From Alloascoidea hylecoeti (taxonomy: Eukaryota): a stretch of DNA of 64,000 nucleotides. Positions 1 through 64,000 of the stretch are shown here, one piece after another (position 1 is the first letter of the stretch; each line of letters starts with the position of its first letter). The translations under genes were made by a program, and so were the position numbers. The stretch spans positions 496,001 through 560,000 of the forward strand of contig BCKZ01000004.1 of assembly GCA_001600815.1 (NCBI GenBank), written 5' to 3'. The notes beneath the pieces are model-generated. The model saw only the letters and a program-made list of their open reading frames with translations. It made no database searches and was not told where the DNA came from.

Positions 1-269
1 ACATTTTAGGTAAAATGATAACAATCAATGATATAATATTATAAATAGTATTAATAGCACAAATTAAACAAGAAATATGAACTTTTAAAAAAACTAATTA
101 TAAAATAAACAGTCAAAAAAATAAAAAATAAAATTAAGAACAATATACGAAAAAGGTTGTGTTTGAGAATTAATTAAATGATCATGAGTAAATAATTTTT
201 TAAAAAAAAGGAACAAATATAAAGATTTATAATGTTAGTGTTAATGTTTAGTACTTATAATAATTATGA

Positions 270-1590
270 TCAACTCAATAATGATTTTAAAGATATTTGT
301 GTTGGTGATTTTGAAGTTCGATTATTTGACTGAACCTGTGATATATTTGGAGAATTTTGATGTGTATGTGTTTGAGATTGTTGTTGTTGAGGTTTTGGTA
401 ATAAAACTGGTAAATGCTTCCCATTATCTTTAAACTCATTTGAAGTTGAAGGAGTAGAAGGTGTTGTTGATAATATATTTACACCATTTGTTGTGTTTGG
501 AGCAATTTTAGAATCTTTACTTGGTGTTTGATTATTTGACTTTGAATCTTTTTCTTTGGTCACTTTTTTTGATTTCCTTTGACTACTGTCTTTTCCGCTT
601 TCTCTTCTTTTGCTATTATTATTATTATTGTTATTATTGCTATTGTTTTTACCACCACTACTATTACCACTTCCTTTACTATTATTAATATTACTGACGT
701 TATTACCACCTCTTGCTTTACCCCTCTTAATTGTACCATCAGCTCTTTCAATTCTTGGTTGTTGGCCTTCTTCAATTAATGGTCCCCAATAAACAAAAAA
801 TCCATCTTTTGTTGCAGCCGCTTGTTCTTCCCACATTAATTCAGAATCATCTATAAAAGGATCATTTACATCATATTTCCCTTCAACTTTTCTTCTTTTT
901 TTAGCTGGTTTGCTGTTACTATTATTATTAGTATTTGGATTATTATTCTTATTATTTGTATCATCAACGATAATATCATCATCATCATTATTTTCATTTT
1001 CATCATCGTAATCATCATCAACATCATTTAATAAATCTAATGCATATTTTGCATTTGGATGAACGGCATTCCAACCATATTTATCTTCAGCCATTTTCAT
1101 TACATTAATTATACGTTGATTTTTTGAATTTTCATCACTTGATGAATCATTAGTTGAAGATGGTTGTGGAATATCATTTAATGGAATATGTAATATAATA
1201 ATTGGTTGTTTATCATTATTCGAATTTGTTAAAGATTGCCTTAGTTGTTTTCTTTTTGATGATGATGTTCCTTTTTTTGATGTTTGTGGTTGTGTTTTTG
1301 GTGTGTTTTGATTTTGATTTTGATTTTGATTTTGATTTTGATTTTGATTTTGATTTGACTCCGTGTAATCATAACGTAAATTTGATGAATTTATAGGTGT
1401 AGAATCATTTGTTTTATGGGACTGAGATATATCATTTAGTGTAGGTGTTGACGCTTTTGGAGATAAAAGAGATGATATTGAAATGGCTTCTATTTATCAT
1501 TAATAAAAATAAATTTAAAAACAAATATAAATATAAAAAATAGAATATAAAAATGGTGAAGATATGTAAATATTTACCTCTGTTTGTCAT
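270..1590 (-). CDS. HPC2: HIR complex subunit Hpc2 (HUN domain); exons 1590-1578 and 1489-270, intron 1577-1490
   Basis: HUN motif YDVNDPFIDDSEL...DGFFVYWGPL. The frame stays open upstream of the listed ORF to a TAG acceptor at 1490. ATG ACA AAC AGA G|GTAAAT gives MTNREAISISSLLSPK, in frame with the listed ORF. Confidence 0.85.
1306..1356. repeat. (GATTTT)n hexamer microsatellite encoding an NQ dipeptide run in Hpc2
   Basis: About 8 tandem copies read directly from the sequence. Confidence 0.9.
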
Positions 1591-1900
1591 TTTCCCTGTT
1601 ATTCTATTTTAGACACAATAAGAAGTCAAACGATAAGATTCGAAGGGTGAAGCATTACAATTGGGAAATATTGTGGGAGGGTAACACATGGCAATCTACT
1701 TGGTTCACCAAGTGGGCGGAATTAAGTGAAATAGTCGACAAGTAGGTCGTGCGACTTTGAACTTCTAAAACATATTCTTCTTATATTAAAAGTATAAAAA
1801 TAAACAAAAAAAATCCATATATAAAAAAATCCATTCTAAATATCCATAACAAAATAGTTATAATATATAATTTAATGTTTCATTAAAAAAAACATTAACT

Positions 1901-3649
1901 TTAAAGAACATGAAATTCATCCTTTACAGCTTCAATCATTTCATCAATAGCATTAATCTTATTAATAATTGGTTTAAATAAATTATTTTCACCAATGGCA
2001 TTAATAGCTTTTTCAAAATCATTTTCTTTATCATCATCAATTTTAACTCTATTATCTTTAATATTTTTATTTGACCAAAATTCAGTTAAATTCTCACCAC
2101 CACCATTATAAATTAAAATATTTGGTGTATCTTCTGGTACATTTGCAATAACATCTTTAGTACCAAAAGCAATCAAATTTTTCTTTAATTGTTCAGGAGT
2201 AATGATTTTTTTACTTGAAAAACCAGAATCAAAATCAGGTTGTAATGATAAGTAATAAGCTAATAATCCAGCAACATGAGGAGAAGCCATTGATGTACCA
2301 GATAATCTTGCTGTTGCATAAGGTGAACCAATATAAGTTGATAAAACGTTATAACCAGGTGCGAAAATATCAACACATTTACCCCAATTACTGAAATAAG
2401 CTCTTTCATCTGATGATGTTGAAGCACCAACTGTAACCGCCTTTTCGGCACCAGCCGGTGATACATCACAAGCATCATCATCTTCATTACCAGCAGCAAC
2501 TGCAAAATGTAAACCAGCTTTAACAGCAGCATTAACAATAGCATCCAATGAAGGTGATTTCCCACCACCTAGAGACATATTTGCAGTTGAACCTTTAAAA
2601 CCTTTTGCAGCTTTTTTAGTCTCTGCAATATGAGCATTTGCTGCCCATTCAACGCCTTTAACAACATCAGACATTGTACCAGAACCATTCGATCTTAAAA
2701 CTTTAACAGCAACAACGTTTGCATTTTTAGCAACACCGTATGTTTTAGAAGCAATGGTACCAGCGCAATGAGTTCCATGTCCATTACCATCAAAATCGTA
2801 ATCGTATTGAGGAATAGTTGCACCCCATCTTGCTCTTCCTTCAAATTCAACATGATCGACATTAATACCAGTATCAATAACATATGAAGTAACACCTTCA
2901 CCACCATGTTCAGCATAAACATATTTATCAATAGTACCAAAGGTTAGAGCATCTCTATGAGAAATTCTTGCAAGACCCCATGGTGCACCTTCTTCAATAG
3001 ATGGTCTATCGCCTGTTGGTTTTTTCTCCTTCTTTTTATTTGTATGAACATAAGAATCTCTTTCAACAGAAGCAATAGCAGGATGTCTTAAAATATAACT
3101 TATTGTCTCAGGCAAGAAATATCCAGAATATCCTTTAAAATCACCAATTTGATATGAATGTTTAACACCACCTAGGCTAAAGGATGATTCATTTTCCTTT
3201 TTTTGCTCATTGATAGAATCAGCACTAGTAGCTGCCCTTTCATAATCAGCCGAGTAATGTTGAGCAACAAGACGATCATTTAAAGAGTTTACCCATCTTA
3301 AATGGTCATAGAAATGATCTTTATTAGATGATGGTTTAAACGTAATGATATATGAAAATGGTACAATTTTTGTACCTGGTTTTAATTCACTAATGCTAAT
3401 AGACTCGGCATTTAATCCCACATTAGCAATCAATTCAACAATGTCATCCCCATTAGACTTCTTAGGTTTAATTTCCTGAGAAGATTTAGATGCTTCTTTA
3501 ATATCAGAACCTTTTGGTTCGTCAATATAATATTTAAGAGAAACTTCATTGGATTTAACCTGAAGGGCCTCATTGTCAAGGTCTGGGATAACCAAGGCAG
3601 CTGCGTAAGAAGAAACAGCAGCAGAATAGACTAATGGAGATATTTTCAT
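1901..3649 (-). CDS. PRB1: Vacuolar subtilisin-like protease B
   Basis: Signal peptide, propeptide, and S8 catalytic triad motifs VIDTG, HGTHCAG, GTSMASPH. Confidence 0.93.
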   Translation of the reverse strand: MKISPLVYSAAVSSYAAALVIPDLDNEALQVKSNEVSLKYYIDEPKGSDIKEASKSSQEIKPKKSNGDDIVELIANVGLNAESISISELKPGTKIVPFSYIITFKPSSNKDHFYDHLRWVNSLNDRLVAQHYSADYERAATSADSINEQKKENESSFSLGGVKHSYQIGDFKGYSGYFLPETISYILRHPAIASVERDSYVHTNKKKEKKPTGDRPSIEEGAPWGLARISHRDALTFGTIDKYVYAEHGGEGVTSYVIDTGINVDHVEFEGRARWGATIPQYDYDFDGNGHGTHCAGTIASKTYGVAKNANVVAVKVLRSNGSGTMSDVVKGVEWAANAHIAETKKAAKGFKGSTANMSLGGGKSPSLDAIVNAAVKAGLHFAVAAGNEDDDACDVSPAGAEKAVTVGASTSSDERAYFSNWGKCVDIFAPGYNVLSTYIGSPYATARLSGTSMASPHVAGLLAYYLSLQPDFDSGFSSKKIITPEQLKKNLIAFGTKDVIANVPEDTPNILIYNGGGENLTEFWSNKNIKDNRVKIDDDKENDFEKAINAIGENNLFKPIINKINAIDEMIEAVKDEFHVL

Positions 3650-3806
3650 AGCTAAAGATGTGATAAAGGTAAAAGATAAGATAAAAAAAGACAGGAATGA
3701 GATGAGGAAAAAGAAGAGAAGAAAGGTGGCGATTGCTTCTTTTTATACCAGAAACTCCTCTTTTTCTCAAAATCCGATAAGATGAGGTCATTTCTTATCT
3801 TATCAA

Positions 3807-3817
3807 GGCAGGGTAAC
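3807..3817 (+). promoter_or_regulatory. GGCAGGGTAAC Reb1-like element in the PRB1/UTP23 divergent promoter, with PAC-like GATGAG nearby
   Basis: The identical 11-mer recurs at 24798 and 54274, with a variant at 1675, all in promoters. Confidence 0.5.
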
Positions 3818-3918
3818 CGGTAACAACATAACACACCAAAAGAAAAAAGTTTTTTTCTATAGGAACATCAAAAATTATAAAATATTTCATTGTCAAATTC
3901 ATCAATACAAAACTAAAA

Positions 3919-4782
3919 ATGAGACAAAAAAGGGCAAAATCATACAGAAAACAGATGCATATCTATCATCTAACTTTTAAATTTAGAGAACCATACCAAG
4001 TTTTATTTGATGATTTAATAATTCAAGAAACTTCATCATCAAATTATAATTTATTAAGAAATACTGAAAAATTAATTCAAGGTACAATAAAACCAATGAT
4101 TACACAATGTTGTATGAATAAACTTTATTCAGCTGGTGATCAAGATTTAATATCATGGGTTAAGTTAAAATTTGAAAGAAGAAGATGTAATCATGATTTA
4201 AAAAATCCAAAAACTCCAAAAGAATGCCTTGAAGATATTGTTAATGTTAAAGGTAAAAATAAACATCGTTATGTTGTTGTTACACAAGATAATAAATTAA
4301 GGAGTGCTTTAAGGAAAGTTCCAGGGGTTCCTTTAATTTATATTAATAGATCGGTTATGATTATGGAACCTTTAAGTAAAGGTAGTGAAAAGATTCGAAA
4401 ACAAGAAGAAGATGAAAAATTAGTAGCTGGTTTAAATGATGTTAATTTTGGTAAGAGGAAACATGATGATGCTGAGGATGAAGAAGAAGGGAAAAAGAAG
4501 AAGAAAAAAGGTCCAAAAGGTCCTAATCCTTTAAGTATTAAGAAAAGTAAGAAGGAAACAATAGAAGATGGTAAAAAGGAAAATGTAGAAGATGGTACAA
4601 ATGATCCAAAAAAGAAACCTAGAAAACGAAGAACGCATAAAAAGCATGAACAGGAACAGAAAACAGTAGATGAAAAAACATTGGATGACAAATCATTGGA
4701 TGAGAAAGTAATAGACGTAAAAACAAAAGATGACAAATCAACAGATGATAAAATTGTAAATGTAAAGGAATCTGATGAATAA
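3919..4782 (+). CDS. UTP23: SSU processome PIN-domain protein Utp23
   Basis: MRQKRAKSYRK..FKFREPYQVL.D, ITQCCM, ERRRCNH, PGVPLIY, PKGPNPLS. Confidence 0.95.
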   Translation: MRQKRAKSYRKQMHIYHLTFKFREPYQVLFDDLIIQETSSSNYNLLRNTEKLIQGTIKPMITQCCMNKLYSAGDQDLISWVKLKFERRRCNHDLKNPKTPKECLEDIVNVKGKNKHRYVVVTQDNKLRSALRKVPGVPLIYINRSVMIMEPLSKGSEKIRKQEEDEKLVAGLNDVNFGKRKHDDAEDEEEGKKKKKKGPKGPNPLSIKKSKKETIEDGKKENVEDGTNDPKKKPRKRRTHKKHEQEQKTVDEKTLDDKSLDEKVIDVKTKDDKSTDDKIVNVKESDE

Positions 4783-4863
4783 ACAAAAACCTTTGAACAA
4801 AATGGCACGTATAGTCTATATTGAAAATTTAACTAATATAATTCTATTTTTTCTTTTGTTTTA

Positions 4864-5414
4864 TTAATCTTCGTCCTCATCAAAATCCCATGACAATTCA
4901 ACCGTTCTTTTAACTTTTTTGTCATATTGACTTCTATGATCTCTATAAAGTGTTGCAGCCTCAACATTAGCAGGACTTGAAATATTTGGATCATTTAGTA
5001 AACTTTGAATGGATGTTAATATTGATGCAACATCATATGTTGGTGACCATCTATTTTGTAAAATATCTAAACATAAATCCCCTGTATTATACACATTTGG
5101 ATGAAAAATCTCTGAAATAAATTTAACAGATGGCGGTTTATTTGGATAATTTTCTGTAAAATTGATTATCAATTTAAAAACTCCATCTTCAAATGGTGTA
5201 TCTATTGGCCCCATAATAACAGCATTCCATATAAGAATATTATCAGGTAGTGGGGAGGCGGATATTCCGCTTGGTGGATCTCTTTGCATGCGCTTTGAAA
5301 GGTTGAATATAAGAAGATTAGTCTGGCATATCAAATATTAATGAATGATTATAAGTGAAAACATATATTTACCGTTAAATCACGCATTAACCGTTTGTGA
5401 GCTGGCGAAGACAT
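4864..5414 (-). CDS. RAD6: Rad6/Ubc2-type E2; exons 5414-5373 and 5292-4864, intron 5372-5293
   Basis: Spliced product [28 protein letters not shown]...[22 protein letters not shown]. Donor GTAAAT, branch GACTAAT, acceptor AAG. Confidence 0.9.
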
Positions 5415-5615
5415 AAATATGAAAAATATAACAAATTTGGAGGATTAAACAGGTAACCAAGTACTAATTCTCTGTGTCGTGTTCTGGTTAAACCAAACAC
5501 TCCCACACGTGATGCAATATATTATGCCAATAATCGTCTGACTATTCTATTACATTTCATTTCATTTCATTTTTATCTCTTCATTTTTATAGTCTTTGAA
5601 TTTTCATTATTTTAA

Positions 5616-7130
5616 ATGATTTCAAGTTTAAGTCCAACATCAAAAACATCATTTAGTTTTTATTTAACAAGAAATATTCCAAAACTTATATCATCATCAA
5701 CAAATTTAAATTTAAAACTAACAAAATGTTATTTATCAACACAAAACAACAAGGAAATTCAATTAGATGCATATCCAAAAAATTCAAAATATATAAATAA
5801 ACAACATTTTTATCAAAATGATTTATTATTATCGTATTCTGAAAAAGATCAACATCCTGTTTCATTAAATCAATTAGCATTTTTTGGTAAAAGATTAAAT
5901 AAATCAAAAATTATTGCTTCTGCAAATTTTGTAAAAGAAGAATTAGCAATTAGATTAGCCCATAGAATAAGAGATTTACAAAATTTACCTTATGCTGCTG
6001 TTAATAATTATCATATGAATATAATTTATCAAGCTTATTATACAGCGTTTGAAAGTTTCCGAAGATTTAAAACTATAAAAACATTGGAAGAAAATGAATC
6101 ATTTTGTATATTATTAGGAAATTTATTACAAGATAATGTTATTGGTTTACCACATTTATTAATTGGATCATTAGAATGTGCAATATCTGAAATTTTAAAT
6201 AAAGATAGATTAGATGATTTTATGTCAATAATGTTAAGATCAAGAATTTCAAGAAGAGTTATTGCCGAAGAACATTTATCATTAACAAGAGTATTCACGA
6301 CTGCACCAATGGAAAAAAGAGATAAAGATTATATTGGTGAAGTTTTTATGTTATGTTCAACAAATGATATTATTAAAAGATGTTCAGAAATTGCAAAAAG
6401 ATCAATAATTAAACAATTTCCAAATATTATTAAAAATGGTTCTTTAATACCTGAAATTATAATTGAAGGTGATATAAATACAACTTTTTATTATATGCCT
6501 TCTCATTTACAATTTATAATTGGTGAAATTTTAAGAAATTGTTATGAAGCAACAGTTACAAATTTTTTTAAAGAATATCCTGAAATTATAAATTCAAATT
6601 CAACAAAATTAAAACCACCACCAATTATAATTACAATTTGTAATTCAAATACAGATGTTTTAATTAGATTTTCAGATCAAGGTGGTGGTATAAAATCAAA
6701 TCAATTACCAACATTATGGAGTTTTAATAAAAAACCAGAAATTGCTAAAAAAATCTTAAATAATTTTCATATGATACCAGGTCTTGATTTATATAATGAA
6801 AAAGTATCACCATTTGATTATGATGATAATAATAATAATAATAATAATAATGAAAATTTAAAACAAACAAATATTAATCAAATTTCAAAAGAATTTGAAG
6901 ATTTATTAATTAAATCACAAAATTTTAAAAAAACTTCATCATTAACTGTTTTTACAACAAGACCACCAAATTTAAAATTAGATATGGGATTACCAATGTC
7001 AAGAGTTTATGCTGATTATTGGGATGGGAAATTAGATTTACATTCTTTAGAAGGTTATGGTTGTGATACTTTATTTAAAATTAGAAGATTGGAAACACAA
7101 AGAGAAAAATTACAATTAAATAGAGTATGA
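5616..7130 (+). CDS. PKP2: Mitochondrial pyruvate/branched-chain ketoacid dehydrogenase kinase (Pkp2-like)
   Basis: Presequence-like N-terminus; ELAIRLAHRI, EILRN, SDQGGG, GLPMSRVYADYWDG.L.L.SLEGYG motifs. Confidence 0.8.
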   Translation: MISSLSPTSKTSFSFYLTRNIPKLISSSTNLNLKLTKCYLSTQNNKEIQLDAYPKNSKYINKQHFYQNDLLLSYSEKDQHPVSLNQLAFFGKRLNKSKIIASANFVKEELAIRLAHRIRDLQNLPYAAVNNYHMNIIYQAYYTAFESFRRFKTIKTLEENESFCILLGNLLQDNVIGLPHLLIGSLECAISEILNKDRLDDFMSIMLRSRISRRVIAEEHLSLTRVFTTAPMEKRDKDYIGEVFMLCSTNDIIKRCSEIAKRSIIKQFPNIIKNGSLIPEIIIEGDINTTFYYMPSHLQFIIGEILRNCYEATVTNFFKEYPEIINSNSTKLKPPPIIITICNSNTDVLIRFSDQGGGIKSNQLPTLWSFNKKPEIAKKILNNFHMIPGLDLYNEKVSPFDYDDNNNNNNNNENLKQTNINQISKEFEDLLIKSQNFKKTSSLTVFTTRPPNLKLDMGLPMSRVYADYWDGKLDLHSLEGYGCDTLFKIRRLETQREKLQLNRV

Positions 7131-8761
7131 TTTAAATATTTATTAAATATTGTTAACGTTGATTTTGAATTTTAAGAAAAAAAATACATTTATTTGCCCA
7201 TGTTATTTGATTTTATGATCATGATATAATTATAATGATTAACCTGTAAAGAAACGATTAAGAGTGGTACAATAGTATTTGTAGGTAGCTGTAGATGATC
7301 AGATGAATAGCATCCTTATATCGATGCTTCTCTTTAAATGTCCATGTACCATTTATTTGAAATCCACATCTATAGTAGATTCCAGTATACTAGCTATTTT
7401 AAACCAGCTTATACAATTCTTTTACTTAATGCCGTCCATTCTGATTATGAATTATCGGCCGGGTTTTGTCGCTGGAAGATATGTTCCTTGCTTTAAACGG
7501 ATCACACTAATAATATGCTCAAAAATAAGCTATGAACTAGTCAATAAGTAGTAGCTGACATCGCTGACATTAAGTAGAACAACCGAATCATAATTCCTTG
7601 CTGAGCCGAAATCCCGAGTGTTTCAATAGAAAGTTACAGAAAATAACGCTCCATACAGTAGAATCACCATTCTTTAAATAATTATCACTTTTACTAGATC
7701 AAGGCTGATATTCCGGGTTACTGCACTAGCTTGATTGGCTCTAGATTACAAGTTATCGTATGTTAGAGCTACAATTGATCTACATTTTCTTATATTATCT
7801 GGAGAGTAACTGGCTTGTGATTAGTTCCTATTAGACCCAAAACTCTATTCTTTTATCGATATCGTTACGACAAACGACATCAAAACATTGACCACTCCAA
7901 AGCTTCAATTTTATACTAATAAGAAACCAATTACAAGTAAATGTTTGCAATTGCAATTGCAATTGATTTGGTTGAATTGTTATTAGTAATACTAATTATG
8001 ATTATAGTTTACGTATGCTCAAAAGGGGAACCCATACGGTCATTCCACTTAATTTGGGCCATATTTGAAGCTAAATAATTGACCATTAATTTCGACAACG
8101 ATGAATATGAAACGTCTACCATGTGACCTACTAATTTTCGGCCATTATGGGCATTGGCTCAACATGGCCTAATGAAACAAAAGTATTAATATTTTCTTCA
8201 TTTTTTCCTTTCGCTGTTGTGGGATAGCCCGAAACATGTTTAACTTTGAAGGTTCATGACCACGTGTCAACAATGCTTGCACTTGCCAATGTTTAAATTT
8301 TCTCTTCTCCCTTCCAATGGCCAAATAGCCATCTAGTGACGGAAAAGAGCCGTTACATGTCAAGTGCAAAATTTGGGTTACGAATTCAAAGAACGTGTAG
8401 GATTGGAGTTATGCGAACTTGCAATAGAGCGCTCTAGCTGGAATATCATTTTCATGTGAATTCACCGGAATCTTGAATATTTGGAGGATGAAAGTTTTGG
8501 CACTGCGATCGCCACTACAGGAATACTTGCCTGTGAAGGTCTTTTATCCAGACTTTAGCCACATCGTATGTTGTGGAGGAGATGTATTATAATTATCGTA
8601 GGGCTGAATATGTAGCTACAGATTCTACTCCGGTACTCCGCCATAAGATATATCCATTTGTGCTATCGCTGGACACTACCGTTTGGGTGCCCTGCCCTGG
8701 TTTCAACTGCTTAGTTTCAATTGCAGTTTCAGGATTAGTTACAAAATCAGCAACTACAAGA

Positions 8762-8865
8762 TTTTGATACAGGGTTTTGATACAGGGTTTTGATACAGGA
8801 TTTCGACACATAATTTCGACACATGATTTTGATGAAAACTTTTGATGCAAACTTTTGATGCAAAC
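8762..8865. repeat. Degenerate 13-bp tandem array, 8 copies, consensus TTTYGAY-N6, upstream of YEF3
   Basis: Units: ttttgatacaggg x2, ttttgatacagga, tttcgacacataa, tttcgacacatga, ttttgatgaaaac, ttttgatgcaaac x2. Confidence 0.85.
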
Positions 8866-9197
8866 TGTCGAAAACTTGAAGAACATTATGGAAGTAATAA
8901 ATGATGATGAAAACACAAAACTTTTCTGACAATTGTGGCCTCTGATTGGCTGCAGGTGACGTGTTTCCCTGTCTTCTCCGTGCTGACATGTCCGCCTCGC
9001 AGTATATTCAGGTCTTAACAACCCAAAATCGCCCAAAGCGGAAAGAACGTTATGCAAAAAAAAAATTTCTCTTTGGCGGTGAAAAAGTTTTTTTCAAAGT
9101 TTTTTTCCATATAAAAAAAACATTTTCCACTTTTTCACTTTTTTTTTTCTTCTTTTTCTTCTTATCTTTTTAAAGTGATCAGAACAACATTATTAAA

Positions 9198-12100
9198 ATG
9201 TCTACTAATAGTACTGAAGTTTTAAATCAATTGTTCTCAAAGCTTTCTATAGCCAAGGAACAAACTGAAAGAGATGAGAGTGCTGTTGCTCTTGCTGCTT
9301 ACTTAAATGGTTCAAATATAATTGATCATGATATACCCTCTGGTTTTTTCTCTCAATTAAAGGCTAACCTTACTCAAAAGAAGGACGCCAACTTAAAGAT
9401 TAATTCTCTTGCCGCAGTCTCTCACATTGCTAATGTTAACTTATTACCAAGTATTGAGCCATACGTGGTTGAATTGATTGAAGACATTTTGGCCGCCAGC
9501 TCTGACAAAAATGCTGATGTCAAAACTCACGCAAAATCCGCTGCTGTTGCAATTGCTGCCAGCATTACTCCAGTCGCCGTTAAAGCTCTTTTACCAAAAA
9601 TCTTAAACGTTTTGAAAAACACCTCAAAATGGCCTGAGAAGATTGCCAGTTTGAGTGCCGTTAGTACTTTGGTTGACGTTGCTCCAGAACAAATTGCCTT
9701 AAGAATGACTGAATTAATCCCAACTTTATCTGAAGCTATGTGGGATACAAAATCTGAAGTTAAAAAAGCTGCTACTGCCACCTTAACTAAATGTACTGAA
9801 ACTATTCATAACAAAGATATTGAAAAGTTTTTACCTGATTTAATTAAATGTATTTCAAAACCAACTTTAGTTCCAACAACTGTTCATACTTTAGGTGCTA
9901 CAACATTTGTTTCTGATGTTACTATTGGTACTATGTCTATTATGGTTCCTTTATTGTCTCGTGGTTTGAATGAACGTGATACTGCAATCAAGAGAAAAGC
10001 TGCTGTCATTATTGATAACATGTGTCGTTTGGTTGAAGATCCTCAAATCGTTGCTCCATTTTTAAGTAACTTATATCCTGCTTTATTAGAAAATCATGCT
10101 AATATTGCTGATCCAGAAGCTCGTGATGTTACTTTACGTGCTATCACCACCGTTAAACGTGTTGCTGATATCAAAGAAGATAACAAAATTCCTGAAGTTT
10201 CAACTGCTGGTGATACCGCTGTTACATTAAAGGAATTGAAAACGTTATTGAAATCAAACGTTGCTGACAAATTCACCGTTGTTTTAGAATATGCTGCCGC
10301 TATTGCTGGTGGTTTGATTGATGCTAAATCAATTGATTCTGAACCATGGTTTATTAACTTGGCTCCATTTTTAACTATCTTTTTACATGAAGCTGAAGCC
10401 AAAGAAATTGTTGAAGCATGGAGATCAAAAGCTATCTTGAACATTCCTGAAGGTCCTAAAGTTGATGATGAAGAAGATGATGAAGGTGAAGATTTATGTA
10501 ACTGTCCTCTTCAATTAGCTTATGGTGCTAAGATTTTGTTAAACAATACTCATTTAAGATTAAAGAGAGGTAGAAGATATGGTTTATGTGGTGCCAATGG
10601 TTCTGGTAAATCAACTTTAATGAGATCTTTAGCAAATGGTCAATTAGAAGGTTTCCCAACTCAAGAAGAATGTCGTACTGTTTATGTTGAACATGATATC
10701 GATGGAACTCATGCCGATACTCCTGTTTATGAATTCGTTTTGGATGATTTAGAAGGTTCAACAAAAGAAATTGTTGAAGCTAAATTAATTGAATTTGGTT
10801 TCAGTGATGAAATGATTCATAATCCAATTCAATCATTATCTGGTGGTTGGAAGATGAAATTAGCTTTAGCTAGAGCTGTATTGAAAAATGCTGATATTTT
10901 ATTATTAGATGAACCAACAAATCATTTAGATACTGTTAATGTATCATGGTTAGTTGATTACTTAACTACATGTGGTATTACTTCTATCATCGTTTCTCAC
11001 GATTCTGGTTTCTTGGATAGAACTGTTGAATTCATTTTACATTATGAATTATTTAAATTAAGAAAATATAAAGGAAACTTATCTGAATTTGTTAAAAAAC
11101 ATCCAGCTGCTAAATCTTATTATGAATTAGGTGCTTCTGATTTAGAATTTCAATTCCCATCCCCAGGTTTCTTGGAAGGTGTTAAAACAAAACAAAAAGC
11201 AATTGTTAAAGTTAATAATATGTCTTTTACATATCCTGGTTGTGCAAAACCACAAATTAGAGATATTAATTTCCAATGTTCTTTATCTTCAAGAATTGCC
11301 GTTATTGGTCCAAATGGTGCTGGTAAATCTACATTAATTAATGTTTTAACTGGTGAATTATTACCAACTGAAGGTGATGTTTATGTCCATGAAAATTGTC
11401 GTATTGCTTATATTAAACAACACGCTTTTGCTCATATTGATAATCATTTAGAAAAGACACCATCTGATTATATTCAATGGCGTTTCCAAACTGGTGAAGA
11501 TCGTGAAACTATGGATAGAGCTTCAAGACAAATTAATGAAGCTGATGCTGAAAATATGAATAAAATTTTCAAAATTGAAGGTACACCAAGACGTGTTGTT
11601 GGTATTCATTCAAGAAGAAAGTTCAAGAACTCTTATGAATATGAATGTTCTTTTGCTTTAGGTGAAAATGTTGGTCAAAAGAATGAACGTTGGATTCCAA
11701 TGATGTCTGTTGATAATGCTTGGTTACCACGTGGTGAATTGATTGAAACTCATGCTAAGATGGTTGCTGAAGTTGATATGAAGGAAGCTTTAGCTTCTGG
11801 TCAATTTAGACCTTTAACAAGAAAAGAAATTGAAGCTCATTGTGCCATGTTAGGTTTAGATGCTGAATTAGTTTCCCATTCTCATATTAAAGGTTTATCT
11901 GGTGGTCAAAAAGTTAAATTGGTTTTAGCTGCTTGTACTTGGCAAAGACCTCATTTAATTGTTCTTGATGAACCTACAAATTATTTGGATAGAGATTCAT
12001 TAGGTGCTCTTTCAAAAGCTTTGAAAGCATTTGAAGGTGGTGTTATTATTATTACACATTCTGCTGAATTTACAAAAGGTTTAACTGAAGAAGTTTGGGC

Positions 12101-12344
12101 TGTTTTGGATGGTAGAATGACTCCTTCTGGTCATAACTGGGTTCAAGGTCAAGGTACTGGTCCAAGACTTTCTGGTAAAGATGATGATGAAGGAGATAAA
12201 TTTGATGCTATGGGTAATAAAATTGCTGGTAATAAAAAGAAGGCTAAACTTTCTTCTGCTGAATTGAGAAGAAAGAAGAAGGAGAGAATGAAGAAGAAGA
12301 AGTTACTTGGTGATGCTTATGTTTCATCTGATGATGAATTTTAA
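9198..12344 (+). CDS. YEF3: Translation elongation factor 3
   Basis: HEAT N-terminus, two ABC cassettes ([14 protein letters not shown] and [14 protein letters not shown]) with chromo insert, basic tail ending SSDDEF, strong codon bias. Confidence 0.97.
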
Positions 12345-12786
12345 GATAATCTCTAGTTAACAAAAAAAAAAAAAAAAAAAGGAAGCACAATTTTATTATT
12401 ACATTTTCTGTTTAACTTATATATTATTATTGATGATTTATAAGGCTTTTTTTTTTCTTTTTTAATTTTATCTCTATTTCCTTTGTTTTTATTTATCTTT
12501 TATCTATCTTATCTTATTTTTTGTATTGTCCATTTGATTTTTTATATATTTAATATGGTTATGAAAACACAATTGTGTGTTTTGGAATTAAATTAATTAT
12601 AGCTATAGATTAATATATAATCTAACGTTTATTAAATAATTCAAATTCATGTGTGTTGAGTCACTGCTGACATTTTATTGTAGACATTCAGGTTTACCTC
12701 CGTTCTTCATTAACTGAAATTCTTTCTTCTTTAACACCTGAATTCAGTCGTTATTTTTCATTTATAACTGTTGAACTTTTTAAATA

Positions 12787-13789
12787 ATGACATTAGATAA
12801 ACCTGTTCCAAAAGCTATTGTTTTCACCGATTGGGATGGAACCGTTACGTTACAAGTATGTGCAAAAAATGAAAATAATGACGTAAACGTTATCGAGATG
12901 GGATTATTCATTTTAAGAATGCTTCCAACAAGGGGCAAAAATAAACGATCGACGATATAAATTTTATATACTAAATATCAAATACTAATACTCATTTTTT
13001 ATCATTATAGGATAGTAATGATTATCTTACTGATCATTTAGGATTTGGTGAAAAGGAAAGAAAATCAATTGGTCAAGATATTTTAGATTTGAAAACATCA
13101 TTTAGGTAATTATAACCATCATAACAATATACTACTGGATTAACAATGATTATAGAGATGGATTTCAAGTAATGCTTAATTCTATTGATACTCCTTTTGA
13201 TGAATGTATCGAATATTTGGTGAAACGTATGTATTATATAATTATAATATGTTAACTTTTGATTTATCCGACTAATTAATAATGATTTTTAGATATCAAA
13301 CTTGATCCTGGTTTCAAAGAATTTTATCAATGGACAAAAGATAACAATATTCCATTATTAGTTATATCTAGTGGTATGAAACCTATTATTACAGCATTAT
13401 TGGCAAATTTCCTTGGAGAAGATGCTGTTAAAGATATTACGATTGTTTCAAATGATGTTGTTATTAGAGATGATAAAACATGGGATATTGTATATCGAGA
13501 TGAATCATCATTTGGACATGATAAATCTCGCTCTATTAAACCATATGCTGATGAATTTTTACCAGAAAAGCCGATTCTTTTTTATTGTGGAGATGGTGTT
13601 TCTGATTTAAGCGCAGCAAGAGAAACTGATTTATTATTTGCTAAAGAAGGAAGAGATTTGATTACTTATTGTGAAAGAGAAAAAGTTCCATATCATCAAT
13701 TCTCATCATTTAAAGATATTTTAGAAGAAGTAAAAAGTATTTTAGATGAGAGGAAGACCTTGCAAGAAAGTATTGAAAATAATATTTAA
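12787..13789 (+). CDS. HAD-family phosphatase (YNL010W/Pyp1-like); introns 12856-13010, 13106-13155, 13227-13292
   Basis: Spliced MTLDKPVPKAIVFTDWDGTVTLQ|DSNDYLTDHLGFG..SFR|DGF..LVKH|IKLDPGFKEFY..VISSGM..GHDKS..YCGDGVSDLSAA, covering HAD motifs I-IV. Confidence 0.85.
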
Positions 13790-13935
13790 TTGTGATTGTG
13801 TCACATGTTTATATTGTTTAGTACCACAAAAAGGCGCCCTTTAAGTAAAAAACACACAAAGTGGAGAAATTTTCTTTCTTTCAACTAAAAAACCATATAT
13901 ATATATCTATTTATAATATTTATAATAGAAAAACA

Positions 13936-15717
13936 ATGAAACTACTAAAATGTTTCCCTCGTCTGCGGCGGAGACCAATACATTTAATCTTTCTTATGAT
14001 CATTTTTGTTATTTTTCTTTGTGGGTTAAGCCTTACAAATGATTCGTTACTTGTTGATTCCACAAGTACAATCAAGAATGGAAGTTCGGAACCATTGACA
14101 AATAAAGGATTATGGGATACGATATTATTTAAAACAAAACAAGGAACATCTAAATTAAAAGATAAACTTTTACCAGCGAAATCAGGAAGTTCGGAAGCTC
14201 AACATTTTTACGCAAATTTATTTCAAATTTATGATAAGTTTAAACCAACAACTGATCCATTAACACAATATAAAACAGAAACAAAGATTTATCATGCTAA
14301 TTATCATGATAAAACACCAATTTTTACAAAAGAATATCTTGGAGGATTTTTAGATGTTAAAAAGGATGAATTAAATCAATTAAAAGAATCACATTCTAGA
14401 TTATTGGAATCTTTATCAAATTTAAAAATTCATAATTTATATTCAGGCGATGGTATTGTGTATGTTGGTGGTGGTAAATATAATTGGTTGGTTCTATTAT
14501 CAATATATAATTTAAGAAGATTAAATTGTACTTTGCCTGTTGAAATAATTATACCGACTCATGAAGAATATAAATTAGATTCAGATTTATGTGATACAGT
14601 TTTTCCAAAACTTGGTGCAAAATGTATTGTTTTACCTGATAGATTGGGATCAAAAGCATCAAAATTATTTAAGTTCGAAGGTTATCAATATAAAGCATTG
14701 GCATTATTAATATCATCATTTGAAAATGTATTACTTTTAGATTCTGATAATATGCCATTACATGATCCAAGTTTTATTTTCAATGAAGAACCTTTTAAAT
14801 CAAATGGATTAGTTTTATGGCCAGATTTTTGGAAAAGAGCAACAAGTCCTTATTTTTATGATATTGCTGGAATTAAAATTGATTATACTAAACGAATACG
14901 TGGTATAAATAATTTAAATGATGAAAATGAAAAAATGGAAAATATTCCATTTCATGATTTTAAAGGGACAATTCCTGATCCAACTACTGAATCTGGACAA
15001 ATATTACTTAAAAAATCAACTCATGTTCAAACAATTTTATTATCATTATATTATAATTTATTTGGTCCAACTCATTTTTATCCATTATTTTCTCAAGGCT
15101 CCGACGGTGAAGGAGATAAAGAAACTTTCATTGCAGCTGCTGTTGTTTTAAAACAAAAGTTTTATCAAGTTGAGAAATTTATTAAAGCATTTGGTTATTA
15201 TGATGAAAAAGATGGAAATTTTCAAGGTACTGCTATGGGACAATATGATCCATTTCAAGATTATAAACAACAATTATTAAAAGAAGATGATTATTTTAAA
15301 ATTGAAAAAGAAAGAGAAATGATTGAAGTTAGAGATTCAATTAATGAAGTTGTTAATAATTTAATAAATTCAAAAGATGAAGATGAGAATGAAAATAATG
15401 TTGATGTTACTAAGAATACTGATCCAAGAGTATTATTTATACATGCTAATTTTCCTAAACCAAACCCACAAGAATTAAAAGAAGATAATAAGCTGATTAC
15501 TTTTGATAAAAAGAGAAGGAGACTTTATGGATTAGATATGAAAGATTGGGTTGGTTATGATTTTGAACTTGAATTGTGGAAATTAATGAATCGTTTGTTA
15601 TGTGAATTAAAGATTGAATTTGAATGTTTTTCCAAAATAAATAGAGAAGAGCTTTGCTTGGAAGTTAATGAACAACTTCAACTTTTAATTGATTCTGAAA
15701 CTGAAATAATAAGTTAA
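13936..15717 (+). CDS. Golgi alpha-1,2-mannosyltransferase, Mnn2/Mnn5 family (GT71)
   Basis: Type II TM anchor; GDGIVYVGGG, LLLDSDN (DxD), LWPDFW, TESGQ, GEGDKETF motifs; first ATG at 13936. Confidence 0.88.
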   Translation: MKLLKCFPRLRRRPIHLIFLMIIFVIFLCGLSLTNDSLLVDSTSTIKNGSSEPLTNKGLWDTILFKTKQGTSKLKDKLLPAKSGSSEAQHFYANLFQIYDKFKPTTDPLTQYKTETKIYHANYHDKTPIFTKEYLGGFLDVKKDELNQLKESHSRLLESLSNLKIHNLYSGDGIVYVGGGKYNWLVLLSIYNLRRLNCTLPVEIIIPTHEEYKLDSDLCDTVFPKLGAKCIVLPDRLGSKASKLFKFEGYQYKALALLISSFENVLLLDSDNMPLHDPSFIFNEEPFKSNGLVLWPDFWKRATSPYFYDIAGIKIDYTKRIRGINNLNDENEKMENIPFHDFKGTIPDPTTESGQILLKKSTHVQTILLSLYYNLFGPTHFYPLFSQGSDGEGDKETFIAAAVVLKQKFYQVEKFIKAFGYYDEKDGNFQGTAMGQYDPFQDYKQQLLKEDDYFKIEKEREMIEVRDSINEVVNNLINSKDEDENENNVDVTKNTDPRVLFIHANFPKPNPQELKEDNKLITFDKKRRRLYGLDMKDWVGYDFELELWKLMNRLLCELKIEFECFSKINREELCLEVNEQLQLLIDSETEIIS

Positions 15718-15942
15718 ATAGGTAATAATAATAAAATTGGAATGTTTTATATGTTAATTGTGCCATTTTTATTCACTTCCTGTAGACCATCTTTAAGTTA
15801 TGTATGTAAATGTACGGATGTTATTGACATTCTGTTTATCTTCTATCTTTTTAACCAAATATTATTTGAAACCATCATATTTTCATAAACAAGTAATGGA
15901 AAATAAATATTTAAAGGCAAAAACAAAAACCTACAATTTGAG

Positions 15943-17121
15943 ATGAGTGATAAGTCCAAATCAAAGATCGTTGGTGAATTTATTGATTCTTCAACGAATC
16001 ATAAAACGGATCATGAAAAGGATCATGGAATAAATGGTGAAGATTCGCTTCTAGCTGCAGATTTCACTGATGATCAATATAATTCAGCTATTACTATATC
16101 TTTACTGGTGCTATTGTCTGGAATGACTTGGTATAGTATATATTCAATTCTGGGGCAATTAATTTTGATATTAATACTTTTATTTACTCAGATGGTAATC
16201 ATATTTTGGGGAATCATATGGTATAGTATAAACAACAAAGGAAATATAAAAGAATTAAAAGATTACAATAATACTAGATTAAAATCAAAAATTGGAAAGA
16301 AATTTAAATTCGTTCAAAATTCAAATAATTGGAATATTGAATTAAATAATTTTAAAAATGAAAATGAATATGATAATTTACCAACTTTCCCTCAATCTTT
16401 TATAATTTCTGATACTTTAGATCAAATATTTGATAGTATTATAAAAGATTTTGTTAATTCTTGGTATAATAAAATTTCTGGAGATAGTAATGATATACGT
16501 TTTACAAATCAAATTAAAGAATCATTAAGAGGAACAATAGTGAATCTTCAAGAAAGATTATCATCAATAGATATTTCTGAACTTGTTGTTTATAAATTAA
16601 TACCAATCATGCAACAACATTTTGAAGATTTTTTAGAATCTGAAAAAAAAGTACGTGAAAGATCAAGAATTAGAAAAATTTCAGATTCAAATGAATTAGA
16701 ATTATCAATTGCATTAAATTTTAAAAGAAGAAATTTACATAAATCAGTTAATTTGAAATCAATTAATCAAGAATTAAATCGTAAAAAATGGGCAAGTAAG
16801 AAATTTTCAAAAATTATACCATTATTAATACCTAAACAAGATTCCGAATTATCGTTAACAAATATTTTTACATTGGAAATTTTATCTTGTACAATTATTA
16901 ATCCTATTATTTCAATTATTACTGATCCTGATTTTTGGAATCAACAAATTATAAAAATTGCTGGAAATACATTAAGAGATAGAGCACAAGTTAAAAAATT
17001 AAGATCATTATTAGTTCAACATGCAAAATTAGACGGTAAAGTTTTAAATTTTGAATCAAAACAAAACAACATTGATAAAAATAATCATGTTAACGTTAAC
17101 AACAACAACAACAACAACAAC

Positions 17122-17153
<32 letters not shown>

Positions 17154-20100
17154 TGACAATAATGATGATATTTCTTCAACAATTATACCACCAACAAATA
17201 ATTTAATAACACTGGATAAATTATTTTTAAATTTATTAAAACAACAAACAAATTCAAAAAGTTTATCATCTGAAATATTTAATCAAATAAATTATGAAAT
17301 TGAAAAATGTTCAACAGTCGTTGAAGCAAATCAAGCACATTATTATATTTCATCACATTTAAAAAAAAAATTAAAAGAATTTAAAGAAACTGGTAGTCCA
17401 GGTAGTGATACAACTTATCTTTTTCAATTACAAAAATTAAAACAAATTTTAGAATTAAAAATTAAAAAACTTAATAATTTACAATTATTTAGTAGTGATG
17501 AAGAAGATGATATTTATGAAGAAGATGAAGAAGACTCAAGTATTAAATCGGGCACAAAGAAATCTAATATTAAAAATAATAATAGTAAAAGGAAATCTAA
17601 AACTAAATATAAAATAAAAAATAAAAAAAATCGTATTGCAACGCATAAAGAATCAATATCAAAAATCATTGTTGAACATGATCCAAGAGAAGATGCCACA
17701 ATAATAGATATTCTTGGTAATCCAAAATCTTTATCATTTTTTAAACAATTTATGGATGAAGATCCAATACGATCAATAACACTTCAATATTGGCTAAGAG
17801 TTAATAAGATTAAAGATCCTTTAGAAGATGCAACAAGAGATGATTATGAAGAAGAACTATTATCACACAGTATTGATATGTCTGCTGATTCAGATGAATT
17901 GGTTAAAATTTATTATGATTTTTTTGATAATGAAATAAATTCAGATTATTTACAAATTTTAAATGATTTAAAAGAGAAAATTAATCCATTTATAATCAAT
18001 TGCATTAATACAACTAATAATAATAATAAATCAAAAATCAATTATACATCATATATACTTGCGAGGAAAACAATCTTAGTATTGCAATCAAGTATATTTA
18101 ATAAAATGAAAATTAAATATTTACCAGAATTTAAAAAATCGGATCATTTTTTAAAATATTTAGCTTTGGAATATCATGAATCAACGTATGGAAATCAAAG
18201 ACAAAAAGGTGTTGATGATTTACAAATTGATTCAATTGGAGAATCAAATGATCTAGATATTGAATTACAAAAATCAATGGCAATTCCACCTTTATTTGAT
18301 GAATTATGGGTTGATAATGAAACCGTGAATGAGGATGAAATGGAAAATGGGAAAGTAATATCAAAAACTGATAATTTAGAAGAAGCATTGAATGAAATTC
18401 TATATAATGATTTAAATAATCTTGACTTAGCTCGTTCAAATTCAACTGAAAGTACTAGTGCAGTACAATCATCACCTCCTTCAAGACTTATGAGTCCAAT
18501 CAGTGATGTATTCAAGCATGGAAGATCACCATCAGGAATATCATTAAGTAGTCTTAAAGCACAATCAAAGACATCAATTGCTACCAATGATGATTTATTT
18601 GGAATGAGTAGTCCAGCAACATCTCTTAAGAACAATAAATTACCATTTGATGATATAACTAGTACTACAAAATCTTCAACACGATTATTTTATAGTGACG
18701 ATGAATCAGAAAATGATATTGATAATAATGAATTGATTATAGGAAACAATAACAATAATCCTAATAATGATGATGATGAAAATTCAGATATTTCAGAAAA
18801 TATTGATGCTGAATTTGAACCACAAGCTCATTTGGCAGCACCAGGAGATTTAGGATTATCAGAAAAGATTCAAAAATTATCATCAGAAATTGAAAATTTA
18901 TATTCTCAAGTTTCTGTTTTAACACCTTTATTAAGTAAAGCAGAATTAACAAATAATTTAGCACAACTAAGAATTTTAAAAAAATCTAAACTTTCATTAC
19001 AAAGAGAAATTCAATCAAAAGAATTACAAAAACAACAATATATTTTACAAGAAAATGAAAATAGCTTATATGGGAAATCAAAAGTTAGAATTCAATCAAA
19101 TGTTAGAGCACAAGATAATAATAATGATAAAGGTTTTTATATTCTTTATATAATTGAAGTTCAAAAAATTGGAATAGATGGTTCAGTTGTTGCAGGATGG
19201 GTTGTTGCAAGACGTTATTCACAATTTTTTAAATTACATCATCATTTATCAAGAATTTATCCAAAAGTTAGACAATTATCATTACCTAAAAAAAATGTAT
19301 CAGTTTTAAAATTTCAAAAAAATTTAATTGATTCAAGACAAAAAGGATTAGAAAAATATTTACAAGATTTATTGACAATGAAAGATGTTTGTCAATCAAG
19401 AGCATTTCGTTATTTTTTATCTTCTGAAACATTTTCAATGAATGGATTTGATGATAAAGGAGGGAAAGATTTAGCTTCAAAATTGGTAAGTGGTATAGCA
19501 GAAGGAGTTGAAGATTTATTAGGACATCAAATTACAAATTGGAAATTACCAATTCAAAATTTAAGAACATCGAGAAGCAGCTCTACAACTAATTCCAAAA
19601 TTGAATCGGATATTAGTACAACAACCCCTGATGGGTATTCATTATCAACCCAATTTTTAGATCTTGAAAAAGAACTAAGTAGTTTTGATCAAGATCAAAC
19701 AAGTTCAACACAAAGACCTCCATTTGTTAAACCAATTTGTGATTTATTTATGGTTGTTTTTGGATTAAACCGAGGAAATGGTGGTTGGATACGTGGAAGA
19801 GCGGTACTTGTTGTTTTACAACAATTATTAGGATCAACAATTGAAAGAAAATTAAGAGAACAATTTAATATACTATACGATAAGATTCATATAATGAATT
19901 TACTTGAAACTTTACAAGATTCTTTATGGCCAATGAATAAATTAGGAGAACGACAATTTCTCAAAAGATCTGAACCAAGAACACAAATTGAAAAATCTAA
20001 ATGTAAACATGAAGCAAAATTAATTTTTATAACATTAATGAATGAATATTGTTCAAAAATTGTTGGTGGTAATAATTCAAGATACGCTTCAACTAAAATG

Positions 20101-20196
20101 TTTTCAATGTTACAAAATTCAATCCTCAATCATCAATTGATTTATGAAATATTAGAAGAAACTTTAGATGAAATATTTCCTGAAATTTCAACATAA
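15943..20196 (+). CDS. MDM1: PXA-RGS-PX-PXC sorting nexin (Mdm1/Snx13 family)
   Basis: Two N-terminal TMs; PXA (IIKDFVNSWY); RGS-like segment (DILGNPKSLSFFKQFM..LQYW); PX (VARRYSQF); Nexin_C (WIRGRA..VVLQQLLG.TIE). Confidence 0.85.
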
Positions 20197-20457
20197 TTGT
20201 AATATTAGTAATATTATGGAAAAATATTTGGATATATTATACAATTTATTTCCTTATATACCCATAACTAAAAAAACATATAAATAGTATAAATTTAGAG
20301 TAAGAAAGAAAAAGATGGTAATAAAATCTATATGCAAACCAAGGAAACAAAAACATGTGAGTAATTATTCATAATTAGATTTATTGTAGTAAATTGTTTT
20401 TATTAATGTAAGGTAAAAAAAAAAGGTATAAAAGAATTTCATTTTCATCGTAATTAA

Positions 20458-21282
20458 TTATAACATAAATGTCATAAAAATTGGAACCAAGCCACATAGT
20501 ATCAACTTGTAATTGAAGCTGAATCCTTCATCACCGTGCCATAAAGATGGTCTTAAACTATTTGCTCCGCCGAATAAAGTTGTATCTCTAGAAACATCAG
20601 TAACGGTATCTGATGTTCTGTAAGTAGTGATATATGAAGTTGTGTAGCCATCAGTAGTAAGTGTAACCCATTCATAGCCAGTAGGAGTGAAGTCCTTTGT
20701 GCCTGTGATATAAGAAGTGGTTGTATATGTTGTTCCATCAGCATCAGTTGTAACATAAACTGTCCTGCTGGTTCCTGTTACTTCTGCTGCTGCTGTAGTG
20801 GTAGTTTCCCCAACCGTTTGCGTAGCAGTGGTGACTGTGCCTGTGACGATAGCTGTAGCAGTAGATGTTGTAACAACAGCAGTAGCGACAGTAGCAGTAT
20901 CAACCCAAGTGTTAACCCAACCCCCTTCATAAGTTGTAACATAACATCCACAAGCTTCGTAGTATGTAGAACCAGCGACAGAACCAATTCCAATAGTTGT
21001 TGTACTTGTGAAATCAGCCCAACCTCCATTATAAACCGTGGAAGTCACCAGAACCACCACAGCTACTGGAGTAGTAGTACAACCATCAACAGCAACGACA
21101 ACAGTTGAATATGAAGTTGCAACATAAGCGACATCCCTTTTCTCGGCTACGTTCAACTCTGCAGCAGCTGTAACTCCGGGATCAGCAACTGTAATTGCTT
21201 CGGTTTGTGCTGGAGCGGCCATTGGAGCTGCAAGAGCCGTGCTAACAAACAAAGCAGTGAGAAGAGACTTTATGCTGACCAT
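20458..21282 (-). CDS. Secreted Thr/Val-rich protein, probably GPI-anchored cell-wall protein
   Basis: Signal peptide, Kex2-like EKR site, Thr-rich body, hydrophobic C-terminus. Confidence 0.75.
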   Translation of the reverse strand: MVSIKSLLTALFVSTALAAPMAAPAQTEAITVADPGVTAAAELNVAEKRDVAYVATSYSTVVVAVDGCTTTPVAVVVLVTSTVYNGGWADFTSTTTIGIGSVAGSTYYEACGCYVTTYEGGWVNTWVDTATVATAVVTTSTATAIVTGTVTTATQTVGETTTTAAAEVTGTSRTVYVTTDADGTTYTTTSYITGTKDFTPTGYEWVTLTTDGYTTSYITTYRTSDTVTDVSRDTTLFGGANSLRPSLWHGDEGFSFNYKLILCGLVPIFMTFML

Positions 21283-22348
21283 TATATCAATATTGATTGT
21301 ATTAATTAAGTTACTGGTAATTTAGAGTTGGAAGACTTCGATGATATCCAGGTTATTTATACTGGCATCATAACAATGATAAAATAAGGATGCTGGCTCC
21401 CGTGAAATGTAATTACATGTATTAATCAATCTATTACTTTTGATATTGGTATTGATGTTTAATAATTTGAAAATTTAAAGTGTGGTTGGCAGATTGACGT
21501 ACACCAAAACTGAGACCAGCCCTGTATTTCTGCTCCCCTGGACTCCCCTAGGTTGCAAGCTATTCCCCAGGTAATTATACCCAGCCGTTAGAATTATAAC
21601 GTTATCACTTCTAAGTTCTTACTAACAATTAGAAATATAATTATATAGGGCCTATATGGTATTCATGATCACATCTTGGGAGCACTTATATATTGTTTAG
21701 TTTCCATTCGTTCTTGAAATTTCAACTTGTTACGCATAACCTTTTAATTATATGATTATGATATCTGAACATTAATAACAAGAAAATACTGGGGGTGACA
21801 GGTGTGCTGGCAGGTTCATGTATTTCTTCAAGGCGCCGACTTTACGTCTTTTGTTGATGTTTGTGTATCTGAAACACCAACAACATCTTATAATAATATA
21901 ATGGTAGGCAATTCTATCCTTAATATATTAAATAGTAATCTCATGATGATTTAAACTGCTTTTGATTTATTATCAAAAAGGTTATCCAGATTTCTATTGC
22001 AATTGTTCTTTGGTAACTATTTGTCTTGCAGCATTTATTTAGTATTCAGCGCTCCATTATTATTATGCACACTAATTATATCGTTATTTTCGCGAATTAT
22101 TTCTCTTCAAGCAGCTAAGAATTAGCGTTCTTTTACGACGAAGGATATTTAAAAATTCACCAGTCATTGATCCCCACAAGTGACGATTTATAAACTGTAC
22201 TTCTGATAATGATTAAATAAACTATATGAACTAATACAAGATAACTTTATACATGTTTTTTGTGTATATGGGGTATTTTCTCTCTAGATCTATGCATTAT
22301 ATCATTTAAATTTTTGTAGAAAACATCTAGTGATAACAATCACAATTC

Positions 22349-24429
22349 TTATACTTTATAACTTTGATGTATGGTTTTTCTTCCACGTCTTGTAACGGTA
22401 GGGAATTTCGGTTCCTCGACTTTTGCCGTTGCTTCAACCCAATTCACGTATCTTGGAGCTCTCTTTTCACTTTTCTTTTTTGGAGGCAAGTAGTCATCCA
22501 TATCCGCATCATCATCTGTAGATGATAAATCATTAATTTCATTTATAAACGTTTTCTCATGTCCAATAGTTTTATTATTATACTCATGTTCTATACCATT
22601 AGAAGAGGGAGAAGAACGAGCTCTTTTTGAATGTGAAGCTTTATTATTATACCTATGTTCTAAACCATTAGAAAAGGAATAACAAGATCTTTTTGATGAT
22701 GAATGCAAAGTTTTCTTTACGGAATGCCCTTTCTTCGATCTATTTTGATTTGCTAAAATATATTCATAAACACTTTTTCTTATTTTTGGAGCGAAATCCT
22801 CCAACTTAGGGCCTTTTTCTATATTTTTAATTACACCAAATGAATTAGCAGTTTTTAAATCAATTTTTTCTTTTTTTGTTTTTGGCCACCAAGTCTCATA
22901 TAATCTAGCATGTCTGAAACATCTTGAACAATATCTGCTAACTTTAACTTGGTCTGAAGGGAAATAAACACCACAATTACCACATTCGTATAAATGACAT
23001 TTCTCGGTATCACTGTATGTTTGAATTTTAGTGAAACTATCTAGGATTCGAACTTTTCGTTTCTCAAACATTGAATCTGATTCACGATTACCATGTTTTG
23101 GAATTGTACCTAAAATACCCCAGATACTATTATCCTTATCTATAAATGCTCTAAGTGAAAGACTGAAATTCATTGGAGTTGTTTCTCTTCTTCGTCTTAA
23201 TTGCCTTTCACCATTTGATGATTCTGAATTAAATGAGGGTGAAGATACTGAATCATGAATATCATATTTTATTTTTATATCCCGTTCGACAGGTTTCAAA
23301 TTTGTATCTGAATTCAAATAATCTAGAGATTTTGAAGGTTGTTGTTTAAAATAATTTGACTCTTTTAGAGCAGAGTATTCATGATCTCCTGCACTAATAA
23401 TTTCAGGTGTTAGGTAACTATTAATAGTAATATTAATATTTTCTTTTTCATTTGAACTTTCTCGTTCTAATTTTGATCGTTCTCTTTTATTTCTTATTTT
23501 GTTGTAATAAACTTTCATTATGTTGTCTAATTCTTCAAATCTATCATCTGGTATTTCCTCTGTTGGTTTATTCAAATCCATTGCTTCATAATATGATCTT
23601 GGTGCAAATGCTCCTTTATGTTCTCTTTCACAAGTTAAGCATAAACATTCTCTATTATCTTTACCAAAATAATCATCACCATACATAACAGTTATTTCTT
23701 CACCAATGTTAATGTTTCTTGTTGCTATAAGTGACATTCGAAGGCCACCTACACCTGCTGTTGAAAATCTGCAATTTGCATTACAATCATGGTTAACAAA
23801 TCTTGCTGGACCTAACATTAAACACTCTTTACTTCTTGATGTAACCACAATTGAAAAATCTCTACCCCTTTCCCAGACGCCTTTTTCATCAGGTTGTATT
23901 GGAATCATAGAACCAATTAACTTTTCGATTTTCTCACCTTCTGTATATTCCTTTCTTGCTATAACACATGCTTCAACACGGCCGGATTTACTTATGTAAC
24001 GATCTGTTGTATCAATTTCAAATCCAACTTTTTCATCGTATATATTGGCATATAATCTAACATGATTATCGAATTCTTTCGATGATTCTTTATTTGTGAT
24101 GTATCGATTAGTGAAATTAATAACAGGTGGTAACATCATAAATTCATCAACAAAGGAAGCAACTTTGGTGTGGATGGTAACCTTAGATCTATTGTAGTGT
24201 ATCAATTCTTCTTTAATTAATGCTGTTATTTGATGAGATGTTATCTCCAGAATTTTTGGCTGAGGTTGAATTTTACGAATTTCTGACCAGTAGTATACCT
24301 AGATATTCCATTATTAGTTATAGAGATAATTTTATTTTATCAGAAAAAAAACATGGTTACCTTATCGATTAAAAGATTTGTTATGAAATCATCCATGATA
24401 GATATATCATAGGTTCCTAAGCATGCCAT
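22349..24429 (-). CDS. SET9: Set9/Suv4-20-family histone H4K20 methyltransferase, copy A; intron 24360-24299
   Basis: MACLGTYDISIMDDFITNLLIDK|VYYWSEIRK; RDFSI, LGPARFVNHDC, EEITVMYG.DYFG.DN.ECLCLTCE; downstream CxxC..CxRCxRH.RLY..WP. Confidence 0.88.
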
Positions 24430-24875
24430 TTGAAGGTATTGTTATATCCGAGAACGCGAAAATAATTTGAAGTATGGTACTTCTTTTCAAAAATAAAAGG
24501 ATAAACAATTTAAAAAAGCCAGGAATAAGAAAGATCCGAATGAAGGAAGCCAGTAACTAAATGAATACAAATATCGATCTCTAAATTTATATTTCAAATT
24601 TTATATTTCATTAACTAAATATTGTTTTCTGTGTTTAAATAATATAACTTTTCTTCCCCTTGACATTTAAATTACCCCTTTTTAAAACAAATGAGTGTTT
24701 CCTTTTAAAATCACTGATTATAAAAGGGTATAGACATGGATGTTATTTTTTTCTAAAGAGAATATTCTTGTTTTTACGCGTTGTTTATCTTTGACATGGC
24801 AGGGTAACGGTAATATTAGCACAAAAACAAAAATCTATCATTAAAAAAGAAATTTTTAAAAATCTATAGCTACAA

Positions 24876-27705
24876 TTAATCTAGCACAACAATGTCTTTT
24901 GAGGAATTATCAGGCTTTTTTTGCGTAGGCCTGTCATTAATATTAATAGGGTTCTTCTGTGAATGTTTTAAGAATGGTTTGTTCGTTAACATTGGTTGCC
25001 TCTTAGCAAAATATTTTGGAGTTTTAATTCTAACGTAACCGGTTTTAGCCTTTCTAATTGGCATGACAGGATCTGATTTAAATTTTTTGTTTGGTTCAGA
25101 TTTGGATTTAGTTTCTGTTTTTGGTTTCGTAGATTTAATTGAAGAAAGGTGTATCTCGGGTAAGTCACGATCAGATTTAATTCTGGGTCTCAGTTTATTC
25201 GATATTATACGGGTCTCTGCCGGAGATAGAGTAATAATCTCTTCTTCTTTTTCATCTAAATGGTTAATATGAATATATTCATTATGAAAATTGTCCGGTT
25301 CTTCGGAACTAGATATTACAAATTCCTCTGGACTGGCAATTGATTCATCTGAACTTTCAACATCAGCATGTTCAACCACCGATCCATAATCATAACCTCT
25401 TCTTATAACCCGTGTTCCAATTATCGATAACTCCTCATCAGAGGTATCACTATCATCATCGAGGCCAATTACTTCTTGGACAGGATTTTGTATTATTTCC
25501 AAACTTCTTTTTTGAGCTGAAGTTGGCTTTGATATAACGCTAATATCATCATCTTCGATGATATTAATATTTCGTTTGGGTATAACCTCTTCTAGATCTG
25601 TATCAGAAGAAGAATCTAAAAATATTGCTGTCTTTTCTTTATTATTACCAATCATTTTCTTGAATTCCATACTGTGATCTTTCACGAATAANGCTTTGTG
25701 CTTGAGTGCATCATCACTTTCACTTTTACGTTCACTTTCACTACTTTCCGACTGTTGTAAATGTATTGATGATTCCAACAATGGTGCGGGATCAGAAATT
25801 AAAGACATTAATAATTCTCTCCTTGGATCAACCTTTTCTGAAGATTTATTTCTCCATTCTGATTGTTGGATGAATGGTGTTATAAGGTCACTTTCCAACG
25901 ATGTATTTATATCCTTCGAGTTGAGTATATTGTCGTCATCTTCTTCATCATCATCATCATCATCATCATATTTTTCTTCCTCGCGTTCATCATCAGTATC
26001 CTCACCGGTATAAGTATCATCATCACCCAATAATTTGAAAGAAATCGCCTTTTTCAATTCATTTAAGCTTGAATCATGTTCATTATCATCGTCGCTCATA
26101 ATCTCTGGATCACTATCATATGTGTTAAATTTCTCTTTAATTTTCTTTTTATAATTGGTTTCGATATCTTCAATCTGTGAATTCGGTTCTGCAGAGATAC
26201 GATTCATAACCCCCATCTGTCTTTGGACTAATCGTGGATCACTTGGTGTTTTTTTCTTATAGGAGACATTGAACACTTTATTTACAGGTATTTCCGTTTT
26301 GTAAGTATCAGATCCATAGACATTCATAAGCATATGTTCTGCTGGGAATCTCTCTCTCTCAACCTCCTTTTCTTGAACGTTTAATCGATAAATTGGTTTA
26401 AATATTTTACTAATAGGAGATACTTCTTTACCACCCTTTTTAATTGTGGTAGCCGGCCACATAAAATCATATAATTTAACATGTCGTAGGCACCTTTCAC
26501 AAATTCTACTAATTCCAGTTATTTCAGCTTCTATAATTAATGCAAAATATTGACCACAATTTTCACATTCATATAACTGATTTTTTGGTATTGTAAATAT
26601 TTTAGTATTATGGTAACTATCAAGAATTCTGTAAACTCTTTTTTTAAAATCACTTGGCATTTCTTCTTCTCCCGGTTTTGGTTCTCGACCTACGACGTCC
26701 CAAGTAGTCTGATATTTTCCAAGTTTTGAGGAAGAAGCTTTATTTTTTCTGGTCCGTAATAAACGTTGTGGTATCGATTCTTCATCTGATACTTCTTCAT
26801 CTTTAAATGGGTTGCTGATTTTTTCATTTGCATTAGAATCGTCTGACTCTGAATCTGTATCACTTGCATCTTTAGTTTCATCATCATCACGATATGATTG
26901 GGGAACATGTCCTCCTTTACCTTCAAGTTCACAGTATAAACAAAGACATTCTCTGTTATGTTTTCCAAAATAGTTTGGCGCATAAAATATAGTTATTTCC
27001 TCGCCGACTTGAATAGGTTGCTCTGCTATTAAAGCCAAAGTATTATAACTTGTAGAAACTAATCTTGCGTTACAACGACATGAATGATTTACTAATCTTA
27101 ATGGACCTAATAACAAACATTCTTGTTGTGTTCTTGTTGTTTCTATAATAGAAAAATCTCTTTTCAAATGTTGGTATTCATCAGCATCTTTTGGATCTAA
27201 AGGTGTTAATATTGCAGTTAAATATTTTATAATTTCACCTTGTTTTATAGATTTTCTTGCGATAACACATGATTCTGATCTACCAGATCTCCTTATATAT
27301 CGATCTGTAGTAGATATTTCAAATTTTGTATCTTTTAAATAAATTTGACAATATTTACTCGCATGTCTTTCAAATTCATGTATTAATTGCCGATTGCCAT
27401 GTGTATTCTTTTCAACAAATCGTCTAACTCGTTTTAGATTCATAAATACTTCGATGAAGGCTTTGATAGATGGTTTTTGACTCTTAATTAAATAATACTT
27501 GATTAGGGGAACAATATCGGATATTGGAAATTTTCTTGATAGTTCATTGGTTTGGATTTTTCTCACCACATCCCAATAATATACCTAATAATATGTTAGA
27601 GTGGAAATTTCTTTTATTTGGTGAGAGAATACATACACTGTCAATGAAAACATTAGTTAAGAAATCATCATAAGCTGATATGTTTTTATGAGTTAAGCAT
27701 GTCAT
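24876..27705 (-). CDS. SET9: Set9-like methyltransferase, copy B (longer acidic tail); intron 27636-27585; one ambiguous base at 25692
   Basis: MTCLTHKNISAYDDFLTNVFIDS|VYYWDVVRK; RDFSI, LGPLRLVNHSC, EEITIFY..NYFG..NRECLCLYCE; same second Cys cluster as copy A. Confidence 0.85.
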
Positions 27706-28400
27706 TTATATCTAAAAAGCTTCAATTTTCACCTTCAAACTTCAAAGCGTAAAACAAAACAAAAAGATCAGAAATAAAAAATCCAGAAAGAAGCAGTGTT
27801 CAAAATATCAATAAAGTAGATAGTTTGGTATATTTAAAAGTTTATCCTTGTTGATGATATCGCTATAAATGTTTTTTGATCAGAGATTTTTGAATGATAC
27901 TATAAATATTGATGCTTTTTGGTTCCCTTCTAGCTTAGAATTTCCTCTTCTTCACTGATATAAATTAACTGTCCCAACTAAAATACATAAGAGATCATAA
28001 GTCCAAGTTTCGTGGTTGTTTAATTTGATGAAGTGAATCTGAAGAAATTACATTTGATATACGCTGGGTGTGTGGGTGTATGATTCTTCCACTTAATTTA
28101 GGCCACATATTCTCGTTTGATGAAAATCTTCAACTAAATATATATACATGTTTTTCTAAAGTCAGGAAAAGATTTATTCACAGCTATGAAATGTCTTCCA
28201 TAGAAACAGCTAAAAGTGAATTAAACCAAATAGTCACCGATAAGAATGATTTGATAGATCTTTGGTTTATATACAAGAATTACCATGGCTGAATAGTCAA
28301 ACAACCTAAATTAAGTAGAATCACTGTATAAACATTAATTTATTCATTCCTAAAAACCATGTAATTTCTAAAGTTTATGCAAATTGTATATTAAATAAAA

Positions 28401-30791
28401 TCAGATATATGAACCATCTGCAATAGCTTGAGTCATACGTTCAACTATATCATCTTCCTTACCTTGTATATCTTCTTCGATTTCTGCAACTTCAATATTA
28501 TGTAAAATTGTTTTAATACCAACATTCATTTCCATTGAATTTTGTTCCCGATGTTCAGAAGTATATTGCTGTAACCTATAAATAATTCTTGCCCTTTCTT
28601 CATCCCCCAAAAAGTCAGCTTCTTTCAAAACATTTGCAAGATCTCTAAAAGTTGTTACATTTGGAATTGGTATTTTTGAATCAAAGCAGGTATCAAATGA
28701 TAATTGTCTTAATACTGAAAGTTGAGATGTCGTTGCGATAATAACTAATCTTCTACCATTTGGTGGTTTTGCTTTTAAGTAAGCTTTTAATGTTTGAAAG
28801 ATATTATTCGAATATCTTGGCCCAACAGGAGACCAATCAATCATACTTTCAATATCATCAATAACTAAAACATTTAAAGGTGATTTATAAGCATCACGGA
28901 AAGTATTATCAATGAATGCAATTTTTTGACTTTCACTAAAACTTGCCGTTGCAATTGGTGAAATTAATCTAATAAATGGAAATTTTGATTCCAAAGCAAT
29001 TTTAGCAGCTAAAGCTGTTTTACCGCTGCCAGCTGGTCCATGCATTAAAATAGTTGTTAAATGAACTTTTTCACGCTGTTGAACTGTTTGAATATATTTT
29101 CTACCAGATGATAATATTTCATCAACATGTGGTGAAAAATGAATTATACCACCTTCTGCACATTGTTCCAATTCTTCTTCTTTAACACCAAAGGCAGGTA
29201 TAACTTCAGTTAAACCATGCATGAAATCTTCTCTAATAACTTTTAACTTTTCAACATTATCAATAGCAATTGTTTGACCCACTTTAATATGTCTATTAAT
29301 TGAAAATGATGTTGCACTTCTTACTAAACCTTCAATTTCAGCACCTGAGAAATTTTTAGTCAAAGTAGCTAATTCTTTTAAATCAACATCTTTTTCAACC
29401 ATATTTGACTCTCTCATTTTTTTAGTTTGAATTTCTAAAATTTGAAAACGTCCATGTTCATCAGGTAAAGAAATTTCAATTTGCATTTCAAAACGACCAG
29501 GACGTAATAAGGCATCATCAATTAAATCTCTTCGATTTGTCATACCAATAACTAAAATATTATTTAATTGATCAACACCATCCATTTTTGCTAATAATTG
29601 ATTGACAACATTATCTCCAACACCTGTTCCATCACCTCTACTACCCCTTTGTTTAAAAACTGAATCTAATTCATCAAATATAATAATGTGTAAACCAGAT
29701 TCTTCACCTTTTGCTTTATATTCAGCTTCAGCATCTTTAAATAAATTTCTAATATTTTCTTCTGAAGAACCAACATATTTCGATAAAATTTCAGGACCAT
29801 TTACAATTTTTGGCTCTCTAGCATTTAACATTTTACCAATTTGTCTTGCAATTAATGTCTTACCTGTTCCTGGGGGACCATGCAATAAAATACCTTTAAC
29901 ATGATGAACTCCCAATTTTTCAATAATACCTGGTGGGAAAGTTCTACTTGCAAAAGCTCTTCTAAAAATGGCACTAAATTCTTCATCTAAACCACCAATA
30001 CCCATATCTTCAAATTTAAAGTCTGGTTTGATAATACCATCGCTTCTCATTTTTGTATTTGAAGCTTTTAATTTAACTAGCCCATCAGCACCCGGAAAGA
30101 AATTAACAGTTGTTTGTTCTATTAATATACCCCGAGAATGTATATCTGATAATAAAGCACCTGCATTTGCTAATGATAAATCTGCCATTTGAACCGATTT
30201 AACAGTGATTTCAAATACAATACCTTGAAATTCAAAAGCTAATAATTCTGTTGGAACCAAGATTTGATTTCCAAAATTAAAATTAAATTGTTTTCCTAAT
30301 ATATCTTGATCAAATTTTGTATTAACAGCTCTATTTTTATTCTTAAAACGAATTTCAACATTAACAGTTGATAAATATGGATTTTTACTATTTCCTTGGA
30401 AGATATCAAAAACTTGAAAAGAAATTGGTTGATTTAGTGACCATGCTGCCCAACGTCTTTGTAGCCCACTTGCGCCTACAGTACCAGGGGCAACACTCCT
30501 TTCAACTGCAGTTGTGAAGATAAACGTGTTATCAACAATCACATATTGATTATCTTCAAAATCACTGGGATTTACAGCCAATTGATTAGCTAAAGCAATT
30601 GCAGCATTTGGACTATTTGCAATAGTCAACACTTTTGGTGGCGGAGAATAACCTGGAGCTCCTCGTTGTGATCTCAATTGATTGGCTGGTGCTTTGTATC
30701 CAGGATGGCCTCCTCCCGGTTGAGGGCCCCTTTGTGGTTGTGGAGGTCCTCCAGGACCTTGATTTCTGTTGTTCTTGCCTAATCCAAACAT
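28401..30791 (-). CDS. SEC18: Vesicle-fusion AAA ATPase NSF/Sec18
   Basis: MGIGGLD.EF..IFRRAFASR, GPPGTGKT, FDELD, second Walker A GPAGSGKT. Confidence 0.96.
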   Translation of the reverse strand: MFGLGKNNRNQGPGGPPQPQRGPQPGGGHPGYKAPANQLRSQRGAPGYSPPPKVLTIANSPNAAIALANQLAVNPSDFEDNQYVIVDNTFIFTTAVERSVAPGTVGASGLQRRWAAWSLNQPISFQVFDIFQGNSKNPYLSTVNVEIRFKNKNRAVNTKFDQDILGKQFNFNFGNQILVPTELLAFEFQGIVFEITVKSVQMADLSLANAGALLSDIHSRGILIEQTTVNFFPGADGLVKLKASNTKMRSDGIIKPDFKFEDMGIGGLDEEFSAIFRRAFASRTFPPGIIEKLGVHHVKGILLHGPPGTGKTLIARQIGKMLNAREPKIVNGPEILSKYVGSSEENIRNLFKDAEAEYKAKGEESGLHIIIFDELDSVFKQRGSRGDGTGVGDNVVNQLLAKMDGVDQLNNILVIGMTNRRDLIDDALLRPGRFEMQIEISLPDEHGRFQILEIQTKKMRESNMVEKDVDLKELATLTKNFSGAEIEGLVRSATSFSINRHIKVGQTIAIDNVEKLKVIREDFMHGLTEVIPAFGVKEEELEQCAEGGIIHFSPHVDEILSSGRKYIQTVQQREKVHLTTILMHGPAGSGKTALAAKIALESKFPFIRLISPIATASFSESQKIAFIDNTFRDAYKSPLNVLVIDDIESMIDWSPVGPRYSNNIFQTLKAYLKAKPPNGRRLVIIATTSQLSVLRQLSFDTCFDSKIPIPNVTTFRDLANVLKEADFLGDEERARIIYRLQQYTSEHREQNSMEMNVGIKTILHNIEVAEIEEDIQGKEDDIVERMTQAIADGSYI

Positions 30792-30941
30792 AATTTCATA
30801 AAAGAAGGAAGAATGAAACAGAAGATGATAAAATGTCTGAAAGTATGAAATGCCTGAAAGAAAGTGTTTGGGTGTAATTGATATATTATGTCACGATAAG
30901 CTGGCATTTAAATTTATACCACAAATAAGAATAAATTATTG

Positions 30942-32579
30942 ATGAAGGGGAAGGGTTTGGAACTGAACATTTTTGCTGTTTTGGCATTGTCAGAGTGTGT
31001 ATTTGGTGCTTTCAGTGTTTACGATGATATCTTTGCATCTCCACACTTTTCAGTAGAATATTCCCGAGATTATCTTTCTTCTTCAAAAGCTAAGAATTTA
31101 ATGCTTGAAGATTCAGAATCCTATGAATATGTCCGGATGCCAACAAATGATTATTTATGTTTTTTCCCGGATGCCGCGATGGCGGTAGACTCTAATCCTA
31201 CAGCAGATCAAGAAAATGCTACACAAAAGATGTTAATGAAACAACAACAAGAACTAAAGATTGTGGAAACATTAAACACATCATTGGAAATGTTAGGTGA
31301 TATGAATACTTGTGTTTTCCATACTATGGGTTATTTCACTTATCAGTTTTGTTATAATAGGGATTTATTACAATATCATGCTGATCATGCTAAACGATTA
31401 CAAGGAATTTATGCTCCTGAAATGAATACTGAAGTATTTGTATTAGGAAAGTATCCACGGCTTCCCGAACCGGATGGTACTAATAATGAAGAAGATTTTT
31501 CTAAACAATTAGTTATCTCTTCATCTATCAAAACAGAAGGGAAATCAAAATATTTAACTCAAACAATCAAAAATGGTTCAGTGTGTAGTTTAACAGGTGA
31601 AAAACGTTCTACTGAGGTTCGATACCTTTGTGATCCTGCTTATAAAGATGCTGCGATAATATGGATTAAAGAGATAAGAACATGTAATTATCAAATTGCA
31701 ATAAATGAACCAAAATTATGTTCACAAGAAGTTTTTGCTCCAAAAAGAGAAGAGTTACCTATGAAGGTTACTTGTCAACCAATTTCAATTGAAACTGATG
31801 ATAACATGAACACCACAGCCGTTACAGAACAAAATTCTAATATACATGATGAATCAAACAAACTTGAAATACCAAGAATAACAAAACAAAAACAAAATAC
31901 AAGTGATGTGAAAAATGCCCTTATACCTACTGGTATAAAATATCCTTTAGATTTATTTAAATTGGAAGCTTTAGGAAATGGGATATTTTTGGGTACACCA
32001 AGAGATAATTATTATAGAGGAATTCATGATACAACGATGATATTAAAACCATCTGTTTTCATAATACAATCAGACCCAGTAAATATTGGTACTTTAGAAC
32101 ATTTGGCAGCTGATGCTTTTATAATGGCAATTGGTCACGAATTGTTTAGATTTCAAGATTCAAATTATCAAGTTATTAACAGACAGTTCGATATAACTTA
32201 TCTTACCGAAATTTTAGATAAAGATGGAAATTTATTAGGTACAGTATTATTAGTTACAGATGAAGGGAAAATTGTTGTATCAATGTTAGAAGATGATTAT
32301 GAAGATCTTGAAAAAGATATTTTAAGAAAACATTTAGATATTAATGGATTTCCTGAATATCTTTATTATCCAATCAATATTGTTAAAGTAGAAAAACAAA
32401 TTCCTGTGAAAAAGAAGAATAAATCAAAAAAAAGCCAAGCAAAACAGGAAGAAATAAATGAACTTGATGAGGTTGAGCAGAATGAAAAGGATGAAGCTGT
32501 CGATTCAACTAATGAAATTGATATTGATGATACCGAGCGTATGTTTATAGATCAAGCAGTATTCCATGATGAATTGTAA
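30942..32579 (+). CDS. YOS9: ERAD lectin Yos9/OS-9
   Basis: Signal peptide, MRH-type Cys pattern (FTYQFC, G.VCSLTG..RSTEVRY.C, E..TC.Y), C-terminal HDEL; about 150 bp divergent promoter shared with SEC18. Confidence 0.85.
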   Translation: MKGKGLELNIFAVLALSECVFGAFSVYDDIFASPHFSVEYSRDYLSSSKAKNLMLEDSESYEYVRMPTNDYLCFFPDAAMAVDSNPTADQENATQKMLMKQQQELKIVETLNTSLEMLGDMNTCVFHTMGYFTYQFCYNRDLLQYHADHAKRLQGIYAPEMNTEVFVLGKYPRLPEPDGTNNEEDFSKQLVISSSIKTEGKSKYLTQTIKNGSVCSLTGEKRSTEVRYLCDPAYKDAAIIWIKEIRTCNYQIAINEPKLCSQEVFAPKREELPMKVTCQPISIETDDNMNTTAVTEQNSNIHDESNKLEIPRITKQKQNTSDVKNALIPTGIKYPLDLFKLEALGNGIFLGTPRDNYYRGIHDTTMILKPSVFIIQSDPVNIGTLEHLAADAFIMAIGHELFRFQDSNYQVINRQFDITYLTEILDKDGNLLGTVLLVTDEGKIVVSMLEDDYEDLEKDILRKHLDINGFPEYLYYPINIVKVEKQIPVKKKNKSKKSQAKQEEINELDEVEQNEKDEAVDSTNEIDIDDTERMFIDQAVFHDEL

Positions 32580-34819
32580 TGAATGAGTTTTAAGGGTCAA
32601 TATAGGTATATTATCATATTCATAATTATATAGTTTATCCATAATGACCTGACGATGTAAATGCCGAAGCCACGAACTACCAAGCATAAATTATAGCTAT
32701 GCCTAAATGTCTAACAGTAAGAAAATTAGTACATTTAAAATTGTACTAGTATAAATGGCAATCTTGCTAGAAAGATCATTAGGTATGATATAACCTATAC
32801 ATATAGTAGAAACATATCAAGTATTATTAACTACGAGTCTATGATGTTCGCGAAGTACAGAAATATTTAAAGTTTCATATTTCCCTATTCTAAGCACGTA
32901 TTTTTGAGTTCATATGGAAAGTAGAGGCCTCACTCGATATTTTAACGTAGTATTAATAATAATAATGTATTACAGACTTCCATCCCAAAAAAAAGGCTCA
33001 ACTGATCCTGACTTTTATGATAATGATGATTTTGATAATGCTGATAATTATAATTATGATGATGATAACATTCATCATAATCATCGTCATAATCATAATT
33101 ATGGCTACTACTATGGGGAAGAAGAACGATATTGGATATCATTTTGATAATAGTTGTAATTACAAAAATAAGGATATAAATATGATTCCAGTTATTTCAG
33201 TTACTGGTATTGCCGTTGATTCAGTTGCTATAGTTGACTCAACTACTTCAATTATTATTGGCTACCAATCGTAAAATATCTGTTACGTATGAATACACCA
33301 TAGATGATGGAAATTCCGTATTTTCTATTACAGTCAAGGAAGATATTACAAAGATTTTAAAAAAGTAGTTGCACAATTCTATCCTAATGGTTATAAAGGT
33401 TCAATAGATATTAATTTGAGTATAATTTCATATTCATCTCCTGATGGTGATATCGATGACTTCATTGACCTAGGACTAACTTTTAACTTAGATCAATAGA
33501 ATTTCTTTAATATACTTTAAAATTCTTATTCTTGTAAATTTTATTAATCAATAAACCGTGTAAGTGTAACTAAGAATAAATTATATGTATCGTATAGATA
33601 ATACTTGAATTAATTTCGAATCATAAATATATTCCATTACACTGTAGGTATTACAAAATTGCAATAATTTGTATTTTCGCTTGAAACAGTCGGTGCACAA
33701 TTATAATGGATGGTTAATAAATTTATGTGAGGCCCCAATGAGGAACACTATCTACTGCTTGTCTTTAAATTTTAATACTATTATTGAGCCGTTATTGTGT
33801 CATATTTGTTGCTTAATATATATTATTTTACAATATTAATATGTAGAATGAATACAATAGTTTCCACTCCACGATGCAACTATATCTAAAAAGATTAATG
33901 TAACAAAATCTTATAATTCTCTCATGATTCGTATATATATATACTAAGCTATACCATATAAGTATAAACAATTGAATTTTAATCAATTTCATTTTTAAAA
34001 TAAACTATAATTTTAAAATAAATAGGTAATAACAACCTCTTCATCATGCATCATTAATTTTTTAAATTGCTTTTAAAAATTCGCCACCGTTCGTTCTTCT
34101 GAATTTGGTGGAGCGACCATATAAAGTAGTTGTAGCGGTTCTTAATGAAAGGGTTTTCAAAGACCCTATATAGAATGAAAAATGAAAAGAAAAAAACCAA
34201 ATTTAAATAGCTTAATACCATTAGGCTTTAATGTATCGATATTTAACTCTATTTATGTTTTATATCATGTAAACATCTTAAAAGAGGAAAAATAGCTATA
34301 TTTATAATTAAATATACTGTATGTGTATCGTTTATTACAATGCTCTCTTCGATTCCCAATAATTTACAGAATCATCTTTTGCTTCCAAATTTTCCAAATA
34401 AATTGATAGTGATTGAACCTCCATATTACTTTCCCGACTGGATCTTGTATTAGTAATCGAGCACAAAATTCAGCTCCTTTGTTTGGTCATCATGGGAGAT
34501 GGATATCATTATTTCACTTTAACTTTCTAACTCGGGCTTTATGCTATATTACCTCATTAGTAAACCTGCATTATGTTAGTTGCGAATGGGTAACCTGCAG
34601 AATACTAACCGTAGAAAGTGTTGTCCATTTTCTTTTTCAAGTGCATAATATAATATCAGATATCTTATATATTTTCAATATTTTTTCATCCTCGCTTCTT
34701 AGGCTTCTTTTACAAGTTCGGTTGGTTTACATTGTTCAGGATATCCTCACAAAATAATATTTTCCTCGATTTTTTTGGCTACTTTCACCTTTTTCTCCTT
34801 TACAAAACCACTTCGAACT

Positions 34820-35250
34820 TTGATAATATATTTCAAAAATTAAAAGGATTAATTCCAGTAGTTGCAAAATTTGATGGAATGTTTTTAGGGTTGAAACTTC
34901 ATTGTTTTCTTTCTAGTATATCTCAATGTTTTTACTTGTGATACCTTTTTTTTTTGAGGGAAATGATACTAGTTTTTCGTACTTTCCCTTAATCTTCAGT
35001 TAGTCAAAGCACGATACATTCAATACCTGGGTGTCTTGACTTGTAAGTATGTACTGTACAATAAAGAGTCTAATACCATTGTTAATACATTTGCCTACAA
35101 ATTCAAAACTTACATGACTGCTGCTGCACCATCGATTAATATGAACTTATTCAGTTGTTATAAAAGGATGAAATAATGTTTACTTACGTTAGTGAATTCA
35201 TCTAAATCCCTAAAGAAAATCTCGAGGAGTTCTGCTTATACATAGGTACC
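34820..35250 (-). mobile_element. Decayed pogo/Fot1-like DDE transposase fragment (Tc1/mariner superfamily)
   Basis: Minus-strand translation LIDG(fs)SHVSFEFVGKCINNGIRLF..TSQDTQVLNVSCFD*LK, then NPKNIPSNFATTGINPFN. This follows the Fot1-type LDGHxSH..F..C..N.I..SH.LQPLD..CF.PLK and NI.S.F..TGI.P.N motifs, with stops and frameshifts. Confidence 0.75.
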
Positions 35251-35610
35251 TATTATATATTATTGATTAACTAATGTTTTACTTTCTCAATCATTCAATG
35301 CTAATAAGAAGGCCAGAAATAATTGTAGTAGGGGTGGCCGATAATTCATAATAAACATGGCCGCTTATAGTCATGTATGTGTACGATTATTGAGACCTGA
35401 CTAAATTAAGTAGAATGGCTTGATATAACCATTTCTTTCTTTTCTTTAAGTTTTGCATTATAAATATATGATGCATTAAATTTTCCTTACATGTGTAAAT
35501 ACACACTTTAGCTACATATAGAACTGTATATTTATATATATTAATCTTTTTATATGTTATATGGTACATGAAGAACTCTAATTATAATGATTCTATATCA
35601 AAAATCAAAT

Positions 35611-37587
35611 TTAAACAATATTCTGTCGTGAAACATTATTATTCGGATATCTAACTTCTTTTTCAGTAGTTGGTTTTCCTTCCCAATGAATAAAATCAGC
35701 GACCCTATGAGAATATAATGGAGGTGGGAATTGAACATCTTTTCTAAATATGGTTTTTTGAGTATGAAGCCATAAATTCTTAACTTGATAACTAGCATGA
35801 ACTTGAGTTGGGACTGCAAAAATTGTATCTAATTCTTCAAGTGTTAAATTTTTAGTTTCGGGCATAAATAACCAAAATAACCCCCATAATATGAAATTCC
35901 AAGCAGCATACCAACCAAAGGCACCTTGCGGTTTAAAAGCATCTAATAAAGATGGCCATGTAACTGATAATATAAAATTAAAGAACCAAGTGGTAGCTGT
36001 AGCCCAAGCCATACCTAAATCACGAATGTATAATGGAAACGCTTCTGCTGAATATGTAAAAGGAACTGGACCTTCACCACAAGCGAAAACAACTGCAAAC
36101 ATATAAATGCCAAAACTAATTAGACCAACTCTTGCTTGTTTATGCGTTTCTTGATCGATCCAAAAGGCAAACCCAGCAACAAGTAAGAAGATCCCCATTA
36201 ATGGAAAAGTAATTAATAATAATGTTCTTCTTCCAAGTCTATCAATTGTGAAAACAGCAGGTAATGCAAATACAAAACTAACCATACCAAAACCCCAAGA
36301 AGCAAGTAAAGCAGAAATTTCACTAAAACCAGATTGTATAAAAATACTTGAAGAATAATATGCAATAACATTAATACCACAAAATTGTTGACCAAACATA
36401 ACTAACCATGATGCTAAAGTTGCATTTCTATTTCTCATTATTGTAAACATTTCTAATATCCTATTTTTACCACTTTTTAAAGTATTTTCTTGTTCTAATA
36501 AAACAGATGTATAAAAGCAATCCCTAGCTGCTTGTAATGGAGAATTTCTTAATCTTAGTAAACTTTTAAAGGCATCCCTTTCTCTATTTTTAGAAATTAA
36601 CCATCTTGGTGATTCGGGACAAAAGAAAATTTGTGAACAAACAATAATTGCTGGCAATAAAGCAGAACCTAACATTAATCTCCAATTCAAACCTTGTATA
36701 TTATGTCTATCTTTAACATAATAAAAAGCTAATGATGAAACATAACCAAACATTATACCAAATGCTGTCCACATTTGCCACATCATAACTAGAGCACCAC
36801 GAATATTTGCAGGAGTACATTCAGCAGCATAAACAGGTATAGTTGCTGATTTAGGACCAATACCAAAACCAAGAAAAAAACGAGCAACAAATAAATGATA
36901 CCAAGTATTTGTAAAACCTTGCCAAAAGCAAGCCATTAATGAAATAAAACCAGTAATGAAAATAGTTCCTTTTCTTCCTAAAACTCGATTTAAAGGATCA
37001 GACATCCAACAACTAATACAACTGCAACATAGATAGGGAGCTGAGTTAACAAGACCTTGTAACCATCTATCACGACCACTGGTACTACCAATTCCCAAAT
37101 CTTTTGGATAGAATAAATTGGCACCATTTATAACAGTTTCATCCATACCTTGAACAGCTGCACCCATTGAACATACAATAACTAGCCAATATAATTGAAA
37201 TGGTTGTTTCCACTTATTATGAATTTCATCTCTTAAATAACCTTTATCTTCTTCATTTAAAAAATCCATTGATTCAAATGATCTGGAATCTCTTGCTAAA
37301 GCACCGCCTTTACGAAAATCATCAACATGATCCATTAAATCGTGATCTTTTGCAAATCTGGTTGCTAATTCCATAACTTCTTCTTCTGAGAATTGTTGTA
37401 AAATATTATCAATATCATCTCCTGTACCTGAAGCTTCCGTTATCCTTTTGATAGCAGTTTCTACTGATAACCCTTGTATATTGATATTATTATGATTGCT
37501 CCTAATAGATGATTCTGTTCGCTTTTCGGCTGAATTGTTCGTATTCGAAATGATCGAATTAGACGCTATTGATGATGTATCAGCCAT
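35611..37587 (-). CDS. MFS sugar-porter family transporter (polyol/myo-inositol/arabinose type)
   Basis: AAVQGMDET, LGRK, PVYAAE..P..IRG, PESPRWL, QQFCGIN, IDRLGRR, GEGPVPFTYSAE, PETK motifs. Confidence 0.9.
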   Translation of the reverse strand: MADTSSIASNSIISNTNNSAEKRTESSIRSNHNNINIQGLSVETAIKRITEASGTGDDIDNILQQFSEEEVMELATRFAKDHDLMDHVDDFRKGGALARDSRSFESMDFLNEEDKGYLRDEIHNKWKQPFQLYWLVIVCSMGAAVQGMDETVINGANLFYPKDLGIGSTSGRDRWLQGLVNSAPYLCCSCISCWMSDPLNRVLGRKGTIFITGFISLMACFWQGFTNTWYHLFVARFFLGFGIGPKSATIPVYAAECTPANIRGALVMMWQMWTAFGIMFGYVSSLAFYYVKDRHNIQGLNWRLMLGSALLPAIIVCSQIFFCPESPRWLISKNRERDAFKSLLRLRNSPLQAARDCFYTSVLLEQENTLKSGKNRILEMFTIMRNRNATLASWLVMFGQQFCGINVIAYYSSSIFIQSGFSEISALLASWGFGMVSFVFALPAVFTIDRLGRRTLLLITFPLMGIFLLVAGFAFWIDQETHKQARVGLISFGIYMFAVVFACGEGPVPFTYSAEAFPLYIRDLGMAWATATTWFFNFILSVTWPSLLDAFKPQGAFGWYAAWNFILWGLFWLFMPETKNLTLEELDTIFAVPTQVHASYQVKNLWLHTQKTIFRKDVQFPPPLYSHRVADFIHWEGKPTTEKEVRYPNNNVSRQNIV

Positions 37588-37784
37588 ATTTTTTAAATAT
37601 TATTAATAATAGCAATAAACAGCAAGTTCAAATATTTATATAATCAGTTCATTATAAGTTCAACATTACTCATGGTGAAATTTTCTTCATTGTATTATAG
37701 CTAGATAGTTTATATGGGGTTTTTGTAGTTGTCATAAAGCAGCACAGCGCATATTACGTCACAAAAATAATGCCTAAAATCAAG

Positions 37785-39098
37785 TTACAACCCACCAGCT
37801 TCCCGATACCAGCGAATACCTTTATCCAAACCTACAATGACGACTCCTTCGTTTTTATCTCCAACACTTTTGTTCCTGTAACCTTTGGGGATAAATTTAA
37901 CATCTAAAATAGCTTTGGTATCTTCATCATCTTCTTGATCTTCGTCTTCCAGATCATTGGGCGATATGCTAATTGTAGCTTCACGTTCTTTACTTGTAGT
38001 ATTCCAAATTCGTGCTTTTCCATCGTAACCACCACTAACTAAGAACTCCCCAGTAGAGTTAAAGTCAAGATTAAATATCCATCCTGTATGTGCAATACCA
38101 CCAATACCGGTTACTTTACCAGCAGAATGTGTAGGGATGCTCAATAATCCAATCAATTCTCCATATTTCACATCATATAAAGATATAGTACCTTTTGTAC
38201 CCATGTCTCTAGATATTGCAATTATTTTCCCTGATGGTTCAAAACGAACGCATCTCACTGTTTTAGAATTATCATCACCAGTTCCTGAATGTCCGTAAAA
38301 TGTATATAAACTTTTCCCATTATCAATATCTGAAACGTAAACATTACCATTATGATGACCTGTAGCCAGTAATCTACCAGATGGTGAAACGGCAACACAA
38401 GTTGCAAAAGAAACCTGTTTTGGAGGAATTGTCAAATATTTTTTAAATGATATATTTGTGTCATTTATCTTATCAGTGAGTAAATTTCCATATTCAAGAT
38501 TGTAAATATATGCTTTACCATCAACAGAAGTCAATACCAGTCTAAAAGAATTGGGAGCTAACCCTTGAGTCCAACATAAATTCCAAAATATCGTATTATT
38601 AAAGACATTGTTATTGTTTTCAATTGTCAACTCAACAACTGGATTATTTTCATCTTCAAATAATCTGTAAAATCTGACCTTCCCGGTAAATGAAACAGCA
38701 GCAACAATACAAAGATTAATTCCTTCGATAATCTCTTCTAAAACTGCTAAATGATGTAGTCCAGTTCTATCAACCATAACCTCTGTACTACTTTTCTTTG
38801 CCTCTTGTAATATTGATGTATCAATGCTATTTGGCCATAATCGTAGAGATCCATCGCCAGAAGCTGTTATGGTATAGTATTTTGAAACTCCAACGGCATA
38901 GATATCTGATTGATGAGCTATATTATTGTATGATAATCAGTTAATTTATGTAATTAATAATTCATTTGATTTTACTGCACACACCTTTACCAACCGTGAT
39001 AGTTGTTATGAATTGTTTACCCTAAAGTGAAGACAACTTGTTATTATAATATTGACATTAGGTGATATATTTATCTCAATGGGATATCTGCATACCAT
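37785..39098 (-). CDS. SKI8: WD40 protein Ski8/Rec14; exons 39098-39096 (ATG only), 39021-38985, 38917-37785
   Basis: Spliced M|GKQFITTITVGK|AHQSDIYAV..TITASGDG.LRLW matches the Ski8 N-terminus; C-terminal GIRWYREAGG. Confidence 0.9.
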
Positions 39099-40896
39099 TG
39101 CAATTGTCTTAACACTGGTGAATCCGAAGTTCTAGAAAATATGCTTCAAAATTTAATTACCCGGACTTATATGGAGGTAAGAGCGAATTATTCAAATCGC
39201 TTAATTCCCCAGAATTTTGACGAATATTTTGATTCATCTGGTTACGTGGACTTTATGACGTCAAACAGTTTCATGGTTGGTCTCAAGTTCTTTAATCCAT
39301 TATACTACATACCTTTTATGCCAATATATCCTTTCCTACTGTACCAATTACAACGTACCGTAATTAGTAGCTTATATAAATGAATTTAATTGTAAGTCTT
39401 CTCAGCTGAGTATATACATTTGAATGCTTACTGAAATGAAATATAAGCCATTTTATTTTATACTCTTTTATTTGTTATGAGATCCAAGATAAAACTGGAA
39501 TATATAATGTGTGTGAAGCAAACCATATCAAAATTATTACCCAATTCTTAATAAAGAATTAGTTAAAACACTATTACATTAATTTTAATTAAATTAATTC
39601 ATATAGAGTTTTGACCTCATTTTCCTCTTTATTTAATTTTATAATCCATTACTTCACACAAGTCTCGAAAGTAGAAAACAGAACACAAACATAAATGTTT
39701 TAGAACCTGAAATTTTGGGATCAATCAATTGCTTACATCTATTTGATGTATGTTAAAACTGATAACGACTGAACCACATATTTTACTTTACAATCCATCA
39801 AAATTCGGATATTCTTAAATATAAAAATATGTACTACATGGACAACAAGCACACTCGGTATATTTAAGAAGACCATACAACGTTATGTTTACATACAACC
39901 ATTGAATCATTCTTAGGAAAATCGAGGCTTACCATGGAATATGGAACCAGAAATTGCCGACTAGACTAAACTTTACACGCTCAGGATATTATTATATAAT
40001 TGATTTACTCGAAATTAGATTGCTGAATATACATGTATAATTATAGGCCTATATGTACCTGTCTCTACTTGCTTGCCGGTTTTTTTGAATGTGGTATTTG
40101 CATAATTGCAACGTTAGCTCTGGATCCCTTAAACTAATACGTTAATTAATAGTAGACATTTAATCTGAATATTATTCAATAGACATGGAAACATCAAATT
40201 AAGGAATATTGATAATATACTACCACCATCGACTAATTATGGAATTGGACTAAATTGAAATCAGAAATATCTAATAGGTACAATCAATGAATGGAAATCT
40301 GGAAAAAGATTGAAAACAATCGATCTGTAGAGTAAGAAATACGTTACGAACTGCTGGTGCTCTGTGGGTGCATGTTTGTTTGCACAAAGTGGCACCCACT
40401 ACGGTATCCTATTTACTAGCGCTAGCTAGTACTACGATATAGAAATGTTACACATCTTAACTAATTATTACACCAGTGATCCTAACAAGAAATGTTCTAT
40501 TTATAATTATAATTAATTATTTAAAATATATTACACAGCTTTGGGCTTATGCCACGCGATATCTTTATAATTACAAGAAATATTAATGTTATGTAAGCGT
40601 AATTAAGTGATGGTTAATGATGATCTATACTGGTAATCAAGTGAATAATGAAAACATAAATAAAGATGAAACAAACATGAGAATATTCAAATAATGCATA
40701 TGACACATCAGAGAAAAAAAGTAAGACTCAGTATACTAAAAGATTATTGTAATATTAGGTTTAATTATTCTGTTATAATTGTGTGGTTTTTTCAATTACA
40801 AGAAAAGTAAAAACAAAAGTTATGTGTTTTATGCTGGTAAAGTATTACAAAAAATGTTTGTTTGTAGAAAGGATTTCTAAAGATGATTAAAAGTGG

Positions 40897-43800
40897 CTAG
40901 TACATTAAAGATTGGGAAGGGTCATATTCATCATCACTACCATTGTTCTTTGGACCTTCACCACCACCATAATCAATCACGACCCTGCTTGATCCATTAC
41001 GAGAACCATACCTAGCTTCACGTCCTTTTCTGCTATTAAAGTGACGCCGTACGCCAACATAATTATGTATAGAGTCCTTATTATTTCCAGTAGGAGGGGG
41101 TGCTGGTCGATCCCTTCTTCCTGAGGTAGGATTAGTATCAGATGAGTACATAGCTGGTGATTGTTGAGAAGAATTTGGGCCATATGGTAAAGATTGAGAA
41201 TAAGATGGTGTTGTTTTATTTGCAGATTTAGAATTTTGTGTAATATTGTTTGAAGGAATCCCAGAATACATTTGCTGTTGCTTAGAAATATTCCTTGGGT
41301 AATTATTGGATACGTTGGAATTATTAGGATATGGAGAGTTTTGGACATTAACCATTGAGCGCGGCTTGCTAGGGGGAACAGTCATATTGGGCTTATACTG
41401 AGAATTAACATTATTCATTACATAATTCGATGTATTTGGAACATTATACCTGTTTTGATTCATTGTATTTTCATGATTTATATTTTGCTGTAGGTTACCA
41501 GAGGGGTATATCTGGTTGTTTGTGTTATGAAAAGTGTTATTCATCGAGTTCATTGGATTATTATTATTAAGTTGAAATGGATATAATGAACTATTCTGAT
41601 TCAAAGCATTTGATACATTCTGAAGATTCTGAATATTTTGAACATTCTGAAGATTTTGAATATTCTGAAGATTTTGAACATTCTGAAGATTTTGAACATT
41701 CTGAAGATTTTGCAAACTTGAAAGGTTTGATAAAATCGATAACGCAGCAAGATTTGTGTTATATTGTTGATTTTGAGAATTTGGATTAGTTAGACTTCGA
41801 GGTGAATTTGGATTGTAAGATGATAATGCTGAGTTAGAATCAAAAGAAGTATTTGGTTGACTGAAATTATATAATGCATTCGGTGGATTGGATTGGAAAG
41901 TTGGTAGGCTTTGCTTAGAATATTGGTCCAAGAGATTTATTTGAGAATTTAATGGGTATGAAGGATTGTCAGAATACATAGGTTGTAATGTTTTAGATGT
42001 ATCCGAAAATTTTGGAGGATAAGAACCCTGTTGTGTATCCAGCTTTTTGACCGGCAAATAAGGTGTGTATGAGGAATCCGGGGAGCTTGTTGTCGTAGAA
42101 CTATTGAAAGAATTATGTATATTATTGGGTTGTTTCTGCTTCTTTTTTGACTTTCTAGGAACAAAGGCTGATGGGGCAGTAGGTGGCTCCTTTTTCACCA
42201 AATTAGAAGCTATGGATCCTTTCTTTGTAAAAGTGTAGCAATTTCTTTTTCTGGAATCATCAATGAGTTCTGCCCATACCTCATTGTTTTCTAAACTCTT
42301 CGAGTTTCCAAGGATCCACAGCGAACATTTTGCTCTTGTTATCGCGACATTCATTCTTCTAACATCACTCAAAAACCCAACACTTTTGTAGCTCCCGCCA
42401 TTAGCTCGAACACATGATAATATGATAATTTCTTTTTCTTGACCTTGAAATCCATCCACCGTATTAAAATCAATGCAGTTAAAAATTTGCTCCCCATATT
42501 TGTTTTTAAATCTATCTCTCATAAAGCGAACCTGTTCTTTGTAAGGAGATATAATTCCGATTTTGCCTTTCCAATCAAGGTTTGGATATTCTTTGATCAA
42601 AGAGCCATATATTTCAATTGCACTATTAGCTTCTTCAGTATTGAACAACGACTTTGATTTCGATGATTGTGCATGTTTACTGACCACATCAAAAAACCTA
42701 TAAGGGCCAAGTAATTTATTAACATGCCATTTCCTTTCAGTAATCTCTGCCATATTAGGCCCATCTAATAATTTAGAATCATAAAATTTGTCGCTCGGGA
42801 ATTTAGATATGAAGGGATGCATACGATATTGAACATCCAATAAATATACGGATTGAGGGTTTCTTTTTTGCATCCGAACAAATAGACTTTGTTCATATTT
42901 AAAAGAAGCTGCTGCTTGCGATAAAACCGTTGGTGGTAATTGATTAGGATCACCTACCATTATGCAATTCTTGCATCCATAGCGCAATGGTATAATAGCT
43001 GACAATTCGATACATTGTGCAGCTTCATCAATAATAACAGTTTCAAAATGTAATCTCAAGTCTGCTAAAACACCATGCGCAGAACCAGAGAGGGTAGAAC
43101 AAATAATGTCTGCACCATTCAACAATTTCGACTGTATATTTCTTTTGTTCAGCTTCTTATTTCGATAAGAAATTGATATCCGCTCTCTTTGTTCATCAAG
43201 TTGTCTACCAAGTTCATTCTTCTTTTTAGTGGCATCATGTAATTCCAATTCTAATTTCTCAATATCTTCCACAGGTAGATTTTCAGAATCCAACCTCTCC
43301 CTAATGAAATTTAATTGCTGAAGAACAGTGTTGTGTGCTTCACGAATTGAAGGATCAGGCGTTAACGAAGAGTCGTCATCCTCCTCCTTTCCTAATTTGT
43401 CTTCTGTTAAAATTTCAAGTGTTACATTTCGTACACCCGGATTGATCGCATCAGGACGACCCAGTCTGATGATGCTGGGATTAAAATCCTGGCCTTGTGA
43501 ATTCTTTATTCCCTTTAGTAATCTGAGAACCAATTCATCTACCGCAGCATTACTTGGCGCACATACTAATATTTGTCTTTTACGCATTGTAGTGTTAACC
43601 TTTAAATTGTTATCATTCGAATTGATCACACCTTCTATCTTAACCTCAGGAGATGTGAGACAATGGCCAATCATACCTAGAATGGTTTTAGTTTTTCCTG
43701 TCCCTGGTGGACCTTGAATTAAAGAAAATCCAGGTTCATCCATAGATCCTAAAATTGCAGTTGATTGTGATCTGTTCAAATTATAAATGGAACTGATATT

Positions 43801-46800
43801 TGAAATACTTGATTCGGTAGGTTGTGCAGGGAGATTTGGCTGTCCTTTAATTATCTGTGGATATAAACCATAGTAAGGAAGTCCTTTTAATGAAGAATAT
43901 TCACGCTCAAGAGTGGTCATACTAAAAAAATAATTGTTAGTTAATTTAGCTTACATATAAGAGATAAAATAGTTACTTACTTCATGATTTTCAATACCAC
44001 TAGTCCGGATCCTTGAGATAGGTGATTAACTATTTCTGACTTACAATCAATTCTAAAAATTAAATCTGAGGAACCTCCTCCAGCAAGTTTAATGTCACGA
44101 ACCTTAGCTAAACTGCAAACCTTAGCTTGCTTTTGTAGTTCTTTACCAGAAACTGGAACATAAAACCGACTTTTTTGTTCACTGTCATCTTTTTTGTCTC
44201 CAGATAATTGCTTATTGGCCAATTCTTGTACCTCATCTTTTAAAACGGCCAAAACAACCAAATCTGAATCGCTTATACGCTCATCTCTCAGTACTTGCGT
44301 CTTAATAGAAGTATAAACATCAAAAAATTCATCAGCGGTCCCTCGATTACCAATAGTAACTTTAAAAGGTTTGTTATCTGTGTCTATTTCCTTTGATTGC
44401 ATGATGCCTTGCCAACATTCCAATAATAATAATGGACCAAAAACTTTTTGATAATCTTTACAGCTATCAAAAACATCTGCAACTTCGAGATAAGAAGGAG
44501 AATTTGATTCATCAGAAGAAGGAAACTCGCTTTTATTCAAATAATCCCATTTCAATATTGAAGAATATAACGGATTTAAACTAACATTTAATCTTTCCCT
44601 CATATTTCTTTCTTCTATTTCTCCTTCACTCATTCTTATTGACTTTCCATTATCTAATGCCTTGGAATCTATCATTTGAATTTTTTTTCGATTTTTGTTT
44701 TTACTTACTCCAAACAATTCATTTATGTCTTCTATTTCACTATCATCTTCTGATGAAGATCCTGGTGTCTGATTTGGAGTGTCATTTGCAAATCGTTTTA
44801 TTTTAGTTCTGGAACTAGGAACAAATGGTTGGGTTGTGGCTTTTCTTTTTAAAGATGGTTCCTTACTATCTCTACCGCTATTATAGCCATCTGAAAGAGT
44901 CGATGGTGATATCGGTCTCTCAAATTGAGTTGGTATTTTTAAATTATCTTCAATAACGGAATGATTTAATGTATTGACCTTTGAAATTATTTCATTGCAT
45001 TGCTGTGCTGTAAGTTTATTTTTGAAAAATTTACTTTTTTTAGAAAAATTCAACAACATCATTAATATTTTGGTACTAATAGATAAAGAATAAATATCAG
45101 CTTTATCTAAAATGGTAGTTATTACTTCCACGCATGAAGATAATAATAACTCGTCACCAAAGCGTAACCAATTAATTAAATTTGGAAATGCTTCAAAAAT
45201 ATCAGATATTAAAGATTCTGGAGTTTGTATATTTAATAAATTTATCCCTTCTTCAGTAAAATCTTCAATTACATTCAAAACTTTGATAAATGATGTTAAT
45301 CCATTTAACAACCTTATAGAAAGATCTAATGCATTTCGCATAAATTCAATCAACGAAGTGGAAGGATATAACTTGGTCCATTTTAAGATATCTGCAAAAA
45401 TGACATTTAAAAATCTCCAAGTGCGTTTCCAATATTTCCGTATTATATACCTTTCAGAGGTCGTTCTAATTTGAAAAGTATCAGGATTTGTTAAAATACC
45501 ACCAAATTGAGGATCAAGAAGTACAGTCACCATATCCATTTGAATTTTGATCAATTTTGGAAATGGACTAAACAACCTCATATTGAATGTTTTCTTTAAT
45601 GTTCTACTGAACGCTTTTAATGATATCTCAAACTTGTTAGATAAAAGTTCTTTCATACCTTCTAAACTTCCAGCAGCATCAAATGTTTGATAAAGTAAAT
45701 CTCTTGCTGTTTGTGAGATAAGTGATGAGCTAGAAGCCATACAAGCAAATAAAGCTTCTATTGTTTCCTCATTAGATAATAGTCCACTTAAAATATTAGG
45801 CGAAGATTCACTAATTTTAAGTAATACTTGATGTAAAGGGATGAGTAATTCATTAACATGTTTGTTAAATTGAACTGCATGAGTATGTTCAAGATTGATT
45901 TTTTCTTTTCCCAGTTCTTCTGTATGTTTATTATGATCTGTATCCTTTGAATTGTGGGCTTGATTTACTGGAGTTGAGACATTGTTAATACTTTCTGGAA
46001 CTGAGATTTCAGTGATGTTCATCACTTCAACAATAGATTCAAAAATAGCCCTTGAAAGTTCTTCATCATTTCTTATAGGTTGTTGTCTTAAAGAAAGTAA
46101 AATTTCTGGTTTGAACACAGTATATTTTGTTGATTTTCCTTGTTGTAATTGTATACAGTCGTTACATAAAGTTCTAACATCAATCTGTAGTACTTTCTTG
46201 ATTATACTTATAGCGGTTGTTCTATTTTCTTTTAAAATTGGAGAGTCGGCGCTTTTGTAGAGAGCGAAGCTAAAAACGGAATCATGGTATTTGTTTACAA
46301 CGTTTAACACATCAACTCGAAGCATACGATTTAGCTGGAGCCCATTATCGTTAAACCCAACATCATCCATACTTAACATTTTAGATGCTGCTTTGAGGAT
46401 ATATGACATAAGTGTATTAGAGATTGAAGAGGAAATTTGTGTTTCTGATGAAGCAGGGTCATAATCATCATCATCAGGAAGAATTGCAAATGCTGTATCT
46501 GAAATTGCAGCTACCGCTCTTTGTTGTTGCTGTTGAACGTCCTTTAAAGATGCAATAAAAGGTTCTATCCAATCTATGAAATCAAATGCAGATATCACTG
46601 GTTCTGGTTTTAAACCCTCATTTGTTGAGTCTGTAGTACTTTCAATTGGATCAACTGAGTCTGCGAAAGAGGTTAAATTACTTGAAAATTTGGAATTCTT
46701 TGACATTATTGTTTCATAAAATTGTGTTGGTTTCAGGGGGTTTAACCAGGGCCATATCTCTGTACCAAATGCTTCTAGAATATACTTGAAACCTTTCAAA

Positions 46801-47828
46801 ACAGCAGCATATGTGTCACTTTTACCTGGTATCAGAATTTGATTACACATCAATTTTAGTACATCAAAAACAGCAAATGTTGGTGGGTTTCTTGAGATAA
46901 AAGACATATCAAGTTTGCTTAGGATATCTATTATGACTCTATCCTCAACCACGTCCAATAACAATGACATATTCAGCCAAAAATGTTTTACTATCGATTG
47001 ATTTGCAATACATGGTGGTGATTGAATCCGTATTAATTGGTATTGAAATTCTTCTTGTAAACATATATCAAATTCTTCAGCGGTTACCTTTTTTTTTATA
47101 ACACCAAGTGAAAGTAAAGTCCATCTTCTAATTTCTGGAGACACTCCCTCCTCAAATAAAAATGACAGTAAAGCGGGTATTAAACCATCCGAAAGTTTTA
47201 AGAATTTATTATTTGTTTGTAATCCAAAAAATACTTTATAAAATTTATCGTGTAATGAATATCGAGTTTGTCCCTTCCGTAGAAGTTCAGGATCACATAA
47301 ACATTCATATAAAGCTAATGTTGAATGCTTTGGAATCATTGTCATTGTTATATTTTTACCATCTTTTTCACACTCCAGACATTTTTCAGCTGCTATAGCT
47401 ATAGCTGAGTTGATTCTATTTAGTTCCCAGTCACTTATTATGCCAGCAAACTGATTCACATGTTCTGGAGACATGCCTCTTTCATTTATACACCGTTTAA
47501 ATAAATGCACCTTACCAATATGATAAGGTCTGATACATTTATAACAAGTTGATAAGTTGTTATTTATTCGTACTTTAAACCTTTCTAGTGATTCCGAGCT
47601 TTCATAAGAAAACAGTAATAAAGCATATAAAGTGACAGGCCTAACATCGTCGTTACAGAATAGATGTATTTCTTTCGGCAACTCTGAAAGAACACTTACA
47701 CAAGAGCCTAGCACTTCCTCTTGCAAATTATCATCCTCTGGGTTTCTCTGGGATATCGCTACATTTTCCATCAAATCTGAGAGACGAGCTGATAGCTCAG
47801 GACTAAGGGATGTGGCCATATTTTTCAT
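40897..47828 (-). CDS. SEN1: Sen1 SF1B RNA/DNA helicase; single intron 43980-43922 joins the two listed ORFs
   Basis: Sen1 N-terminal domain (HLFC, LSTCYKCI); AA|GTAAGT..CTAAC..TAG|T joins in frame; QGPPGTGKT, IIDEAAQ, GDPNQLPP, QYRMHP, DGFQGQE, RRMNVAITRA. Confidence 0.93.
41614..41716. repeat. 9/18-bp coding tandem repeat giving [LVI]QN x11 in the Sen1 tail
   Basis: Repeated aacattctgaagattttg units. Confidence 0.85.
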
Positions 47829-47969
47829 ACGATGATCACTGAAAAGTTACAAGGGCTGGAGGGTTCAAATATATTGGATCGGGGTGTGTGGGTGTTGGAG
47901 AACCTTTTTTCTTTTTTATCCGGTATGTTAATTACACACCGTGATTCAACTTAATTGCAGCCATCTTTT

Positions 47970-49500
47970 AAGCTAAATCCATAATATATGTAGCGGCATC
48001 TCTCTGCCTGATTTTGAACATTAGAAAGATATAAATGGAGCTGATGAAGCACATTAGATCAATCACAGGGTATTACGTTCCAAAAAGAAAACAAAAGTAA
48101 ATAAAAATTACCCTTAGCACTTCTATGCTCATCCATAGTTAATAAACCCGATGCACATTCAATTGGTTTAACAAAGAAGATGCTTGGCCCAATTGCTTTT
48201 CCCTAGTTACAATTAGCTAGAAAATATTTAACAATTTCTTCTTGATAGAAAATGGAAATAATTATCTGAGTGTGCGTAGTAATCCCACTAGGTTGATATA
48301 TCAATTCATTAAATTTGCTTCTAATAGTATTGAAATATATGTTCTGTATTTGTTTAATTTAATTTTAAGATAGTTTTTTAGGGGTATTTGTGATTTGTTA
48401 TTTGATCAAGAATATTGAGGTCAAGATATTCAAATTGGTAATCTTCATGCTAATCGAATAGTGGTTTCCGCCACTTTCTATAGTAACCAGTTGTAACACT
48501 AGTAATCAGCAAAGAACTAAAGTTGTTCCTACTGTTGGTTAAACTCCTGTCTCGGCACATAGAAACGACACTTTTATTGCTGCTCCTGAGCACGGAATTG
48601 GTATGTGTATGGATGTTCTTGAGCCAAAAAAAGTATACTAATGAAGAAAGCTTAGCTATTGCCTGGCGCATAAATCATATTGCGTGTGTTTCTGATGATA
48701 TACAAATATCATAAAATAAAATGATCAGCCATAATAAATGTATATTTAAACCTTTACCTTTTCAATATCTGGAAAACATGAAGAAATAACTAATTGGTAT
48801 ATTAGCTCTGAGAGAAGAAATTCGATGTAAAATTTATATATATTCCTCAGATAGATTTATATTATTTTGACTCTATGAGTCTTCGAATGTGAAGGATCAG
48901 AAAATCTCATCCTATTGGTCCTCATTCTTCCGTTACAGACAGCCATGGGCTTTGCTTTGCTGCCGTGTTCTGGGGCCATTCGCCCCCAGGAAGATATTCT
49001 ATGGCATTGGGTTAGTAGTATTAGTATGTACGTATACCACTATATTTATATTAAATAAAAACACCTTAAATTTATTTGAGGAGCTTCATTTGTAATTGTA
49101 GTATGGTGGGGAACAACTAAATTGTCCTTGAATATATGGACTTAAGCTTTCCTCGACACACTCTTTTGAATGGCCCACGACCAATCCCCAACAGCATCAA
49201 ATGACTTTTTAAAGATGACCACAGATATATAAATGGCAAATATAATTTCTGTGGTTCTTATTTTACTTCTATCAGATTGTGTTAAGTTATTTATCATGAT
49301 TGTGTTTAGGTACTTGATCGAAGCTCAAACCACAATGGTATACCTGATGATATTTTGGTAGCAAGTCGGATGACATACAGGCCTAGATATACGCTACTGT
49401 CTTATTCCATTCTCCTATAGGGATTCCAAATTTTAAAGCAGTCAATGCCCAAACTTCAGTATTTTACCGGGTAGAAAACGACCACTATTAAAAGATATTT
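47970..49500 (-). mobile_element. Highly decayed non-LTR (LINE-like) reverse transcriptase fragments, probably two pieces
   Basis: 48241-48059: EEIVKYF..*GKAIGP...IPCD*. 49415-49030: GEW, HCG/RSST, LIE..LYLPFI, FKKSFDAV and SGIR in correct RT order, broken by stops and frameshifts. Confidence 0.5.
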
Positions 49501-51499
49501 TGTTTTCAAAAGGAAGTTTCTCGGTTATTCAGAAAGTGTAATGATAAACCGAAAGAGCAGACACTGGTGGAGCGAGTAATTATCGAGAAGAGTGATTTGA
49601 ACATGAAAAGAGGGTCTTGTAAGAAGGCAGATCCTGGGGACCATTACTAGAAAGAATATAGGATGAGATGAAAAAAATAATCAAGAGCCCAATGTGATGG
49701 AACTGTGGCAGAATCTGAAATCCTAATCCCAACCATTTGTAATTTTTATAAGAGACCATCACTCTGGATAACATGAAATGTATCTGGATATTTATTTTAC
49801 TAAATTTAAAGTTTAAGGGTACAATCATGATGCGGTCTAGTATTTTACGACAATGGAGTTTATTAAGCAGCTTCAACGATAATGACTTATATTCACACAA
49901 TTAAGATATTTATCGAAAGTTAATTATTTATGGATTATACATATATAATGTCACGGTTATATTTAAATGACCTTTAAGCTCCAATTTACAATACAAAATG
50001 TAATACAAAAGTAGATAAAGTAGATTATTAAATTTAGGAATGGTTTCCCGTGGTTCTGTGATGTTAAGATCGTTCTTAACAGAATGGGGATTCCTCTATA
50101 TAAATACTATTTAATCATTCATTTAGTATGCATATGTCTCTCGATTTCATCAATTGTGATTAGGTAAGTGTAAAACCTTAATAGGAACTGGGATCTACAC
50201 TGTGACATATGTTATAGAAGAAGTTATTCTGAGCTTTTGTAATTGTGTAATTAATATAAGTTAGGTAATACATACCTGATACAGTAATTCTGCATTGTTG
50301 CATATTAATATATTATGTACATATATATGTGCAGAGCCAAATATGGTATAGGTAACTACCTACCTATAGGCAACATTAGGCATATCGACGATTCGTACTT
50401 ACTATAACTAGTAAAAGTTACTACTCAGTAATGTTGGTTGGAACTGTGCACTTGGGCTTTAGTGCGAGAATTTTTGACATATAAGCGGTTTTATTATATA
50501 TGACATACCTCAATTATGTTGCTAGCGGAAAATTTATAAACCTAAAATGAATGTCTTTGATTACAATTGTGATACATGTGTTTTTAAATTTGGTTTTCAA
50601 CTTTTCATATAATAGGCTCTATTATCCGTTCTTAGAACGTTAACTTCTTACTAAGCTTTGTAATGAGCGAAATAATTAATAATAGAAAAATATATCTCAT
50701 ATATGATTGAGTCGTATGACTCGTATCCCTCATTCTCCGGAATAATTATGTATAAAGTATCCGAGACATTTTCTATTTTTTTTTAATCCGCGATTCATAA
50801 AATAATTAATCGTGTCATAATTATATAATTTTTAAGACAATTTAAAAATAATAATAACGACATTGTTGACTGATTTGATAACTGCGATATTATCATTGAA
50901 AACTACAACTGACTGATAATAAATCATTTAAATTAATCATGATTCATAATTGTGAATTTAAATATACTTATTCATAATTTCATATTGTATGTACCATTTA
51001 ATTTATAATTAAATACCATATAAGATCTTATAAGAATATAATAAAAGAATATTTAAAATTTGAAAAAAATAATTACATCTTCAATTCAAAAAAAAAAAAA
51101 AAGTATCAAATTGTAACCATAATATATATATAATATAATGTATAATTAAAGCAAAACAAATATAAAATACAAATAAATAAGAAGGTTTATAATTATTAAT
51201 TCTCCTCGATGGAATGGAAAGGAGTGATTCCAATATTTCTTTTTTAAAAATTGTAAGTCTTCTTTCTTTTTTTTTTTTATCTTCGCATCATTATTTTGTT
51301 ATAACCAAATCAAAACAAATGTAGCAATATATAAATAATGTATAAATCATCAAACTTATCAAAAATAGATAAAAGATGATAATACAATTAATGCAAACCA
51401 AAATTTTACAAACCAAATTTCAAAAATAAACGGAAACAAAAACAAAAACAAACACAAAAACAGAAACAAAATATGAATTAAAAAATATTATTTTTTGTT

Positions 51500-54163
51500 T
51501 TAATAACCTTCAATAATTCCACTCCATAATCTTCCAACATCGATTAATTCATCTACCAGATCTTCCTTTTTCTCATCATCAATCTCTTCAATTTCATAAT
51601 CATCATTTTTCAAGTCTCCAATATAAATCCTACACAACCCAGTAATTTCTTCAAATTTTAACCTAATTGAATCATCTATATCTGATGAAGCAAATTTTGA
51701 AGTAAAAATAGATAAGAGGTGATAGATTGAAGAGAATGTAAGTAAATTTAAAGATGATGTTTTAATATTTAAAATATCTGTAAAACAATTTAAGGAGTAG
51801 TTTAAATTTTGAGGTTGATGAATAGAGAAATATAATGAATATAAAATATGTAATGAAATTTTCAATTCAATTGTTAATTTAGAAATGTGCGGGAAATTTA
51901 TAGTTTGTTTTCGTCTTGAAATTGGTTCCACTAATTGTGGAACATCATCCTCATTATCCTGCTCCGAATCCAATTTAGAATCTGAATCCGAATCTGAGTC
52001 AGAATCAGAAGCAGAGTCAAAAACTTCAAGATCATCAGAATTTAATTCTTGATGTTCATTTTCAGTTATACCAAATGAATCAATTTCTGATTTTATCATT
52101 TCAATTGAACTTTTAATAACATTTAAATCATTACTAAAAATTGCCTTCAAAACTAAACATCTTCTCAAAGCAGTTGAATTCTTTGGAGATATTGAGATTA
52201 TATAATCAAATCCATCATTTAAACTTTCACTTTGATGCTTATTTTCCTGTTCTTGTTCATCTTCATCTTCAACTTTAGTATTATTATATCCTTGATAATT
52301 TTCAATAAAATCAATCATTTTAAATTTCAATAGATAACTTGAATATAATATTAATAAAACATCATGAATTGAATTAATAATCCCATCATTTAAAATAGAA
52401 TTATAACCATCGTTAGCTGTTTTTGAAAACTTTTGAAATGTAATATTATATAGTAATGATTGTATTTCAGGAATTATTAATGGTGATTCCTCATCATTTG
52501 ATAATAATAAAGATAATAAATGTTTTGATAAAATTTCATCATTCATTTTAGAAGGATATTTAATATGAATTGTTAAAACTTTCGCTGAGTTCCAAAAATA
52601 AGTTGATAATTTATTAAAACCCCATTCAAAAGCTAACCAATTTTTTAAACTTTTTGATAAAATTGATGATATTATTGATCTTGTTATTAAATTTTTAATA
52701 TCATTTGCAAGCATTAAATCATTTTTAATTTCTTCTTTATCATTATAAATATTTCCAAAAGAACATAATTTTATAAATGAATAAAATAATCTTAAGTTTG
52801 ATATTTTTAAATCCCCCCCACATAATTGAGAATCAATTAATTTCTCCCATTTAATAATTTCTTCATTTTCATTTGAATTATCATTTTTATTTACTTCCAT
52901 ATCATAATAATAACCAATCGTAAATTTATAAACAAATTGAAAAAAATTAATAAATATTAATGAAAATTGTTTCGAAAAAGATGATGGAATATCCAATTTA
53001 TTATTATAAATCATCCAAATTTGTTTAGATCTTTCAAAAAGATCTAATTCTGAATCAATTTCTGGAGCCAAATTCTCAGTTCTATTTTTCCCAAATGTAT
53101 TATTATCTTTAAAATCATTTGAAGACATAAGATAAGGTATTATTATATAACCCAAAATGCCTAATATTAAACTAACTTTAAAGCTTATCATCAAAGAATT
53201 ATTTAATGATATAAAAGGCATAAAAGGTATGGATAAACCTCTTGTTGTATCAAAATCAGACATTAAATTAGTACCCATTATACCAGCCATAGAACCCAAT
53301 ATAATTTTATTACCTATATTAGATTGTTGCGCAGTTGACATGGATTGCGGTTGTGGTTGTGGTTGTGTCTGTGGCTGTGTGTCATATGTGGGATATTGCA
53401 TATAAGATACATCATTGGGTAACGACATTGGAGATAATTCTGCATCGTATTCGTAAAAAGGTCGATCATAATTTAAATTTTCGGGTTGAATGTTAACATT
53501 TTGAAATGGAACATTTTCCATTGGAATTGAAACTGGTAAATCATTATAATTATAAAAAGATGGTTGTGGTTGTGGTTGTGGTTGTAATGGTAATTGTGGC
53601 TCTGATGTTGTTCGATTTTGAGATTGTAAAGCCATTTTCCTTAATTCATTATTTTCTCTAATTAACATTTCATTCCTTCGTTGTAAATGTTCAATATATT
53701 CTTGTGCTTTGGTTAAAACCGTTGCTTTATTTAGCTTATTAGCAGGTGTTAAGCCGTCTAAGTCAACATTAGAAGTAATTGAACCAGGACCTTTAATTAA
53801 ACATTTTAAACTGGGTACACAATCTCTTAAAGCTAAAATTTTTTCATTTATATTTGTACGGTATTTTTTTTCAATTTGATTATGAGAAGCTTTTTCCTTT
53901 TTTTGTTTTTTGGAGATCCGACCTGTTTTAGCAGGGTGTAATATTTGAGGAGTGGAATTTGTTGAATTGGATGGAGATGGAGATAAAGAATTAGAAAAAT
54001 TTGAAAGTGGAGGGGATGAATCTAAATCTGTTGGGGGAGTTATTGCTTCAATGTTTATATTTTCAATGCCAATTAAAGAATTGTTTTTGTTTTGAATTTC
54101 TTCAGACGGCCATGGAAAAGTTGATAAAAAATAATCACAATCCTTATAATTGGAATATTCCAT
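51500..54163 (-). CDS. Membrane-anchored SREBP-family bHLH transcription factor (Sre1/Cph2-like)
   Basis: SHNQIEKKYRTNIN with the SREBP-diagnostic Tyr, KLNKATVLTKA.EYI, hydrophobic segments, W..LIDSQL.GGD..IS..RL motif. Confidence 0.85.
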   Translation of the reverse strand: MEYSNYKDCDYFLSTFPWPSEEIQNKNNSLIGIENINIEAITPPTDLDSSPPLSNFSNSLSPSPSNSTNSTPQILHPAKTGRISKKQKKEKASHNQIEKKYRTNINEKILALRDCVPSLKCLIKGPGSITSNVDLDGLTPANKLNKATVLTKAQEYIEHLQRRNEMLIRENNELRKMALQSQNRTTSEPQLPLQPQPQPQPSFYNYNDLPVSIPMENVPFQNVNIQPENLNYDRPFYEYDAELSPMSLPNDVSYMQYPTYDTQPQTQPQPQPQSMSTAQQSNIGNKIILGSMAGIMGTNLMSDFDTTRGLSIPFMPFISLNNSLMISFKVSLILGILGYIIIPYLMSSNDFKDNNTFGKNRTENLAPEIDSELDLFERSKQIWMIYNNKLDIPSSFSKQFSLIFINFFQFVYKFTIGYYYDMEVNKNDNSNENEEIIKWEKLIDSQLCGGDLKISNLRLFYSFIKLCSFGNIYNDKEEIKNDLMLANDIKNLITRSIISSILSKSLKNWLAFEWGFNKLSTYFWNSAKVLTIHIKYPSKMNDEILSKHLLSLLLSNDEESPLIIPEIQSLLYNITFQKFSKTANDGYNSILNDGIINSIHDVLLILYSSYLLKFKMIDFIENYQGYNNTKVEDEDEQEQENKHQSESLNDGFDYIISISPKNSTALRRCLVLKAIFSNDLNVIKSSIEMIKSEIDSFGITENEHQELNSDDLEVFDSASDSDSDSDSDSKLDSEQDNEDDVPQLVEPISRRKQTINFPHISKLTIELKISLHILYSLYFSIHQPQNLNYSLNCFTDILNIKTSSLNLLTFSSIYHLLSIFTSKFASSDIDDSIRLKFEEITGLCRIYIGDLKNDDYEIEEIDDEKKEDLVDELIDVGRLWSGIIEGY

Positions 54164-55163
54164 TTTTCAGGTTTTTCTATTTTTCAGAATTTTCAGGTTT
54201 ATTTTTGGATTTGTTTCAGGAGAAAAGAAGAAAAGAATAACATTTTATATTATTTATTCTGGTAGGATCTGAAGGCAGGGTAACGTTTCGGAATTCCAGC
54301 CAATCATAGCAAAAACACGCCTTACGGATACATAAAGCCGGCCGGACGCAAGCCGTTTTAATAATTATAATTTCTATTTGGTTTTATTTCTCGAAATTAT
54401 CACGAATTTATGGTATTCTCAGGAATTAAATATAAGCATATTATCACACAAACTGATAATAATTTGATAAGACTGTGAATCAAATCGTCTCATCAAAACC
54501 TTATATTTTTATCATCATCACTTTAAGTTCCCATTATTATGTTCAAGTTACCATTTGCATTATAATTGTTATTCAATATAAGTAAATCTACCACAATATC
54601 TTGGCAAAATTGATTTGGTTGTCAATTCATTTACACTTCTATTGTTTAAGAATCCTTTGGTCACAACAACTTATCTAGGTACATCACTAACATCGACTAA
54701 GGTAATGGTTTCATAGTTTAAATATAATTAGTAATCTAAAAAATAGCTGATTATAATCTGTGGCACAAAAGATAAATAATATTCTTGAAAATCAATCCTA
54801 TGGTTATATTATCCAAATTAGGAAGACCATTTTATTTCAAGGAGAATCTCTTCAGTTATATTTTTAATAAAGAAGCAATCAAACAAATGGGCAGCACCCA
54901 TGAGTAGTATATAATCCGATTGGGTTCAACAACATCAAACTTTAATCAATATTAAAGCATATAAGTAAATCCAGAAGTTTCATTATATTATGCATGGGTA
55001 TTTGAGTTGTAAATAGAAAGTTTCTTATACAAGAAATGATTTGGGAATTTAAAAATTAATTTATATTTCTAAAGGCTCGCATTTGTTGTAACACTTTGAA
55101 TGCAATTAACTAAAGTGAATTAAACAGTACTGGAGAATAAATACCATCGCATATGTACTGTTA

Positions 55164-56450
55164 CAGCCGGTTCAAGCCTAACTTTGCGCATCTTTTTCAG
55201 ACACTCCAAACAAAAATGGCAATATTATACCCAGCCACTCAACACTCTACGAGGCCTTAAACTTTTCAAAAAATATTGCATCATATTCCTTGAATTCTAT
55301 TAGCGTGTATATAAAATGAAGTTTTATTAGACAGTGTTAGCGCCCTTAACGCTATAAACGGCTGCCACCCCACGGACCATCTAGCTAGATTATCAATGAT
55401 ATCTTAATCCTGATTCCACATTTTGAAAGAGACATAAAATTAGGTCTTTCTTCATCTCTGCATCATTCATATTAAAGGCTTATAATCCTAATTTCTGCCT
55501 TGTGATGAGTATTTTTGAGGATATTCCAAATGCGCTCAAGAGGAATCAGCTCTTGTGAAAAGGGCGGCCACTCCGATACCTCTCTCTGTTTGTCATGAAA
55601 TCAGTTCATCTCAATTTTAGATTTATTGATAGGTGCGTTATCCTACTTGAATATGAGACCTTCACAAATGTCATCGAATGTCTTTTCTAGAAGTTTAGTA
55701 GGAACGTACAGTGTCTCCTTTTTTCTGTTATTAGGAATAGATCACCAACCACTCGGCACAGTGAAGCGAGGCATCCTTTCCAATTTTCAGTCCATAGTAG
55801 ACTCCATACTATATGTCTCACAGACCTAGAATTCTTTATATTTTTAATTTTCTCTTTTATAAAGGCCTAGTCTGATAACTCTTGTCGAGCGTATACTTTA
55901 CTAGATTCGGATCCTGTGACGACCGACATACCATGCAAAACTTCCTGAGATCACTTCAATCTATTTTCAGATCATACCAGTCTGTTCAATCTATTCTTAC
56001 TACAATTGCAAGCTATATCATTCACATGGCGAAAATATTCCATATTCATTCTTTTACAGAAGGATTCTTAAGTGGTTGTCAATATTCCAATGTTAAACTT
56101 TGAAGCCAGCTCCTCAAACATATTCAAGGAGGAAGCTTATAAAATTCTAAGAGTTTGATTGCCTTTTCAGTATGGAGGTTTTCTTTTTCTATGAGGTGCT
56201 ACACTAAAAATGTTGCGCATTTCTTTATAGTGAAGCGTATAGTTAAAGTTGAAGAACTAATATTTAGCTAGCCTTCTGTCAATTTCAGCAATTGAGAAGC
56301 CACGCTTACTCAGATTACATATTGTAATCCGCTTAGCTGGTTAAAAATGCTTTTAGAATTATAATTACCTGAAATCTCGCTTAGAGGAATTCTAGAAGTC
56401 ATTCTAGCTATATTATATTTAAAAAATGGAATGTCTTAGAAAGTGCTGCA
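55164..56450 (-). mobile_element. Decayed Tc1/Impala-like DD34E DNA transposon; transposase pseudogene about 56402-55327
   Basis: MTSRIPLSEISGN, HTH ICNLSKRGFSIAEI, *SD (55952), IFK*DNAP (55642), WPPFSQELIPLE (55537) with 34 residues between D and E, C-terminal AVYSVKGANT. Imperfect inverted repeats at 55185-55208 and 56427-56450. Confidence 0.85.
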
Positions 56451-57289
56451 CTCATATTTTATAATAATAAATAATAATACTATACCACTAAATAGTTGTT
56501 TTAATTCTTTTTCTTCTTTTTTACTTTTTTCTTGTAGTTTATCTTTGATTCCATTTCCTATTCCCAATAATTGAATAAAATCTTCATTCTTATCAAAATT
56601 TAAGTCAACTAAATTAATTGATTTGTTTTTATGTCATAGAAGTTGTAATTACTAACATAACTAATACTGATACCATCTTGTATTGGAATTTACATTTTTA
56701 TAAATTAAAAATGAGACTATAAATCTAATTGTTTAATAAAGCTTACATAGGTAATTCAATATAGTTGGATTCATATTAATATCAAATTTTCCAATCATTT
56801 AGTGGGGGATCCGGATTAAAAAAATCTTCTTGAAATTTCTAAGCACGAATAGCTAAAGGAATAATGTTAGATTAATTTTAATCACATTATATTTTTTAAA
56901 TTAAATTATGATAATTATAAGATTTTGTAAAGAAATTCTTAAATAGAAGATATAAGTAAAGCAATATCAGATATAGGGCTATGGTACAAGACAATTATTG
57001 ATATGAGCATAGCTAATTATAAATATCTTGTTATACAGAATATTAGAAGTACATTTGTAACTAGCTCTCTTTGATAATACAAACATGAACAATGGTTCAC
57101 CAACCCTCTCTTGTTATGTTGTATAGCTATCTAGTTATTTCTACTATATAAGAAGTTGTATTCACTTTTTTATAAGAACAAGATTAATTTAGACTAGATT
57201 CGGAATTTTATCAACATTATAACATATCTTTGATTACTGTTAATAGCTATTGTAACTAATAGCAATATTGACTTGATTGCAATATCATT

Positions 57290-58764
57290 CTCATATTTAG
57301 ACAAGCTTGGATCAGGTTACTCCCATTTAAGACCCCTCCCAAAATAATGATTATCATTTATCTTCAAAACATGCCTACGGGAAAATGAATCATCGTCTAG
57401 AGGAATAGATCCTTCAATTGGTCTATCTTCTTCCATTGGTCGAGAAGCTGTATTAACATCGATTCCATTTAAAGTTTTATGTTCAACTAGGAGACGTGGT
57501 GGGGCTTAATTATTCATTTGGTTCTGTTGTTGTCTCCGCTGCCAGTATCAGAGAAGTTATAATTAAATATAATATTAGCAATGGAAAGATTGAATCTGAA
57601 ACAATTATGAAGAAAAATACAAGTCTTGGTATAGGAAATGGATGTAAAGAAAATTTATTCCATTTGTTTTTTAATAAAAGAAATTTATCAAAAGTTTTCT
57701 GAGTCTTTCTAACTGGTGCATAGTTAAACGAGTTTGAGGTATAGTCGAAAACTAGGTAGTACCAATGAACAAGATATAGTCCAAGAATAATCTCATTTGA
57801 TCCAACATCTTCAAACTCGGATATGTTTCATTATAATAAGGATGAACGTAAAAACCTTTAGAAGAATATCAATATTTCGAAAATTCACTACGCATATCGG
57901 CGGCATCTGGCACTAAGAAACTTAAATAACCTTCCAATGATTTAGCTGATCCGCAATCTATAACATATTTACCATTTTGATCTGGCTCACTAAAGTTGTA
58001 GAGAGGAAGTAAGCTAAACAATATACTATTTGGGAAATGGAAATAATTCATATCTCTGAAACTCGCTTTTGTTTAAATTGTGTATTTGATTTGTAGAGAT
58101 TTTGAAATATGAGAACTTAACCATACCGTAACTGGAAGAAATAGTGAATGACTTTTAGAATTGTCTTGTAGGATATAAATAGAATTGAATTCCTGTATTT
58201 CTCTTTTTTTTAATAGACTTGAGTAGATACTTCCAAAAGTAACAGTTCCAGTGAAATATTCTTTACCCATATTGAAACACTGTTTATTGAAGATAATCTT
58301 TTTCTAAACAAATTTTCTGAAAATGCCATTCCTCTTTCCGTGTCATTTGAAGGCTTTGCAATAGATATAATAGATTTTGAAACATTCCCTAATGATTTCA
58401 ACCTGAAATAATTTAACCAGTTTAGTCCCCCAATTGATATATTATCTGAAGTTTTGTGATAAATTCCACTTTCATTATATATATTATCTATTGTTATATT
58501 TTGAACTTCATTTAAGAATTCCGTACTTGTATTTGATTCATTTGGATTGTATGTAGAACAGTACATATCATTTTCATCTTCACAGGTTGAAGAATTCCCA
58601 AGAATATAACCAGAGAGAGTGGTTGAAAAGTTAACGAAGTATATAATGTTTGATTTGGTTCCAATATTTATAGGAAATAAAATTGGATCCGCCTTTCTGT
58701 GTGATAACCCAAAACTAAAAGTACCATTCAGAATAAAAATTAGTATGGGAAAGAAGTTGTAATT
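57290..58764 (-). pseudogene. Pepsin/yapsin-like aspartic protease-fold pseudogene with a C-terminal hydrophobic segment
   Basis: Signal-like start, INIGT, C..C.TYNPNES, GTVTFGSI, YVIDC, IILG..YYLVFDY..NYAP. No ATG, in-frame TAA at 58073, at least two frameshifts. Confidence 0.65.
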
Positions 58765-60063
58765 TTATATTCCTGATAATGATCAAATATATTTTTATAT
58801 ATTCTTAAGTTTTCTTAAAATGGCGGTTGCAGCTGCAGCTCGAGATAGCAAATTTAAAGGTTAAGAGATTAAAGTTTTAATATCATGAGAAGTTTAAAAA
58901 TACTTTCATTGTCAGTCAGAAGATAACTGAACCAAATAAAATGGTGCAAGACTATCTAGAATTAAAAAATGAAGATAGGAAGAAATCGCGGGGAAATATT
59001 AACCCTTAAATCGTCGTAAGCACCAATATCAATGAAAACTGAACCTAGTGCAATGATACACATATAAAACATGTATATATCCTTATAGGTATTAGGTAAA
59101 AACATTACGATTAAATCAAAGAGGTAGTTTGAGTATGTTTTAACTAAAGTAGTCAATTCTTTTCAGTTAGCTATGGCATTACAAGTGGTCGTGTTTGTAC
59201 CCTCATTTTTGATATTCAAATGAATTTGTTCCACCTCTCTTAAGCGCTTCACGATATTACCAGAAATCTCAATTATTGGATTGGCAATGATCAGACATAG
59301 AGCTTCACGCTCTCCGGATTCAGATTGCATATCAATGACAACATTTATAACTTCAACCGCGGTTAACTCTGTCATATTTTCCATACACAGTTTGAAAGAA
59401 ACCCCATGGTGTCAACTGTTAAGCTTAGGGCATTCATCTATATGATTTGTTGGTATGTGCACTTCTGAGTAGTCAACAAGAGATTATATGATTCTCGGTT
59501 GAGTTGGGATTTGATATAATTTATTTGAATCTAAGGAGTACTGAATTCTTTTTTATGTGACTAATGGGTTGATATTTTACTACCAGTAGACAATACTCAT
59601 TCATCTTTTACATTCTACAATAAACTACACAACCTAACTAAATTAAACAAAATAAAAATACAATGGGACATTAAAGCAATCCTAAATTATCTTCCGGCCG
59701 CAATACTCCCGAAAATCACCATGGTATATATTATAAAGATTTAACTTAGACCCATTGAATATTCAATTTCTGTCAGATGCTAGCCGTTACACCAAAAAGC
59801 TAATTAACTAATTGTAAACTCTTGAAGTGTGCCATATAATATCCAACAATTTCTTCAATACATTATTCTCCCAAATGGAAGCATCATCATTTTCCTATTT
59901 AGCAATATCAACCTCTTTAATCACCTCAATTCCTCAATTTAACTTTTCATTACTTTTCCAATAATTTAACATCAACAACATCAATCGAATGAGTAACATT
60001 TTTTTAGTAATAGGATGCAAAATAATATCTGTAAAATAGGAGTATAAAAAATCCAAAAAAGAA

Positions 60064-60146
60064 AGCCCTACGGGGGGCTCGAACCCCCAACCTTGTGATA
60101 ACATCTTTTTAAGAGTCACACGCTCTACCGATTGAGCTAGCAAGGC
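60064..60146 (-). tRNA. tRNA-Lys(CUU) with a 10-nt intron (60109-60100)
   Basis: GCCTTGC/GTAGGGC acceptor stem, D arm, TGTGA-CT-CTT-A[AAAAGATGTT]A-TCACA anticodon arm, GGTTCGAGCC T loop, downstream T-tract terminator. Confidence 0.95.
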
Positions 60147-60423
60147 AGCTGTTTTTATTTCGGCTTAAATCTGTTGAACATGTTAAGAAATATAAAAGAT
60201 CCTAGACTCAAAACGTAGCACGCCGTGAATAAATTTTACTTCCACATTTTGTGAAGAGTCGAAAGTTTTTAAATGCTTGAAATGGAATGTAAAAGTTTGT
60301 ATAAAGTCGAGGTGTGTGGGTGTTGGTTGTACTCCGGGTAAACGCGAGTGTTAAGAAAAATGCAACTTTTCTTCCTTCTTCCTCGGTAACCACCACTTTC
60401 ATATACAAAACCATCTTCAAATC

Positions 60424-61223
<800 letters not shown>

Positions 61224-61524
61224 TAAAGATATAGTTTTTGTTTATCAGATCTAAGAAATTGATAAAAAGCAATAATTAATATAAAGTCGATAAATTTTTT
61301 GTAGAAAGGAAAAGATAGTATAATTAAAGTAATAAAATGAAGTAAAATTAACGATTCAATATTTGTTTTTTGTTTTCTTTTCTTTATTAGTTTCATTTTA
61401 TCTTTTTTTGCAATTGCGTACTTTTTTATTTCTTGTAAAGGAAGTAAGAAGTACTTTTATAATTATATAGAAATGCATATCGTTTAAGATTATAACTTTC
61501 ATTACATTTTACTAGTTTCAATAC

Positions 61525-61585
61525 ATTTTATTAGATATTTTTATTAGATATTTTTATTAGATTTTATTAGATTTTATTAGATTTT
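61525..61585. repeat. AT-rich tandem repeat of ATTTTATTAG-like units (5 copies, 10-13 bp)
   Basis: Read directly from the sequence between UBC4 and SPT7. Confidence 0.8.
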
Positions 61586-61709
61586 CTTCATTTTTTCACA
61601 TTTTACAGTAGTATTAATGATTCATAAATATGGGTGGTAGGGGTTGACCCACCTCTCATCCTATCATTAACTCCAAACCCATCTTTCATTTTATCCAAAT
61701 GTGTTCAAA

Positions 61710-62465
61710 ATGCCTACTTCCCATAAATTAATCAAAACATGGTCCCATTGTGATTATAAGAATTTATATTATCTAGCAAGGTATATTGAAGATAATGAAT
61801 TATGGAGGGCGTATTTACTTTTAGTTGAACATGAATGTTTTAAGAAAGTTTTAGATATCGTTGCTGATGATTTATCAAAAAGAAAAGCAAATAATGAAAT
61901 TCATAATAATCTTGATGGTTTAGAAGCTTGGATAAAATTTTTAGATGGTGATTTTATAGTTAATGTTGAAAAACCAGAAGAAGAGGTTGTTGATATTTCT
62001 GAAAATGATAAAGCAATTAATAACAATAATAATGAACATACTACAACACCAAATAAACCAATTCCTGGAATTACAATAACAACTACAAATAATGCAAATT
62101 TAAATATTAATTCACCAACTCCTTCAAGAACTCCATCACAAACCCCAATCCCAACATCATCATCATTAAAAAATTCACAAATTGAAAATGATTTAACACG
62201 TCCTCAAACATCATCATTAACAATTAAAATATCACAAACTTATTCTTTAGATTCAATGATTGTTGCTTCGCGTATCAGATATATGCTTTATGAAAGATCA
62301 ATTGATTTACTTTTTCCAAAAAATAATAATAAAAATTCTTCATTATTAATTGAAAATAATGAAAAAATTACTTTTAATTTTGAAAAAAAATTAAAAAATG
62401 ATGAAAAGACTAGTTTTTTAACAAATAAAAATCCTGATGAAATTGATTATTATAATCTATTAGAA

Positions 62466-62498
<33 letters not shown>

Positions 62499-63797
62499 AT
62501 TACGCATAGTAATAGTAATAAAAATGAGAATCATATTTTAACTACTAAATCAAATGAAGAAAAGATAAAAGTACGTGACGATGATGATGATTATGAAGAA
62601 GAAGAAGATGATGATGATGCTAAAACTCTAAGTCAAGAATCAACAACTAATTCAATGACCAATTCTTTAAATAATGATAATGATAATAACAAGGATAATG
62701 AAAATAAACTAGATAAACCATTAATTATATCAATGACTGAAATTGCTCCATCACCAGATGATATCAAAAAAAATGAAGATGCAGCAAAAAGAAGATTTTC
62801 AAAAATTTATCATACTTTTGAAGGTGATAGAGAAACATTATTAAAAAGAAGAAAATTAGAAGAAAGTGATAGACAAATGAATTCTGAATCTTTAGATGGT
62901 GACAATAATGGTAATGGCAATGATAATTCAAAATTTGGTTCAATTAATTTAGGTGCTGCAAATTTAAGTTTAAAACATTTACTTGGTGTTATTGATGAAA
63001 AAAGAGATGATTTAGGATTAACTGATGTTGAATTGAAGAATTTAATTATGGATGTTAGAAAAAATAGATCAAAATGGGTAAGTTTTATATAATAATCATT
63101 TTTCATTTTATTAATTAATTAATTCATTAACAATTATTATAGGCAAGTGATGATAAAATTGGTCAAGAAGAATTATATGAAGCAGCTGAAAAAGTAGTAT
63201 CTGAATTACGTGGTTATACAGAACATTCGACTGCTTTTTTAAATAAAGTTAGTAAAAGAGATGCTCCAAATTATTTTCAAATAATTCAACAACCAATGGA
63301 TTTAAATACAGTTATGAAAAAATTAAAAACTTTTCAATATAAAAGTAAAAAAAAATTTGTTGATGATTTAATGTTGATTTGGAAAAATTGTTTAACTTAT
63401 AATTCTGATCCAAATCATTTTTTAAGAGCTCATGCTATTGCAATGCAAAAAAAAACATTAACCTTAATTCCTTTAATTCCTGATATTATTGTTAGAGATA
63501 GAGCTGAAGTTGAAAAAGAAGCTGCGATGGAAGAAAATATCAAACATGAAGATGATAATTTAACTCCACATCCTGAAGATTCTAAAATTATGCAAAGAAC
63601 ATCAAGAAAGGGCGCTGGTTATAAAAAGCATGCTAAAAAGGGAAGAAAGGGACAAAATGATAATGGGAAAGAAGAACTTTCTAGAGCTGGTAGTGTTCCA
63701 ACAACTTCACAACAGCAACAGCAACAACAACAACAACAACAACAACAACAACTACAACAACAACTACAACAACAACAGCAGCAGCAGCAACAACAGC

Positions 63798-63831
<34 letters not shown>

Positions 63832-64000
63832 GTCTGCAACACAACCAATCATGACAAATGCAACGGGAACACCAGTACCTCCTGAACCAGAAACGCAACG
63901 AGATGAAGTAACTTCACAACATGATGAAACACCCAATGATGATATTCAAGAATTAGATGGTGAACTACAAGCATGGAAAAATCTAACCTCTAAAATACGT
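61710..64000 (+). CDS. SPT7: SAGA subunit Spt7 (5' part, runs off the window); intron 63078-63142
   Basis: [35 protein letters not shown], then bromodomain [27 protein letters not shown]. Confidence 0.92.
63710..63832 (+). repeat. CAA/CAG tract encoding a 41-codon polyQ run with two Leu interruptions in Spt7
   Basis: In frame with the spliced SPT7 exon 2. Confidence 0.9.

Follow-up and report, generated by a model that had tools for sequence, protein, structure and literature searches.

Two diverged Set9/KMT5-type methyltransferase genes in tandem in the budding yeast Alloascoidea hylecoeti

Schizosaccharomyces pombe uses one Set9 enzyme for H4K20me1/2/3 and animals use PR-Set7 together with Suv4-20 (available portions of PMC3874154 and PMC10553808), while Saccharomyces cerevisiae is reported to be without Set9 (available portion of PMC2474616); an earlier note on this DNA had framed the locus with the same background. 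The locus described here carries two neighboring Set9-type genes, which raises the question of whether the pair is genuine, how old it is and why both copies were kept. We consider it probable that the two genes are intact Set9/KMT5 H4K20 paralogues descended from an old tandem duplication at the DNA level in a lineage that never lost Set9, and that they were retained through a division of labor.

Locus layout and gene models

The two Set9 genes adjoin one another in the same orientation on the minus strand of the window, meaning the whole 64,000-nucleotide stretch of DNA analyzed, with copy A at 24429..22349 and copy B at 27705..24876. The interval 22349..27705, previously given for an adjacent same-strand pair, fits exactly, as the copy A stop codon ends at 22349 and the copy B ATG begins at 27705. 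The following features could be assigned:

27637..27705, minus strand: copy B exon 1, 23 codons, MTCLTHKNISAYDDFLTNVFIDS, carrying the family N-terminal motif
27585..27636, minus strand: copy B intron, 52 nt, phase 0, GTATGT ... TCTAAC ... AG, recovered by pattern scan
24876..27584, minus strand: copy B exon 2, 902 aa plus stop, beginning with VYYW
26982..27269, minus strand: copy B SET domain, exon-2 residues 106-201 (PF00856 E 2.5e-12; KMT5B E 2.3e-22)
26454..26567, minus strand: copy B C-terminal Cys cluster, exon-2 residues 340-377, CENCG...CERCLRH...LY..WP
25692..25692, no strand: single N in the assembly, within a GCN codon of copy B
24430..24875, minus strand: spacer from the copy B stop codon to the copy A ATG, 446 bp, presumed to hold the B terminator and the A promoter
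24361..24429, minus strand: copy A exon 1, 23 codons, MACLGTYDISIMDDFITNLLIDK
24299..24360, minus strand: copy A intron, 62 nt, phase 0, AAG/GTAACC ... ACTAAT ... AG
22349..24298, minus strand: copy A exon 2, 649 aa plus stop, beginning with VYYW
23678..23968, minus strand: copy A SET domain, exon-2 residues 111-207 (PF00856 E 2.3e-10; KMT5B E 3.3e-30)
22883..22984, minus strand: copy A C-terminal Cys cluster, exon-2 residues 439-472, CGNCG...CSRCFRH...LY..WWP

As the earlier note had proposed, both copies can be modeled from sequence with a first exon of 23 codons, followed by a short phase-0 intron directly before VYYW. The spliced N-termini of A and B match the family motif ..FDD.L...L.D/.YYW, which is uninterrupted in relatives, and this agreement supports both splice models. 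A strict intron search (GTATGT...TACTAAC) found none, and a relaxed N-terminal intron scan was too noisy for deriving a 5' splice-site consensus. The few credible introns within the window have GTATGT or GTAAGT as their 5' splice sites, whereas GTAACC of copy A is neither and thus non-consensus. This GTAACC site was absent from the earlier note. A copy A transcript that retained the intron would meet a stop 9 codons into it. The long frames of both copies are open, also as stated before: the single N is harmless, given that GCN encodes Ala for any base, and the copy B frame stays open. The copy B ORF is missing from both protein libraries searched, perhaps owing to the X that results from the N, and its absence there is uninformative.

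The tandem layout is genuine, with contigs of three runs in agreement. A single contig of run X1 spans 22200-27900, and further contigs, from X2 (22200-25926) and X4 (24099-26864), cross the intergenic gap, in each case with 0 differences from the window; X1 and X2 are possibly the source of the window DNA, while X4 is a different sample. An assembly or haplotype artefact as the source of the pair was ruled out based on these bridging contigs and on an identity between A and B of 43%. Overlapping contigs of X1, X2, X4 and X5 showed 0 differences at the locus and therefore offer nothing countable for a within-species selection test. At the DNA level, the spacer between the genes does not resemble the sequence upstream of copy B.

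Family membership and conserved features

The earlier identification of both genes as Set9-type SET methyltransferases holds. The Pfam SET profile PF00856 matches A with 41.3 bits and B with 47.6 bits (cut-off 22.4), and the closest solved relatives of both by sequence are KMT5B/SUV420H1 and KMT5C/SUV420H2 (A 3.3e-30, B 2.3e-22), with an identity of 23-29% for human KMT5B/KMT5C (PDB IDs: 3S8P, 4AU7, 7YRD, 8T9F). For copy B, all 10 solved chains at E <= 1e-10 are SUV420H1 or SUV420H2, with no SETD8 chain at E 1e-10. An AF2 model was built for copy B alone (residues 1-400, mean pLDDT 75.5), and in a Foldseek search with this model SUV420H1/2 occupied ranks 1-16 (best E 2.1e-18, target-normalised TM-score 0.72), so that human KMT5B/KMT5C are closest in fold as well, the helical region N-flanking the SET domain included. 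An affinity to PR-Set7/SET8 (KMT5A), the H4K20 mono-methylases with a canonical Tyr/Phe switch active site, was not seen in this search, SETD8 appearing only from rank 23 (E ~5e-7, target-normalised TM-score ~0.5). A protein atlas search returned generic SET and SUV420H1 clusters only. By sequence, and in the case of B also by modeled fold, the two copies are assigned to the Set9/KMT5 (Suv4-20) family.

The SET domain, the post-SET CxCxxC and a second C-terminal Cys cluster are all present in A and B, as had been noted. The same architecture is found in S. pombe Set9 (NP_588078), which has a helical N-terminal region, the DFS serine within its SET domain, NHDC and the post-SET CxCxxC, and which shares the C-terminal CxxC...CxxC.RH...WP cluster, there at position 365. 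S. pombe Set9 is however single-copy and 441 aa long, while the window holds two copies with long low-complexity tails. When 260 collected family proteins of 300 aa or more were scanned with a regular expression, the cluster was recovered in 239, S. pombe Set9 among them; all its residues are kept in A and B, and they are invariant across 12 Saccharomycotina rows. The second Cys cluster reads as a family-wide fungal trait and not as one peculiar to this pair. The animal KMT5B/C constructs compared are, unlike A and B, without it. In addition, E314 of SUV420H1 is replaced by Lys in both copies according to the alignment.

Retention of both copies under constraint was borne out at family-conserved positions, defined as the 41 columns with 90% or higher identity across 38 other Set9 proteins: copy A keeps 41/41 and copy B 38/41. 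The four zinc-site Cys columns (NH.C and post-SET C.C..C) are invariant and kept in both. Tajima relative-rate tests with 8 outgroups were all non-significant (p 0.15-1.0), with A and B evolving at equal rates.

Age of the duplication and Set9 in budding yeasts

In BLASTP comparisons the similarity between A and B is far above chance: the catalytic part aligns with 102/239 identities (43%, E 1e-53), and the stretch surrounding the second Cys cluster with 47/131 (36%, E 8e-20). Outside the conserved blocks the tails are unalike and the proteins differ in length (672 vs 925 aa), in line with the strong divergence and unequal tails originally described, and DNA similarity remains within coding blocks only. 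Synonymous sites are saturated (NG86 dS 1.2-1.8 or undefined); identity at third positions amounts to 0.42, and dN in conserved blocks is 0.45-0.65 (NG86). The resulting dN/dS of ~0.3 is built on the saturated dS and can be assigned to neither the A nor the B branch. Retroposition as the origin of the second copy is excluded by the intron position and phase common to both genes.

In a 40-row family tree, A and B fall within a 25-row Saccharomycotina Set9 clade (support 98/95), which confirms a budding yeast as host; S. pombe Set9 lies outside this clade. The two copies are sisters (96/86); their end branches measure 1.05 and 1.07, and the stem measures 0.29. These branches of ~1.05 changes per column vs a stem of 0.29, together with the saturated dS and the third-position identity, uphold the suggestion of an old duplication. 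When copy B was searched exhaustively with HMMER against 1.84 billion representatives, a scan that superseded a word-index search yielding 3 matches only, the A ORF came out as best match (226 bits, 43%), followed by a second match at 199 bits and 34%. It should be noted that AU tests did not reject joining the Saccharomycopsis/Wickerhamomyces group with A to the exclusion of B (p 0.351) or with B to the exclusion of A (p 0.209). Grouping of A with B is supported, yet not decisive.

The Saccharomycotina clade also holds Wickerhamomyces ciferrii CCH45789 and Saccharomycopsis crataegensis GMM38780, as well as members from Blastobotrys adeninivorans, Trichomonascus, Yarrowia and Lipomycetaceae. 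Wickerhamomyces and Saccharomycopsis Set9 proteins have long tails (849-1106 aa), similar to copy B. Other budding-yeast Set9 proteins are no more than 44% identical to A or B and appeared in our searches as one cluster per species, compared with two copies here. One relative locus with 13.6 kb of DNA has neither an intron at the VYYW site nor a second Set9; its flanking ORFs had no Pfam match, and one had no similarity to the window neighbor. Of 129 pattern stretches that copy B matched in a metagenome scan, 0 were confirmed, and a profile scan gave 58 loci, 57 with a Set9-core tblastn match and 0/57 with a second core. As no more than 24 of these 58 loci reach a length of 10 kb, this is weak evidence that tandem Set9 pairs are rare. 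For a fungus, having two copies is unusual. Suv4-20 group genes number two in Paraphoma chrysanthemicola and three in Rhizopus delemar (available portion of PMC9692433); these species likewise have more than one Set9-family gene, but belong to other phyla or classes.

Budding yeasts besides Yarrowia have been reported to be without the gene (in the portions of PMC2474616 and PMC9692433 at hand). This printed view is outdated: based on the present locus and named relatives, Set9 is present in Lipomycetales, Dipodascales, Ascoideales and Phaffomycetales. A literature search found no functional study on H4K20 methylation in budding yeasts and no budding-yeast Set9 with demonstrated H4K20 activity. 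The pair would have originated by an old tandem DNA-level duplication within a budding-yeast lineage that, unlike Saccharomyces, kept Set9.

Retention of both copies

By analogy with S. pombe Set9 and Pezizomycotina Kmt5, both A and B are expected to bind S-adenosylmethionine and to methylate nucleosomal H4K20. We hypothesize that their joint retention reflects a division of labor mainly beyond the core chemistry; given their different tails and linkers, A and B presumably differ in how they are targeted, in their partners or in their regulation. The ancestral catalytic motif is retained in copy A, which has a short tail, whereas copy B retains a long tail as seen in its closest named relatives but has a derived cofactor motif. 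KMT5B and KMT5C are themselves paralogues with similar catalytic cores and unlike tails (PMC3874154, in its available portion), and the animal pair originated independently of the A/B duplication.

Alternatively, A and B could split the H4K20 states between them, for example as a mono- and a di/tri-methylase, paralleling PR-Set7 and Suv4-20 of animals. Residues were mapped between A/B and KMT5B/C via HMMER alignments. Ser161 of Suv4-20h2 has been shown to set product specificity, and Phe191 is a residue of the substrate-methyl pocket (PMC3874154, available portion; for further residue roles in Suv4-20 enzymes see the accessible part of bioRxiv 10.1101/2023.03.17.533220). The pocket residue does differ, being F in A and L in B, copy B has a derived NHSC/RL/A motif near the cofactor site, and both copies have been kept for long, all of which would fit such a split. 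However, most other fungal family members (60/98) have L at the Phe191 position, and the product-limiting Ser161 equivalent (S251 in SUV420H1), located in the DFS motif of a non-canonical active site, is Ser in A, B and 98/98 others. Moreover, a single fungal Kmt5/Set9 enzyme makes all H4K20me states (PMC10553808, available portion), and neither copy resembles PR-Set7/SETD8, which ranks at 23 or lower (E ~5e-7) vs 2e-18 for SUV420H1. We regard a split of methylation states as unlikely. R286, the SUV420H1 DNA-loop Arg, was dropped as a candidate difference between A and B due to ambiguous loop alignment.

One of the copies might instead be decaying, with A poorly spliced or B catalytically impaired and perhaps left with a non-catalytic role. 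Non-catalytic roles have been described for SUV420H1 (bioRxiv 10.1101/2023.03.17.533220, accessible part). The non-consensus GTAACC site would agree with decay of A. For copy B, three substitutions distinguish its SET domain from copy A and most of the family: A replaces a G found in 98/98 other members, RF is changed to RL where F is found in 97/98, and NHDC is changed to NHSC where D is found in 93/98 and S in 0, giving RLVNHSC in place of the canonical RFVNHDC of copy A. As these sites are invariant or nearly so, the activity of copy B could be altered or weakened, and B also matches KMT5B more weakly than A (2.3e-22 vs 3.3e-30). On the other hand, both long frames stay open despite saturated synonymous sites, the 23-codon exon 1 of copy A still codes for the family motif in frame, and the numbers of conserved columns kept, without rate asymmetry, argue against decay of either gene. 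Further, other active SET families usually carry NHSC, and AAG/GTAA agrees with the general U1 consensus at six contiguous positions, which tells against poor splicing of copy A. Decay of one copy is quite improbable.

That copy B has adopted a different substrate, be it a non-histone protein or some other lysine of a histone, with A staying the H4K20 enzyme, is very unlikely: the derived residues of B do cluster in the GP.RF.NHDC motif and its long, acidic, Ser-rich tail is not shared with A, but B keeps the fungal-conserved residues that touch H4 in solved complexes, namely the DFS Ser and the equivalents of Arg257 and of the invariant lysine-channel Tyr217, all of which are common to A, B and human KMT5B/KMT5C, and its overall rate equals that of A.

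Division of labor between two intact H4K20 paralogues is the reading we prefer. A stronger version, in which the pair forms an independently evolved two-enzyme H4K20 system with A of ancestral type and B differing in product state, substrate preference or chromatin target, is possible though rather doubtful; if true, it would parallel the animal division of H4K20 labor in a simple, tractable fungus. If A and B are redundant, the pair would represent an ordinary gene duplication. One budding-yeast lineage has kept two diverged Set9 copies over a long time, and if these differ in product, target or regulation, they would constitute a compact natural experiment on how H4K20 writers share their work, and would open a way into the study of H4K20 methylation in budding yeasts.

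Structure and integrity of the tandem pair

Copies A and B, two adjacent genes of the Set9 (H4K20 methyltransferase) family, lie in the same orientation on the minus strand (27705 to 22349), with B upstream and A downstream. The window is AT-rich (GC around 0.30 at the locus) and densely packed with genes whose ORFs are long and uninterrupted. Each copy is composed of two exons, giving spliced proteins of 672 aa for A and 925 aa for B:

24429..24361, minus strand: copy A exon 1, 23 codons
24360..24299, minus strand: copy A intron, 62 nt, phase 0; exon end AAG followed by GTAACC, then ACTAAT, AG
24298..22349, minus strand: copy A exon 2, 649 codons, begins VYYW
27705..27637, minus strand: copy B exon 1, 23 codons
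27636..27585, minus strand: copy B intron, 52 nt, phase 0; GTATGT, branch-like site TCTAAC, AG
27584..24876, minus strand: copy B exon 2, 902 codons, begins VYYW

These splice models are supported by the joined N-termini, ..(F/Y/M)DD.(L/I)T..(L/F)ID(K/S) running into VYYW, since they match a motif that is uninterrupted in relatives (..FDD.L...L.D..YYW). The branch-like motif ACTAAT is found together with GTATGT at other places in the window, and the 5' site GTAACC of the copy A intron is absent from the few credible introns of the window, which use GTATGT or GTAAGT. The sole N of the window (25692) falls inside a GCN codon of copy B. One Logan contig record of sequencing run X1 spans 22200-27900 with 0 differences, and records of runs X2 and X4 bridge the spacer between the copies, again with 0 differences; X1 and X2 are possibly the source of the window, and X4 comes from a different sample of this organism. 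The gene models and the contigs of the three runs confirm the tandem same-strand pair described in the earlier note, with its 23-codon exon 1 and phase-0 intron before VYYW.

The two proteins are 43% identical over 239 residues (E 1e-53). A further stretch of 131 residues, surrounding a second Cys cluster, is 36% identical (E 8e-20), and outside the catalytic part and this region they do not align. Nucleotide similarity survives in nothing but short coding blocks, one of them 72 nt long at 76% and a spacing of 3301, and no non-coding similarity was left in this comparison.

The pair is flanked in the window by ordinary yeast genes, encoding a mannosyltransferase, a PXA-PX sorting nexin, a Ser/Thr-rich secreted-type protein, an NSF/Sec18-type AAA ATPase and a PRKCSH-domain protein. 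The PXA-PX-nexin_C protein adjoining the locus (15943-20196) contains a run of at least 20 Asn, and such long poly-Asn tracts appear to be characteristic of the genome, which is AT-rich. CTG is very rare, accounting for 24 of 1132 Leu-box codons in the window's 18 ORFs that reach 150 aa or more, with 0 in the long ORF of copy A and 1 in that of copy B. Given that Ascoideales are among its closest named Set9 relatives, this yeast may read CTG in a non-standard way, which would touch at most one residue per Set9 gene.

Family identity and active-site residues

A Pfam SET domain is present in both copies, and the best matches among all PDB sequences are KMT5B/SUV420H1 and KMT5C/SUV420H2 for A (E 3.3e-30) as well as B (E 2.3e-22). 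For copy B, all ten PDB chains with E <1e-10 are SUV420H1 or SUV420H2. An AlphaFold2 model of copy B residues 1-400, built from a 100-row alignment, had a mean pLDDT of 75.5 and a pTM of 0.73, with the catalytic part mostly >85. Foldseek ranks 1-16 for this model were all SUV420H1/2 (best E 2.1e-18, target-normalised TM-score 0.72), and SETD8 appeared no earlier than rank 23.

Residues of the animal enzymes were placed on A and B via HMMER alignments to PDB sequences, with their roles taken from PMC3874154 and bioRxiv 10.1101/2023.03.17.533220. At the DFS serine (Ser161/S251), A, B and 98/98 other family rows all have Ser. Arg stands at the Arg257 equivalent in A, B and 87/98 other rows, and the Tyr217 equivalent and four zinc cysteines, invariant in the family, are present in A and B. 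At the equivalent of Phe191, a mapping which presupposes that SUV420H1 and SUV420H2 are collinear from the DFS serine to that residue, A has F and B has L; the other rows have L in 60/98 and F in 38/98. It was initially proposed that the two copies divide H4K20 methylation states between them, a reading which we consider unlikely: the only residue shown to set the product state is the same in A and B, and their F/L difference lies inside normal fungal variation.

In its SET domain (26982-27269), copy B departs from the family at three positions where copy A has the family residue. It has Ala where 98/98 other rows have Gly, RL in place of RF (F in 97/98 other rows) and NHSC in place of NHDC (D 93, N 4, E 1 and S 0 among the 98 other rows). 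These departures cluster in the motif of the cofactor and active site. Other SET families that are active usually carry NHSC, so its occurrence in copy B need not imply lost activity.

Origin, age and retention

A word-index search with copy A retrieved 102 proteins at E <= 1e-10 out of 509 candidates, the best non-self matches being only 40-44% identical; copy B yielded 3 matches out of 2261 candidates, and a 12-row profile search 104 proteins. With copy B residues 1-400 as query, HMMER was run exhaustively against 1.84 billion cluster representatives and returned 1500 matches at E <= 0.001, of which 306 at <= 1e-30. The best was the copy A ORF (226 bits, 43%), followed by a match of 199 bits and 34%; the copy B ORF was itself not among the representatives, possibly owing to its N. 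Named relatives include Trichomonascus, Blastobotrys, Yarrowia, Myxozyma, Limtongia and Lipomyces from the word-index search with copy A, and S. pombe Set9, Saccharomycopsis crataegensis, Wickerhamomyces ciferrii and Lipomyces orientalis from cluster look-ups. The budding yeasts among them belong to Lipomycetales, Dipodascales, Ascoideales and Phaffomycetales (NCBI taxonomy).

A and B were joined in a quick tree of 43 rows (SH-aLRT 81). A careful tree of 40 rows and 319 columns, built without P0148 (flagged as long by the quick tree), P0150 and P0160 (end branches 1.44 and 1.49), recovered them as sisters (96/86; end branches 1.05 and 1.07, stem 0.29) inside a 25-row Saccharomycotina clade (98/95), their position being unsettled between a Lipomycetaceae group and a Saccharomycopsis plus Wickerhamomyces group. 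In AU tests, whose groups were chosen after the first tree was known, placing with Saccharomycopsis/Wickerhamomyces either A without B (p 0.351, lnL difference 2.88) or B without A (p 0.209, lnL difference 2.97) survived. Because trees parting A from B are thus kept, the duplication could predate the split from the Saccharomycopsis/Wickerhamomyces group, with later losses elsewhere.

Synonymous sites between the copies are saturated, as seen from NG86 dS values of 1.76 (catalytic 253 codons), 1.21 (SET core) and 1.44 (Cys cluster), an undefined value for the N-terminal part and a third-position identity of 0.42. With dN at 0.45-0.65 and dS saturated, the dN/dS of about 0.3 gives no more than a rough upper indication. 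The common position and phase of the intron show that the pair arose by DNA-level duplication with the intron already present. In the nearest relative with readable DNA, P0007, which groups with Saccharomycopsis, the Set9 gene is one unbroken ORF (9929..13240 of contig L001, 1103 codons), so the intron before VYYW is not common to this lineage. No second Set9 core was found on the 13.6 kb of this contig, and its gene neighbours differ from those in the window.

Columns at least 90% identical in 38 other Set9 proteins are kept at 41/41 positions in A and 38/41 in B, with 65/76 and 60/76 at the 70% level and 89/125 and 81/125 at the 50% level. Tajima relative-rate tests with eight outgroups gave 23-27 A-unique and 25-35 B-unique sites, none significant (p 0.15-1.0). 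Both genes are intact members of the Set9 family under constraint, and their shared origin is old; the saturated dS, the kept columns and the Saccharomycotina clade bear out the old, retained budding-yeast duplication claimed in the earlier note. That one copy is decaying or impaired, for which the changed motif of copy B might be considered, is very unlikely. A new substrate for copy B is the least probable of the alternatives.

A and B are probably paralogues that both function and that arose long ago by tandem duplication. Both would be SAM-dependent H4K20 methyltransferases, retained through differences in targeting or regulation carried in linkers and tails, possibly along with a catalytic nuance in copy B. 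Sequence beyond the Cys cluster is low-complexity and aligns poorly, and copy A is the shortest in the group that it forms with copy B and the Wickerhamomyces-group proteins (672 aa vs 800-1106 aa). Two tail features were identified:

25430-25475: copy B hydrophobic-acidic/Ser stretch, VIGLDDDSDTSDEE
22568-22616 and 22637-22685: copy A tandem repeat, 69 nt (23 codons), 84% identical, SNG(L/I)EH.YNNK units

This copy B element, in which an acidic/Ser stretch comes after a hydrophobic run, is a putative SUMO-interaction motif by resemblance; it aligns with similar runs in Wickerhamomyces-group tails (P0129, W. ciferrii CCH45789; P0126, P0127 and P0132) and is absent from copy A.

The second Cys cluster and the wider family

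The C-terminal Cys cluster was located in both copies and in S. pombe Set9:

22883-22984, minus strand: copy A Cys cluster
26454-26567, minus strand: copy B Cys cluster
Position 365 of P0110 (S. pombe Set9): Cys cluster

Its pattern, C..C ... C..C.RH ... (L/I)(Y/F) ... WP, is invariant in 12/12 aligned Saccharomycotina rows, and a regular-expression scan over the 260 collected proteins of the family with 300 aa or more detected the cluster in 239, with carriers including S. pombe Set9, Aspergillus, a zoopagomycete, a chytrid and a basidiomycete. The cluster is a hallmark of the family and not special to the A/B pair. No Pfam match and no described function were found for the cluster, and the copy B model is moderately confident over it (block pLDDT means 58-89, residues 331-380). 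By its appearance, the cluster is a putative zinc-binding module that lacks annotation.

According to PMC10553808, one Kmt5 makes all fungal H4K20me, and PMC9676040 reports Set9 kept in most species studied, not in S. cerevisiae and two Aspergilli. Our search of freely available literature found no budding-yeast Set9 pair or functional study of a budding-yeast Set9. Two surveys (PMC2474616, PMC9692433), whose supplements may name more yeasts, describe the Suv4-20/Set9 group as missing in Saccharomycotina save Yarrowia, whereas proteins named SET9 are found in databases for Wickerhamomyces, Saccharomycopsis, Blastobotrys, Trichomonascus and Lipomycetaceae. Multiple copies of this group are listed in PMC9692433 for Paraphoma chrysanthemicola (two) and Rhizopus delemar (three). 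A and B belong to the known Set9/KMT5 family; their copy number is uncommon, and one of the two carries a derived active-site motif.
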